From Microbotryum violaceum (taxonomy: Eukaryota), in contig CDLV01000013.1 of NCBI GenBank assembly GCA_001244265.2, positions 992,001 through 1,056,000 on the forward strand: a stretch of DNA of 64,000 nt, in the 5' to 3' direction. Below are positions 1-64,000 of this stretch, one piece after another. How positions within the stretch are numbered: the stretch's first letter is position 1; the number at the start of each line of letters is the position of its first letter. The notes under the pieces were generated by a model. That model worked only from the letters and a program-made list of their open reading frames with translations, had not been told where the DNA came from and ran no database searches. The translations under genes were made by a program, and so were the position numbers.

Positions 1-2430
<2,430 letters not shown>

Positions 2431-3396
2431 GGTAGTAGGATTTTAGGCGGGTGGGGGTTGGGTGTTGGTGGGAGCGGGAGCGGGAGACAAAGGGCGGGAG
2501 CGCGCAAGCGCGCATCCCCATCTCTACACCCCGTTGCTCTGGCAGAGTTCTGGCAGATTACCACTGCTGGCCGCCTGTGCACTGTGGCCGCTCCGGGCAG
2601 CACTCGGCCTCGGCCTCGAGCTCCAACCAGATCGAGCCACCAATCGAGCTTGGACCTCTTCTGCCAGTTAGACCCGAGCCTCAAAGGGTATGTACCGGCG
2701 CACCGCCCCAAGGCGCAATACTTGGTGAATAAGATCCCTGGGCCAGAACACTGACTTCACCGTACCCGTGCCTCCGTAGCAGGATGGCTCATTCGCGATG
2801 TAGCAACCGGAGCCGGGGCGGTCGACTCATTCCCGGCCTGAATCTTCACTTCCTTTTTTGCAACTGCTCAACGTTCAACTGCTGCGCGGGTCTGCCCACG
2901 CTCCCAAGGGCACACCGCAAGCTTTACGCTCCTCCTCATGACCGTAAAAAAATCCTTTGGCGAGACACCCATGAGCACACAGCTCATTCAAGATGACTTA
3001 CCGCATAAGCGATTATATTTCGGCCTCGATCGCGCGCTCGTGCCGTATACCCCAGTAGCAGGTAGTACCCGCCGGTCGGATTTTCATGAGCTGCAGCTGC
3101 TGTCTAGCCCGGCGTGTTCTGCTCTCCCCCTCTCGCCCTGTCATCGCGCATGGTGAGCTGTCGAGCTGGACGCTTGCAGTCGAGTCGAGTGAGTCGCCAA
3201 CACCCACCCACTGCCTCTCTAACGTTCCAGGCATACACCTTCTCTGTCGACTAAACACAGCTTCTGTCTCCCCTTGGCTTGCTTCATTCCCGTGTCGATT
3301 GAATTGCGACGCGGCGTCGCCTCCGACTGCCCTTGTCCGCGCTCGCGCTCATGTTTCCACGATTACGAGAATGCAGCTACACTTGCCCACCACACC

Positions 3397-6052
3397 ATGA
3401 GCTACGATCGTGCCTACGACCATCGACGCGGTGATGGACCGCCGCCTCCGGACCACTACTACGGCTACGGCTCTGCGCCGCCCTGGTCGCGAGGCTCGTC
3501 GGGTGGACCGCACGACCCCAGGATGGGTCCTCCACCAATGCACCTCGGCGGCGGTCCTGGGCCATATCGTCGATCCCCACCTCCACCTATGGGCCTGAGT
3601 ATAGGAATGGGAATGGGAATGGGAATGGGAATGGGAATGGGCGCGCGTGACGACCGTTACGATGGACCAGGGGAGTGGCCGGGCTATCCAGGAGGTGGGC
3701 CATCCGGGTATGACGGCAAGTCATCATCGTTAGGTTGACAAAAGCTGGCTCCAGCAGCTTTGAGCTCCACTTTTGTCTCTTTTTAACTCACATCCACATG
3801 CTCCTGTCGTGCTCTTTCTCTCTCAGATCGTCAAGGAGGCAGCAAGAGGCGAAGAGAGCCGTCACCCCCTGGCTATCGTGATCACCACGGTGCGTAAGCA
3901 AAGAGCACCAAAGCACAAACGAGCGTATGCCTCCGGGCTTTACTAAGCCGCAGTTGCTATCACCCTTCTATGGTAGGCTACGGCCACCCTCGCGATTGTC
4001 CTCCCCCACCGTTCGACCCGCGTGGACCCCTGCCCCCAGGTGCTACGAGCCGAGCCGAACCCCCGATCCGCTCCACTCTCGAGGCCCCAGAGACCCTCCC
4101 GTACCAGGTTACTCAAAGGTATTTCACCGACTGGCTCCTGCAGATCAAGCCCTCCTTGTCCAAGAATCAGCCGGCGATCGAGACCGAGTGGAGCAAGTAC
4201 CTCACCTCGTGGAGGAGGAAAGCTTTGACGTCGACGTTCCAAGAGCACGAGAACGCGGCCTGGTTTAGGGAAAAGTACGATCCGCGGGAACCGTACGCCG
4301 AGATGAGGGAGCGACTCAAGCAAAAAGGGAGGGAGGGCAGGGTCGAAAGCTTCTTGGCCGAACTTGCGAGCGACCACTTGGAGGGGATTGTCATGGACTA
4401 TGGCGAGTGAAAGACTCGCACTCTCCCGTTCCACAATGCAGTTTTACTGACACGAACTGCTACCTCGACGTTCAACAGGCTCGTTCAATGTCGACGGCAC
4501 GAACGCCGAGGAGCAGAACTCCTCGTTCACAGCCGACGACGGCGAATCGCGTAAGATCCACGCAGACCAAACGCTCGTCGCCGGTTCTCCGACTGCGCTC
4601 GTCCTCAAGACCATCAAGTCGAACATTTCCCGCATCCAGCTCGAGGAACGCCTCGCCTCGCTCGAAGGTTTCCTCTACCTCGCGCTAACGGACCCTATCC
4701 CAGACAAAAAGTTCCACCGCGTCGGCTTCGTTAATTTTGCCACGACCGAGCAGACCGAAGCAGGACTGGCGGCTCTGAAGGACTGGTCCATCGACGGCTT
4801 TCACTTGCCGATCGCTCGCGCGGACAAGCCTCTCTTGATGCGTTACCGAGCGACGCCGGCGCTGATGAACGAGCCGTCGCGCATCGCCAAAGATCTTGAG
4901 CAGATCCAGAGACTCGCGCTGGCGCTGGAACGGGATGCGGGCGACTCCCGAGGTAGTGTTGCGATCGAGCAAAGGCTCAAGAAATGGAACGAAGAGGGCG
5001 GCATCGCGATGGAAGCGGACTCGACCAAGAAAGCCCTTGATCTGTACCTCCATTACCTCAGGACAGCGTTCCACACGTGCTATTACTGCTTGGCCGTCTT
5101 CAATTTTGGCGAGGAACTGTTGCGTCGATGCCCGAAGCACGTCAGGCTCGTTAGCGAGGGCAAGAAGCCAATAAGTGGGTCGCAGTGCCTCATGAGCGGG
5201 GCACAGGCGCAGACGCTGATGTTATCTCTTTTCATGCTTCCGATTCTTGTAGCGGCCGAGCTCACTTGGGTCCGCTCGTTCGATGATCGGCTCACGTTGC
5301 TCACGGACCGCGATACGGTCAATCTTGCCGAACTGGGTGGTGACGATCCCGAGGAGGCGATGCACACGCTCTGCGCGACTTTGCACAAGACCGAAGGCGA
5401 GGGCAAGTACCGATGCCAGCAGTGCAACAAGCTCTTCTCGGCGCTCAAGTTTGTCGAGAAGCACATCACGACCAAACATCCCGATGCCATTAGGGACAAG
5501 TTTGACAAGGTGGGCGTGAGGCTCGGCGCAGCTTCAGTAGCGTGGGCGTCTTCGAAAATGCTCACCCTCTCCTTGGCGCTGCTGTGCAGATCAACTTCTT
5601 CAACAACTACGTACTTGATCCCCTGCACTTCCCTCAACCGGAGAAGCTGGACAACTTCACCCTGACGGCGTTGAAAGAGTTTGATCACATCACCCCAAAA
5701 CAGTCGATGAACAAATCCAACCACAACAAAACGAACGGAACAATCGCAGGTGGTGGTACGGCACCTTCTTTGTTGACGGAACGCCTTGGACCAATGGCCA
5801 CCAATCCGAGTGAGCCCAAGAGGCGTCGACAGGACAGTTTGCTGATGGGCCAGAGGTTGCAACCGCCCCCGCCTCCTGTCGGGGTGAGAATGGATCCGAG
5901 GGCCGAGAGAGGGCAGAGGAGTTATGCCGATCTGGTAAGCTTCGAGTGGGGTCCGTTTTTGGGGTTCTCAGCGTTCGTATTGACTTTGATGATTCCCCCT
6001 CTAGGATGGTCCGGCAGGAGGAACAGCCGATGAAGTGGTTCTGCAGTACTAA
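3397..6052 (+). CDS. ARS2: ARS2/SERRATE RNA effector (cap-binding complex partner)
   Basis: Pro/Gly/Arg-rich N-terminus, then FQEHENAAWFREKYDP, RRM-like LKTIKSNISRIQLEE...KFHRVGFVNF, LDLYLHYLRTAFHTCYYC, C2H2 finger KYRCQQCNKLFSALKFVEKHITTKHP, FFNNYVLDP and DPR...RSYADLD; TAA at 6050-6052. Two introns need GC donors. Confidence 0.92.
3604..3639 (+). repeat. (GGAATG)6 coding microsatellite (Gly-Met repeat in ARS2)
   Basis: Tandem hexamer visible directly in ARS2 exon 1. Confidence 0.95.
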
Positions 6053-6290
6053 CGCTTTGATCAAGTGTAGACCCGATCAAACGAGGGCTTGAAATACAAC
6101 CGCCTGTAGTACATGAGTGCTAGGGTCTGGGAGACTATCGGTGTGAAACTCTGATACGTGAAAAAGATATTACATTAGCAAGAAAATGACTGCGTGATTG
6201 TCCAGGGCTTTTGTTAACAACATTCTATTCTTGCACCACTGCGAAATCCGCTTCAGCATCTTCTCCTCAAGCGTGGTCCCGCTCCGGCCA

Positions 6291-7193
6291 TCATGGCTCC
6301 ATCTTGACCCCCGTCTCGTGGTTCGAGCCTAGCTGAGCATCGTTTCCGTCCATGGCGTGGGTGCCGTTTTCTTGTTTGACCTGTGGCCCCTCCTCGCCTG
6401 CACTTCTACCCGCCGGGTGCGGACTCGCGCGGATGTGATTGACCAGCTCCGGAAAGGCATCGCCGAGCGAGCTGGTGAGGATGTCTCGATAGTCCTGCGG
6501 ACACCCTCAACAAGGTGACTCAGCGCGGTGTCTCTGAAAGGAACTGTGAATGGACTTACGGAAACGGCAGAGAGCATGCCGTTGGTGTACATGTTCTCGC
6601 CGGCGACGCGCTCGATGAACTCGCGCGTGTACATGTGTGGGTTCTTGCCTTGATCGACGAAGCTGTGGAGCATCACATTCCACGTTCCACGTTCCGCTTC
6701 AGTGTCGTTCCCATGTGCTCGACACCAGCTCAAAAGCGTACGAAGCTTATTAGTCAAGACTGACTTTACGACCTCGAGTGGGATCATGACGTCCTGGACG
6801 GTGCCGCTGTAGGAATACAGCTTGGTGAGCTGTTCCATCGTTTGAGAGCTGAACGGGGACCATTCAATGTGTTAGTTACGGTCGTAGTCATACATCCATG
6901 AGTTGAGACACCGTGATGTGCGCGAGGAGACTCACACCTTGCGACCCATTAACCCACCAGGGTATCCGCTGGCCACCCCACCCGGGGTCGACGACAGAGC
7001 CGATTCCTGTACATCACTCGCACCTGTGCCCGTCGTCATCAGCAGATCAGCTATCATGGCAGCACCAGATCATCCCGGCTTCGAGGCAGGAGCACGGAGA
7101 ACACATACAGATGCCCATCTCCAACAGACTCTGCAGCAGCTGTTCCAACGTCTGTTCGATTGCATACGTGGGGCGCGTCCCTTCTCCGGCCAT
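6291..7193 (-). CDS. MED10: Mediator subunit 10
   Basis: IEQTLEQLLQSLLEMGIC...VMIPLEVVKFVDQGKNPHMYTREFIERVAGENMYTNG...DYRDILTSSLGDAFPEL; multi-exon; TGA at 6293-6291. An alternative in-frame upstream ATG lies at 7262. Confidence 0.9.
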
Positions 7194-7439
7194 CGTGTGG
7201 CCACGCGCAGAGTGGTGATGCTCTGCATCGGGCGAGCTAACGCCGAGCGCGTCGACCGTCATCGCGTTGATGGGTGGTGGAGCCCCCTTCTGCCGACTTC
7301 TCTCGAAGACTGATAGGTGACGGATGTTGAAAGCTGTCGAAAGTGGCTGTCGCAGACAATCCCAGCTTAGTGCGCCGCGCCGCGCTAACCGGCGCTGACC
7401 GGTGCTGGCTAAGCTCGACCCCTTTTTATCTGTAATGCA

Positions 7440-8430
7440 TGAGGGGCAAGAAGGCCGTCGTTGTGTCCAAGAAAACGTGGGAAGATGGCACATCATACGA
7501 GCAATTGAAATATCCCCTTTGCGAAGTCGAGTACATCTTCATCGTAAGCTTCAAAACCTTGTGACCTTGCAGTACTTTCAAACTGCTTCAAGTTGGCTGA
7601 ACAAGGTCTATTGTACGGCATTGTTGACTTCGCAAATCCCCAGAAATGCATGCGCAACGTTCGTTGGAGTGAATTGATTTTCACTTCCTCATTCCGAGAG
7701 CGGATCAAGTTGCTGGTTTACGACGAGGCGATCTTGATCGCCGAGTGGGGACTCACTGCACGGGACGAAAAGACCGAGTCAGCGCTATGGCGCATACCAC
7801 CGAGGGATCCAACCCATTTCGCGCCGAGTATGCTCAAATTGTACAACAACGTCTCCGAATTGGTTAGCAAACTTTCTTCTTTACTGCGGGTGCGCCACCC
7901 GACAAAATCGACCAAATTCTAGCGGTTGCCAACATCTCTAAATCGCGAAGTTTTTTTGCCAAAGCCGACGGACCTGTTTCATTTACGCAACATCGTCGTC
8001 GAAATGACACCTCATACCAAAACTGCAATGACAAATGTTCTCACAACCGCCGTCATGTCACTGCTTCTGATCTTGTACACCTCCGCACCAGCGACCACAA
8101 TTCTCGAATTTCGGCAACGTGTTAAGCCTCGCGTCCACCACTAGCGACAGCCGATGCTCCCGCCGCACCGATCAAGCGCAGTATGTGTATTCCGGTCAGC
8201 TCTTACGCAACAGTCCAGTGTCAGCACTCGATGATGTGGTTGTCAAATGCAGTCTTGGGCAGCTCGTGTGCAGCAGCATCAACTTCAGCATGGATCCCCT
8301 GTAGGAGCTTTTTCGCCGGGCGCACCACTTGGAAGGATACTCCAGGAGGAATCCGCTTGCGAAAGAGCTATCCCTACAAGCGCTCCTTTGATCGTGCAAT
8401 CCCAATTGTAATGCTTGTTCAAATGGGTAT
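7440..8430 (+). pseudogene. Decayed RecQ-family (SF2) helicase fragment, probably transposon-derived (AcademH-like)
   Basis: YIFI/SPE...FRERIKLLVYDEAILIAEWG (motif II-like; DEAH reads DEAI), frameshifted PFRAEYAQI..*QTFFFTAGAPP (FRPEY and TATA-like motifs), and a Cys-rich tail VCSSINFSMD...SCNPNCNAC. Contains stops and frameshifts. Confidence 0.65.
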
Positions 8431-8749
8431 GTTTTTAGAAGGCAACAAGCGGTGAGTCCCGTGACTCCGCTGCGTCGTCATTGCTTCTCCGACCACAGAG
8501 CATACGCATCAAACCTGTTGACGTGCTCCAAACCGAACAGAACGACTCGAAGTCCAGAAGAATCGCGGGAACGTTTCAGCGTCGGACTGACTCTAAAGAA
8601 ACGCTGCCCAGACGTCCACCACTGCATCCCGAACCCGCACAATAAGATCCCGGTAATGTGACATCGCATTTTGCGCCAGCATCCGATCAGTTCAAAACCG
8701 AGAACCGTTCTGAATGGAATGATTACTTCACCGACGCTCGTTCCCGACT

Positions 8750-10383
8750 CTTCTGCTGCCTGGTGTGTTCAGAGAGAGTCTTCGGGCATAACGTACGATG
8801 GGTGCATGAAGACGACATCAAGCGTGTGGAATAAGCATTTGGAGGGGATTAACCAACTCTACACTACGGACGGACCTCCGATTTTAAAAAATTCAGCTTG
8901 ATGGGGCGCACTCATCCATCCCCGACGTCTCCATCGACCGAGTGATTTAATCGATCAGATCGCGTACTCGCCCACGAACAACACGCTTCAGTGCTCACTC
9001 TGTCCAGACTGCTTCAAACGGCTGTTCCCTACCACAAGGCCGCCGACTAACCCCCCTCGGTTTTTGAGCAACGTATTTTATCCCACACTGGATCACGTCT
9101 CCGCTGGTGTCCGAGATTGCTTCTCCACCGCGAGTCAGCTTGAGCACCTCGTCACTGCGCGCGCCAGAGCCTACAGGATCGTGTACAAGCTAACTCGTTT
9201 CGGATATCCCAAAGCTCAACAAGAAAGAATGCGCGGAAACCTCCTCATCTTCAGCCAGAACACCGCTTCGTTCACCGATGTACTGCCCATGTCAGTCGAG
9301 CAACTCGCTGACAGTGTGTGCATTCTGCGGAGGGCGCCCCAACCTTGCGGAGCTGGACAAGTGTCGACCCATGACCGTGAAGCAGAGTCGGATCCAAAAG
9401 GTGCTCAGGTGGTTGATCAACGAAAGCAAGAATTCGGCGCGCTCTGCCGTCTCCTTTGATGGCGATTGCACAGCTCGTTCGACGCAGTTCCGGCCCGGGT
9501 GCGCTCAACCCGACTCGACTTTAGCTTCCACGGCGGTTTCAGCTTCCACTTCGACTTCGAATTCAGTCTGGATTGCGCCCCAAGTATCGGATCGAAAAAT
9601 CGCGGATGGAGACTGTCTCGTGCCCGACGTAGTTTTGGCGAATGTGGTGACCGCAGAGACAATGGAACCAACATCATCGCTCTTTGAAGGCTACGCAACA
9701 ACGCACTGCATAACGACTCTGATGAACCAGTACTCGAACGCGTCCATCTGCCGCCATGCCCTACCAACGAACCAATTCACTCGTGGCTGCTCTTTGAGAA
9801 CTATCTCCGTCATCGCAACCAGGACAAGCCACCTATGTCATTCCGACAGGCGACGCCCCTTTGTGGGAACCTTCGGACGAGCTCGTGCTCTCAAAGCTGT
9901 GGCCACACCTCGATCCGTTTGGTCTCGTCGGTTTCTATGTCGAGCGCAACCTCAAGATTTCTCTGGACGAGCAAGTCAACCAATTGCTCAATCTATACGA
10001 TAGCGATTTCGATGCGACCCGTCTTTCCCATTCATCGTCTCGAACATGCTCCGCCGACGAGAAGTGTTTCGCCAACTCGCTTGTCGGGTCCCCAAAAAGA
10101 AGGTCGCTCGAATCGCAGCAGCACTGCTCGAAATTGACATGGATGTTTTCTCCGAAATGACCAAGGAATCCAAGGACACGAAAAGGTACAAGGCAACAAC
10201 AGAAGCAGAGAAGCATATCAACTGTATTCTGGCGGAATTGCAAAGTGTCGTAGCCAAAATTCACGGCACAACTGCGCAGATGCTCGACATGAGGAATGAG
10301 ATCCGCAGATACGTCAGCATGTTCGGTATGTACATGCTCTTCGTCACCGTCAACCTGGCAGATTTATACTCATCGTTGCGATG
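8750..10383 (+). mobile_element. Decayed fungal Helitron-like Rep region (DUF6570 plus Helitron_like_N), helicase part absent
   Basis: FCCLVCSERVF; LCPDCFKRL...PPRFLSN...EHLVTARAR...QERMRGNLLIFSQ...LPMSVEQLADSVCI (DUF6570-like); KLWPHLDPFGLVGF...ISLDEQVNQLLNLYDSDF; IHGTTAQMLDMRNEIRRYVSMFG..LFVTVNLAD (Helitron_like_N-like). Several frameshifts. Confidence 0.75.
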
Positions 10384-13220
10384 ACGAGGTACCTCACAGC
10401 CTTGGGCGCATCAAGGACGAGTTTCTCGACTAAGCAGATACCGTTTAGGCCAACGACAAAAAGTCATTTAGTTACGGGTTGCAACGCTCTTCCCACTATG
10501 AAAGATCTGTGGGGGGGTACTGACACTCCATGCCATTTGATTCGCATGTCTCTCAGCGGTGGACACATTCACCACGCCTACTGCCAGGCCGTCTCACGCC
10601 CAAGTCGCTCCCGGAAGTCCCGATCTCTCAAAGTCAACTGAAACCACTTCTTATAGCTGACTTCGGTGAGCGCGCGATGTGGGTTTCCGGCGCTGACGAC
10701 CACTTGCGAACACAAACTCGTCCAGACGCGGACTGTGACATGATGGGCGATGTCGAGTGATCTCAACTTATGCATTTACACCCCGGCTCTGGCTCGATCT
10801 CGTCGTCTGCAATGTTCATTGACGTTTGGCACATTTACACGCCTCATTCATGTGAATCGAATTGACTTCGGTGCTGCATACCCGATCCATGGCACCTTCT
10901 TAGTAATACTAGCTGACGTTGTCAGTCAGTGTTACTCTGTCAGAGGTTCAGGGACCCGTCGCCCCCTCCGGGGGCGCGTGAATTCGAAGGTATTTTTGTG
11001 GTCCGATTGGTAAGCAAATAAATAAAAGGGGTTCGCACAATAATCCAGTATCGAGGATGGTCACGTGAACACTCGCGCGGCGAGCCACTAGTCAGGCTAG
11101 TCAGGCACGCGCGCTAAAGGTTCGTGCTCAGGAACGGCTCGTAACATGTGATCTCGTGGCCGGGGAGTCGGATCGGACAACTTTAGTCTTCGCTTGACAG
11201 TACTACGATTTACTAAATCGGAACAAACTCGACGGGTTTGCACGCGCGGTTTGGTCATGAAGTGACCCGAAGTAATGGGCCAGTGGGGCTCCGGGCTAGG
11301 GGCCATATCCGCGCGTCGGCCGAGATGCCTCTCATCGTCGACGACGCACGTTCATTGCGACCTGGTAAAGGCATGACTGGCACCGCGTGGGCGACCGTGC
11401 TTGCGGTATCGGACCGAGCACAGAGGGCACTCGCTACTCGAACATCACTCGGGGCCAAGTCGGCTAGAGGTACGACTGGGAGGCACAAAGCTCTACTACT
11501 AGTAGGCTGCCTCCGGGGCCGCCTGCCTCAGTTACGATCGGCGAATAAACCCTGTGTCGCTCAGTGAAGATAGGTAGTTCTCATTAACGTTATAGGCTAT
11601 GGCTTCATATGCCCGGAGTAGCTTTATGATGGCGTTTGCTTCCACGTGAGTCCAACAGGGGCTTCGTGCGGCTCACGTCTTCAACCCCGTCGACTCGAAC
11701 TTATTAGTTGTGTGTAAACTCATTTGAGTCCAGCACACAGGCTAAGATGGGCGAAGTATTCAACTACGTTGCCTCCCGACTCTTGAAGCCCTGTTGATTA
11801 CTCTCAAGTTTTGCTCACATCCGCCCGACGGAATGGAGCAGAAAAGGTCAGAGCGCTTGGATGGGAAGTGAGCTGAAACGCGACTCAGCCTTCGGTTAAT
11901 CAGTGAGGATGGAAAGCTCGAGGAAGCTCCCTGCCAGACTATCTCGCGAGAATACCCATATTTGCAGGCTAAGCTGTGTGGAAGGGCCATGCGGTAGGCA
12001 CGCGCAGGTCCTGTGCAGACCTTGCTGTGACATCGGCTCCCTATACTAGAATGTTAGGCGCACGGTTCCTTGGAGATCTAAGACCATGACCTCGGTGGCT
12101 AAAAAAGAAGTGTGGAGGTAGCGCCGGCTCGGGCTCCGAGAGCCTAGGTACTTGATGCGGGTCTGATAATTTTCACTTGGCGACATAAGTAATAACGATG
12201 AAGATGAGACCTATTTATCCGAGAGGCGGCCAGTCGTCAAAAGTCTCGTCGGCACCGTTGGAGCTGCCGTCGTCGGGTGTTGGCGTCGCACTCGTGCGAC
12301 CAGCCGGAGCCGGGTATTTCAAAGGCTGTGGCATTGACGATGGCACTGATAACGCTCGTCTAGGTGATCGAAGAAAACACGAGGCAACTGAGTTCTAACT
12401 GAGTTTTGTTTGAGGGTCTGCATAACCACGGTCAACCTGAAGAAAGCGACGAAACGAAATTGAAGAAGGACGGAGTCGTGGATGAGCGCTCGGTGGTCAC
12501 GGTTACTACACGCGGTTACGCGTCATGTAACGGGGTTAGCGATCTAGGCCCGGGCCAGACTTGTGCACTTCTAGTCTTCCGATTCGAGGCGATTCCACCC
12601 CGACCGTCCCCGGTTTCGATTGACGGAAGCGGATCGAATCTTCACTGCACCGAATTATTCAGATCAGCAGCAGCAGTGGTCACCGGGTATTCGCCCTACT
12701 ACATGTGCTAGTTCTAACCATTCTCAAACCTATTCCATAATCATCAACACTCCTGAACCCGCTGTCACCATAGTAAGCCAGAGACTCTTCGGTCCCGGTC
12801 CCGGACCCACTGACGTCGTGTAGGACGACAGGCACGCGGTTGGTTAGGGCGTCCACTCTGGACCGAATGGACCCAAAACGAAAGAGAGCTCCTCAGGACT
12901 CGAAACAGTGAATATCCCTTTTCCCTCAATCAGGCTTCGTGATCAGTCGTGGTCTGTCACCTCCGACAAAATTCGAGTGTCGACAGTGTCCCATTCGGCG
13001 GCGTCGTGCATTATCGTATCATCCTCAGCGCGTACGAAGGAAAGTCCTGTCGGGTAAGCGCGAAGCTTCTTCCCCCCAAACCCTAACAAGAGACATTTCA
13101 GCGCCTGGGAATGCAAGGAGAGGAAAGGAAATAGTCGCGCTTGATCTTTGAGCCGAACCGAGGTCAATTTTTGCCTCACCAAGACCCTTACAAGTCGATA
13201 TGCGGAAGTTGAGTTCCTTG

Positions 13221-15483
13221 TCAAGTAGCCGCTGACTCGAATCGCTCAAAGTATCTCCTAGCAAACTCGGCATGACCAGGTTTTCTTGTCGACCCTTCCC
13301 CGTCTATCCCCTCACTGTGCGTTTGTCGCTCCTTGAACCAGTCGAACATATTCTCCCTCCAGATCCCCCTATCGATCCCCTCGATCACCTCCCGCCACTC
13401 CTTGCCACGACTCTTCTCCATCGTGATCAACCGTCGAGCCCACTTGCCAAAATTCTGCGAGCTGTTTGAAATCAACTTCAAGCCAGGGACCGAGGGCACG
13501 TCGACGTCTTGATACTCCTCGTTGTTGGTCGGTAGGAAGAAGACGAGGCGTCCTCCCGGCTTGAGCAGGTAGAGCGAGTAGGTCAGGAGCGTCTGAATGA
13601 CCTGAGTCATTTCCCAGGGCACGGACGGCGGGACATATTCAGGTAATCTGCAACGTGCCAGCACGGTCGCGTCAAATATTGATGCTTAAGAACACGACTG
13701 GAAGTCTTTGTAACGCACTGGTGATGGAACCCTTCAGATTCGCGACCTGGCACCAGTGTGGGCAGGACTTCGCGGTGATTTGGTTTTCGGCCCAAACGCT
13801 TGGCCCCGGCTCGCACGCCATAAGGTGCTAGGTGAAGTTTGGGTCAGGGCGTATGGTGACATCAGCAAAACATCATACTGTACGGTATTCCGAGTTTCTA
13901 GGACTCACGATCTGTCATGATGGCGTCGAAGAGCTCCCCAGTCCGTAGGGGGTGTTGCTGCGCAAAGGAAGGGGCCGAGCACAGACTGCATCAGTCTCAT
14001 TACCGACACAATCGATTGAGATTTGAGCACAGACGGTCAGATCAAAGGAGCAACAGTCGACGATACGATTACGGAATCCGTATTGTTCTGCGTTTGTGTA
14101 GACGTTCTTCGAATCTGTCACGGACGGCGAAGGAAGACGATGGCGCAGGGTGAGACCCATGATCGAAATACGAGACTGCAGGAACACGAACGCTTACTCT
14201 TCCCTCTCATTTGCCGTCCGTCGATGTCCGAACCAAACGTCAGAGCGCCGAAAGCAGATGCGGTGAGGAGCATTGAGCCAGTCCCAGCTGTGTAGCGAGT
14301 GCGCCGATGCTCAGTGCTCGAGAACTTACGCGGGGGCTACATTTTGGCCAGCGCCTACCGAAAGGATCATGTATGAATTTGCCAGGTGATGCGAGCGCTT
14401 GATTAGCCATCAACAAGCTGACCTGGTGCAGGTAAGTCAAGTAGAGGGGCCGTGAGTTCGACAGCCCGGCGCAAGGAGGAGGTACTTGAGGTGCATCTGC
14501 CGACTCACCTCACTCTCCATGGTCGTAGTGCCGATGTAGCTCCGCTTCTTGACGTCAAACACATCCATCATATGTCGCTGCGTGTCACAGATCTATCGAA
14601 CCTTCGAGAACATGAGTGATCTTTTCGACCAAATTTCGTAGATTGTACATTTCGTGCTTGCCTTGCGCCCAATCCACACGGTCCGCATGTCCCGCACGGT
14701 CCCACCTGTCGGAATAGACTCGGCTTCTTTCACGCTGGCGTACTCCTCAAAGACCCCGATCTCGACATCAGGGTCTTTGAGTCGGATGTCGCCGACAAAG
14801 CACATGAAGCTGAATGTGCTGATCACTTGACGTTGCGCCGACTGAGAGATGCTGCGACCGTGGCCGGTGACGGAGAACTTCCACGTCGTTGTTGGAGAGG
14901 CGGCATGGTGTCGCTAAGAAGAGGTAGATCCAAAGGATGATGGACGACGGGGATAGTTAAGAATGGGTATGCAAGCAACAGGAGTGGATGGCCGAAAAGT
15001 GAGCGTCAAAGTTTGCCGAACTGGGACTGAGCTGCACGAGGCTGGTCAAGTTGTGGTGCCTTTCAGGCGCGCAGGAAGCTCACCCATAATGCATCCTCCG
15101 TCTTGAGACGATCAGAAAGCTGTTCATAGGTCGGTGCATCGGCCCAGTGCTGCCATATGGATTTTACGCCAATTGATCGGCTGCCGAGCAGCCGAGCTTG
15201 GTCCTCATTGTCGAGGTGTATAACGACGAATGGGCTCTGTTCGTGTGAACGAGCACATGCCGATGAGTATCTGAAAACAATCTCGTGACTTAGGGATGAC
15301 TTGTGCACCCTATGAGTCATACACCATCTGAGTTATGCCACGTACCTCCAGAGCAGCGGACGACGACGACGGGCGATCGGGCTCGAAGCGAAGGGGGAGC
15401 TTGAACAGCGTCGCAATCGACTCTATTTCGGGTATCCGGAACTCGTCGAGGTCGCCTCGACTACAGACGAGCAGAAAGCGCAT
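13221..15483 (-). CDS. TRM11: tRNA (guanine(10)-N2)-methyltransferase
   Basis: MRFLLV...DEFRIPEIESIA; KKRSYIGTTTMESEVSLLMANQA...DPFAGTGSML...GSDIDGR; FDAIMTDPPYGVRAGAKRLG; YVPP...LLKPGGRLVFFLP. Multi-exon. Confidence 0.95.
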
Positions 15484-15775
15484 CTTCTGCTGTGAGTTGA
15501 TCGGGGGTGCCGCAGCAATGAGCCGTACCGAACGGTAACAAGCAGTGGAGGAGCGATTGGAGTGTTCAGTCATGCCGATCGACTTCGCACGCTGCTGCGC
15601 TTGGACCTCGTGCGTGCGAGCTCGATGCGCCGCGGGCGGCTGCAATTTCCCCGGGCAAAAGTTGAGGAATCCAGAACGATCCCAAGACCCAAATCAAATC
15701 CAGATCTAACAATAGATAACTACAACAGCACACGACCTCCGATTGCACACGCGCATTATCCCGAAAATCGCGTCA

Positions 15776-16640
15776 TCAAGGCCTACTGATCGGCACACTC
15801 GGCAGTCCCAGCCCTTTGGCCCTCTCGCGGGCATCTTGCGCCTGCCACTTCTTCTTGACCGCATCCTGCCTGTGGGGCAATGTTGTAGGTTTAGCACCCG
15901 AAACGGAAGCATCGACAGTGTGTCTTACCGAGACGAGACCTACCTCATGGCAAAAATACTTCTGTGCAATGTAAAAACCTTGGAATTAAGCGCGATCGCC
16001 TTGTTCACCTCGTGCGGGCTCGGCACCGGCGCCGGCGGAGGAGCGAGCGGGGTAGTTATCGTCGCCATCGTTGTCGTGGCCAACGAAGACACGGCCGAGT
16101 AGCCCGTCTTGAGACCAGAATGCAACCACGATGAGGAAGAGGACGACTTGGCCACCGCGGCGTCGGCGAGCGTCTTGTCTTTGGCCGCGAGCTTGGCCTC
16201 GTATTCGGCCTTGACCTTTTCAATCTCGGACTGCAGGTTGGCCGGACTAGGCGGAGCAGGACTCGAGATCGATGAAGGTGTCGAAGGTGTGTTTGAGCTG
16301 GTTGCAGGCTTGGCGAACTACGGTGCACCAGACCAGATGTCAGCTCACGCCTTCGTACGGTGTCCGAGCGGAGCGAGGAGTTGAGCTCACCCCGGATCGG
16401 CCAAGTGGGAAGTGCACACGTAAATGAAGTCGCCAACGTCCGGTGTAGCTGTGAGAATCGTGATATTCAGCGAAGGGTCCAGCCGCAGCGTAGAGCAAGT
16501 CGGCGGTTGGCCAACGTCGGGCACTGACCCAGACAGGCGAACGTGGCTTTGCCGCACATGCTGCACGTCTTCTCGGTACCTACCGTCCGTAGGTGGTACA
16601 AGTTCGTCAGCTGTGGAGGACCTGGTCTTGTGGCTGCCAT
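15776..16640 (-). CDS. VFA1: Vps4-associated protein 1 (DUF1742 family)
   Basis: LTNLYHLRTVGTEKTCSMCGKATFACL|ATPDVGDFIYVCTSHLADPG|F...EIEKVKAEYEAK...VFTLHRSIFAMR|QD...LPSVP; TGA at 15778-15776. Confidence 0.88.
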
Positions 16641-17221
16641 ACTGCCCCGCGGCGAGTCTGCCGAGACGACGAGCTTCCGCTGTTCGATGTGGTGGAAGGG
16701 CAATAGGCAGGAGAGCAGAAGCGTGCTGAATGTATGCTCTTTGGCGCACGGACCGGGTCAACCGCTGTCGGCCGGCGCTCGCAGACCTGCGCTCCAAATG
16801 CGCCTCTAGATGTCAAAAACCGGGCGCGCCGATGCAACCGACTGACATCGCGAGGTGGGCAGTGCGGTCGTGCCACTGCTATTAGTGCCCCTTGTATTCA
16901 CGAGTCTCATTTGGCGTCTTGCGACTTGTCCATCGATCGCACCCTTGGCAAATCGTCGTTCGGGACCGTCGTCGCACTAGTAGAACGTGTCGCGGCCATC
17001 GAAGTGCAAGTCGTTGACTCGTCCCCCGCACAGCGTGTAGGGTGCCCGGCTAAGCTGAGCGCAGGTCGATCTCAAATTGCCCTTGGCCCCAAAGCTCCTT
17101 CGCGCGCTCGCTTCGCGTCTGCGCGGTTTTGACTTCTTCCCCCCACCGGCACGCGTGCCTGCATCCATCGATTACTACTGCACATCAGCACCTCTCCCTT
17201 CCCACCACCGGGTATCAAAAT

Positions 17222-20200
17222 ATGAGTGACTCAGAGATGATGACACCCTCGAGTGCGGCTGATTCCGGCGCGAACTCGCCCTCAACCGCTCCCACGTCAG
17301 TGCGAGGTGCCACGACGAGCACGATCAAGCGCCGGTCGTCGGGCCGCACGACACGTCAAGTCATCATCACGGATATGCAAGACGATCAGGTCATGGAGCA
17401 AGATGATGATGATGATGATGTTCAAGTTTTGATCCCGAGGTCAGTGGTATGCCATGGCGTGCCAGCCGTCCACCGTCTGTCGCACGAGGGCCGCTTGACA
17501 CTCGCATCGAGTGGCGACGACTCATCCCTGCTTCCCGTCCCGTACTGAGTACCGACCTTCAACATCTTGGGCCTCTTTCTCACAGTGCCCGGAGCTCCAG
17601 GGATTATGCTCCAGTCAAAGGCTCGCGCAAGTCCGTCGCACACGCTGTCATGACCGCCGACTCGATCAAAGCCCCGTCGCGGTCGACTCGGCGATCGCTG
17701 CCCCGTCGCAGGTCGTCACAGGCCAAAGGCAATGCGCGCATCGTGCAGATCGAGTCCGAGGACGAGGACGACGATGACTTTGCCATGGTGCAAGACAACG
17801 ACGACGACGATAACAATGATGATGATGAAGACGCTGGAGGTGATATGGAGCAAGCCTATGATGTTGAGACGGCGACGCGGCTTGCGAAAGCCTTGCAGAA
17901 CGGAGGCTCAAAAAAAGGCAAGGCTCGGTACGTGGACGCCGAAGCGTTGGGCAAAAATGTCGCCAGCAAGCTCGGGCGCGCAAGAAACGGGTCCACGAGC
18001 AAGCAAGATCAGTCTTTTGAGCTTGTTGTGGCGAAGTCGAACAAGGTGACCGCCAAGACCAAGTCAGCGACCCCTGTCACCGAGAACAAGCGTCAATTGA
18101 CCCGCACGAATTCGACGCAATCCAAGCGGGGTGTGACGTCTGCTTCCATCGCGCGAAAGAGCAAGATGATTGTTGATTCATCGGCTTCCTCCGATGGCAG
18201 TGACGATGCGTCGGCCTTCTCGCCCGATTCGGACGAGGACGAGGACGAAGGGATGCTAACCGATGACTCACTCTTGAGGGACTTGGCGGGCTCGGAAGCC
18301 GAAGAAGGTAGCGACGACGATTTACCGGACGCTGGCGGGGACGATGGCATCAAACGTAATGAAAAGTCATACAAGAAGCAGGTCAAGACAGCGGAAGAGA
18401 TTGCCGAGAAGCTCAGTCGGCCCAAGATCAAGCCCAGGAAAGGCCACGTTTTCTCACAAAAGGAAAAGAAGACGATGTCCCAGCTTTCAAGGGTCAGTAA
18501 CTCTGAAGTAAATGCTCCGAAGAGAGCCAACAGCTGAACGCATTCCGTTCCTCACGCGCGTTCCTCACACGCAGTACGAGAAAGCGGATGCGTATCTGAT
18601 GGCGAACCACCCCGAGCTCGTTGACTGCTGGCCCAAACTCGAAGCTGTCCCCAGGACCAAGGTCGAGCGTGCCGAGCAACCCGCCGGATTGACACAAAAA
18701 CTGCTGCCGTTTCAACTCGAAGGACTGAACTGGATGGTCAAGCAAGAGCAGAGCATCTTTGGCGGTGGCTTCCTGTGCGACGAGATGGGGATGGGCAAGA
18801 CCATTCAAACAATCGCGCTGATTTTGTCGGACTTCAACACCGCGGACCGCAAGCGCACGCTCGTTTTGGCGCCGACGGTCGCCATCATCCAGTGGTCCCA
18901 CGAGATTGCCAAGTTCACCGAGGGAATGAAGGTGCTCGTCTACCACGGCGCCGGACGCATCAAGACCGTCAAGGAGATGGAGCAGTACGACATCGTCCTT
19001 ACGAGCTACGCCGTGATGGAGTCGACGTTCCGTCGCGAGCAGAAAGGGTTCATGCGCAAGGGCAACCTTATGAAGGAGGACTCGATTGTCCACAAAATCA
19101 ACTGGCACCGCGTCATTCTCGACGAAGCGCACAACATCAAGGATCGTGCGTCGAACACGGCCAAGGGTGCTTTCGCTCTCAAAGCCAAGTATCGCTGGTG
19201 TCTGTCTGGTTAGTTTGACATACCCAAGGGGTAAATGTGTGGCCAGCCATGCTGATCTTGCTTTTTTCGAGCCCGTCTCCAGGCACCCCGCTTCAGAACC
19301 GTGTCGGCGAGCTGTACTCACTCATACGTTTCGTCGGCGTTTCGCCTCATGCTTACTACTTCTGCAAGCAATGCGACTGCAAGAGTCTCCACTGGCTCTG
19401 CAACAAGGGGCCGTGCACCGAGTGTCGCCATTCGGGCATGCAGCACGTTTGCTGGTGGAACACGGAGATTCTTAAACCGATCCAGTATGGCGGTATGCAC
19501 GAGGGCCAAGGAGCCAAGGCGTTCCGCAAGCTTAGCATCCTCTTGGAGCGACTCATGCTTCGTCGCACCAAAGTTGAACGAGCCGATGATCTGGGTTTGC
19601 CTCCTCGAGTTGTCAACGTTCGTCGCGACTACTTCACAGAGGAAGAGGAGGAGCTGTACCAGTCGCTTTTCAAGGATGTGAAGCGCAAGTTTAACACGTA
19701 TGCGAACGAGGGCACCGTTTTGAACAACTACAGCAACATCTTCACCCTCATCACTCGCATGCGACAAATGGCGGACCACCCCGATCTCGTGCTCAAGTCG
19801 CGCACTGCGATGCCGGTGCAGCACGCCGATTCGGATAAGCCGGAAGAGATCTTGGCGTGCCGCATCTGCCTCGATGAGGCCGAGGACGCAGTCAAGACGC
19901 AGTGCCGCCACATTTTCTGTCGCGAATGTGTGCGACAGTACATCGAAACGGCGACGGTCCACAAACCTTTGTGCCCTGTGTGTAACATTCCCATCACGAT
20001 CGACCTCGACCAAGCTGCGATCGAGCAGGACACAACGGGCCGACAGGGAATCTTGTCGCGTTTGGACCCTACGAAGACGAGGACGTCGACCAAGATTGAG
20101 GCCTTGCTGGAGGAGTTGAGCAAGACGCGGACGGAGGATCACACGCTCAAGACGCTTATTTTTTCTCAGTTCACGACCATGCTGTCAGTTCTTCCTTCCA

Positions 20201-21089
20201 CCCTGAATCTCCGAAACCCTTCTCCTTGAGCAGCTAACCATGCTGACTTCTGCAATCGACCCACAGGGACCTCGTTGCTCGCCGTCTGCAGCTCGGCGGG
20301 TACAAGTTCGTGCGCATTGCGGGTACCATGACACCCCTGGCGCGCGACAACACGATCAAAGCCTTCACCGAGGACCCAGAATGCACCGTGTTCCTCATCT
20401 CGCTCAAGGCCGGCGGTGTGGCCCTGAACTTGGTTGAAGCGAGCCGAGTTATCTTGCTCGATCCCTGGTGGAACCCCGCAGTGAGCGCTCGCAATACCTC
20501 GATTGAGGACCCAAAAATCCTGCTGATCCGCCGGAATTGTTGCGCTGCTAGGTCGAGCTGCAGGCCATGGATCGTACTCATCGAATTGGCCAACGTGCGT
20601 GAAAAGCTCGTAACTTCCGTTTTCGCCGTCCTAACCCGGTGCCCACTCTATATTTTCGGATGGCTTGCAGATCGACCCATAACGATCACTCGTTTGGTGA
20701 TCGAAAATTCCATTGAAAGTCGTATCCTTGAGCTTCAGCGGTTAGTGGTTTTGAGGCGCAACTCATGTTGAACCTATCCCGAAGCCATGGGCTGACTCAC
20801 CCTCTGACTCACGCCTCCTGTGATCTTGGCGACTCGTAGAAAAAAGGAGAATTTGGCAGCAAGTGCTCTGGGCGATGACACCACTGCAGCAGGTCGTGTG
20901 AGTCACTTTCTAAAGCGTCGGAGTCCTCTTGAATGTCCACGCTGCTCTGGTCTCGTAGCGGGCTTTTCGGCCCAGCTTGTGGCGCCCCGATCCCCTGCTG
21001 ATCGCTGACGGGTGTTGGCTCCCTCGCGTTTTCGCTTCCTCGTGCAGCTCACTCCCGAGGATCTGCGGTTCTTGTTCTCGTTGTCTTAG
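17222..21089 (+). CDS. RAD16: Rad16 SNF2-family ATPase with C3HC4 RING (nucleotide excision repair)
   Basis: Acidic N-terminus; [91 protein letters not shown]...[17 protein letters not shown]...DPWWNPA, ending [13 protein letters not shown]. Confidence 0.96.
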
Positions 21090-21444
21090 ACGACGCCATT
21101 TCTTCTCGCATTCTGGTCATCTGTCCATATAAGGGTATGGCGTGGGCCCCAATATAGGTGCGACCCCCTAGAGTTTTGCATCCTCTGAGTCGTCACCTTA
21201 CACCGTCCCGTTCGGCACAGCATCGTTGTTGGTACCGGTGGGGCTCACTGTGCAGCCCCTATGTTGACCTGAATCTATCCCCACGTCTAATGTTGTCTTG
21301 TTCAGGGAAAGCTTTGTAGGTTTATCCTTGTTTAGACCATATGTTTTACTACCTTCCTGTGCCTACATTCCGTATGGTTCGTCACGCATCCCGGGATGCA
21401 TGTGGGGCGCTTCGTTTGGAGCTCGGCATCGACGGACGGTTGCC

Positions 21445-21552
21445 GAAAGTTGATTTGAAATTAAAAAGAATGAGGAAGTAACAATTAAATATCTAGACAA
21501 TGTATTCTATACTATTAAAAATAATGAAGTCATTAGAACTAAAACTGGACTT
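21445..21552 (+). other. Short AT-rich island, candidate organellar insertion (NUMT)
   Basis: About 21% GC by hand count (20/95 at 21451-21545); stop-free frame FEIKKNEEVTIKYLDNVFYTIKNNEVIRTKTG with AT-ending codons, preceded by an in-frame TGA. Confidence 0.45.
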
Positions 21553-21948
21553 CACGGTATGCATGCGAAGATGCGAATTCTCGATCTAGTACATGCTTAC
21601 TACATGGGCGAGTTCTTGTTGATCATACGCAAATACTAGCTCACTCGCAGTACGTTTTTTCTCTCATTCCATTGCTACTTGCAAGATTGTCTCCTACGAA
21701 TCTGCCCCCAAGCGCTGGGCCGCCGGTCGGGCAGAACCTAGCAGAATCGAGATCTCACGAGGCGATCGCGCGTACAAAGTCCCATCAGGCGATCGAATGC
21801 CAACTTGATCGTCCCAACACCTAGCCTTCACACGACCGCCACGCCCGTACCGCGGTCGAGCTTCGACACTGTCAAGGCTTCATCCCATATCCTCGACGTT
21901 GACCCTGGTGACCTTAATCGTCCGGGAACCCGCCCGAGTGGCGGCGCG

Positions 21949-24900
21949 ATGACGGATTCGGCTGAGCATGCCGGGTTTAACAACGCGAGCACCTCTGCGA
22001 CGGCGGCATCATCCTCTCCAGCGCCCGTCGCCTCGACCTTAACCTCGTCCTCGTCCTTGGACAACGTTGAGAATAACTCGACACGATCTTCAGGAGGCCA
22101 TGCGCTGGGTATACGTCCGTCGATCATCGACGTGCAACCGCTCTTCTCGAGCGACGTGAGGAGCGCTCGATCAATCGCACTGGCAACCGCTGCCGCTGCC
22201 GCAGCCCCATCGACCTCGACCTCGCCTTCGATCTCGACCCCGAGCGGCACAGGGTCGCCGCCTTCGCCACCGATCATTTCGTCGTTGCGGCCGTCGACCT
22301 CGAGCACAGCTGCATCGTCGACCTCATCCCTGACCGAGCGCGCCGCCGCGTCCGGCAGTCGAGATCGATCATCGTCGGCCTCGTCTTCGGCCGGCGACAC
22401 CGCTCGCTCGACCCGGCGTGCCTTCAATCGGCGCAAGACCGGCTACGGAACAGGCAAGTACCGCCTCCAAGAATTATGTGGGGAGACGGGAGAGACCAGT
22501 CCTGACCCGACTTCATTCTCGCACGCACGACAGGTGCCAACGCTGCAAACGCCCCCTCGACCTCGACCGCCGGCACATTCCTGACCCGGTTCCTAGGATC
22601 CTTTCGCTCGCCACCACCAGAGCAAGGGTCGGATGACGGATCCAAAGATGTCTCTAAACGGCCTCTACTTCCACGTAGTTTGTCGAACCCGCTGCAGTCT
22701 CGACCGAGACCACCGCCCGATGGACCCGGGTCGACATCCTCGATCCCCTCCTCTCGGCAGGCGCACCGTCCTGCAAGTCCTCTACCCGCTTCGGCCCAAT
22801 CCAGTCGACCAGGCTCCTTCTCGGACAAGCCCAATATCAGGCGCGTGTCGTCGGACCTCGTTGGAGCCAGCCGGGAACTCTCACGACCGACATCCAGCGG
22901 CTCGGGCGCGGGCTCGGGCTCAGCGCAGGCCAAGCACCGGTTCCAACCTTCGTTCCGACGACTAAGCTCGACTGGTACGGCACGAGACTCGCAAGCACAT
23001 TCGTCGATGGTTTCACCGTTCCTCGAAAACGACGTGCCACTGCCTTCCCCGATCTCACCGGCGTCGACGGTACGGGCGGGTAAGGAACGAGATCCGATGG
23101 AAAGGACTTCTTGGTACGATGCGTCGCGCGTGCCTCGAAGGGGGAGCGGCTTCAGCCAAAAGACTCTGTTGCCCGGTAGGACACCAACACTGTCGGCATC
23201 CAACTCGTTCCCGGTTCTTGGCCCGATTCTTGAACCCGAGCGTGTCTCGTCGGCGACACTTGATGCTCCTCTCAGCCTCATCAACTCCCTCATCCCAGCG
23301 GCCCTCGTGATGCTCGCGCAGCTGGGACCATCGCACCTGTTTTCGCCCGCTGTAATATCCGGGGACTACTCCGGAGAAAGTTTCTCTGCGCCTTTCACTT
23401 CCCCTTACATGTCGTCCTCGGCCGCCAGCCGTACGACTGAACTGCCTTACCCCGCATCCGATCGCGCCTCGATAGCGTCGTCCGTCACGTCCAAGACGTC
23501 CAAGACGTCATCGCACGACACAGGTGGGATGTTCGGCTCGACTATGAGCCACGTCGCGACCTCTCACTCGCATGAGCTCCATGCGCCGAGCACGGTCTCG
23601 CTACCTGCCGTTAGTGTAGCCGCGTTGTGGAGGCTGCTGCGTGGTCTCGAGTGGATCACTGGGGTGCAGAACAAGGAGTCGACCAATATGATAAGTCAAT
23701 CGGCACCGAACAAAGACCACGACTTCAATTCGGACTCGACGCGGATTGCGGGTGACGCCAACGAACACGAAGCGGCGCCCTCTTTTGACTTCCCGTCCAT
23801 GTTACAAGGCGTTGCGGATGTCTTGGCGGCGACTGCGGCCGCAAAACACATCGAGATCATCGTCGGTAGGATGGGCCAGAGCAAGCCACCTAGCTCACCC
23901 TCGACGCCTTCGATGTCGGATAGCTCGGATGGTGTGCGGAAGCCTGCCGCATGTGCCACTCTTGACCAACGGTCAGAGAGCAGAGAATGCCTTGTACAAG
24001 GTGACGAGAGCGCTTGGTCTATCGCACTGATTTGGGTACGTATCAAGCCTAGGGTAGTGCCTTGGAGACCGCGAGGGGAGAGATGAGAGCTGACGATTTG
24101 CTCCCGCACGCGAATTCCTAGATCCTGCATGACGTTATTTCGCGTGCCCCATCGGGATCGAGCCTCTGCATTCGATTTCAAGCCACACCAGCTTCATCGC
24201 AATCCCTCGAATTGTCACCCATGGTTGAGCAGCCGATAGAGGAAGCGAATCAACCCACACAGGCCTACATCAAGACCCGCCTGAGGTCTGACCAGATGTG
24301 GAGGGTGTCGACCGGAATTGCCCTCGTTCGGACCACCCCCGACTCTCCCGCATTTGAAGCGATGTCTCCGGTCGATCCGTCATCACCATCGCCTCTGATC
24401 GTGCGGAAAGCGCAAGCTATACTCGATCACCCTGATCTCAAAGCGGAAGTTCGGACATTCGAGTCATTCGACGCCAACAATTCATGGACCATTGAAGGTG
24501 TTCTAGCCGGTGGCATGCCGGCGGAATCGTCGTCTGCGACCGAGGACACGATCTTTGGACGACAAAGGGTTGCCAGCGAGTCCCATGAGGTGTCGGGTCG
24601 CCACGAGCCCATCGCCGAAGATCTGATTCGCTTCGCCCGTACGTCGCTCCAAGGACTGCGTGTTGCGTTGCATGCGGGCGAAAACAGCTCGTTTGCGAAG
24701 CACCTGACGCATCACCTCGCCGGATGGGGCATGGACTTGACCCACATTGCTCTCGACCACGACGAAGCCGCTTCAACCAAAAGTGGACGGCCTCGGTTCG
24801 ACTCGGGCGATCATTCCAACGAGCCTCTCAACTCACCGCTCAGGAAGCTGGGGCTGGCGGATGGACTCTCTCTGAGCAGTGGTGGAGTCCCTTCGGACTT

Positions 24901-27659
24901 AGCTACCGATCCGGCTTCAAGTCTAATCGTTATTGATGACGACGTCACCACGCTGCGTCGACTCCTCTACACCCTCCGTGCGCTGCCTCTGCACTACCAT
25001 CAAGCGCTTCCGACCAAGCGGCCTCAGCTTGCCACACGCCGCACTCGCTCGTCACCCCACGTCCGTCAGATCACCCAAGTGCCGCAAACCCAAGCGACTT
25101 GTGTTATCATCCATTTTGCTAGCTTGACGCAGTACAAGACGATCAAGGAGTTGGTTCAAGACGCGCTCGCACATACGAAATCGCCCAGCTTGCCCGAGGT
25201 GCTCGTGATTCCCAAGCCTGCCGGCCCGAGACGTATCCTCACAGCGCTATGGACGGCCTTGAAGCGACCCAGCATCGACCCCTCCCTTCCTCCGATTGCG
25301 ACTTCGCCCTCGGCGCCGGGCGTGCAGTATTGGTCGCCCAAGCTCTCGCCCGCTGTCGGTGGTGACGAGGGTAAACCAGAGCTGGCCAGTGACAAGGGCG
25401 AAGGCAATGTATCGAGTGGCAATGCCAATGTGCGGGTCCACACCCCACCGACGAGCAGCCTGCCCTCATCGATGACGAACGGTCACCCTCCTTCGCCTTT
25501 GGAAACGATTTCAGACGATCAGATGTCGTACTTTTCGGGCATGGCTCAGAACATGGACGGTGCCACGCCCAGCGAGGGAGTTGTCTTCCAGAGCCCAAAT
25601 GGACGACCGGCCATCTTCTTCCAGCCCTCGACTCGTCGTGTTAGCAATGGGAAGACGCACCGCGACAGGGAGGCATCGGTCCCGTCGGTACGGTCACGCC
25701 AAGGCAGCCAAAACACGGCCACTTCACCCAAGATTGGCGAGCCGTTCGCTTCGCCTTCGTCTTCCCAAGCCGCGCCTGTTGCGACTCCGCACGAGATCGG
25801 CCTCGGGCACATACGTCGAAGTTCTAGCGGCAGTTCATCGACAAGTCCGAAGAACGAATCGCCCCATCTGATTCCGATCGGGACGCCGGCCTTGACGCTC
25901 GATTCGTTCATCCTGTCCGCCAAATCGCGGGCTGCAGGGGAGGAAGACCCGCTCCTCATGGCTGACCCTGGGACTAATGTGCCAAGCCCACGGCCGTCGG
26001 ACTCGCTGCAACGCCAAGGCTCATCTGCCTCACTCACGACACACCGTTTGACTGCACCTACCCCATCGTCAATCGGCACGGGTGCGGTGGCAGGCTCGAG
26101 CTCGCCGAGGATGGGACCATCAGGAGTGAGCGCTGCCGCGGCCCGGCGTGTCGGTTCCAACACGTCCTCTACCCCGCCATCGATGTCGCCTTCGATCGGA
26201 GGGACGGGTACCGCTTCATCTAACAAGACTGCGACCTCGGCACCAGCTACGCCGCAGACGTTTCACTCGAGCCCGCCGCGTCGGCCCACGGCGGGCCACT
26301 CACCCAAGAGTCGACGGCGCCCGAGCCGCAAAGTGACGCTGCCGGCCGTGCCTCCGATCAATGTGCTGATCGTTGAAGATAACCCCATCAACCAAATGAT
26401 CTTGTCGACGTTCATGAAGAAGAAGGGGATCGCGTATGCGGTTGCCAAGGATGGAGAAGAGGCGGTGCAGAAATGGAGAGCGGGGTCGTTCCATCTCGTG
26501 CTGGTGAGTCCGCAGCAGGTCGGATCGGGGTCGAGCAGATGTTGTTGCAGTTGACTCAAAGGTACCTTCTCGCTCCTTGTTGCAGATGGACATCCAGCTG
26601 CCCGTCAAGGACGGAATTGAAGCAACTCGCGAGATTCGGGAGATGGAGCGAGCTAATAACATTGGCACCTTTATCACGACGCCGACGACCGATATCGCTT
26701 CGCCCATCTCGAGTGCCAGCAGCAGCTTGCCTTCCTCACGGTCTTCGCCCGTCGTCGGTAGTCCCATCTCTCCGCTACAACTGAACATGCCCGTCATCAT
26801 CGTTGCGTTGACTGCCTCGTCGCTGCAAGCCGATCGAGTGAACGCTCTCGCTGCTGGCTGTAACGATTTCTTGACCAAGCCCGTCTCGCTCGCTTGGCTG
26901 GAGAAGAAACTTCGCGAATGGGGCTCGATGGCGTACCTGTCTGGCTTCTCAGCCTTCCCAAGCGATGCGAGCCCCTCCTCAGTCAGGTCTATCACGTTGA
27001 CGACCCCAGCTACGAGTCGAAGCTTGAGCGAGACGAGCAAGCGCTCGTTCGTGTCTGGGATGTCCTCGAAGGCTGCCATCATCTCTCTGCAGTTGCACAT
27101 TGCTCTCAAAGCAACACACGCTGCGACGCCGACCCCTCCCGGTGGTGGCCTCGGGCGGGTTAACGACAGCGGCAACGGAAGCGGCAGCGCCGGCGCGGGC
27201 GCCGGGATCGAGGAACACAGCGACGGAACGATGAAGAGCCAACCGGTGCAGGCGACTACAACCGAACGTAACTTTCCCGTCAACCCTTCCGAGGCTACGC
27301 CGTCGGACCCTGCATCTTCCGCGACCGAGAAGCCTACTGTCACGATTCAAGCTCCGACGCCCGAGACCTCGCTTGCTGAGGAACCGTCCGCAAGCAAAGA
27401 TGTCCCCAAGGTCCCGAGTACGGTCGCCAAGGACACTCCTTCTTCACGATCAGCCACCGATGACCAAGACGGCGAAGCTCCCGTTATCAATGACGAGACG
27501 ATCGGGACCGTCGACAACAAGCTGAGACATCTCGCATCGGTGGCCCAGCAAGGCTCGTCTGAGCCCTCCAACGATGGGTCGCTGCTACTCACGCCATCGA
27601 TAATGGCGTCGAAGCGGCCTGGTCCGTCACCTTTGGCTCAGTCCGCGACCGCTTCCTAA
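21949..27659 (+). CDS. SSK1: Ssk1/Mcs4-type response regulator (HOG pathway)
   Basis: Long Ser-rich N-terminus; receiver domain PPINVLIVEDNPINQ...LVL|MDIQLPVKDGIEATREIR...IIVALTASSLQADRVNALAAGCNDFLTKPV...LREWG; also LVIPKPAGPRRILTAL. Introns at 22454-22533 (GC-AG), ~24036-24121 and ~26504-26586. Confidence 0.93.
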
Positions 27660-28610
27660 GAGGATGAGTCTGCATCACACGCGCACGAGGTGTCACCCCC
27701 AGCGGACTCTCCTTGAAACTAAACCCACGATTCTGGTGAGCCCGTAATGACTTCTTCACGTTGGCTGGCGTACTTCTGACATGGAAGGCTTCTCCGCGCT
27801 TGCGCAGATCCATCATCGCAGAACGGGCCCGGTCAGCGATCAGCGCCTTCGCTTGCGCGGATCCTCCCGAGCTCTGCGTGCTCTCTCCTTCCTCTCTTTC
27901 TCACTCCCTCACTCTCATCGGGGCCAATCCCACAAACTTCCGATTTATTTTAGGTTTCGCGGCGGCTACGATTCACAATTAATGTGTATTTTCTTATACT
28001 TCGTCTGCTGGGCAGGTCCTCCTTTTTACGCGTCCCCAGTGTATTAACTCGGTTCGACCTGAGCTACTCATCTGTTGTCTGCGGTGCTTATGATCGCTCG
28101 AGATCCAGCCGTTCCTTTTGTGATGCCAACGTGCTTTTCTCATCGACGCGCCACCCGGGAGAGAAGGGATCGATATGAGGGAAGCGGGTCCTCATTGACA
28201 TGGTGAGTGTAACGGGAGGTGAGAGATGGTGCCGTATCTGCTACAGCCGCAGATCTACCAGTTCCCCGTTCTTCGGGTAAACGTGCACTCGCTCGCACAT
28301 CGACTCTTCTGCCCCGAGAACAGGCTCCGGCTTAGCGTGGCGTGCATTGTGTGGTTGCGGAGGGACCTGTTTGTAGTATACGGCGTTTGTCGATCTTGGG
28401 CTTTCTCGACGCCGCGCCGCCCAATTCTTGCGAGCTCCTGAGCCTTGAGGTCACGGACTACCTCTCTAACGCGATCATCTATCACAATCGAACGGTCCGA
28501 CGTCGATCTCCCACATCACACTTGGCCCGCGAACCTGCCCTCGCCGAAACTGGTGCAACGGGGACGATGCGACCCCCAGAGGAAAGCGAAACGAAACCAT
28601 CCATTTTGGG

Positions 28611-28848
28611 CGATTCCAGTCAATCCTCAGCTGACGACAGCGACAGTGACAGTGACAGTGAAAGCGAGTTCGAAAATGTCGCGATCGACCGTCGAAGAGC
28701 ACTCATACGACCGGTCGCGTTCCGATGCGAGCCATGTATGGCCGTCCAGAGCCTGATAGCTCTTCGATGGTCGATCGCGACATCTTCAAACTCGCTCTCA
28801 CTGTCACTGTCGCTGACGCTGTCGTCAGCCGAGGATTGACTGGAATCG
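28611..28848. repeat. Inverted repeat with 90-bp arms (28611-28700 and 28759-28848) and 58-bp spacer
   Basis: Arms align with 7 mismatches in 90; both read as an acidic peptide DSSQSSADDS(D/V)SDSDSESEFE(N/D)VAID. Confidence 0.95.
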
Positions 28849-28930
28849 GCCACATTGGGCTCGTCAGAGTCGGAGTCGGACGAAGGGGTTTGGGGCACGG
28901 GCATGCGCCGCTTTCTCTTCCGAGTCGGGC

Positions 28931-29670
28931 GTGGAGACGGTTTATCCAGAATTGTACTGGCTTGTGAGGATGCTCGACGGCTTTGATCGTCCCTCCGACC
29001 TGCAAGAGGTGTGGGAGGCGCTTCCGGTCATAGTACCCACTCCACTCTCCTACGCTCTCGCTTATGCTTACCGCTGCGTCCGCAATGTCTGTTCTTACAT
29101 ACCCTGGGTGTGTCAAACGTGCTCAGAATCGAATCAGTCGAAATCGCAATCCATCACCAAACTTGCCGCTCAACTCTGGAACTCCCTGAGAGACCAGGGG
29201 GACCTCGGAGCTGCCCAACTTGGCGAGGACGAAGAAGAGCTTGTTCGCGCGGCTTTTGCAGCGGCAGAGGCAGGAAATAATACGACTTTCACTTCGATAG
29301 TACCACCCACCATCATATCACGGTCGCCATCCGATATTCCTTCCCCAACTCGGATGGAGCATTGTAAAAAGTACATGGCGCAACGCATGTCCAAGCTGTA
29401 CGGAGTGGAAACCCTGGCCTTTATTGTCCCTCGTTATCAAGACGACGTGTCGCTAGCGACGAAGGCCCCGTGCATTCGATAGGTGGGCTCAGATTTGCAG
29501 CTCGCTGCAACGACTTCAAGGATCCATCCGACAATTCCTTGTTGTCTACTTTTGCTTCTGAGATGAGCTGGGATGAGACACTCAAGGCCAATGAAGCGGC
29601 AGATCTGAAAGAGGGTGAGCCTATTACTTTGGGCATGGGTGACTATGACTTGCTGCAGTTCGACTGTTGA
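28931..29670 (+). pseudogene. Disrupted ORF convergent with the KDZ transposase, likely a companion gene of the element
   Basis: 183-aa frame (...KKYMAQRMSKLYGVETLAFIV...) continues after a shift as GGLRFAARCNDFKDP. It lies inside the TE patch; family link is from memory only. Confidence 0.35.
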
Positions 29671-30473
29671 AACGCAAGCGTCCGTGACGACGTACTTCGC
29701 GTCGAGATTACAGTGAGCGTGTGAGCTGCGCAGGAAGGAATTGCGACAAAGCAGTACGCTGGCTCTTAGCAACTTAGCAAAGAGTTCATTAACGTGCCAC
29801 CAATGTACAATTCATTATATTATACAGAAAAAGACTGCTAGGTGTGATCAACTTCTGTACCTTGCGTCGGAGAAGTCATCAACCAAGTGCCGAGGCAAAC
29901 ACTCAACGGACCTGGTCGAGTGTGAGGCTCGGAGTGGCCGTGGCAACACCACAGAAGACCTTTGTACGACGTTGGGACTGTGAGCCGGATCAGGACTTCG
30001 TTCAAGTATACATCAAAATCTAGTCTGCAGTGTTGGAATATGATAAGTACTTTTTCAATCCCTGCTGACTGTTCGGGAAGTGTTACCCAAGGCACGACAC
30101 GGACTGCGCATGTGACTGACTGGCAGGGAGCGCGGTAAGTTCTACCTGTAGGAGATTTCAGCGCAGTCAGCGCAGCAAAGATGCAATGGACGCTTGTGCT
30201 CACTTCCTCAGTGTAGCGCGCTCTTCCTCTAAACCTTACCGGTCGTGTTGGGCTTCCGGCTGCCAGCTTTACTCGACCGACATGAAATTTTTCAAGCGAG
30301 CCACTGCAAGATCGAGCGATTTAGCGATGCCGAGTCTTGGATGTCTGATCGCTCTTGTTGCACTTCCTGGCAAAGCGTCGTATAACGTGTAGAACTACTA
30401 GCGAAAGGAACGCATCATTGATCTCTTTACTATTGCAAGTAGCAACAGGGCAAAAGACTGCAAATATATATGA

Positions 30474-32892
30474 TCAAATTCCCCCAAAAACATCCCCATC
30501 GTCTTCATCAAAGTTCTCCTTGAACTCGTTACTGAAGGCGCCGCAATCGGTAGTGTCGACGGAATGATGACTCAGATCATCGCTCGAATGAGCACTGGTG
30601 TCAAGAAGGGCGTCATGATCCGTGGTGATGTCGTCCGACTCTCCGACCATCCCATCATTGATGCAGTCACGGTCTGGCCATGTGTGATCCGGCAAGCCAC
30701 CCGCTCTGGTTCGTTGAAAAACATCAACGTCGTCGGTGCACCACATTCGGAGCTCAACCCACTCCTCCATTTGCGGTTCGCCGGTTTGCCGGGTGCATTC
30801 CCACAGGTGATCTAGGCCGCTCTTCGAAAACCATCGGCGCGCAATAGTTCTAAGACGCTCTTCTTCATAGCAACCCCCCCCCCCTGAAATGAAATGATCC
30901 CGGGATCGTCCCATTTCGTAGGTTTTTTTTGGGGGTTTTTTTTTTGCTATGTTCTTGCTCGAGCAGCATCATCGCAGAGTCATCATGCTCATCTAGTTGG
31001 AGTAATTGCTGGCGAACTTGCTGAAACCTCTTGCGACGGCTTATCAGCCACCGTCCAATGCGACGCACTTCCCGTCCTGTATGATAGGATAACCCGTTTA
31101 GCAATCACAGACAGTCGGGTCAACGCATTATTGGGTTCGGGTGACCCGACACCAGCAGCACCAGGGTACCTTCTCGCCCGCTTCAGTCGATCCGTCGATC
31201 AAAGCTTGCTCGTTTCGAAACGTGTCTGGTGGCAGGAATAACGCTGGACGTGACTTGAGAGGATCAGCTTTTGCCCGTCGATGCTGAAAATTGCCGTCGA
31301 CAGCAATGATGACATCGAGGTCATTCTCGCTCTTGCCGGCTTCATCGATCCCAGGGCCAAAACATGCCGGACAAACGTCGGCCAGACGCTCGCGCGGGGA
31401 GAGGCCGAGAATTTCGGCGGTCAAAGTTGCCTGCAGCTGTTGCATAAATCGATATTCATCCATTGCAAGATGCTGACGCATGGTTGGACCCTGGGAAGCT
31501 TCCAATATTTTCTGTAGGAAACAGTGAATGTTTCCGGCCTGTCCCTGTCCCAGAGCCCACCTTGTTAAAAGGATCCTCCGAGGATATTTCAGAGGACCCA
31601 AAGAAAACGAGCGCTGCGGACATGCCATAGATACCAAAAGGATCTACCCCCAGTAGGTGTCGACATATTCGATCGTGCGAAAGGTGAATGCGGTGATGCC
31701 TTCTCTTTTTCGGATTGAAGATGACGACGTCGGGAGAAGACCGTGAGCTGCCAGGGTTTGGATCTCGGAATAGCATGGGCAGTATCGTAGTTCTCGCATG
31801 CCTGCTCATGGTTGGGGGATATCATATCAGTCCAGGACGATAGCGTAGGGGTGACTGACAAAAGATGTGCAACAGAAGCACCTGCCTGCAAAGAACAGGT
31901 CGAAAACCCGGACCTTTCTGGTGACTCGGCGTTCATGACATGCGTCGCACCACTCCTCGTCGTCCGGGGAAGGGACAAACCCGCTCTGTCGAAGCACTTT
32001 TGTGGCCTTTTTCTTCTCGGGTGCGTCGACGGCGGTCGTTAAGGGTGGCGTGCAGGTGCTCTCCGGTCGTCGAACAGCAACCTCTCATCAACAGGTACGC
32101 CTGGAAAAGTTTAGGTCGTTGTGACGGCCTAGTCTCAGCTTCGGCCCTCGCAGTCCGGCGACGATTGCGCTGCTTCTTGGCGTTCCTCTCGATCCGCAAT
32201 CGCTTAAGTGAAGAGGGCGCTTGGTCTTGAGAAGCACCGTCTGGGTGGAATGGCGAATGCTCCGGTCCAGATGAGTATTCACCGCCGAAATCGCGACCGA
32301 AGTCGTAGTCGGGCTCAAAGTCGGGCGCGCTGTGGGGCTCGAAGTCGTGCTCGAAGCCACCGGTCTCGGTGTTTAGAGGCCACGCCGTTACGTCATCGGC
32401 AATGTCAGTCCAAGGCTCGGACGATGAATTGTGGAGGCCGGCAATGGATTTCTCCGAATGCTCCTTCCGACGACGCGTTGACCTCTGGACCGATGGTGAT
32501 GGGGGAGGGCTCGGCTGACGTTTCGGACGCCTCTTCGTCGGAGAGCGGAAAATACCGAAACTGAAGCCGAACGTCTTGTCGAACAGCTCGCTATCCGGGG
32601 ACAACGATGGCTCCCTTTTCCGTACTCGCTTGGTCCATAATCTCCTCCTCTTCTTCTTCTTCGTCTTCGCCTCTTCCTCTGTTCCCACCGACGTCGTGGC
32701 CCCGTTCTCGATCGTGTCCTTGTTGCTGGTCACCTTCTTCCTCCTCCTCCTCACGGTCGTGCGCTTCTTGCGCTTGGTCTTGTCAGTGCGTTTTCCCTTC
32801 TGTGTTCCGACTGGCGATGTTGATCTAGTTGTAGAGGTGGTGGTGTGTGTGGTAGGATGTCCATGCTTGAAGCGATGGGTGCAAGCCTGCAA
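30474..32892 (-). mobile_element. Decayed Kyakuja-Dileera-Zisupton (KDZ) transposase with CxC1-like region
   Basis: LSPRERLADVCPACFGP...LDVIIAVDGNFQHRR is the KDZ signature. Basic low-complexity N-terminus, Cys/His-rich segment at ~31900-31600, and C-terminal RRIGRWLISRRK; frameshifts, homopolymer runs and apparent loss of much of the catalytic core. Confidence 0.85.
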
Positions 32893-33140
32893 GGCCTTGG
32901 GTGGAGGGAAGTGGGGGGAACCCGTGGTGCTGAGGCAGATGGACCATTAGCGGGGATAAGTAGCAAGTGCCCGAATTAGTGACCACTTTTGCCTCCGGGG
33001 GCTTGGGGTCGGCAGGGCAACGGTGCACCTAACCCGTACCAACGTTTCCCTGGACCAAATCCCCAAAAAGCTCCCTAAACTCGCCGCGCGCGGGGTAGCA
33101 TATTTGTTAGGTTTTTTTTGACCCACATAGGAGCGCATAG

Positions 33141-33593
33141 GTGCTCAAGTCCTGATCGCCACCCTGATCTCCCTCTCTCCCTCCCTCCCTTTCCCCCATC
33201 GCCTCGCAGAAAACAAGTCACTCTATACCTCGACCTCGTTTCATCCTACGCCTGCCCCGTTCTCCCCCTGCTGGCAATCCTCCTCGAGGACGACGCCTTT
33301 GAGAGCACCGCCCAACTCGACCGCCTCGCCACACTGCGCCTCGACAAGCCCGTCCCCCTCCCTGCGTCCCGGCGTGCTCGACCGCTACGTCTTTCGCGCG
33401 TCGGAACGTGGGAACACCAGCACGTCTAGCGGCACTCCTTGTGACTGCGAGTGGTTCGGCCGGACGCTCCAGGCCCTCGGCACAGCGCTCGGCTAGGTCG
33501 TCATCCACACGTTGTACGCCACAGCGCGGACTTGACGGCGTACGAGCGCTATTACCAGAGTCGCCAGACCAAGGTCAACACCTAGGCGCTCGC
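33141..33593 (+). pseudogene. DUF3435-like tyrosine recombinase fragment, copy A (disrupted)
   Basis: ACPVLPLLAILLEDDAFE...YVFRASERG...RTLQALGTALG*VVIHTLYA[~70-nt deletion]...AYERYYQSRQTKVNT*AL; frameshift near 33360. Confidence 0.75.
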
Positions 33594-34167
33594 CGGTGGT
33601 CGAGTCGCTCGATCCTCGACGAAGCCGCCAACGTCGCCGAGCGCCTGAGTGTCGACCTTGGTACGATGGCTCTGGTAGTAGCGCTCGTACGCCGTCGACT
33701 CCGCGCTATGTCCCATGAGCAGGCGGCGCTCCGCGAGGGTGACCTCAGGGACGTTGATGGCGTTCGCAGGGAAGCGTCGCCAAGCGTACAAGGTGTGGGT
33801 GACGACCCAGCCGAGCGCCGTGCCGAGGGCCTGGAGCGTGCGGCCGAACCACTCGTAGCCACAGGGGGTGTCGCCCGTCGTGCTCGTTTTTCCACGTTCC
33901 GACGCGCGAAAGACGTAGCGGTTGAGCACGCCGGGACGCAGGACGAGGGGGACGGGCTTGTCAAGGCGCAGTGTGGCGAGCCTGTCGAGTGGAGGTGGCG
34001 ACTCGAAGGCGTCTTCCTCGAGGAAGATGGCCATCAACGGGAGAATGGGGCAAGCGGAAGGCGAGGCGAGGTCGAGGGAGAGGGTCACTTGTTTTCTGCG
34101 AGCCGAGGGGGGAAAGGGAGGGAGGGAGGGAGAGGGAGACCAGGGTGGCGATTAGGACTTGAGGCAC
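33582..34167 (-). mobile_element. DUF3435-like tyrosine recombinase catalytic C-terminal fragment, copy B (5'-truncated, frame open)
   Basis: ACPILPLMAIFLEEDAF...YVFR...CGYEWFGRTLQALGTALGW..THTLYAWRRFPANAIN...AERRLLMGHSAESTAYERYYQSHRTKVDTQAL: Y-x-x-RR, MGH and catalytic-Tyr region in the spacing typical of DUF3435. Confidence 0.8.
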
Positions 34168-34906
34168 AGAGAAAGTGAAAGGCACGAGATCGCTCTCGAG
34201 CCTCACTGATTCCGACTCCAAACTTCGAGCCATGTGCATCGCATGGGCAGGCAAGGTACCTTGAGTAGGGGGCACACGCTCGGCCTCATCGAGCACGGAC
34301 CTCGTCAGTGATGACGTGGCGCAAGCTTGAAGGGTCATACATCTGCTTTTCTTCGATGGTCGATCCATACCTTCTTTTGCTCTGTCTGGCAAACTCAATC
34401 CTTGCGTCCCCTACACCAATCCCGACCCGTGCTTGCTTGCAGTGCTCGCCATCCTTGAGTTGGTTGGCCACCATCTCCATCTTTGTTTTCTGGCTCGTTT
34501 TGTATCTCTCTTGTCCCTTTCTATGTTCTTTTCAGATCTGTGTTCAACACCGTGAACAGGAAGGCGCTTGGCAGTGTTCCAAAAATAAAATCAGATAGGG
34601 ACACGAGCGTTCGGCAAGGAGCTCAAAATTTAAAGTCCAATCGAAGTGCACGGACCCAGCTCGGCGTCGCGCACAAATGAGACACCGGAGAAACGCGAGA
34701 GCGCGCGGATCTCGAAACCTGGCGGACTACTCGACTACACACTGGCTGACTCACCCGCGGCGGCAGACAGACCACCCACGCTGAGGTATTGCGACCTCCG
34801 CCGTCGGAACCCTCCAACATGAAGTTTGCATCGAGTTGCTTCACGCGTTCTGACTTGCACATCCTGTCCTCCCGCCGTGCCGACGTCGCCAAGGGGCATG
34901 TTGCAC

Positions 34907-35153
34907 TCATGTAAGGTCAATCTCTTGGATGAGCGTGATCTTGCCCTTGGAACTCGGCAGCGCTTTCGTTGGCCGATCAGGCGAATCCGCGCTGGACGAG
35001 TTGCCTTGGATGTCGAGTAGATGCGAGAGCCCTGATGCTGCTGACCGTCGAGGTTGTGCCATGGCCGGGTCTTCGTCGCCGGCTTGTTCGACGCCCCTCT
35101 TGGAGTTTTGACCGACTTCTGGGTGCCCTTCGCTGTCGTCTTCGTCATCGTCT

Positions 35154-35200
<47 letters not shown>

Positions 35201-35572
35201 GCCACTGTCGTTGTCGTCACTGTCGCCGTCGTCGCTGTCACTACTATCACTCGATTCGATCTCTTCCAATACGACCACTTCCTCCTGCTCTTCGTGGCCC
35301 TCGTCCCCGTCGACCAGGCCAGCTCGCTCGTCTCCATCACGCGCACTCAAGCTCGTCCCATCCTTCTGTTGTTGCTCCAAGCGCATATTGGCGTCCCTGA
35401 TCTGAGGCAAGAAGGCGTGCAACCTGTTCAATACGTCGCTGCCTTGGGTCGGCAGGTCAAAGAGGAACGGTGGTGGGACAGGCATCGTTCGTGCTTCGAG
35501 TCGTTCTCGTTCGGGACTCGTCGTGGAGGGAGAAGAGGCTGAGGTGGCATCTGTGACTTGAGTGGAAGCCAT
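34907..35572 (-). CDS. NOPCHAP1/C12orf45-like (DUF4598) box C/D snoRNP assembly chaperone
   Basis: Single ORF with SDVLNRLHAFLPQIRDANMRL, a poly-Asp tract from a (GATGAC)n repeat at ~35143-35200, and C-terminal LIQEID. Confidence 0.8.
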
Positions 35573-36212
35573 GTCGGGACGATCCTGAATCCGAGCAGGA
35601 GCGATGACCTAATGTAATTTGATTGTGTGTGAGGAGGAGAGGTCTTGCCGAAACCGAGCGCCTCGCGACGGCACGCGCGCGCAGTCCATCTTGGTTCGAA
35701 TTGTAGGTGAGCTTCAGATCGAGCCGAAATGTATGATAATGCGCTGTAATGGGCTGTAATGAGGGATTCTAGTCAGGTGACTTGTGGCGCTTGCTCCTCA
35801 TTTCACCCTTCTGCTTCCCACCACCATCCCCCGAGTCGTCACAGCCATGACCGCCTAATTACCTGCTGCATCTCCGTGGGATCGTGGCTGCCAGGTTCTT
35901 TGTTCCTTTCTGTCACTTCAAGCCCAAGGGTGGACTCACCGCGGATACCCTTTCTGGCGACACTCGACCGACGTATCCAAGGACCGTGCATCGCGGAATC
36001 GTAGCATCGCAGCATCGCAGCGGGCGTAGAGGTGGTCACCGCAGCTGGACTCGACAGAATTTGGGGCTTTGCATCACCATCACGTGGAGCGCACGGCACC
36101 GAACCCCCATCCAGGCCAGACCCCCACTCCTCGCGCGCTACGTACCGTCGAGCCCATCAACCCCTAATCGCGGCGACTCGGATCCGAACAAAGGCGCTGA
36201 TATCTGCTCAAT

Positions 36213-37201
36213 ATGGCGGCTGAAGTCTCACAACTATCGCCAAACAGCCCGAGCGCGAGGAGCGAGCACCCAACCACACAACCCGTGTTCAATGCCTCCA
36301 TCTCGCTTGAGACCCTGGCCGGCGCTCAACCGTCGACTTCGGGAACGACTCGCGCAACCGCTTCCGAGTTACCATCGGTTTCGATGAACGAACAAGCCAC
36401 CTCTCCCTCGATACTGTCTGCCTTGGCTCGGCGGATCGTATCAGAGTCAAACGACCGTGCGAATGGTCCGCCTGGCGCTGGGTTATGGCATTCGGTGCAG
36501 AAAGGACTTGTGTCGCCGAACGGCCCCAGTGGAGTTCGTCAAACCCTTCTCAACTCCAGTTCGCCACGAGGCATTATGGGCAAGACCAAGCCACGTATGG
36601 TGCTTCGAGTCGAACGGGATTACTCCGACGGCCAAACATGCCAGTTCTGCTGCGACTGGATTGACGAACTGAAAGGGAGGGTCAGGCCCCGAATACTTGG
36701 CAGATTGAAAGCGGTATTCGTAAGCTGACATCCTATTTCTCCTTCACCCAACAGGTCACTCGAAATGACTTTGAATCGATGCTGAACGGGATGAACGCAA
36801 TCCTCGCTTCGGCACATGACCCCTATCGATCGATCGTCGACAACTGCTGCGCCATTCTGACGTTTTATCTCTCGCCCAAGTTGTTCCCATCCCATTTTGC
36901 CAAAGTCAGTACCTGTGTCTAACTATAGCGCAGTGTGTCTGGCTCTTGAGTCTGATCATGTCTTTCTTTCCGAATGTTCTTGCCTTTGCTCAGTGCATGC
37001 GAGAGTTCGATCGAGTCTTGGAAAGGGCCAATCGGGAGATCTACAACCCCGTCGGGTTGAACCTTCTTCCCCCACGACGGACAGCTTTTTTATTTGTGAG
37101 TCTCGAGTGAGTCTGAGTATTCCTGAAAAACGCCAAGCTGACGCAGGATCTCCCTTTGTGTTCTGTTTGTGATGTCCCAGATGGAGATCGAATACTATTG
37201 A
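36213..37201 (+). CDS. ERF4: Erf4/Golgin A7 family Ras palmitoyltransferase subunit
   Basis: LRVERDYSDGQTCQF...ELKGR|VTRNDFESMLNGMNAILASAH...DNCCAILTFY...|CMREFDRVLERANREIYNPVGLNLLPPRRTAFLF|MEIEYY*. Confidence 0.92.
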
Positions 37202-37720
37202 TCGTCGTGTGGGGCTCGGCGTCCGTCTTTCAGGGCAGCCTTCAGTGCGAATTATGTGCACCTTTGGTTCTGTAGTGGGTTGTTCTGTTTGCATTCTTGC
37301 TATACCTATGTCTTTGTGGTTATTATCGCGATATTCGAAGTCAGAGAGTAGAACTATCAAACTTCCAAGTTCCAAAGTCCTGGGCGTTCCTTATAAGGAG
37401 GCTTTGCCAAGCGCACCGGGCCTGCGGGACGGCCTCGGACGGCTCACACCGACCGGGCGGCTCTTCACTCTGAAGCCAGCCACGTCGTGCGCTGCTCTCG
37501 ACCGACCACCTGGTCTTGCTGGTCCAAGCCCGGCCTGGAACGTTCAATCGTACCCCTATGATGCCCCTTCGCACATGATCCCATTCGCCCACCGATCACC
37601 CTTCCCGTCTTGCCGTAAAGCCACGCCACTTTGGACTCGTACGACTCTGTCGACTCGCCTCGATTCACGAAGTCGCCGACAGCCCGAGTGCACTGGTTAC
37701 TCGCATCGGACACTTCAACC

Positions 37721-39450
37721 ATGGTGCCTTCTTTGGCGATGCTGAGGAACAAACCGAGTCTCAAGTTGACGCTTGAACAGGTCAGTCCAAGCTTTGTACC
37801 CTTTCACTACCTCGTGCAAACGCATATCGTTCGCGGTGGGCACTCGGGATTAACCCCCGCGTGGTTCCGAGGGAGCGTGTGAGCGAGCGAGCGGAGCACC
37901 ACTTGCCGCATCAGGTCGGCGAACGGGTTTACGGAGCCGCAAGGCATGCCGGACAGAGGGGATAGCATCGCTGATCTCTGCTCGGCACTACGACACATTT
38001 TCGTTATTTTAGGAGATGCTCTTCGTTCGGCCGCCAACATGTCCGAGCGCGCCACCGAGCGATGACCCTTTCCTCCGCGGCACCGTGCTCCTATCGCTCC
38101 CCAAGCCTCGTCTTTGCAAGCGCCTGCGAGTCGTCATCGAAGGACTCGCCGATGCGTTCGGTGGTTTTGGATTTCCTTACGAGTCGAAGACGACGCTGAG
38201 GCAGGAGGTGGTGCTGGATCTCAAGGATAATGGGATGCTTGAAGCCGGCGACCATTTGATGCGGTTCGAGATGCTCGTGCCGAGCTCGACCGCGGTCTTT
38301 CAACGGTGCAGTCATGGGAGGGTCAGGCATAGTGGTACGTATGAAGCTCGGGCTGAAACCAAGGGTATCAAAAGTGTGCTGATCTCACCATTTTCCCAAC
38401 ACTTTGCCTCAGTTCGCGCCTTTCTCGACTTTCCCACACCCATCCCTACTTCGATATCCTCCGACCGCGTTTTGGATATCCGCGACCCTCAAAGATCCGG
38501 GGGAACCGCCCGACCCGCTCGATGCATTTTTATCGCACTTCAACGAGCATCTTGGACCCGTTGTACTCCGTATCGCCTCCCCCCACCTCACGATATCATC
38601 TTTGATCCACACCCACGTCGAGTTTCTTGCCCCTCCCCTCAGTTGTACCGTCGTCGCCAACGCAAGCTTCATGGCGCAGACCTTTGAAGTGACGTACAAG
38701 GATGGCCAACGCGCTTGTCCGCCCACCCGTCGACACTTTTTACCCAAGGTCGATCCGACACGAGCTCATGCGACCCCGTTGATCTCTACACCTTCCCGTC
38801 CTGTGCCCATCTCGACAACGGGCCCGGCAGGCTACAGCCCTTTGGCACCCGTCGATCCGATCCGGGAAGACCCCGTCCCGCTGCACGTTCTAGAGCAAGA
38901 GCATCCTTGGACGTACGAGATAGTTGCTCGCGTACCTCGCGACGAGCTCATTCGACCGACGACGTTAGAAGGTACGCTGACGCCGATCAAGGTCAAGCAT
39001 CGCTTCATCTTGGAGATCCGGTATCGTGTCGATGGGGAAGACGAGGACCGGCTGTTGACGGTCGGTCGGAATTGCTGTATCGCTTCGGTGAGTTCAAGCT
39101 ATCTTGACTATCAATGACTGCGACTGACTGCAACTTCTACCATCAGTGTTGCTGTCTCTCTGATTCGGCCCTCCCGCCCTACGCCGCCTCGGCTGCCGAC
39201 GCAGCCCCCGTTCTACAACCCACCCGAAACCGCTGTTTGTGCAACGTCTCTCGATCAGATGTTCGACTACGAGGGCCTCCCCCTACAATGCGTCGGCACT
39301 CTTTCTATTCGGAGACCCTCGCTGCGCGAGATCGACGAGGATGACCACGCCAGGTCTTGCACGATCGCCGAGTATGGGATCTCGGGGAGGTCCGACCGCG
39401 ACACCAAATCGGCTCCGGCTCATTTGGGGATCATGGAAGGGAGGGCTTGA
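37721..39450 (+). CDS. Arrestin-fold protein with PPxY motif; 3' end ambiguous (stop at 39344 or 39450)
   Basis: DDPFLRGTVLLSLPKPR...GDHLMRFEMLVPSSTAVFQRCSHGRVRH...IRPTTLEGTLTPIKVKHRFILEIRY...CIAS|CCC...LPPY. Multi-exon. Confidence 0.75.
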
Positions 39451-39764
39451 CATGCTTGACAGCTTGACAGCTGCGCAAACCTTGCAGCATCGTTTTGCTG
39501 TTCGTTTTTTTATGTGTTGTATTTTTGTTGTTGTTTGCTGTTCTTTCTTTAGTTTTTCTTTTCTTTTCTTTTCGTTGTTGTTGTGCATCAAGTCTCTTCG
39601 ACCCTGAAAGTGATGAAAATGAAAATGATCGAAGCGAACCGTGCGTAATTCTTGGTTTCGATCGGCTCAGGAGAGAGTTCGTGCGCAACGGCCCGATTGC
39701 ACTGGCTTCCGAGACGGAAGCCTTCTCGGCTTTTGACTTCTCGCACCTTTCCACTCTGCACATT

Positions 39765-41691
39765 ATGGTGAACGACGAAGATACCGACTACGAAACTCTT
39801 CCTGCTGGACCTTCGCAGCATCGTAATCCTACGACCAAGACGTATTCGAAGAAAGCCAGGCAGCGGGCGACTCGATCGGCCCCCGCAGCAGTAGAAGTGA
39901 AGGTGCCCACGGTCGTGCCTGGGAGCAATGAAGGTGGTGCGACGACCAGTTCGGAGGAGATGGATACGGCTTTGACATCCAAGGGGAAGAGGGTTAAAGG
40001 AAATCGACGACAGCGAATAGCATCGGATGGGGGTCAGCGAAGGCGGGAAGGCCATGCGGAGATGAACGCTGTACGAGCGACGGAAAAGGCGCGCGAGCGG
40101 GAGCCGATGGAACAGGAGGTCCGTACCTGGGCTCTGATTGTCACTGTTCGACTTTGATCAGCTGGGTCGCCCGGATGTACTGACTTTTAAATATGATCGA
40201 TAGATGCAGAATGCGAAGACTGTTACTTCGACGCAAGCACACAAGTCGACTGAGGAAGCCGAGACAGCGAAGGCTCCTCTTCGGGGAGCCGATCCGATCT
40301 GGCCATCGACGGCCGGCACTCGTGACACCAGGGTTCCTCGAACGGAACGTCTAATAGAAGCAAAGATCCCGTCACAATTCTCTTCGACCGTTCCTTCGAA
40401 GGAACATTCGACATCGTCAACTTCTACCTCTAACCGTGTCGGACTCCCCGACCCATTTGTGGACTCGGCACGGACCGTGATGCGCCCTCGATCGAAGAAA
40501 GCCTCGGCCCTCAGCGACAAATCCAACTTGCCCAAAAGATCACGTGTTACATCTTCCAAGCTCAAGGAATCAACCGAAACGCTTAGCCTCGAGTCGATGT
40601 CGCTGCATGGGGGTGAAAAACCATTCGAGGCGGAAGTTATTCGCTCGAACGCCCCTGGGAAGACTGGCTCACACTCCAAGTTGACCAAGCCGACCAAAAA
40701 AGTGCCTACGCAATCGACCATGGGTATCTTTCACGACCCTTCACCAGCTGAAGTCAATGCGAAGAATGACAAGAAACCACACGCCCGTGCTTCGCGCACC
40801 AGCTCGAAGAGCAAAGCTCAGGCTTACGCAGCAACCGTCGTGCCCGTTTCATCAGTCGAGACGCCTTCGTTGTCGAGTGCGGGAAGAGCCCACTCTGTAC
40901 ACCATTCTCTGGGATCGCAACACAGTGGCTACGGTCAGCTTCCACCTCCCAATGTCCCATTCGCGGCTGGCGCCACAGAATCCTCTCATTCCTACCACCC
41001 CTCGGAGGAAGACTTATCGCGCCATTCATCCATTGTGATCGAGACGTACGAGATGGCCGAGCGCGAAGCGTCCGAGTCGGATGAAGAAGGGGATGAGACC
41101 ATCCAAGCGGCCATCAATCCACTGATTGCCAACCCAACCGTCTCTGATCAGGAAGTGCTTGATCTCGTGGAATCGGAGGAAGTGGTCCTCGCCCCGGGTG
41201 AAGTTGATGTCCACCCGACTGGATGGGGCTCGAGCCCGGAGGAAGCCAGCACTTCCACAGGAATTCAGATGCCCGACGCCCACACGACGATGGCCGAACC
41301 AGTTCTCGCAACCAAAGGACCCGAACAGCTTCCTGAATCCGAGTTCCTCAGCCCCGGTCGAGCCCTCCCACCTCGTCATCGACAATTACCCCTCGCGCAG
41401 CCTCGGCCCGGAGGACCCGGATCAGACGAGGATGACTTGGCGTACTACCTCGCCATTACAGCGACGAGTTCATCGGGCGACGAAGAGCAACAGGATGCTA
41501 GGGATCGAGAGGAGTGGCTTAAAGGAGAAGCTGAGGTCGGCAAAGGGGCCGAGCCGGGTTGGACGATGGAGCAGGCGCAGGCGAGGAGGAGAAGGTACAT
41601 CTTGAAGAAGTTGCCGGGTCCTCAAGGGGAGGAAGATAGTGATGATGAGTTGAACCTACGTGGAGAGGTCTCGACGCGGGATGAAGAGTAG
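39765..41691 (+). CDS. Hypothetical, largely disordered protein
   Basis: ATG at 39765, intron ~40119-40203, 495-codon second exon with host-like codon usage; no recognisable domain. Confidence 0.7.
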
Positions 41692-41845
41692 ATGGGACTA
41701 TGTCGGAAACGATCGGAGGTACAGTGATGTTGCCAGACCAGTTTGCACCTGTTCAATAGGCTCTCTTCTTTGCTGGGTACAGCGGGGTGTTTTTCCCAAA
41801 ACAAAACAAAAAATCTAGAAGAATATCCCAACTACTTCATCTGAA

Positions 41846-43716
41846 TCAAGCCGAGGCTTCGACCGCGGGGGCAGCGCTCGGCGCCTCGCCCGACTCGTTC
41901 CATTGACCTCGACCACCGCGACCGCCGGCCGATCCACCTCTCCCTCCTCGCCCACCACGTCCACCCCTGTTCCCGCCACGATCCCCTCGTGCTTCCCGAT
42001 CAACCGTTCCACCCGCGGCACGGATCTCGATCGCGCTCGCCATGGCTTGCGATCGGATCAAGGTCCCCTTGGACTTTTCAATCACGGCTTGGTAGACGGG
42101 CGTCTGCGAGTGGTTCATCTGCACCGTGTTCTCCTTGAAGTCGATCTTGGCGTCCAAGCGCGCATCGCGCACGAGTTCGACGATCCACCTCTCGCCTTCC
42201 TCGCGATTGAGGCCGAGACGATCGGACAACTCGCCAATGTCGATGCGGTGGTGGATTTTGCAGTAGGCTTCGGAGACGAGGTAACGCGCGTGGGCGACGA
42301 ATTCGTCCTTGAACTCTTCGAGGAAGAAGTCGCCCTCGAGCACGGAAGCGGCCGAGGTCATCTCCTCCCTGGCGCCCTCAAAGTCGACCTCGCCGTACAA
42401 CTTGCGCAGGAACTCTGTCACCGCGTCCGAGTACTGGTACTGCTCTTGTCCGAGGGCTCGGACGACGTCGCGAACGGCCTCGCGCGATCGAGCCGAATTG
42501 CCGGCCGCGGTCGACCGCAGCGTTGACTTGCGCGAGATGACAACGGCCGCGACGAGGTAACGCAACAGCCAGGGGGCGGAAGTTTGGATCGTGTTGAGGT
42601 AGTTTTGGGTGAGCCAGCTCTCAAGTAGTTGCTCGCGGCCGTTGGGGTGGTTGAAGTAGACAAAGAGGGACCAGTGTAGCCACCAGGTTCGTTGCTGCAG
42701 GGCCAAGAGCGGGCCGCCAGGTCCGGAGTGACCACGCTGGTCGATCTGTTCTCGTAGGCCGTTGAGCTCCTCCAATGCGGCGTCCCAGGCGCCTTCGAGG
42801 ATGTCGGAGGCGAGTTTGCCCCACAGCGAGGAGAGGACCAAGGCCGAGTCGGTCGAAAGCACTCGGAAATGGTAGAGGTAGTCCGAAGCACCGGCGTAGT
42901 TGCCGACCGAGTACTGGAATTGACCGAACTTGTATAGAGTTGCGATTTGCTCCAAGTCGACCTGTGGTGTAGAAGCGTGTCAGCGCCACTGTCTCCCTGG
43001 AGTCCTGGCTTTGAGCCTGAAGAAAGTCCGTCCGCGGCGACTGACGTTGTGGGATTCTTTAAGGTAGTGCAAATTGTGCTGCTTGTCCTGTCGCAGGGCG
43101 GCGACGACTTCGGGGTTGGAGATGGTCTCCATGACGCTCTGAGCCTTGGCCTGAAGGTCGTTGAGGGTCGAGACGACTTGCTCCTGACGCGCCTTGAACT
43201 CTGTGGATCGTGCGACAGGGAAGCATGGAGAAGTTAGTGCACGTTCAGGGCAGCAAAGTTAAGTCTGACGTGTTCCACGGTATAGGTCGCCGTAGTTGTG
43301 GTAAGAGTCCAAGTCCGTGGCCGAACTCGAGAAGGTCCGCAATAGCCCACCACCCAAGACGCGAGCCCGACTTTCTACTTCGACTTCGCCGCGAGGCCAG
43401 CCAGAGCAACGAACACCAGACCAGACCACACAAGCACACACTCACCCTCGGGCATAGGTGCATCCTCGGAAGAGCCATCGATCTCACGCTTGAGGTCGAG
43501 CACGTAGGTGACCATGTTGGTCGGCTTGAGCAAGTCGTACTTGGCCTTGAGCACCTCCTCGTGCGAGTAGGCGCCGCGCAGTTCGAGGAAGTCGAGCAAC
43601 GGCAGCACCAGTTGGCGGTCGAGGTGAGGCACCAACTTGGAGGTCAGATCCGAAGATGACGACGCCGAGGCGGAGGAGCCATTGGCCGTGGACGGTGTTG
43701 TCGAGGTCGCAGCCAT
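41846..43716 (-). CDS. INT6: Translation initiation factor 3 subunit E
   Basis: DLTSKLVPHLDRQLVLPLLDFL...LLKPTNM; LYKFGQFQYSVGNYAGASDYLYHFRVL; SSLWGKLASDIL; QRTWWLHWSLFVYFNH; PCI domain YCKIHHRIDI...DARLDAKID; RGG tail. Confidence 0.97.
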
Positions 43717-44286
43717 GGTGGATGTGGGCAAAGGAGAAAGGAAAGGGGAAGGGGGAGCGGGTGGAAAGCAGGAGCGGGTGGAGAGTAGAGGCGGCGACGA
43801 CAGCGAGTCGAGTCCTATGGGGGGAGAACGGCGAAGTGGCGCTCAGTCGATGGGTCGTACCAAGTCCAACCAAAGGTCGAGGTGTAGGTAGGGGTGTAGG
43901 AGCTGCCGGGCTACGGCCTCCAGGCAGGCCCAGCCCACGCGCCTTCTTCGTCTTTCGTCGTTCCTTTCGTCCTCGCGCGCTCGAGCTTGGGCTTGGGCCA
44001 AAATTCTCCCGTGCGAGCGATGGTCTTTTTTTGCTCTGCCAGGCCCGGCCACGCTCATTCCCTCGCCGGACTGTGCCCAGTGTCGAGAAGCGAACAGCGG
44101 GTTCACTCCTGGAGTAATAATAAACTGACATGCAATTGCTAGTTACAAACATCACATTCAAATCGAGCTGCTACAAAGGCACAACCACACTTTGCAAGGC
44201 GGGAACAAGAAACAAATGACTCGTAAAAATCGACCCCACTCCACACAGCTCGCTGAAACCTCCTCCCCGATATCATATGGCACGTC

Positions 44287-46208
44287 TCATCTCCTCAGTG
44301 ACCCTTGGTTCAGTAGTTCGAGTGCCTGATCGACCGCCCCACGTTCGACTGTCAGTCGTCGACGTTGCACGAGCTCGTCCGATGAACGGATCGGTTCAAG
44401 TGCAGGCGAAGAAGTAGCACCTTCGCATCGCGTTCGTTTGGCAACTACATCGGCGAGCATTTGCAGATCTGGACAACAGGAGGGGTAAACATGCCTCAGT
44501 AACTTTGCCTCACCGCGACGATCGGGGTCTCAGTTGAGAGGACTCACTCGTAAATGCGATGTTAGGATGCGACTTGAGCACCGACCACGCCTCCGAACAA
44601 GAAATATCCTTCGTCCTCACCCCACTCGGTACACTCTTGGGTAACATCTCGATCACATCACTCGACCTCTGCTTCGCTTCTGCTCGCGCCTGTTCCTGCT
44701 CGGGCACGCACGTCGCCGAGCCGCAAAGCGATGGTTGGCCGCAACAGGGTAAATCGGTGAAGGTGTCGAGGAGCGCTGCGGTCTCTTCTGCGTCGAGCTC
44801 TTCTACTGAAGGTGGAGGTGTCGGCATGCGGTTCTTTAGGTTTGAGGTGGGTTGAAGACGGGAAGGACAGTTGGCGCAAGGCGTAGTCGAGCAAACCGAT
44901 TGCGAGAGCGATTCGCAAAAGGCTTTGCCGAACCTGGATCAGAAATCAAAGTCGGGGTCAGCGAAAGCACACGTAGCGAATATCGATATACTTACGGATC
45001 GTCGGCACACGCAGGACAGTTGGACGGATCGCCACTGCAAACAGGGGCATCTTTGTCGCTGGGCGTGATTGATGACGGAGCGGGCTCCAGCTTCCACACC
45101 GACTTGACGGGTGCTCCACCTGTTCGCCTCCGAAGGTTCAATGGGACTGAGATCTGGGCCGAAATGGCCGGCAACATCGGTTTCGCCTGCGATAGTTGAT
45201 GCTTCGCCGTCGGGAAGAACGACCCCTGGGCGAGCGAGTAGTCCTCGACGGGTGTCGGGGCGGCGTGATCAGATACCTGAGAACACAGGCAGGACTCGTT
45301 CAAGCAGAAAACACACGATTCCTCGAACGGATAGTCCGTTACCCGAGGCGCGTCGTTGTCGGCTGCGTGCACAATGTGCAAAATCGAGGCGAGTGGCGTC
45401 CGACTAAGCTCGTGCGATGACGAGGTGGTCGAGACATCCGACCCTTGCCTCGATCGTTTGAGTCGTCGAGCCATATATTCTTCTTGAACTTCTTCTACAG
45501 TCGCGGTCCGGGTTGAATGGCGTCGCTTGGTTGTCGATGTCGATGCCGAAGTCGCCGTCGATGGTCTCGTGCTGCTCAATGGAGAGCTCGTACTTGAGCT
45601 TGGGCTCGGTGCATGAGAATGGATCGCCTCGCCCAACTTGAGCTGCAATTCAGCGACTTGCTTGAGCAGCTGCTCGTTCTCGTTCCGCAACTGCGCCGAC
45701 TCTTCCTTGGCCTTGACGGCCTGCGATTGGAAGAAGACGGCCTTGACGCCTTCGCCGGCTTCGAGTGCGCGCACCTTCTGCTCCAGCTCGGCAATGTATT
45801 CCTGTCTCCTTTCCCGAAACGCACGCTGTGTTGTCTTTTTAGAGGACTGATGTTCGGGTATGGAGGTAGCATAGAGCGTGATAAAGCAGGCGATTGCGAA
45901 AATCAGCACCGATTACGCGTAAAGTGCTCAACTCGGCAACCGACCCGCCGCGGCGATGCACATCAAACACCCCCACAATAGGCAGGCATGCCACAAACAG
46001 GTGTCCAGCCTCGACAATGAATTTCATCACTCACTGGGTCATCAACCTTGGACGGTTTCCTGCCCGGCTTGGGCCTCGGAGGCACGACCCATTCCTTGGA
46101 AGTCACGAGCGCGATCTTGGGCTCGGCGCGATTCACTGACAGCGGCTGGTGCTGCGAAGAGCCGGCATGACTCGGCCCGGCGAGATGGACACTGCGCTTC
46201 GGGGCCAT
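44287..46208 (-). CDS. HAPX: HapX-like iron-responsive bZIP factor (Hap4-like domain and Cys-rich regions)
   Basis: TSKEWVVPPRPKPGRKP (Hap4-like), QRAFRERRQEYIAELEQKV (bZIP), CVFCLNESCLC, CSGDPSNCPACADDP|FGKAFC, CCGQPSLCG, CSEAWSVLKSHPNI, DLQMLADVVAKR. Confidence 0.9.
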
Positions 46209-47097
46209 ATAACGGCGGGGTGAGGACGAGATGCTCCAGAGGCCCCGAGGCTTTGATCGAGTGCGGCGGGTTCGGTCGAGAGGTATCAAAAAGGCGGTTC
46301 TGGCGTGAGGGTGAGCCCCGGTTCGACAGACGGCCGGGAGAAGCGCGTGATGAACCCGCGGCAGTCAAGGGCGGGCAGCTCGGAGTTGGTACGTTGAGGC
46401 ACGCAGAGGCAGGCTCACAGCAGCCGGTGACGGAGATGGAAATGGGTGGTACAACGGTAGGTTGAAGGACCTTTTGCCACCGTGAGCAGAACTTCTCCCG
46501 ATTGGATCAAGATTCTAGCCTTAGGATTGAGTCTGTGGAAGACGATGTCGTACGATCCGATTGGTGGCATACTGTTGAGAAGGTTCCGCAAAAATCGCTC
46601 TCTCGTCCAGCTTCGGGGATTGGTTCGCGGGTCGGCAACTCCAGACCGAAACTCCCAAGATGAAGTGAGCCGGGGACAATTTTTCTGGGACCTACCTAAG
46701 ACTACATCAAATTGATTTCTCTGACCTGAACAATGCGGTCAGATACACAATTTTTTATTGTGGACTGCCAAGGGCTGCCTTGGCCCGGGTGATGGCTAGA
46801 TGCCGGGCTGCGATCTTAATCTAATCAGTTAACGAGTGGGCACGGGCGGGTGTTTCTGCCCCACGACGCCCACGAAAGAGAAAACGGGGGGCCCGCCCGC
46901 TGCGTGGGACTCGAGCGGCGGTAGGCATAAACAGCGCGTTTGCGAGGGCAGGCGCGACTGGCTAATCTGATTCAGATTGGCCTACGAACTTCGCCTCTGG
47001 TGGAGCTTTCCGCTACTGTTTTCCTACTCCCCCCCACTTTGACGATCCATTCATCACGAGGGCACCTTTTCGCCGACTGTTTTACTGATTACGAATT
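46209..47097. promoter_or_regulatory. Shared divergent promoter of HAPX and FET3 with CCAAT boxes and a GATT palindrome
   Basis: GATTGG (CCAATC on the minus strand) at 46500, 46559, 46618 and 46975; near-perfect palindrome GCTAATCTGA-T-TCAGATTGGC at 46961-46981. Function is inferred. Confidence 0.6.
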
Positions 47098-49618
47098 ATG
47101 TTGGCCAACGCTTTCTTGACGGGCTTGATCGCTGCCGGCTCAGCGTCTTCGGCCGTACACGAGGTCTGGTGAGTGCGCTGGTTCGATTACGGCTCACGCG
47201 CGCTGCGACGACAGGCGAGAAGGTTCGCTCGAGCTCATCCTCGTTTATCCATCGTGTTTCGACTCTCAGGTACAACATCACAAGTGCCAAGGCCAATCCT
47301 TCCGGTCTGTTTGAGCGGTCCGTCGTCGGTGTCAACGGTACCTGGTACGTAGCATGTCGCCTATCGCGTCTCCCATCTGAGTCTCGACTCGCGACGAGGT
47401 TCTGCGCGGTCCTTCGCTACCTGCCGCCGCTCGGCGCAATGAAGAATGTAGAGCACCGTATTTGAATCCCTCGCGCTGACAGATGGCTTTTACGTCGGGA
47501 TCTTAGGCCACCACCAGCACTCTTTGTGAACGAGAACGACACCGTCATCGTCCATGCGGTACGTCCTTACGCCCTCCGTGATGCGCGCGGTCTTTCGCCC
47601 GGCGCACGTCCGAGGCGATTATCTGATTGGCCCCATCTTTTATTTGCCCCCCCCCCCCTTCTCTTTTGGCCGACTTTGTGCTCTTGGTGTCTCCTCTGTA
47701 GACCAACTTGCTCGACCACCCCACTGCGATCCATCATCATGTGAGTGTATACTTTATGTCACTGTAGCAACCCTTCAGCGACTAAGCAATTACATCTCAT
47801 CTCCTTCCAGGGCATGTACTTTTTCAACACGAGTTACTACGACGGAGCCCCCGGTGTGACCCAATGCGGAATTCCTCCGAAAGCCACGTTGACCTACGAG
47901 ATCCCCGTCTCTGTCGACAAGCAATGGGGTACTTATTGGTGGCACGCTCACGTCGATCAGGATTATGGTCAGTAAAACCTTTACCTCCTCCGGCCTTGAC
48001 CTTAATTGACCCGCTCTCCTTTATCCGCCAAAATGCCTCACCTGATGCGCAGTCGATGGTCTTCGCGCCCCTTTCATAATCCGACCCACAACTGAGGTTC
48101 ATCAATACGATGACGAATACACGATCGTGCTCTCCGATTGGTACAACGAGCAACACTCGGTGCTTGTGGACCAATTCATGAACTGGAAGAACCCGACTGG
48201 AGCTGAGCCCGTCCCTGGTATGTTTCCCTGCCCTACCCAAATCTCTCCTCTGCTGAAGCTAATGCATTTATTTTTTTCGATATCACTATTGATTCGACCT
48301 TCATACAGACTCGGCTGCTATTTACGTCGCCGACAGGAACGGGAACTATCTCTCGGGCTTCAACGAGAACGTGACTATTCCGTTCGAGGCGGGCAAGACG
48401 TACCGACTACGCTTCATCAACGCCGGCGCGTTCGCCATGTTCAACTTCTGGATCGACGAGCACCAGATGCAAGTCATTGAAGCTGACGGTACGGACACGG
48501 ATCCTTATCCCGTGGACTACCTCGGCATCTCGGTGGCCCAGCGCTACTCGGTCCTCGTTACGGCCAAGAACACGACCAACTCGAACTACCTCTTGCACGC
48601 CAACTTTGATGTGGACATGTTCGACAGTTACAATGCTGACGTGCTCCAGGTCAACTACACCTCGACGATCTCGTACGGAGCGAGTGTCACCGCAGCTGGG
48701 GCCGTGATGCCGCCCTTTCGGCGAACGCCTGATCAGGACCTCGTCCCCTCGATCGTCGAGGCGTCGCTCGATGCGAACCGCGAGATCGAGCTCGGTGTCT
48801 TCTTCGCCACCTTCGACGATGGTATCAACCGAGCCGCTTTTAACAACATCACCTTCACCCACCCGTCGGTCCCCTCGCTGTTCACGCAGCTATCGATGGG
48901 CGAGAACGCATCGCTACCCGGCATCTACGGTCCTCAAACCCACGCGATTGTCTTGCAAAAGGGCGAGATCATTGACTTGCGCGTGGTCAACTGGGATGGA
49001 AACGCCCACCCTTTCCACTTGCACGGTCACAAGTTGCAAATCATCTCGGTCACCGCCGACAGCACCTCGAATGACACGTCGATCAACCCTCCCATCCCGT
49101 CGTCGTTGCCCAATCCGATGCGACGTGACACGATCAATGTCCCTGGAGAAGGTGGAGCCGTGACGCTTCGTTTCCCAGTCGACAACCCGGGAACTTGGAT
49201 GCTCCACTGCCACATCAGTTGGCATCTGACCGCCGGTCTCGCGGTCATCTTTATTGAATCGCCCGCCGAGTCGCAGCAAGAGCTCGTGATTCCTCAAGTG
49301 ATGAAGGACCAATGCGCAGCGTTGGGGATCCCTTCGGCCGGTAACGCCGTTGGCAAATTCTCGACGACTGATCTGGCGGGAGTGGCTCGAGGTCCTTATC
49401 CTCAAGTTCTCGGGTGGAGGCCCAAGGGCATTGGGGCTTTGGCCGGTTGCATCATCACGGCTTTGCTGGGGATGGTGACCGTCGTTTGGTACGCACTTGG
49501 AGGGCAGCTCGACGACGAGGAGCTGGAAGCCGAGGTCGACCGTGAGCTCGAAGCCAAGAAGAACGGTGGTCTGATCAAGCGAGGCGCCAGAAAGCTGTTT
49601 GGTTCGTCTGCCAAGTAG
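47098..49618 (+). CDS. FET3: Fet3-type multicopper ferroxidase (signal peptide, C-terminal TM helix)
   Basis: IHHH|GMYF..TSYYDGAPGVTQC, GTYWWHAH, NPTGAEPVP, HPFHLHGH, NPMRRDT, DNPGTWMLHCHISWHL, GNAVG...GWRPKGIGALAGCIITALLGMVTVVWYALGG. Confidence 0.93.
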
Positions 49619-50249
49619 AGATAGAACGAGGTAGCTGGAGGCAGACGTGTGAAGAGATAATAATCAGTATCTGGACCATTAGTGTTGGGGAAAAGGCTTG
49701 CCGCAGTGTAAGTTAGGCGGGTGACTTTTCTCTCTCCTTCTTTCTTATTCTGTAGTGTGCAATTGGATGTTTCAAAAATATGACGAAAACGATTGTGTGA
49801 ACAGAAGTCGTGGCTGGTTGCGCCGGGCGGGGTGGTAGTGTGGCACGGCGACTAACGAGGACCGTGCACGTAAGAGCCTCGAAGGACATGGACAGACAAC
49901 GACGGCCCGGCCGATGAGCGCATCATCGCTCTCAGACTGCCTCCTCCTCCAGGAGCGACCACCCAGATCACACAGGATCCACTTCCGATCACAACAAGGC
50001 GATCAACAGGGCGAACAAAGTACCTCACTCGTCCACTGGCAGCCCGATCTCGACTGAGTTCATCTTGCATCGTCGGCGTTCCTTGGCCACTGCAGCCGGT
50101 CGGCTTGAGCTCGATCACACTCCCGGGCCGCCATCGGCTCCTGTCCGACGTCATCTATCAGCCCCGGTCTCAGACTTTGATTGGAGCACGACACTTCTAA
50201 CCCCCCCTACATCTGATCGGCTCCTTATCAAGCAAGGACTAGTACCGCC

Positions 50250-53200
50250 ATGTGAGTGCACTACGTCCACAGGGCCATGCCGTCACCGCTGCCTTACCCC
50301 GCTACGGCCCCCACTCCGCTCCACTCGATCCCCAGGCCAAGCCCTTCGCTGAGCTGACAACCTCCCGCCTCACTCCATAGGTCTTTCTTCGGCGGGAATC
50401 GCGACCGCGATGCCGACAGCTACGACCGTGACCGTGACCGTGATCGTGACGGTGGCGCATCCCGCTCGGCGCATGTGCCGACTCGACCGGTCGATCGCGA
50501 CAAGGCCGAGCAGGAACTGAGCGCCAACATCAAGAAGGCGACCAGTACCGAGGAGGCCGCTCCCAAGCAGAAACATGTTCGGAGTAAGCTGCTTCTCCTT
50601 CTGAACGTGGGTTGTGCTAGGCGGAGGCGAAGGCGATGCTGGCGTGTAGATCGCAACCGGGAACGTCGTCGGCGTAAGGGATTCCGGACGTGGCGGTGAA
50701 GGCCAGCCAGTCCCGGTCAGTCCCGGTCATGTCAGACTGACCGTGACTGCGCAGTTTCGTCACCGAGCCCTTTTGTATGGCCTGGGCGAGATGATTTGCA
50801 GCTACATGAATCGCACCCTACATCTTAGTCGAGTTCCCTTTTCGACTCAGCGCTGACCAACGCCTCCCCCACTCCTCCTCGCCTCCGTACTCAGAATGCA
50901 TCGTCTACACTTGGGACCATCGCTCATCGGCTTCGATCTGGAGTGGATTGCGCGTGCTCCCCATCCTCTCGGACGAGGTGCAGACCTTCAAAGCGCTCAT
51001 CACCGTCCACAAGGTCCTTCAAGAGGGTCATCCCGTCGTACGTCTCCACCTGGAGATTACCTTGACCGCAGTGTCAGATCTAAGCTCACGAGCTTGGGAT
51101 CTACCCACAGACTCTTAAAGAAGCACATAACCAAACCTCTTGGCTCGAGACGTGTGCTCGAACCGTTGGAGGAGACGTATCACGAGGTCAGTCATTTCCA
51201 GCAAAGCTCGGAGTGATGTGGCCCGCTAACTGATTCTGGGCTTCTTTCACATAGGCTACGGCGCTCTGATTCGCGCATACGTCAATCTGATCCTGGCCAA
51301 GCTCAAGTTCCATCGCCAGCACCGCGACTTCAACGGTCTCTTTGAATATGAAGAGTACATCTCGCTACGAGGAGTTGATGACCCGAACGAAGGGTGAGAA
51401 TTTTCAGTAGATTTCATGAGGATGAGTGAAAACCACATTTTGACGACTCTCTTCCTGCAGTTTCGAAACCATCATGGATTTGATGAACCTCCAGGACGTG
51501 ATTGACTCGTTCCAAAAACTCATCTTTGCCCACTTCCGTGGCTCGGCCAACAACGAGTGCCGCATCGCTGCGCTCGTGCCCCAGGTCAAGGAGTCGTACG
51601 GCATCTACCGTTTCGTCACGAGCATGTTAAGGGCCATGTACCGACGTAAGCCCTATTACGAGAGGAGGGACTTATATGAACCGCCCAGCTAAGCGAGTTC
51701 TGATATGATGGTCGTATAGGCACCGACTCGGGTGATGCATTGGAGTCGCTCAAGGAACGCTACGAGGCCCAACACTACGCCCTGCGCAAGTTCTACTACG
51801 AGTGCTCGAACCTCAAATACCTCACCGGTCTGATCAACGTACCCAAACTACCGCAAGAGCCTCCGAACTTGCTCGACAATGGCGATGCCCCCAATCTGCC
51901 TCGACGACCACCGACTTCGGAGCCCCCAAGCGCCCCTTCGCCTGCGCCCCGTGAAGACATCGAAGAGCAGCGACGTGCATTGGCGGAATACGAAGCCAAA
52001 CAGGCTGCTTTGGTTGCATCGCGGGAGGCCGAGGCACGACGACTCGCGGACGAACAAGCACGTCAAGAGCGCGAATTCCAAGAGCAGCAACGACTGCAAG
52101 CACAGCGCGAACGAGAGGCGCAGGAGGCGTTGGCAGCACAGCAAGCCCAGATGCAGTATGGCATGAACCAGGGTCGAATCGCCGAGCTTGAGAGGGAGAT
52201 CTTGGGGATGCGTGGACAGTGGGAACGGGATCAGATGATGCTCGAGCGTTATGATCATCGCGTCAAGGCGCTCGAAGGCGAGTTGATGAACGTCAGCACA
52301 TCGATCCAACAGCAACTCGCATCCAAGGATCAAATGATGAACGAGTTGCAGAACCAAGTTACGCTGTGGAGGAACAAGTACGAGGCCCTCGCCAAGCTGT
52401 ACTCGCAGCTGCGCAACGAGCACCTCGAGATGCTCGGCAAGTACAAATCGATGCAGCTCAAGGCCAACTCGGCGCAAGAGGCGATTGACAAGATGGAACG
52501 TATGGAACGCGACGTCAAGGCCAAAAATCTGGAGCTGGCTGATATGATCCGAGAGCGTGATCGAGCTCGATTTGAGGTCGATCGGATGAAATCGGTACGT
52601 GACCTCATGCAGGCCGATCAGATGTTGTATACGCTATGGGCCATCTAATCTTGAACTGGTTTCTTCACAAACAGAGCTCAAAGGAGGAGTTGGAGCGACT
52701 GCGCCGAGACTTGCGATTCGCCGAGGAGCGTGCCGAGGATGCGAGTCGATCCAAGGGCTCCGAGGTGTCGACCTTGCTCAGCAAGTACAACCGACAGCTC
52801 GAAGAGCTCGAGAGCTCGCTGCAGGCGAAGCAGCTGCAGATTGACAGCTTGCTGGGCAAGCTCGACGAGAAGGAAGGCGAGGCACAACGTATTCGGGACG
52901 AGAAAGACGAAGAGATTATGATCATGCAAGAGGGGATGGACGCGACGATCCGACAAATGTCCGAATTGCAGATGACAGCGGGTGAGAACGACGTGGCGGT
53001 CAACGCCACGATCGACAACCTCGTGCTCGATCAGGAGACGAAGTTCAACGAGATCATCGACTCGATCCTCGCCGCGGGCGGGCAGAAGATCGACGACGCG
53101 TTGTACGAACTCGAATCGACCTTGCACGACGGGAATCAGAACTCGACGCCCGAGTACACGCTGTCGATGATCGAAAAAGCGACGACAAGTGCAACTGAGT

Positions 53201-54438
53201 TTGCCACCGTTTTTACGCTCTACCTCTCTCGCGAGCGCGGAGGTGAACACGTCGAGGTCATCAAGACGGCGAACAACTTTGCCCAGTCTATCGCTGAGGT
53301 CCTGTCGAATGCCAAAGGGCTCGAAAGGATCTGCCCCGACGATGCTGCCATCGATGGCCTCATGAAGATTGGCAAGCTGCCTGGTGAGGCGGGTCTACGA
53401 TTCTTCACCGCTCTGCAGTCGTATCGCCTCTCAGGACAAGCCCCTTCGGCTCGAAAAGAAGTGGTCATCCGCAACAACATGGAGACGCGTGCTGCCCTGC
53501 AGAAGCTCACTTCGACCGTCGAATCCCTGGTACCCAAGCACGCTGCACTCAAGGCGACCGGTGACCTGGGCGATTTGGTCGAATCGGAGATGCAAGCTGC
53601 CGCTAGGGCCATCGAGGCTGCGACACAACGATTGCAGGACATCATGTCGCGACCCAAGGACTCGCGTACCAGCGCGACCGACCTGCAAGTCAACGATGCG
53701 ATCCTCGCTTCGGCTCTGGCCATCACGAACGCCATCGGACGCTTGATCAAAGCTGCCACCGCATCGCAACAGGAGATCGTCGCTGCCGGCAAGGGCTCGA
53801 GCACTTCGCAGGCGTTCTACAAGCGCAACAACCGATGGACCGAAGGACTCATCTCCGCTGCTAAGGCCGTAGCCATGGCTACGACGCTCTTGATCGAGAC
53901 CGCCGACGGGGTCGTCAACAAGACCAAGACGCTCGAACAACTCATCGTTGCGGCGAACGAAGTCTCGGCCTCGACGGCGCAACTCGTCCAAGCCTCGCGC
54001 GTCAAGGCCGAGTTAATGTCGTCGACGCAAGAGAAGCTGGAGTTGGCCGCAAGAGCCGTCACGGATGCGTGCCGAGCGCTGGTTCGCCAGGTGAAGGCCA
54101 TCACGGCCGAACAGCTCAAGCGGGACGAGAGCGACGTCAACCCCAACCTGATGAACGCGTTCGAGTTCAAGCAGGCCGAAATGGAGAAGCAGGTCGAGAT
54201 TCTTACGCTCGAGAAGCAGTTGGTCGAAGGTCAGACTTTGGAAACCGTCTTGGTTCGCCTTGCGATGTCAGAACTGACCGGAATTTGGTATACACGTGTA
54301 CAGCTCGGAGAATGCTCGCCATCTACCGGCGATCGGCGTATCATGCCGAAGACGTGAGTGGTCATTGGACTACCGGAATGCTATAGAGCCAGCTTGCTGA
54401 TTTCTTTGGCTGTCTTCTTTCCACAGGGCGATGTGTGA
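50250..54438 (+). CDS. SLA2: Sla2/End4 (ANTH, coiled coil and I/LWEQ) endocytic adaptor
   Basis: IKKATSTEEAAPKQKHVR|KCIVYTWDH; DEVQTFKALITVHKVLQEGHP; FYYECSNLKYLTGLINVPKLP; WRNKYEALAKLYSQLR; FYKRNNRWTEGLISAAKAVA; QLVQASRVKA; EMEKQVEILTLEK. Start codon is split AT|G; the last micro-exon to TGA 54438 is inferred. Confidence 0.96.
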
Positions 54439-54662
54439 AAGCGTGTCAAATCTTCTTGTGATTGTAAACAACGATCTGTGTGCAACGGAAGCTTCAGAGA
54501 AACATCTTTCGGGGTTCCTCGACCCGATTCGGTCGCAATCGGACGGGAAAATGCGAAGTATACACTGCAATTGCATACGAGGAGGAGAGAGAGGAAAAGC
54601 AACGCTAAGAAAACGAAGAGCCCAAGAAACCTCCCGTCTCCCCGCCGTTGATTATTTTGCGC

Positions 54663-57311
54663 TCAATCGCTATCCGAATCCGAGGTATCATCATCGTCCT
54701 CATCATCATCCGTCCCACTTGTATCTTCGTCCTCGTCATCCTCATCATCGTCCCTCGCGGCCCTCTTCACCGACTGGCCCTTCATCAACGCCATCTGCCC
54801 TGCGATCGTATCCTCATCCGGTTCGGAAATATCATCCTCCTCGCCCAACACGTCTTCATCATCCGCCGCTTCATCAACCTTCATCTTCATATCCTTCTGC
54901 GCATCCGTGCCCACGAAGGAATCGGACATGGCGTAGACTTGAAAGGTGTAGAGACCTGGTCCAGGGGGTGCTTGGAAACTCACGCGGATCGTACGGACGC
55001 GATGGGGCCCCATGTCGGTGAATTTGTGGGGCGCGACGAAGATGCGGTTCAGCTTGTGGTCGCCGATGAAGACGCTCCAGGTCGGTTTTCGGTTCTGTAG
55101 GATAGAACCGAAGTAATTCAGTCGACGATCGGGCTAGATCTCTCGGAGAGGTAAGCACTCACCTTGGGGTAGTGGGGAGCATGAGCCAGCGGCGTCGGCT
55201 CATCGCCATCCTCACCCGCCTTGCGTCGACCGATCAACTCATCAATACTCTCCTCTTCGCCTTCCTCCTCTTGTTTTCCAACGGTTACGCTCGTAATCTC
55301 CGGCATGAATTGACCAGGCGGGGTGATCCTCAATTTGACGGTGAAAGAAATGATCGCACCGGGTGTGACGATGGTTTCACCGACGACTTTGAACTTGGCA
55401 TCGACGAAGGAAACGACGGGCCAATGTTTGGCCACTTCAAAGACTTCCTTCTTGTGTTGTTCGGGGATGCCGGGCAAGAGCTTTTCGACTTGACCGGCGT
55501 TGAGACGACCAAAGTCCGTGATGGTGTGTGCACCGACCTTGTTCGCCTCTTGGGCAATCTCGGGGGTGAGGTTGGGAAGTTGGAGCAAAGGTGAAGAGCT
55601 AGGGTGAACGGCTTGGAGGAGGAATTGTTGGAGATGCTGAACCGCGATGTAGGTCGAGAGCCAGTTGTGGGCGAGCACGATCGACGAGAGGCCGTTACAC
55701 AGGGGCAAAGCGAGGGTCACGATGCGGTGTTTCTCTGTCAGGAACCGTCAGCGAAAGTTATTAGCATGCGATCATCCAAGCAGCGTATTCTTTCAAGCCC
55801 ACTGACCTTTGATTAACGCGGGCGATTTGATGGGCACGCGAAGCAAATGAGCTGCAATAAAAACACGAGCCCTCTTTTGCGCCGTCGACCACATTCCGTA
55901 CCCTTCCCAGCCAGACTTGCCATCGACACCCTCGCGGATCGTCGAAGTTAAGCGAGCGTATTCGTCGATATCGGCCTTGCCAAGCTTTTTGCGCCCACTG
56001 ACCAGTTCGGGATCAACGGCGAATTCGTCTGCGGCGGCGAGGATGTCGACGAGGACGGGGAAGGAGGTCTCTTCCTTGAGCGCACGGAAAAAGGTAACGG
56101 CGGTCGAGTTGAGCACATTGTCCTTGGTCAACTTGCGCGTGCCGTACCACCATTGGCCCTGTTGTGCACGGATCATCAGGTCTCTCTAGTGGTATTTACG
56201 CGAGGCAAATGATGACTTACGACAGAGTAGGGCAACAGGCCACCGAGGACCAAGGCGTAGGCAGCCATGACATACCAACGACTCTTGGAGTCGACGACCC
56301 ACGAGGGCAAGGCGATGCCCTGGCTGAACTCTTGCTTGCCGTCGGGGTGACCGAACATCTCCCAGTTGTGGCGACTGACTTGGTCGGTCAGGCTGTGGGG
56401 AAGTGAACGTGGGGAGCAGTGAGATCGATGTTGTATCTTGTGGTGAGAGGGAGGACATACTCACGCCTTGTAAGCCTTTGTCAGTTCGACAAAGATGTTG
56501 TCGACCTCCTCCTTGGTCTGGTTGACGAGCAATCCAACCTTGTCCGGGTGGCTGCAGATGAAGCGGGATTGAGAATTACACGTCGAACAAGATGCGCTTC
56601 TTCACTGCGCACTCACTACTTGAGCGACATTTTGCGATAATGCTTCTTGATGACCTTTTCACTTGACCCCTGAGTAGATTTGGTGGATCGCGTTCATCAG
56701 TCTGCCGTCGAGTATACGTTCCCACGCCGCCTATGCCTACCATGGCGACACCCAAGATCTTGAACGGATCGAACGCGACGCTCTCGGCTTTGACGGTGGT
56801 CGCCTTCTGCACGACGACGGCGAACGCGACCCAGCCCGCAGCGAGCATGACGTGCCTGTTCGACCCTCAAAGCAAAGCGCCATCAACACCCTGACTCGGC
56901 ACAGCAGCAGCACGACCCCACGCCGGACTGACTTGATCGATATCAACGCATTGATGGAAGCCGAAGAGCGTTGCAGTTCAACCGACTTCTTGTTCCACCC
57001 CTCGCAGGGGTAAGGCACTCGTTTCGCCGCGGCTTCGGCACCGCCTCGGATCGTAATCCACGTCAACGGGATGAGGAGGAGGAGCATCACCGTCAGGAGG
57101 AAGAAGTAGGACTGGTGATGGTTGGTGCAGTTGAGAGTGTCGTAACGCGGTCGTCGTTTGTCGGTCGGGGACAGTGGCACGGACGCGCGTTAGTGACGTG
57201 GTCAAGACTCGGCGTGGGATCGAGCTAACACAGACCGTGGTGGGGCTACTGAGCGCAGCAGAGCCCAAGACTCACGTTTCCAACCTCGTCGTAGGTGTAT
57301 TGACCGGCCAT
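54663..57311 (-). CDS. SEC63: Sec63 ER translocon J-domain subunit
   Basis: MAGQYTYDEVGN|SYFFLLTVMLLLLIPLT; FDPFKILG; J domain HYRKMSLK|.HPDK...FVELTKAYKA; GHPDGKQEFSQGIALPSW; HAPHYP; FQAPPGPGLYTFQ..AMSDSFVG; acidic tail. Confidence 0.96.
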
Positions 57312-58004
57312 ACTGCACTCAAGGCGGGGGGGAGCGGCAACTACGGCAACTACAGGCACGAGCTGAGGCTAGGCGATGGGCAGCAGACCAAGACCGGTCC
57401 GATGGGCGGCGGGCACGCTTTGGCTCAGTTTGGCTTGCCCTCTTGCAGGACCCCCGAAAGCCCAGCCAGAGGCGGCCCGCAAATTTGGACATTCTGGGGA
57501 CCCGAAAATCGGCTAGGCAGCCCGCAAATTTGGACATTTTTGGCTCAAAAGGGGTCGAGGCTCACCTCATTTTTGGACATTTTCCTCCCTCCGGTCGAAC
57601 TTTGAAGCGCAGACCAGGGTAGCGGGAGGCGCAGGCGCAGGGCATAACCGGCCCAGCTGCGCGGCGCGGGGAACACAAATATCGTCGTACAGGAGCTTCG
57701 CCTCATCAAGAAAGCTTGCTCTTCCATTCACCTCATTGATGGCATTATGCCGTTCCGCATGATTGATGGTCGACAGGTCATCGAGTCCTTAGGCCCGCCA
57801 AAGATCACATATAGTTCAACCACGGACCTTACCTCACTTTACCCCGACGAGCGCATAATCAGCACGAGCGCACATTGTAAGGTATGCGCCTCTGATGTGC
57901 ATAAAATACAATCTGTCATTCTTGACCACTAGACTAAAAGCAAGTCGTAACTAGAACTCGGCAGTTCTAGCTACTCAGAGGCTACTTATATGGCTGTTCT
58001 GTAA

Positions 58005-60612
58005 GGCTTCCCCTTAACGGTGCAGGAGGGGGAGAGCTTCAAGTGGTGCGGCTATGCCTTCTTTCGCCACGGTGACTCGAAACTGTTTTGGACCCATGTT
58101 CTTGACAGGATCAAGGCCAAGACCCGCGCCGCTGGAGACCGGACACTTTCGCCGAGTGGGAAGGTCTTCTATGCCAACGCTCACATCATCTCGACGGTCC
58201 TCCACGTGCTGTCCTTCGACATACCGCCTCAATGGTTCATTAAGGCGGCGGAGACAGCACTTACGGATTTTGTCTGGGGAGGAGCAGGGCGAAATACCGT
58301 CGCTCGCGATTTCGTGTACCAGGCTCGGGAGAACGGCGGCTTGGGCTTGATTTCGATCGGCGATATCGTTCATTCGGTGGCGCTTCGATTTTGGGATGCT
58401 GCGGCGGGCTCGAACGAGGCGATCTGGGCGCCCCTAGCTCGCGAGAGCTGGAGGTCCCTCGTCGCTGCGACCCGCGATTTCAGTCCGTGGGGGTTCTTCA
58501 GCAGCACGGCTCGGCTTGAGAAGCTGTATCGCGACTCGACGCGCTGGGGCCAGTCGTTGCAGCGGCCAGGGTCACAGTTCCAACCATCAAGTCCGAACTC
58601 CTTACGCTCCCCGAATGGCTCTCGCTTCCGCCTCGCCTCCCTTCACTCTATGCTGAAGGTGCCAAGCACGCATATGACGATGCGGACGCAGTGGCGAAGT
58701 TTGCGCAGATCGCGGACCTGTACTGGAGGGACAAAGGGAAGGGCTGGGCTCTGGTTGGTCATCGACGCGGGTTCTGGCAGCACTCTAAGGAACCCGCCCT
58801 ACAGCACGAGCACGTGTGGTCGCGCGTGGGTCAGTTGCTCAAGGCGAAAGCCTTGCTGCCCAAGACCGCGTTGCGACCTGCTCGGATACCTCTCAAGGAG
58901 GCTCCCCGTCCTCGGTGCTTCAACTTCTTTGGGCTCACCCGACCTTTTACGATTCGCAAGCTTTGTCGGCTTGTGAACGTGGTTCGGTTCCCAGGGAGGG
59001 AGGATCGTGTCAAGCGTTTCCGTGATGGGTCTTCTCAGAGCGATAGGAAGCGCTTCTGGAGATGGCTTCCTGACCGGTTCGCGTCTGCTGTGGAGCAGGA
59101 CACCCACTGGCGGCTCATGTACGACGTGACGCCGACGCGCAAGAGGCAGCATACTCAAGGTCATGCCTCTTCGCCGACGTGTCTGTTCTGCGGCAATGAT
59201 GCAGCGGTCATCGAGACGGTGTCGCACTACTTCTTCGAGTGCGCGTACTCGACCAGCTTCTGGGGCGGGGTGCTTCGCATTCTGTTTGACAAGCTGGGCA
59301 TCGAGGATACCGACGTCGATCCGTCGACGTTCACTCCGGAGCAGCTGAATATGGGGCTCCCCCTTTTGCGGGGTCGTGGGAGAACGACCTCGAAATGGAT
59401 GTGGGTTCGGCTGGCTTGCGCAATCGGCTTCCAGCGGATGCACCTGCTCCGCTGGCGCATTCATCAGCGGTGTTGCAACAAGGACTAAGAGGCACTCCAC
59501 GACTCAGCTCCGAGATACACAAGTGAGATGATGAGAATAGCGTGGAGAAGGAACCCAGAAGGAAAAAAGACGCAAAGACAAAGATAGGCGCGCGCGCAGA
59601 ATAAAGTATTAACCAAGACTAATAGCAATGAGTTAGGCTCTCAGACCCCACTTCTAACAAGCGGTTCGAGCTGGACAAGGTCGTGGCCCCTCCCTCGCTC
59701 CCCAGTGCACTCAGAGCGTTCGAGCGAGATTTTCTTTCTCGAGCGGGTTTTGTGCCTGGGGCTCGAAATTGGGAGGTGTGATGACCGATCGCGGTTTTCG
59801 TTCTTGGATGGATCGGCAAGCCGGGTCGATCGTCTTTGCGTTGGAGGCTTTGTGAAGTTTTCCCCTCTCCTTTCCCCCCTTTTTCCCTTCCCTTCCTCCT
59901 CTTCCCGTTCCTGTTGCTCGGTTGTTGACTACGCTTCAGCCACTTCTCCTTTTACTCCTAAGCCGTGTGTTGGATTCTGTTGAATGGTTCGTTCGTTCGC
60001 GTTGATCAAGATCTACGGCATGGCACGGGAAGGAAGGTCGCTCGTTTCTGGTCAATATCCTCGCGTCAAGGCGAGGCTCGTTTTGTTGTATTGGGTCGCT
60101 TTTCGCTCGGCCCCGACGGCTCAACAGCCAGCACTCGAAATACAGCCAAGGGAGAACATCAGGCGCTGTCGAGGTGACAAGTAGCTGGGGCTTGGCTGCG
60201 GCCTGTTAGTCCCTGGGGACCTCTATCTCTGGCTTCGACCCCCTCCCTTGGCCCCTCGGGTGTGTTCCCCTCCTCTCTGTCTTAGTATTCCTGATTTTTC
60301 CGTGTTCCCAGTCGTGACTTTCTGTATACTCTCCCCCTTCTTTCTCTAGGCGCTCTTGCCTCGTTTTCGAGTATCTTCGCTCCCGCTCTTGGGACGTGAA
60401 GCGGCAGCAGTACTCACCGCCCGTTGGAGTCCGCGTTAGGTGCTCGGCGGGCTTTGATCTGCGCAGCGCTCTTTGCGCGCAGGGGTTTGACTTTCACCCA
60501 ACTGCTTGCCGTCATTGCTTTATAACCTCCTTTAGCTCTTTTTGTAGCGGTCCCAGCCAACCCGAAGGATAGCAATTTATGAGCCCCAGTTAAAATAATA
60601 ATAATAATAAAA
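58005..60612 (+). mobile_element. 5'-truncated L1/Tx1-clade non-LTR retrotransposon
   Basis: Post-RT region FKWCG...RTLSPSGKVFYAN...FVWGG...YQARENGGLGLISI; zf-RVT-like HWRLMYDVTPTR...CLFCG...ETVSHYFFEC...FW. Frameshift at ~58550; ORF ends at TGA 59779-59781 once the LTR is removed; ~810-nt 3' UTR; (TAA)n tail at 60592-60612. Confidence 0.9.
59471..59659. mobile_element. Solo LTR (189 bp) with 5-bp TSD
   Basis: Begins TGTT and ends AACA, flanked on both sides by AGCGG (59466-59470 and 59660-59664). Removing it plus one TSD copy restores the LINE frame IHQR|FELDKVV. Confidence 0.9.
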
Positions 60613-61394
60613 TGCCGAGCAGCAGATTTGCCTCCCTTCAGAGCGTGCCCGACCTGCGAGATGCCGCCGGCAGAACCTCTACAAGTCGCACAAATGCCAC
60701 CGCGGAAACAAGGAGCTCAAATTCAGCAAAAAGGAAGTCTGACAACGAAGCAGCGAGCCTGCCAGCCAAGCAAGGAAGGCTTGTTCGATGCCTGGAGCCA
60801 CGCGCGACACCAGCCGAAGCGACGCGCGCCGCAAGCCACTTTTGATTGGCCGCCGCGCGCCCGCAAACGCTCGGAACGCATTTTTGAGGACTATTGAGCG
60901 ATTTTTGGAGCATGAAGAACACATTTTGATTTCCGAGGCGCATGTGAATTTTTGTCATTTTGGGGTCAAAATAGGGTAAAAAACTTTGACAAAAAGGCCA
61001 AAAAATGGCGTTTTGCCACATGCGCCTCGATCTGGCTGGGCTTTCGGGGGTCCTGTCAGCCCGTCGCCGCCATCGCGCGTCTCTCGTATTGGAACACAAC
61101 GTGATTCGTGGCTTTCGAACCACAGCAATATCGTCGGGGCACCTCGCACTCGCTACGCAGGGGCGTTGCAGTATAACGGGCCGAAAGGAAGGGAGGACTG
61201 GAAGCGATTGACGCTTTGTGCTGATACTCTGTACGTCCCGAGTTGTCACCTACGCAGCTGTAGGCTCCACGTCGGCGTAATGATCATTGAGCTGAACGAC
61301 CACGCTCCGTGCCCCACCTCTCATCCAATCCTTTGATCGCACACCCAGAATCAACTCGGCACAAGAAAGCTTTCTAGAGCCAGATCACGACGCG

Positions 61395-64000
61395 ATGTCA
61401 GGCGATGTAGCACCTGCGGTTCCCCTGGCGTCGTCGAGCAGTCTACCAGCACTCGACTTGTGTCGCCTCGCCGACCTCGACGATGCTCCTACCGAAGCTG
61501 AGTGGCTCAATCACCTTCTCAAGGCAACAATGAATCACGACAGGGCATCTCAAAGCTCGTCACAAGCCAACCTGGGCTCCCTGGAGGCGTCGCTGGGCAA
61601 GGCACTAGCCGCACTCGAGGTCGCGACGCACGACACGTCCGCGCTCGTGGACCGCACCATCGACGACATCTCTCGCTCGGTACCTCGACTTGCGTTCGAT
61701 CTACAGCTCATGCGCGAGAACGCACTACTCCTACGCTTTACGCTCGATGGGATCCGGAAACGCTCCGGGACGGGCTCAGGCTTTGGCGAGAACCCCGAGG
61801 TCTCATGTGTGATGGAGAAGCTTCGGGTCTTGGATCTGGCCAAAGCGCGTATGGAGGCTGCCCGGGATGTCTTGCGAGAAGCCGAGAGCTGGAGTACGCT
61901 CGAAAGCGAAGTTGCAGGGTTGCTCGGTGAGCAAGCCTTCGCTAAGGCGGCGGAACGACTCGAAGAGGCCGCGAGGAGCATGGTCGTCTTCCAGAACACG
62001 ATCGAGTACGAGGCCCGACGCGCTCTGATGGTCTCGCTACAGAACCAACTCGAAGCCTCGCTGTCTAGCTCGCTGGTCAGTGCCATCAATACTCGAGACG
62101 TCAAGACGTGCAAGTCGTACTATGCCATCTTTGGTCAGATCCAGCGCGAAGCCGAGTTCACGGCATACTACTTTGGATCGCGGCGCAGCGCGCTCGTCGA
62201 TGCATGGGTCAATGCCAAACTCATCGATATACCTAATGTGACGATTGAACCTGATGCTGCGAGTACTGCGACATCAACTGCCTCGGCCTCGATCATGTCC
62301 GCTTCGACTCCTATCAAGCTCACCTCGTTCCTCATCAAGTTCTATGGTGACTTGCATGCCCTACTCGCCGAGGAACGCACATACGTGCCTGCGATCTTTC
62401 CTGATCCTGCACCGACCATCTCCTCCTTCGTCTCGACAACTCTTGAGGGTCTCTCGCCCTCCTTGCCTCAGCGCCTCAGTGCCATCGCCGACACGTATGG
62501 ACCGCTCATCTTGCCCGAGCTCATCCAAGCTTATCGCGCGACCGAAGACTTTGCTCTCAGCGTCGATCAAATCATCTCCAAGCTCGATCCGTCTGATGCG
62601 ACCCCTTTGGCTACCCACGGCAGCTCGGGAAGTGTCTCAGGAGCTCCGTTCGTATCCTCGCCCGGGCTCGAAGGCAGCGCGCCGGCGACCCCCTCGAAGC
62701 GCGATCGAAGACTGTCGAAACGCATGTCGACGTCCCGGAGAATGAGCTCCCGTTCACTGTCCTTCGGTGGTTCGGCTGTTTCCAATACAGATGGCGCAGG
62801 TGTGCCCACAACGGCCAATCACGCGGCCGTGCGAGCGTGGGAGACGGCGATGTTCGAGCCCTTCTTAGATTGGCAGGTCGAGTATCCCGAGCTCGAACGG
62901 CAGTACCTCGCATACGAAGTCGCACGTGTCACGGGACCACCAGGAACGGATGTGATGGGCAATCTCGTCGAGGAAGGTGCGGGCGCGTCCTCGGGTTCGA
63001 GAGATCAGAAGGGTGGAGAGAAGGGGGCGCGAGCTCTGTGGGATCTGACATCCAGTGTCTTTTCTCTGATGGAGGACGCGATAAGTCGATCTTCGGCGAT
63101 GACCCATGGCTATGCTGCAGCGGGTATCGTCGAAGTCATTGACGGTCAGCTGGTCGATTTCCTCGACCAGAGAAAGAATGAGCTCAACCGCGCCAAATCC
63201 ATGGTAGGGCATGCGCGTCGAAGACAGGGGCTTAGGAGCGAGAATGAGGACGAAGCTGCTTTTGAAGGACTCGAATACTCGACCGAGGACTGGGGCACGT
63301 TCCAGCTTGGTCTCAGATTGCTCGATACGTGTCGTTCGATCACCGACCGGCTGACTTCGTTTGAAAACAAGCTGCAGACTCGGCTGATGATTCTGGCGCA
63401 GACGATCCGGGAAGCGAGGGAGGATCCATTGCACTATTCCATTCCCGGGACGACTCGCGGTGCCATCACATTACTGCGACAGTCAGCTCTGAACTCTGTC
63501 GAGCTGGCTCAACTGCTCGAACCGCTCGAACGACTTCAGGACGCATTGACAGGTCCGCCGGCTCCACCCCTCTCGCTCGCGCTCATGCCTAAGGCTCGAT
63601 TCGCGACCGTTGAGTTCACGCGTGCGACGCAACTATTCCTACATGAGACCATCTTGGCCCCTCTCCTCGCTCACCTCAACGACTACGCCGTACTTCCAAC
63701 CTGGACCACATCGCAGGATCAGCGACCCGGAGCCAAAGGCGCGTTCGACTTGGCGATCCCCACCTTCTCGCTCTCCCCCACGGAGACAATCTCGCGGGTC
63801 GGCGAAGGCCTTTTCAACCTGCCCCGGCTCTTCGAAGTCTACGCTGGCGATGATGCCCTCGCCTTTTCGATCGAGACGTTGCCGTACGTCGACGCTGAGG
63901 CTCTGCGCGCTCTGCAGCCGCCCTCGCTCGCTTCGCCCATCAGCCCCGCGCATCGTCCGTCGCTGAGCCATTCACGAATGAGTGAATCTGTGTCGCTTTC
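61395..64000 (+). CDS. COG7: Conserved oligomeric Golgi complex subunit 7 (continues beyond window)
   Basis: Frame from ATG 61395 stays open to the window end, so it is absent from the ORF track: EWLNHLL...DRTIDDISRSVPRLAFDLQLMRE...KARMEAARDVLREAESWSTLESEV...LQNQLEA...IPTFSLSPTETISRVGEGLFNLPRLFEVYA. Confidence 0.93.
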   Translation, partial: MSGDVAPAVPLASSSSLPALDLCRLADLDDAPTEAEWLNHLLKATMNHDRASQSSSQANLGSLEASLGKALAALEVATHDTSALVDRTIDDISRSVPRLAFDLQLMRENALLLRFTLDGIRKRSGTGSGFGENPEVSCVMEKLRVLDLAKARMEAARDVLREAESWSTLESEVAGLLGEQAFAKAAERLEEAARSMVVFQNTIEYEARRALMVSLQNQLEASLSSSLVSAINTRDVKTCKSYYAIFGQIQREAEFTAYYFGSRRSALVDAWVNAKLIDIPNVTIEPDAASTATSTASASIMSASTPIKLTSFLIKFYGDLHALLAEERTYVPAIFPDPAPTISSFVSTTLEGLSPSLPQRLSAIADTYGPLILPELIQAYRATEDFALSVDQIISKLDPSDATPLATHGSSGSVSGAPFVSSPGLEGSAPATPSKRDRRLSKRMSTSRRMSSRSLSFGGSAVSNTDGAGVPTTANHAAVRAWETAMFEPFLDWQVEYPELERQYLAYEVARVTGPPGTDVMGNLVEEGAGASSGSRDQKGGEKGARALWDLTSSVFSLMEDAISRSSAMTHGYAAAGIVEVIDGQLVDFLDQRKNELNRAKSMVGHARRRQGLRSENEDEAAFEGLEYSTEDWGTFQLGLRLLDTCRSITDRLTSFENKLQTRLMILAQTIREAREDPLHYSIPGTTRGAITLLRQSALNSVELAQLLEPLERLQDALTGPPAPPLSLALMPKARFATVEFTRATQLFLHETILAPLLAHLNDYAVLPTWTTSQDQRPGAKGAFDLAIPTFSLSPTETISRVGEGLFNLPRLFEVYAGDDALAFSIETLPYVDAEALRALQPPSLASPISPAHRPSLSHSRMSESVSL

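What the first reader, a model, noticed from the sequence alone, without database searches (positions are those of the whole stretch)
33141..34167. ~1-kb fold-back built from two DUF3435-like (Starship-captain family) tyrosine recombinase fragments in a basidiomycete
Seen: two homologous arms lie tail-to-tail (33141-33593 on +, 34167-~33637 on -) with a ~43-nt spacer, and both start at the same point, GTGC(C)TCAAGTCCT. Copy B keeps TLYAWRR...LMGH...YERYY; copy A has lost the RR-to-MG segment and has stops. Many arm differences are synonymous (AGC/TCG Ser, CGC/AGG Arg, CGG/CGC, ACG/ACC), so the arms look like two family members that diverged while functional, not a fresh local duplication. Established: DUF3435 recombinases mobilise Starships, which have been characterised in Pezizomycotina. 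Inference: this genome has or had a multi-copy DUF3435 element family, possibly an undescribed basidiomycete YR element, and the hairpin could be a dsRNA/siRNA source against it.
Basis: partly seen in the sequence, partly recalled or inferred. Interest (0 to 1): 0.75.

Follow-up and report, generated by a model that had tools for sequence, protein, structure and literature searches.

The report
Dead recombinase-gene fragments forming a fold-back
Two broken, inverted pieces of a transposon recombinase gene sit back to back in a patch of transposon debris in an anther-smut fungus; they are an ordinary relic, not a working mobile element.

Summary
The fold-back is real. Arms 33141-33600 (+) and 34167-33631 (-) are 393/459 nt identical and are the longest inverted repeat in the window. 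Contigs of two public runs bridge its centre.

Arm B is an open 189-codon frame that hits Pfam DUF3435 (E 1.6e-16, profile 102-246 of 418). It keeps the Y..RR, MGH and Y motifs but lacks the upstream SRPGE and KGxR motifs. Arm A has three stops, a 2-nt deletion and a 73-nt deletion.

Arm differences are biased to third codon positions: 33 of 62, against about 20 expected, P<=0.0003. dN/dS is about 0.3. The differences therefore trace to once-functional gene lineages.

The locus is conserved in Microbotryum silenes-dioicae. Further fragments exist in M. lychnidis-dioicae and M. saponariae. No full-length copy was found in the window or among close database proteins. The nearest intact relatives are from other basidiomycete yeasts and smuts.

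DUF3435 recombinases in basidiomycetes are already in print. This is a transposon relic and a new member of a known kind. The siRNA idea remains untested.

The parts
33141..33600 (+). Arm A: decayed internal fragment of a DUF3435 tyrosine-recombinase gene. It has 3 in-frame stops, a 2-nt deletion near 33360 and a 73-nt deletion after 33519.
   Evidence: Alignment to arm B; codon-aligned reading; tblastn frames 1/2/1. Its ORF 33131-33496 gave no Pfam hit.
33141..33209 (+). Non-coding-like 5' segment of arm A. It runs GT...CT-rich...CAG and is intron-like. Homology to DUF3435 proteins starts just after it, at KQVT.
   Evidence: Sequence. Only 4 mismatches in 69 aligned nt against arm B. Protein alignment A1 shows where homology begins. 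The intron reading is inference.
33596..33634. Centre or spacer of the fold-back (39 nt by the repeat finder; 33601-33630 in the MAFFT alignment).
   Evidence: The centre is bridged by contigs X1 record 4 and X11 record 12.
33631..34167 (-). Arm B: better-preserved fragment of the same gene family. It covers the part from just after the KGxR motif to just past the catalytic-tyrosine motif.
33582..34151 (-). Open frame of 189 codons through arm B and the spacer into the reverse of arm A. Residues 33-170 match DUF3435 profile positions 102-246 of 418. The annotated 150-aa gene model P0001 is its residues 40-189.
33711..33783 (-). Segment of arm B (WRRFPANAINVPEVTLAERRLLMG) that has no counterpart in arm A.
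   Evidence: Arm pairings 33519/33784 and 33520/33710; alignment
34096..34167 (-). Non-coding-like 5' segment of arm B (72 nt, GT...CTAAT...CT-rich...CAG).
   Evidence: (exon-like start index 72)
34175..34223 (.). Context: a piece of about 49 nt from a repeat that occurs in many contexts in the runs laid. It abuts arm B. On the minus strand it encodes LESESVRLESDLVPFT, a peptide also found at the C-terminus of the M. saponariae fragment P0002.
   Evidence: Loose ends at 34175, 34208 and 34223/4, and the very high summed depth of bin 34106-34222. P0002 sequence.
32117..33140 (.). Context: the left flank is repeated DNA, with summed contig depth 10-50 times that of the right flank in run X1 and many variant contigs. 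It abuts arm A. A KDZ/CxC-like ORF lies further left at 31128-31643 (-).
   Evidence: the tool warns that depth is not a copy number; ESM Atlas lead, score 0.96. No Pfam hit.

Best explanation
The 1,027-bp fold-back is a non-functional relic. It consists of two inverted, tail-to-tail internal fragments of a DUF3435-type tyrosine-recombinase (YR) gene, the enzyme family that moves Starship and related fungal DNA elements. It lies in a patch of transposon debris between ordinary host genes of a Microbotryum (anther-smut) genome.

Each arm holds only the stretch from just after the KGxR motif to just past the catalytic-tyrosine motif. The first catalytic arginine (SRPGE motif), the core-binding domain and the C-terminal zinc-finger part are missing, so neither arm can encode a recombinase. 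Arm A is also broken by stops and deletions.

The differences between the arms were largely fixed while the sequences still served as genes, so a DUF3435 element family was once active in this lineage.

How the palindrome arose is inference. The reading I favour is a single inverted duplication of one fragment, with later patchy gene conversion from diverged paralogues. The alternative is a rearrangement that joined two diverged copies.

The structure predates the split from M. silenes-dioicae. No present function is shown.
For: Family. Arm B scores above the Pfam DUF3435 cut-off. Of the 24 proteins scanned, 23 hit DUF3435 (3 of them Microbotryum fragments); P0005 alone had no hit. A model of relative P0012 (pLDDT 85.4, pTM 0.80) matches Cre and other YRs (Foldseek E 4.2e-6, probability 1.00, TM 0.53/0.64).

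Fragment status. In alignment A1 the invariant Y..RR, G-H and Y columns are present in arm B, but the SRPGE and KGxR columns lie upstream of where the arms start. tblastn of all 49 stored proteins against the window gave 54 hits. 53 fall inside the fold-back, and the 1 outside is a gene-model exon of P0003. No N-terminal piece was found. Arm A has stops and deletions.

Selection signature. dN/dS is 0.29-0.31, with 13/14/33 differences by codon position. Binomial P is 4.5e-4. Neutral simulations give a mean of 19-20 third-position differences and about 12 silent codons, against 33 and 23 observed, with P<=0.0003 and P<=0.002.

Other copies.
- P0043 and P0003, adjacent genes g04971 and g04972 of M. 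silenes-dioicae, match arm B (145 of 150 aligned residues, including the read-through of the centre) and arm A (121 of 121).
- MVLG_00684 matches arm A's shifted frame across the 2-nt deletion at 85/95, and matches arm B at 98/112.
- The M. saponariae protein P0002 is 83% identical.

Relic context. The flanks are repeated DNA. The window is otherwise host genes: ARS2, I/LWEQ, multicopper oxidase, PCI.

No close full-length protein. Only 2 of 42 hits reach E<=1e-30, and both are short.
Against: Origin is unresolved.
- Shared ends, a 5' segment with only 4 of 69 mismatches, and blocks of 2-7% against 24-27% divergence do not fit two independently decayed copies.
- Third-position excess is seen even in the low-divergence blocks, at 3/5/13. 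That does not fit a purely neutral post-duplication history.

Arm B is still an open frame of 189 codons, is annotated as a gene (P0001), and sits almost at the base of the Microbotryum trio in the tree (end branch 0.018). Some constraint or very recent inactivation cannot be excluded.

Absence of intact copies rests on protein databases and on one 64-kb window. The genome itself could not be searched.

The tool states that contig depth is not a copy number.
Confidence: 0.75

Rival explanations
1. Plain local inverted duplication of one dead fragment, followed only by neutral decay. No second gene lineage is involved.
For: The arms share both outer and inner ends. The spacer continues arm B's frame with faint likeness to the downstream part of MVLG_00684 (VG..E.RA, seen by eye). 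A second small fold-back with a similar 48-nt spacer lies 4.5 kb away. The 5' 69 nt are nearly identical.
Against: Neutral placement of the same 62 substitutions gives about 20 third-position and about 12 silent changes. The observed counts are 33 and 23, reached in at most 1 of 3000 and at most 6 of 3000 runs per setting. Control frames give dN/dS of 1.7 and 0.87. Ser AGC/TCG and Arg CGC/AGG switches are visible.
Confidence: 0.08
2. The fold-back is a working hairpin-RNA gene. Read-through transcription gives a dsRNA of about 450 bp, which Dicer cuts into siRNAs that silence DUF3435 elements.
For: The strand folds into one long hairpin, MFE -877.7 kcal/mol. M. lychnidis-dioicae has an RdRP, two Argonautes and a Dicer, all expressed (Perlin 2015, passages). 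The locus is conserved in M. silenes-dioicae.
Against: No transcript or small-RNA data are available. No intact target was found. Conservation between two very close species is expected for neutral DNA. Arm mismatches (14%) and the 73-nt bulge are unselected-looking.
Confidence: 0.07
3. The 1,027-bp unit is itself a non-autonomous foldback or TIR-type transposon whose long terminal inverted repeats were built from a captured recombinase fragment.
For: It has sharp identical termini, GTGC(C)TCAAG...CTTGAG(G)CAC, and lies inside a transposon-rich patch.
Against: There is no convincing target-site duplication; at most AG/AG. There is no second copy in the window. Summed contig depth over the interior is at the level of the unique right flank in X1 and X11 (a weak hint only). 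MVLG_00684 extends further 3' than the arms, so the unit is not shared.
Confidence: 0.05
4. The fragments are part of a live or recently live Starship or Crypton-like element present in this window.
For: DUF3435 is the Starship captain family.
Against: The window holds no N-terminal half and no zinc-finger part. Neighbours are conserved host genes and other transposon debris. Both arms lack the first catalytic arginine.
Confidence: 0.02

Closest known systems
Starship 'captain' tyrosine recombinases (Pfam DUF3435, PF11917), including the unnamed 'Family 11' that starfish found enriched in basidiomycetes
   Same: Same Pfam family. Same conserved Y..RR / MGH / Y motifs. A relative's model has the Cre-like two-domain fold. 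Several relatives carry C-terminal C2H2 zinc fingers, as reported for the Enterprise captain. The starfish paper also found that basidiomycete YRs have no identifiable element boundaries.
   Different: Here there are only internal fragments, with no cargo, direct repeats or captain position. In my 39-row tree, 8 of 9 ascomycete-labelled rows fall in a separate clade with 95% SH-aLRT support, and all 9 basidiomycete-labelled rows fall outside it. Placement in Family 11 could not be tested because no reference sequences were at hand.
Kirc homologues / Enterprise-like elements in basidiomycetes (Vogan et al. 2021) and Starships called in Tremella fuciformis (2026)
   Same: These are DUF3435 genes outside Pezizomycotina: putative homologues in 10 basidiomycete genomes (passages), and eight Starships with captain, DRs and TIRs in Tremella (passages).
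   Different: Those are full genes or elements in Agaricomycotina. This is a dead fragment pair in Pucciniomycotina. My searches found no paper reporting it for Microbotryum (listings only, passages read for PMC12210899 alone).
CryptonF DNA transposons (first found in the basidiomycete Cryptococcus; Goodwin et al. 2003, recalled and cited)
   Same: YR-encoding DNA transposons of fungi, small and cargo-less. They are used as the outgroup of Starship YRs.
   Different: Gluck-Thaler 2022 states that DUF3435 captains form a clade distinct from Crypton YRs (passage). I had no Crypton sequence to compare.
Inverted-repeat transposon relics that yield hairpin RNA and siRNA (general RNAi biology, recalled)
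   Same: Long, imperfect inverted repeat of transposon coding sequence in a species with RNAi genes.
   Different: No evidence of transcription or small RNAs here.

Membership tests
Pfam DUF3435 (PF11917) | Score above the family's gathering cut-off | tested here: met
   Arm B scores 60.7 bits against a cut-off of 25.8, E 1.6e-16, but covers only profile positions 102-246 of 418. Arm A's ORF gave no hit.
Functional tyrosine recombinase | Complete catalytic set R-K-H-R-(H/W)-Y (pentad named in Vogan 2021) in one intact frame | tested here: not met
   Arm B has the Y..RR, G-H and Y columns. The SRPGE (first Arg) and KGxR (Lys) columns lie upstream of the arm start and occur nowhere in the window. 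Arm A also lacks RR..MG and has stops.
Tyrosine recombinase fold (for the gene family the fragments come from) | Two-domain Cre/XerD-like fold | tested here: met
   The model of relative P0012 has pLDDT 85.4. Its top Foldseek PDB matches are Cre, IntI, Tn1549 Int, XerA/XerH, lambda Int and Flp; 44 matches have E<=0.001. By sequence profile alone the YR hits were weak: XerA E 0.099.
Starship element | Full-length captain at the 5' end of a large cargo-carrying insert bounded by direct repeats (with or without TIRs) | tested here: not met
   No full captain, no boundaries and no cargo. The flanks are other repeats and host genes.
Starship YR superfamily / Family 11 (starfish classification) | Placement inside the reference YR tree rooted with CryptonF | not testable with these tools
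My tree only shows grouping with other basidiomycete proteins.
CryptonF | Crypton-type YR, distinct clade from DUF3435 | not tested
   No Crypton sequence was in hand. The Pfam assignment to DUF3435 argues for the Starship-type side.
Hairpin-RNA / siRNA locus | One transcript across both arms, and Dicer-sized small RNAs from both | not testable with these tools
   No listed run is on record as RNA.

The most novel reading that the evidence does not exclude
The fragments are the last traces of an undescribed, vertically inherited basidiomycete lineage of DUF3435 elements. Its intact, zinc-finger-bearing members survive in Microbotryomycetes, Cystobasidiomycetes, Exobasidium and Ceraceosorus. 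The fold-back, kept in at least two Microbotryum species with one arm still an open frame, is retained because its hairpin transcript feeds RNAi that keeps the family extinct.
Probability: 0.07. Interest if true: 0.6.

Novelty: new member of a known kind. Interest (0 to 1): 0.27.

Why it matters
- It adds Microbotryum (Pucciniomycotina) to the few basidiomycetes known to carry Starship-type recombinase genes.
- Its nearest relatives are other basidiomycete proteins rather than the ascomycete ones sampled. That bears, weakly, on the open question raised in the starfish paper: did basidiomycete DUF3435 genes arrive by descent or by transfer?
- At least five annotated 'hypothetical proteins' in three Microbotryum species appear to be pseudogene fragments.
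- As a single locus it is an ordinary transposon relic.

Tried and rejected
- Whole-genome search: no genome is held for this window. Copy number in the genome could not be counted directly.
- The search for homologous proteins 'longer' with arm B gave no hit (the tool calls this weak evidence). The same tool with P0005 found only P0005 itself.
- RNA evidence: no RNA holder was listed. Run X20 is only guessed to be RNA. It holds a 154-nt identical contig at 33631-33784 at depth 2.3. This is not usable as evidence of expression.
- Run X22 covers the flanks (to 33131 and from 34224) but nothing in between, and no contig joins across. No conclusion on absence can be drawn.
- Contig depth as copy number: the tool says it is not one. 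I use it only as a hint.
- A cluster of 6 differences in X1 record 5 (33713-33908): 2 of the 3 listed match arm A, and by eye all 3 give MVLG_00684-like residues. This could be ectopic conversion or a collapsed assembly bubble. Unresolved.
- RIP-like hypermutation as the source of divergence: only 5 of 66 differences lie at TCG/CGA, and transitions to transversions are 38:28. Rejected as the main cause.
- Target-site duplication around the fold-back: at most AG/AG. Rejected.
- Pfam on the left-flank ORFs gave no hit.
- The profile search of PDB sequences gave only weak YR hits. The fold search settled the question.
- Earlier findings of this scan: nothing for this genome or this sequence.
- Polarising the arm A/B amino-acid differences against the other copies by script was not done; see steps_to_tell. 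The A-like and B-like mosaic of MVLG_00684 therefore rests and on reading by eye.
- Supplements of the starfish paper, which list the basidiomycete YRs, were not opened. They may already include Microbotryum.

Full report
**1. The observation**

The window at 33141-34167 holds a large imperfect palindrome. The repeat finder reports four collinear inverted pairs:
- 33144-33177 / 34130-34163
- 33168-33360 / 33945-34137
- 33354-33519 / 33784-33949
- 33520-33595 / 33635-33710

They are 82-94% complementary, with 39 nt between the innermost arms. A global alignment of 33141-33600 with the reverse complement of 33631-34167 gives 393 identities in 459 aligned positions (85.6%). It also shows a 73-nt gap, a 2-nt gap and smaller gaps in arm A.

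Both arms start with GTGC(C)TCAAGTCCT, and homology stops there. blastn and tblastn find no further copy in the 64-kb window. The only other inverted repeat of 60 nt or more within 3 kb in the window is a small one at 28601-28858.

The structure is not an assembly artefact. Contigs from two public runs of two studies cross the centre without a difference: X1 record 4 at 33395-33742 and X11 record 12 at 33382-33921. One of these runs may be the assembly's own source. An independently assembled relative also has both arms (section 4).

**2. What the arms encode**

Arm B lies in an open frame of 189 codons, 33582-34151 on the minus strand. It matches Pfam DUF3435 at E 1.6e-16 and 60.7 bits (cut-off 25.8), but only over profile positions 102-246 of 418. 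Arm A's longest frame gives no Pfam hit.

Read codon by codon against arm B, arm A has three in-frame stops and a 2-nt deletion. It lacks the 73 nt that encode WRRFPANAINVPEVTLAERRLLMG in arm B.

I aligned arm B with 11 longer relatives and the M. saponariae fragment (alignment A1). The invariant columns are Y..R(R), G-H and a later Y, and arm B has all of them. The SRPGE and KGxR motifs of the family lie upstream of the point where the arms begin. tblastn with all 49 stored proteins found no such upstream piece anywhere in the window: 54 hits, 53 inside the fold-back, and the one outside is a gene-model exon of P0003. Neither arm can therefore encode a recombinase.

The gene family itself is a tyrosine recombinase family. 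I checked this on the 397-aa relative P0012. Its AlphaFold model (mean pLDDT 85.4, pTM 0.80) finds Cre as best PDB match (Foldseek E 4.2e-6, probability 1.00, TMq/TMt 0.53/0.64). Integron integrase, Tn1549 integrase, XerA/XerH, lambda integrase and Flp follow. Sequence-profile matches to solved recombinases were only weak: XerA E 0.099 and an integrase at 0.23. The C-terminal part of the profile matched C2H2 zinc fingers at E 1.4e-4.

**3. How the arms differ**

There are 66 differences, 38 transitions and 28 transversions.

In arm B's frame, dN/dS by Nei-Gojobori is 0.31 over 143 codons, or 0.29 from the KQVT start over 127 codons. Differences by codon position are 13/14/33. The two other frames give 1.7 and 0.87.

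GC is 0.65/0.50/0.82 by codon position, so I tested a composition-aware null. I placed 62 substitutions at random, drawn from the observed base spectrum or the base-plus-CpG spectrum, with either arm as the source. This gives on average 19-20 third-position changes and about 12 silent codons. The observed values are 33 and 23. They were reached in at most 1 of 3000 and at most 6 of 3000 runs per setting.

RIP-like TCG/CGA changes are few, 5 of 66.

Divergence is very uneven, however. Blocks of 2-7% alternate with blocks of 24-27%:
- Low: 33141-33182, 33318-33405, 33451-33519
- High: 33228-33317, 33406-33450, 33558-33600

The first 69-72 nt of each arm are not homologous to DUF3435 proteins. 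They look like an intron: GT, a CTRAY-like CTGAT/CTAAT, a CT-rich tract, then CAG. This is my reading. These segments differ at only 4 of 69 aligned sites, far less than the silent-site divergence (pS about 0.3).

**4. Other copies and relatives**

An exhaustive HMMER search of 1.84 billion representative proteins found 42 hits at E<=1e-3. Only two reach E<=1e-30:
- the window's own 150-aa gene model, P0001
- a 190-aa protein of Microbotryum saponariae, P0002, 83% identical

The word-indexed search added three more:
- P0043 and P0003, adjacent genes g04971 and g04972 of M. silenes-dioicae
- P0044, which is MVLG_00684 of M. lychnidis-dioicae p1A1 Lamole, on another contig

P0043 equals arm B at 145 of 150 aligned residues. 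This includes the read-through of the spacer into the reverse of arm A. P0003 equals arm A's frame at 121 of 121 aligned residues, apart from a 16-residue expansion of the CT-rich tract, and starts in the window's left flank. The whole fold-back is therefore shared with M. silenes-dioicae.

MVLG_00684 is a third fragment. It follows arm A's shifted frame across the 2-nt deletion (85/95). In its C-terminal part it is as close to arm B (98/112), and it runs further 3' than either arm. This mosaic suggests exchange between copies. I could not test this on DNA.

Whether MVLG_00684 lies in the window's own genome I did not establish.

No close full-length protein exists in these collections. Named longer relatives are at 30-37% identity and come from:
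- Exobasidium rhododendri
- Ceraceosorus guamensis
- Microbotryomycetes sp. JL221
- Phenoliferia
- Rhodosporidiobolus
- a Cystobasidiomycete
- more distantly, Pezizomycotina: Pestalotiopsis, Sclerotinia, Elsinoe, Trichophaea, Pyronema, Phylliscum

Of 24 proteins scanned, 23 hit DUF3435; P0005 did not. Several also show zinc-finger matches.

I built a quick maximum-likelihood tree of 39 rows: arm B plus every stored hit whose best match to arm B covered at least 100 positions of arm B. P0001, P0003 and P0043 were left out as duplicates of the arms. The results:
- The three Microbotryum fragments form one group (SH-aLRT 99).
- They join the unnamed P0005 (92) and then an Exobasidium-containing group (84).
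- 8 of 9 ascomycete-labelled rows sit in a separate clade (95).
- All 9 basidiomycete-labelled rows lie outside that clade.

The region is short and the sampling is biased to arm B's hits, so this is only a hint of a basidiomycete lineage.

**5. Surroundings**

The window is ordinary fungal gene space: ARS2, I/LWEQ, multicopper oxidase, PCI, bZIP and a response-regulator protein.

The fold-back lies at the right edge of a patch without recognisable host genes, roughly 27.7-34.2 kb. The contigs laid show the following.
- The left flank, 32117-33169, and a piece of about 49 nt at 34175-34223 occur in many variant contexts. Summed depths are 10-100 times the right flank. Loose ends lie at 34175, 34208 and 34223/4.
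- The fold-back interior is at the level of the unique right flank: X1 125-460 against 213-225, and X11 2.9-6.9 against 5.3-9.7.

The tool warns that depth is not a copy number, so this is a hint only.

The 49-nt piece encodes, on the minus strand, the peptide that ends the M. saponariae gene model P0002. This explains that odd resemblance.

An ORF at 31128-31643 (-) has CxC/KDZ-transposase clusters as its nearest ESM Atlas neighbours (score 0.96). It has no Pfam hit.

**6. Mechanism**

Shown:
- The arms are dead fragments.
- The family is a YR family.
- The differences carry a selection signature.
- The structure is older than the split from M. silenes-dioicae.

Inferred:
- The arms share both their outer and inner ends, while the third copy extends further 3'. 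One event most simply made the palindrome.
- The selection-type differences, their patchiness, the near-identical non-coding 5' part and the mosaic third copy are then best explained by later gene conversion from diverged paralogues. The alternative is that the event joined two already diverged copies.

I cannot separate these two readings without the DNA of the other loci.

If transcribed through, the locus would fold into one hairpin, MFE -877.7 kcal/mol. M. lychnidis-dioicae has expressed RNAi genes (Perlin 2015, passages). There is no RNA evidence and no known intact target.

**7. Comparison with what is known**

DUF3435 genes are the captains of Starships. The literature on basidiomycetes, read as passages unless stated:
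- Vogan 2021 noted homologues in 10 basidiomycete genomes.
- Gluck-Thaler 2022 found no Starship-like regions in Basidiomycotina that met their criteria.
- The starfish paper reports few basidiomycete YRs, enriched in an unnamed Family 11, none with boundaries (section 25 read whole; passages).
- A 2026 paper calls eight Starships in Tremella fuciformis.

My searches for Microbotryum with Crypton, Starship or tyrosine recombinase returned 4 papers each (the sets overlap). From their listings these are co-mentions only. I read passages for PMC12210899 alone.

The recombinase family in basidiomycetes is therefore known. This locus is a new, dead member in a new host genus.

**8. Verdict**

The locus is a transposon relic of modest interest.

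Noticed in passing
window 28601-28858: A second, smaller fold-back: 105-nt arms, 89% complementary, 48-nt spacer. It lies 4.5 kb from the first, in the same gene-poor patch. It and the DUF3435 fold-back are the only inverted repeats of 60 nt or more within 3 kb in the whole window. The similar spacer size hints at a shared palindrome-forming process.
   Followed up: partly
window 31128-31643 (-), and 32117-33169: The ORF with CPACFG...DGNFQHRR has CxC1/CxC2/KDZ-transposase clusters of basidiomycetes as nearest ESM Atlas neighbours (score 0.96) but no Pfam hit. The DNA to its right, up to arm A, occurs in many variant contigs at high summed depth in all four runs. It is probably a high-copy KDZ-type transposon remnant.
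   Followed up: partly
window 34175-34223: A piece of about 49 nt from a repeat found in many contexts. Loose ends on its left are diverse. On its right they agree on one continuation that the window lacks. On the minus strand it supplies a good GTGAGG splice donor, which the M. silenes-dioicae gene model P0043 appears to use.
   Followed up: partly
window 33713-33908 (arm B), run X1: In run X1 the only contig over this stretch has 6 differences in 196 nt, while the contigs on both sides are identical to the window. Two of the three listed changes equal arm A's bases. By eye all three give the residues of MVLG_00684. This is either ectopic conversion between copies in that strain or a collapsed assembly bubble.
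   Followed up: partly
window 33165-33197 and 34105-34142: The CT-rich tract at the start of each arm is a variable microsatellite-like stretch. The M. silenes-dioicae model of arm A has 16 extra residues here, and the read-laying tool skipped it as a repeat.
   Followed up: no
P0009 (Ceraceosorus guamensis, 1476 aa): This relative matches arm B twice, at residues 238-347 and 1130-1289, and Pfam reports two DUF3435 stretches plus a zinc-finger match. It is either two recombinase copies fused in one gene model or a tandem pair.
   Followed up: no
window 35112-35240: A GTC/ATC triplet array of about 130 nt (12-nt register). On the minus strand it encodes a long Asp-rich run in an ORF with a weak Cwf15/Cwc15 match. 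Run X22 has a 42-nt length difference here.
   Followed up: no
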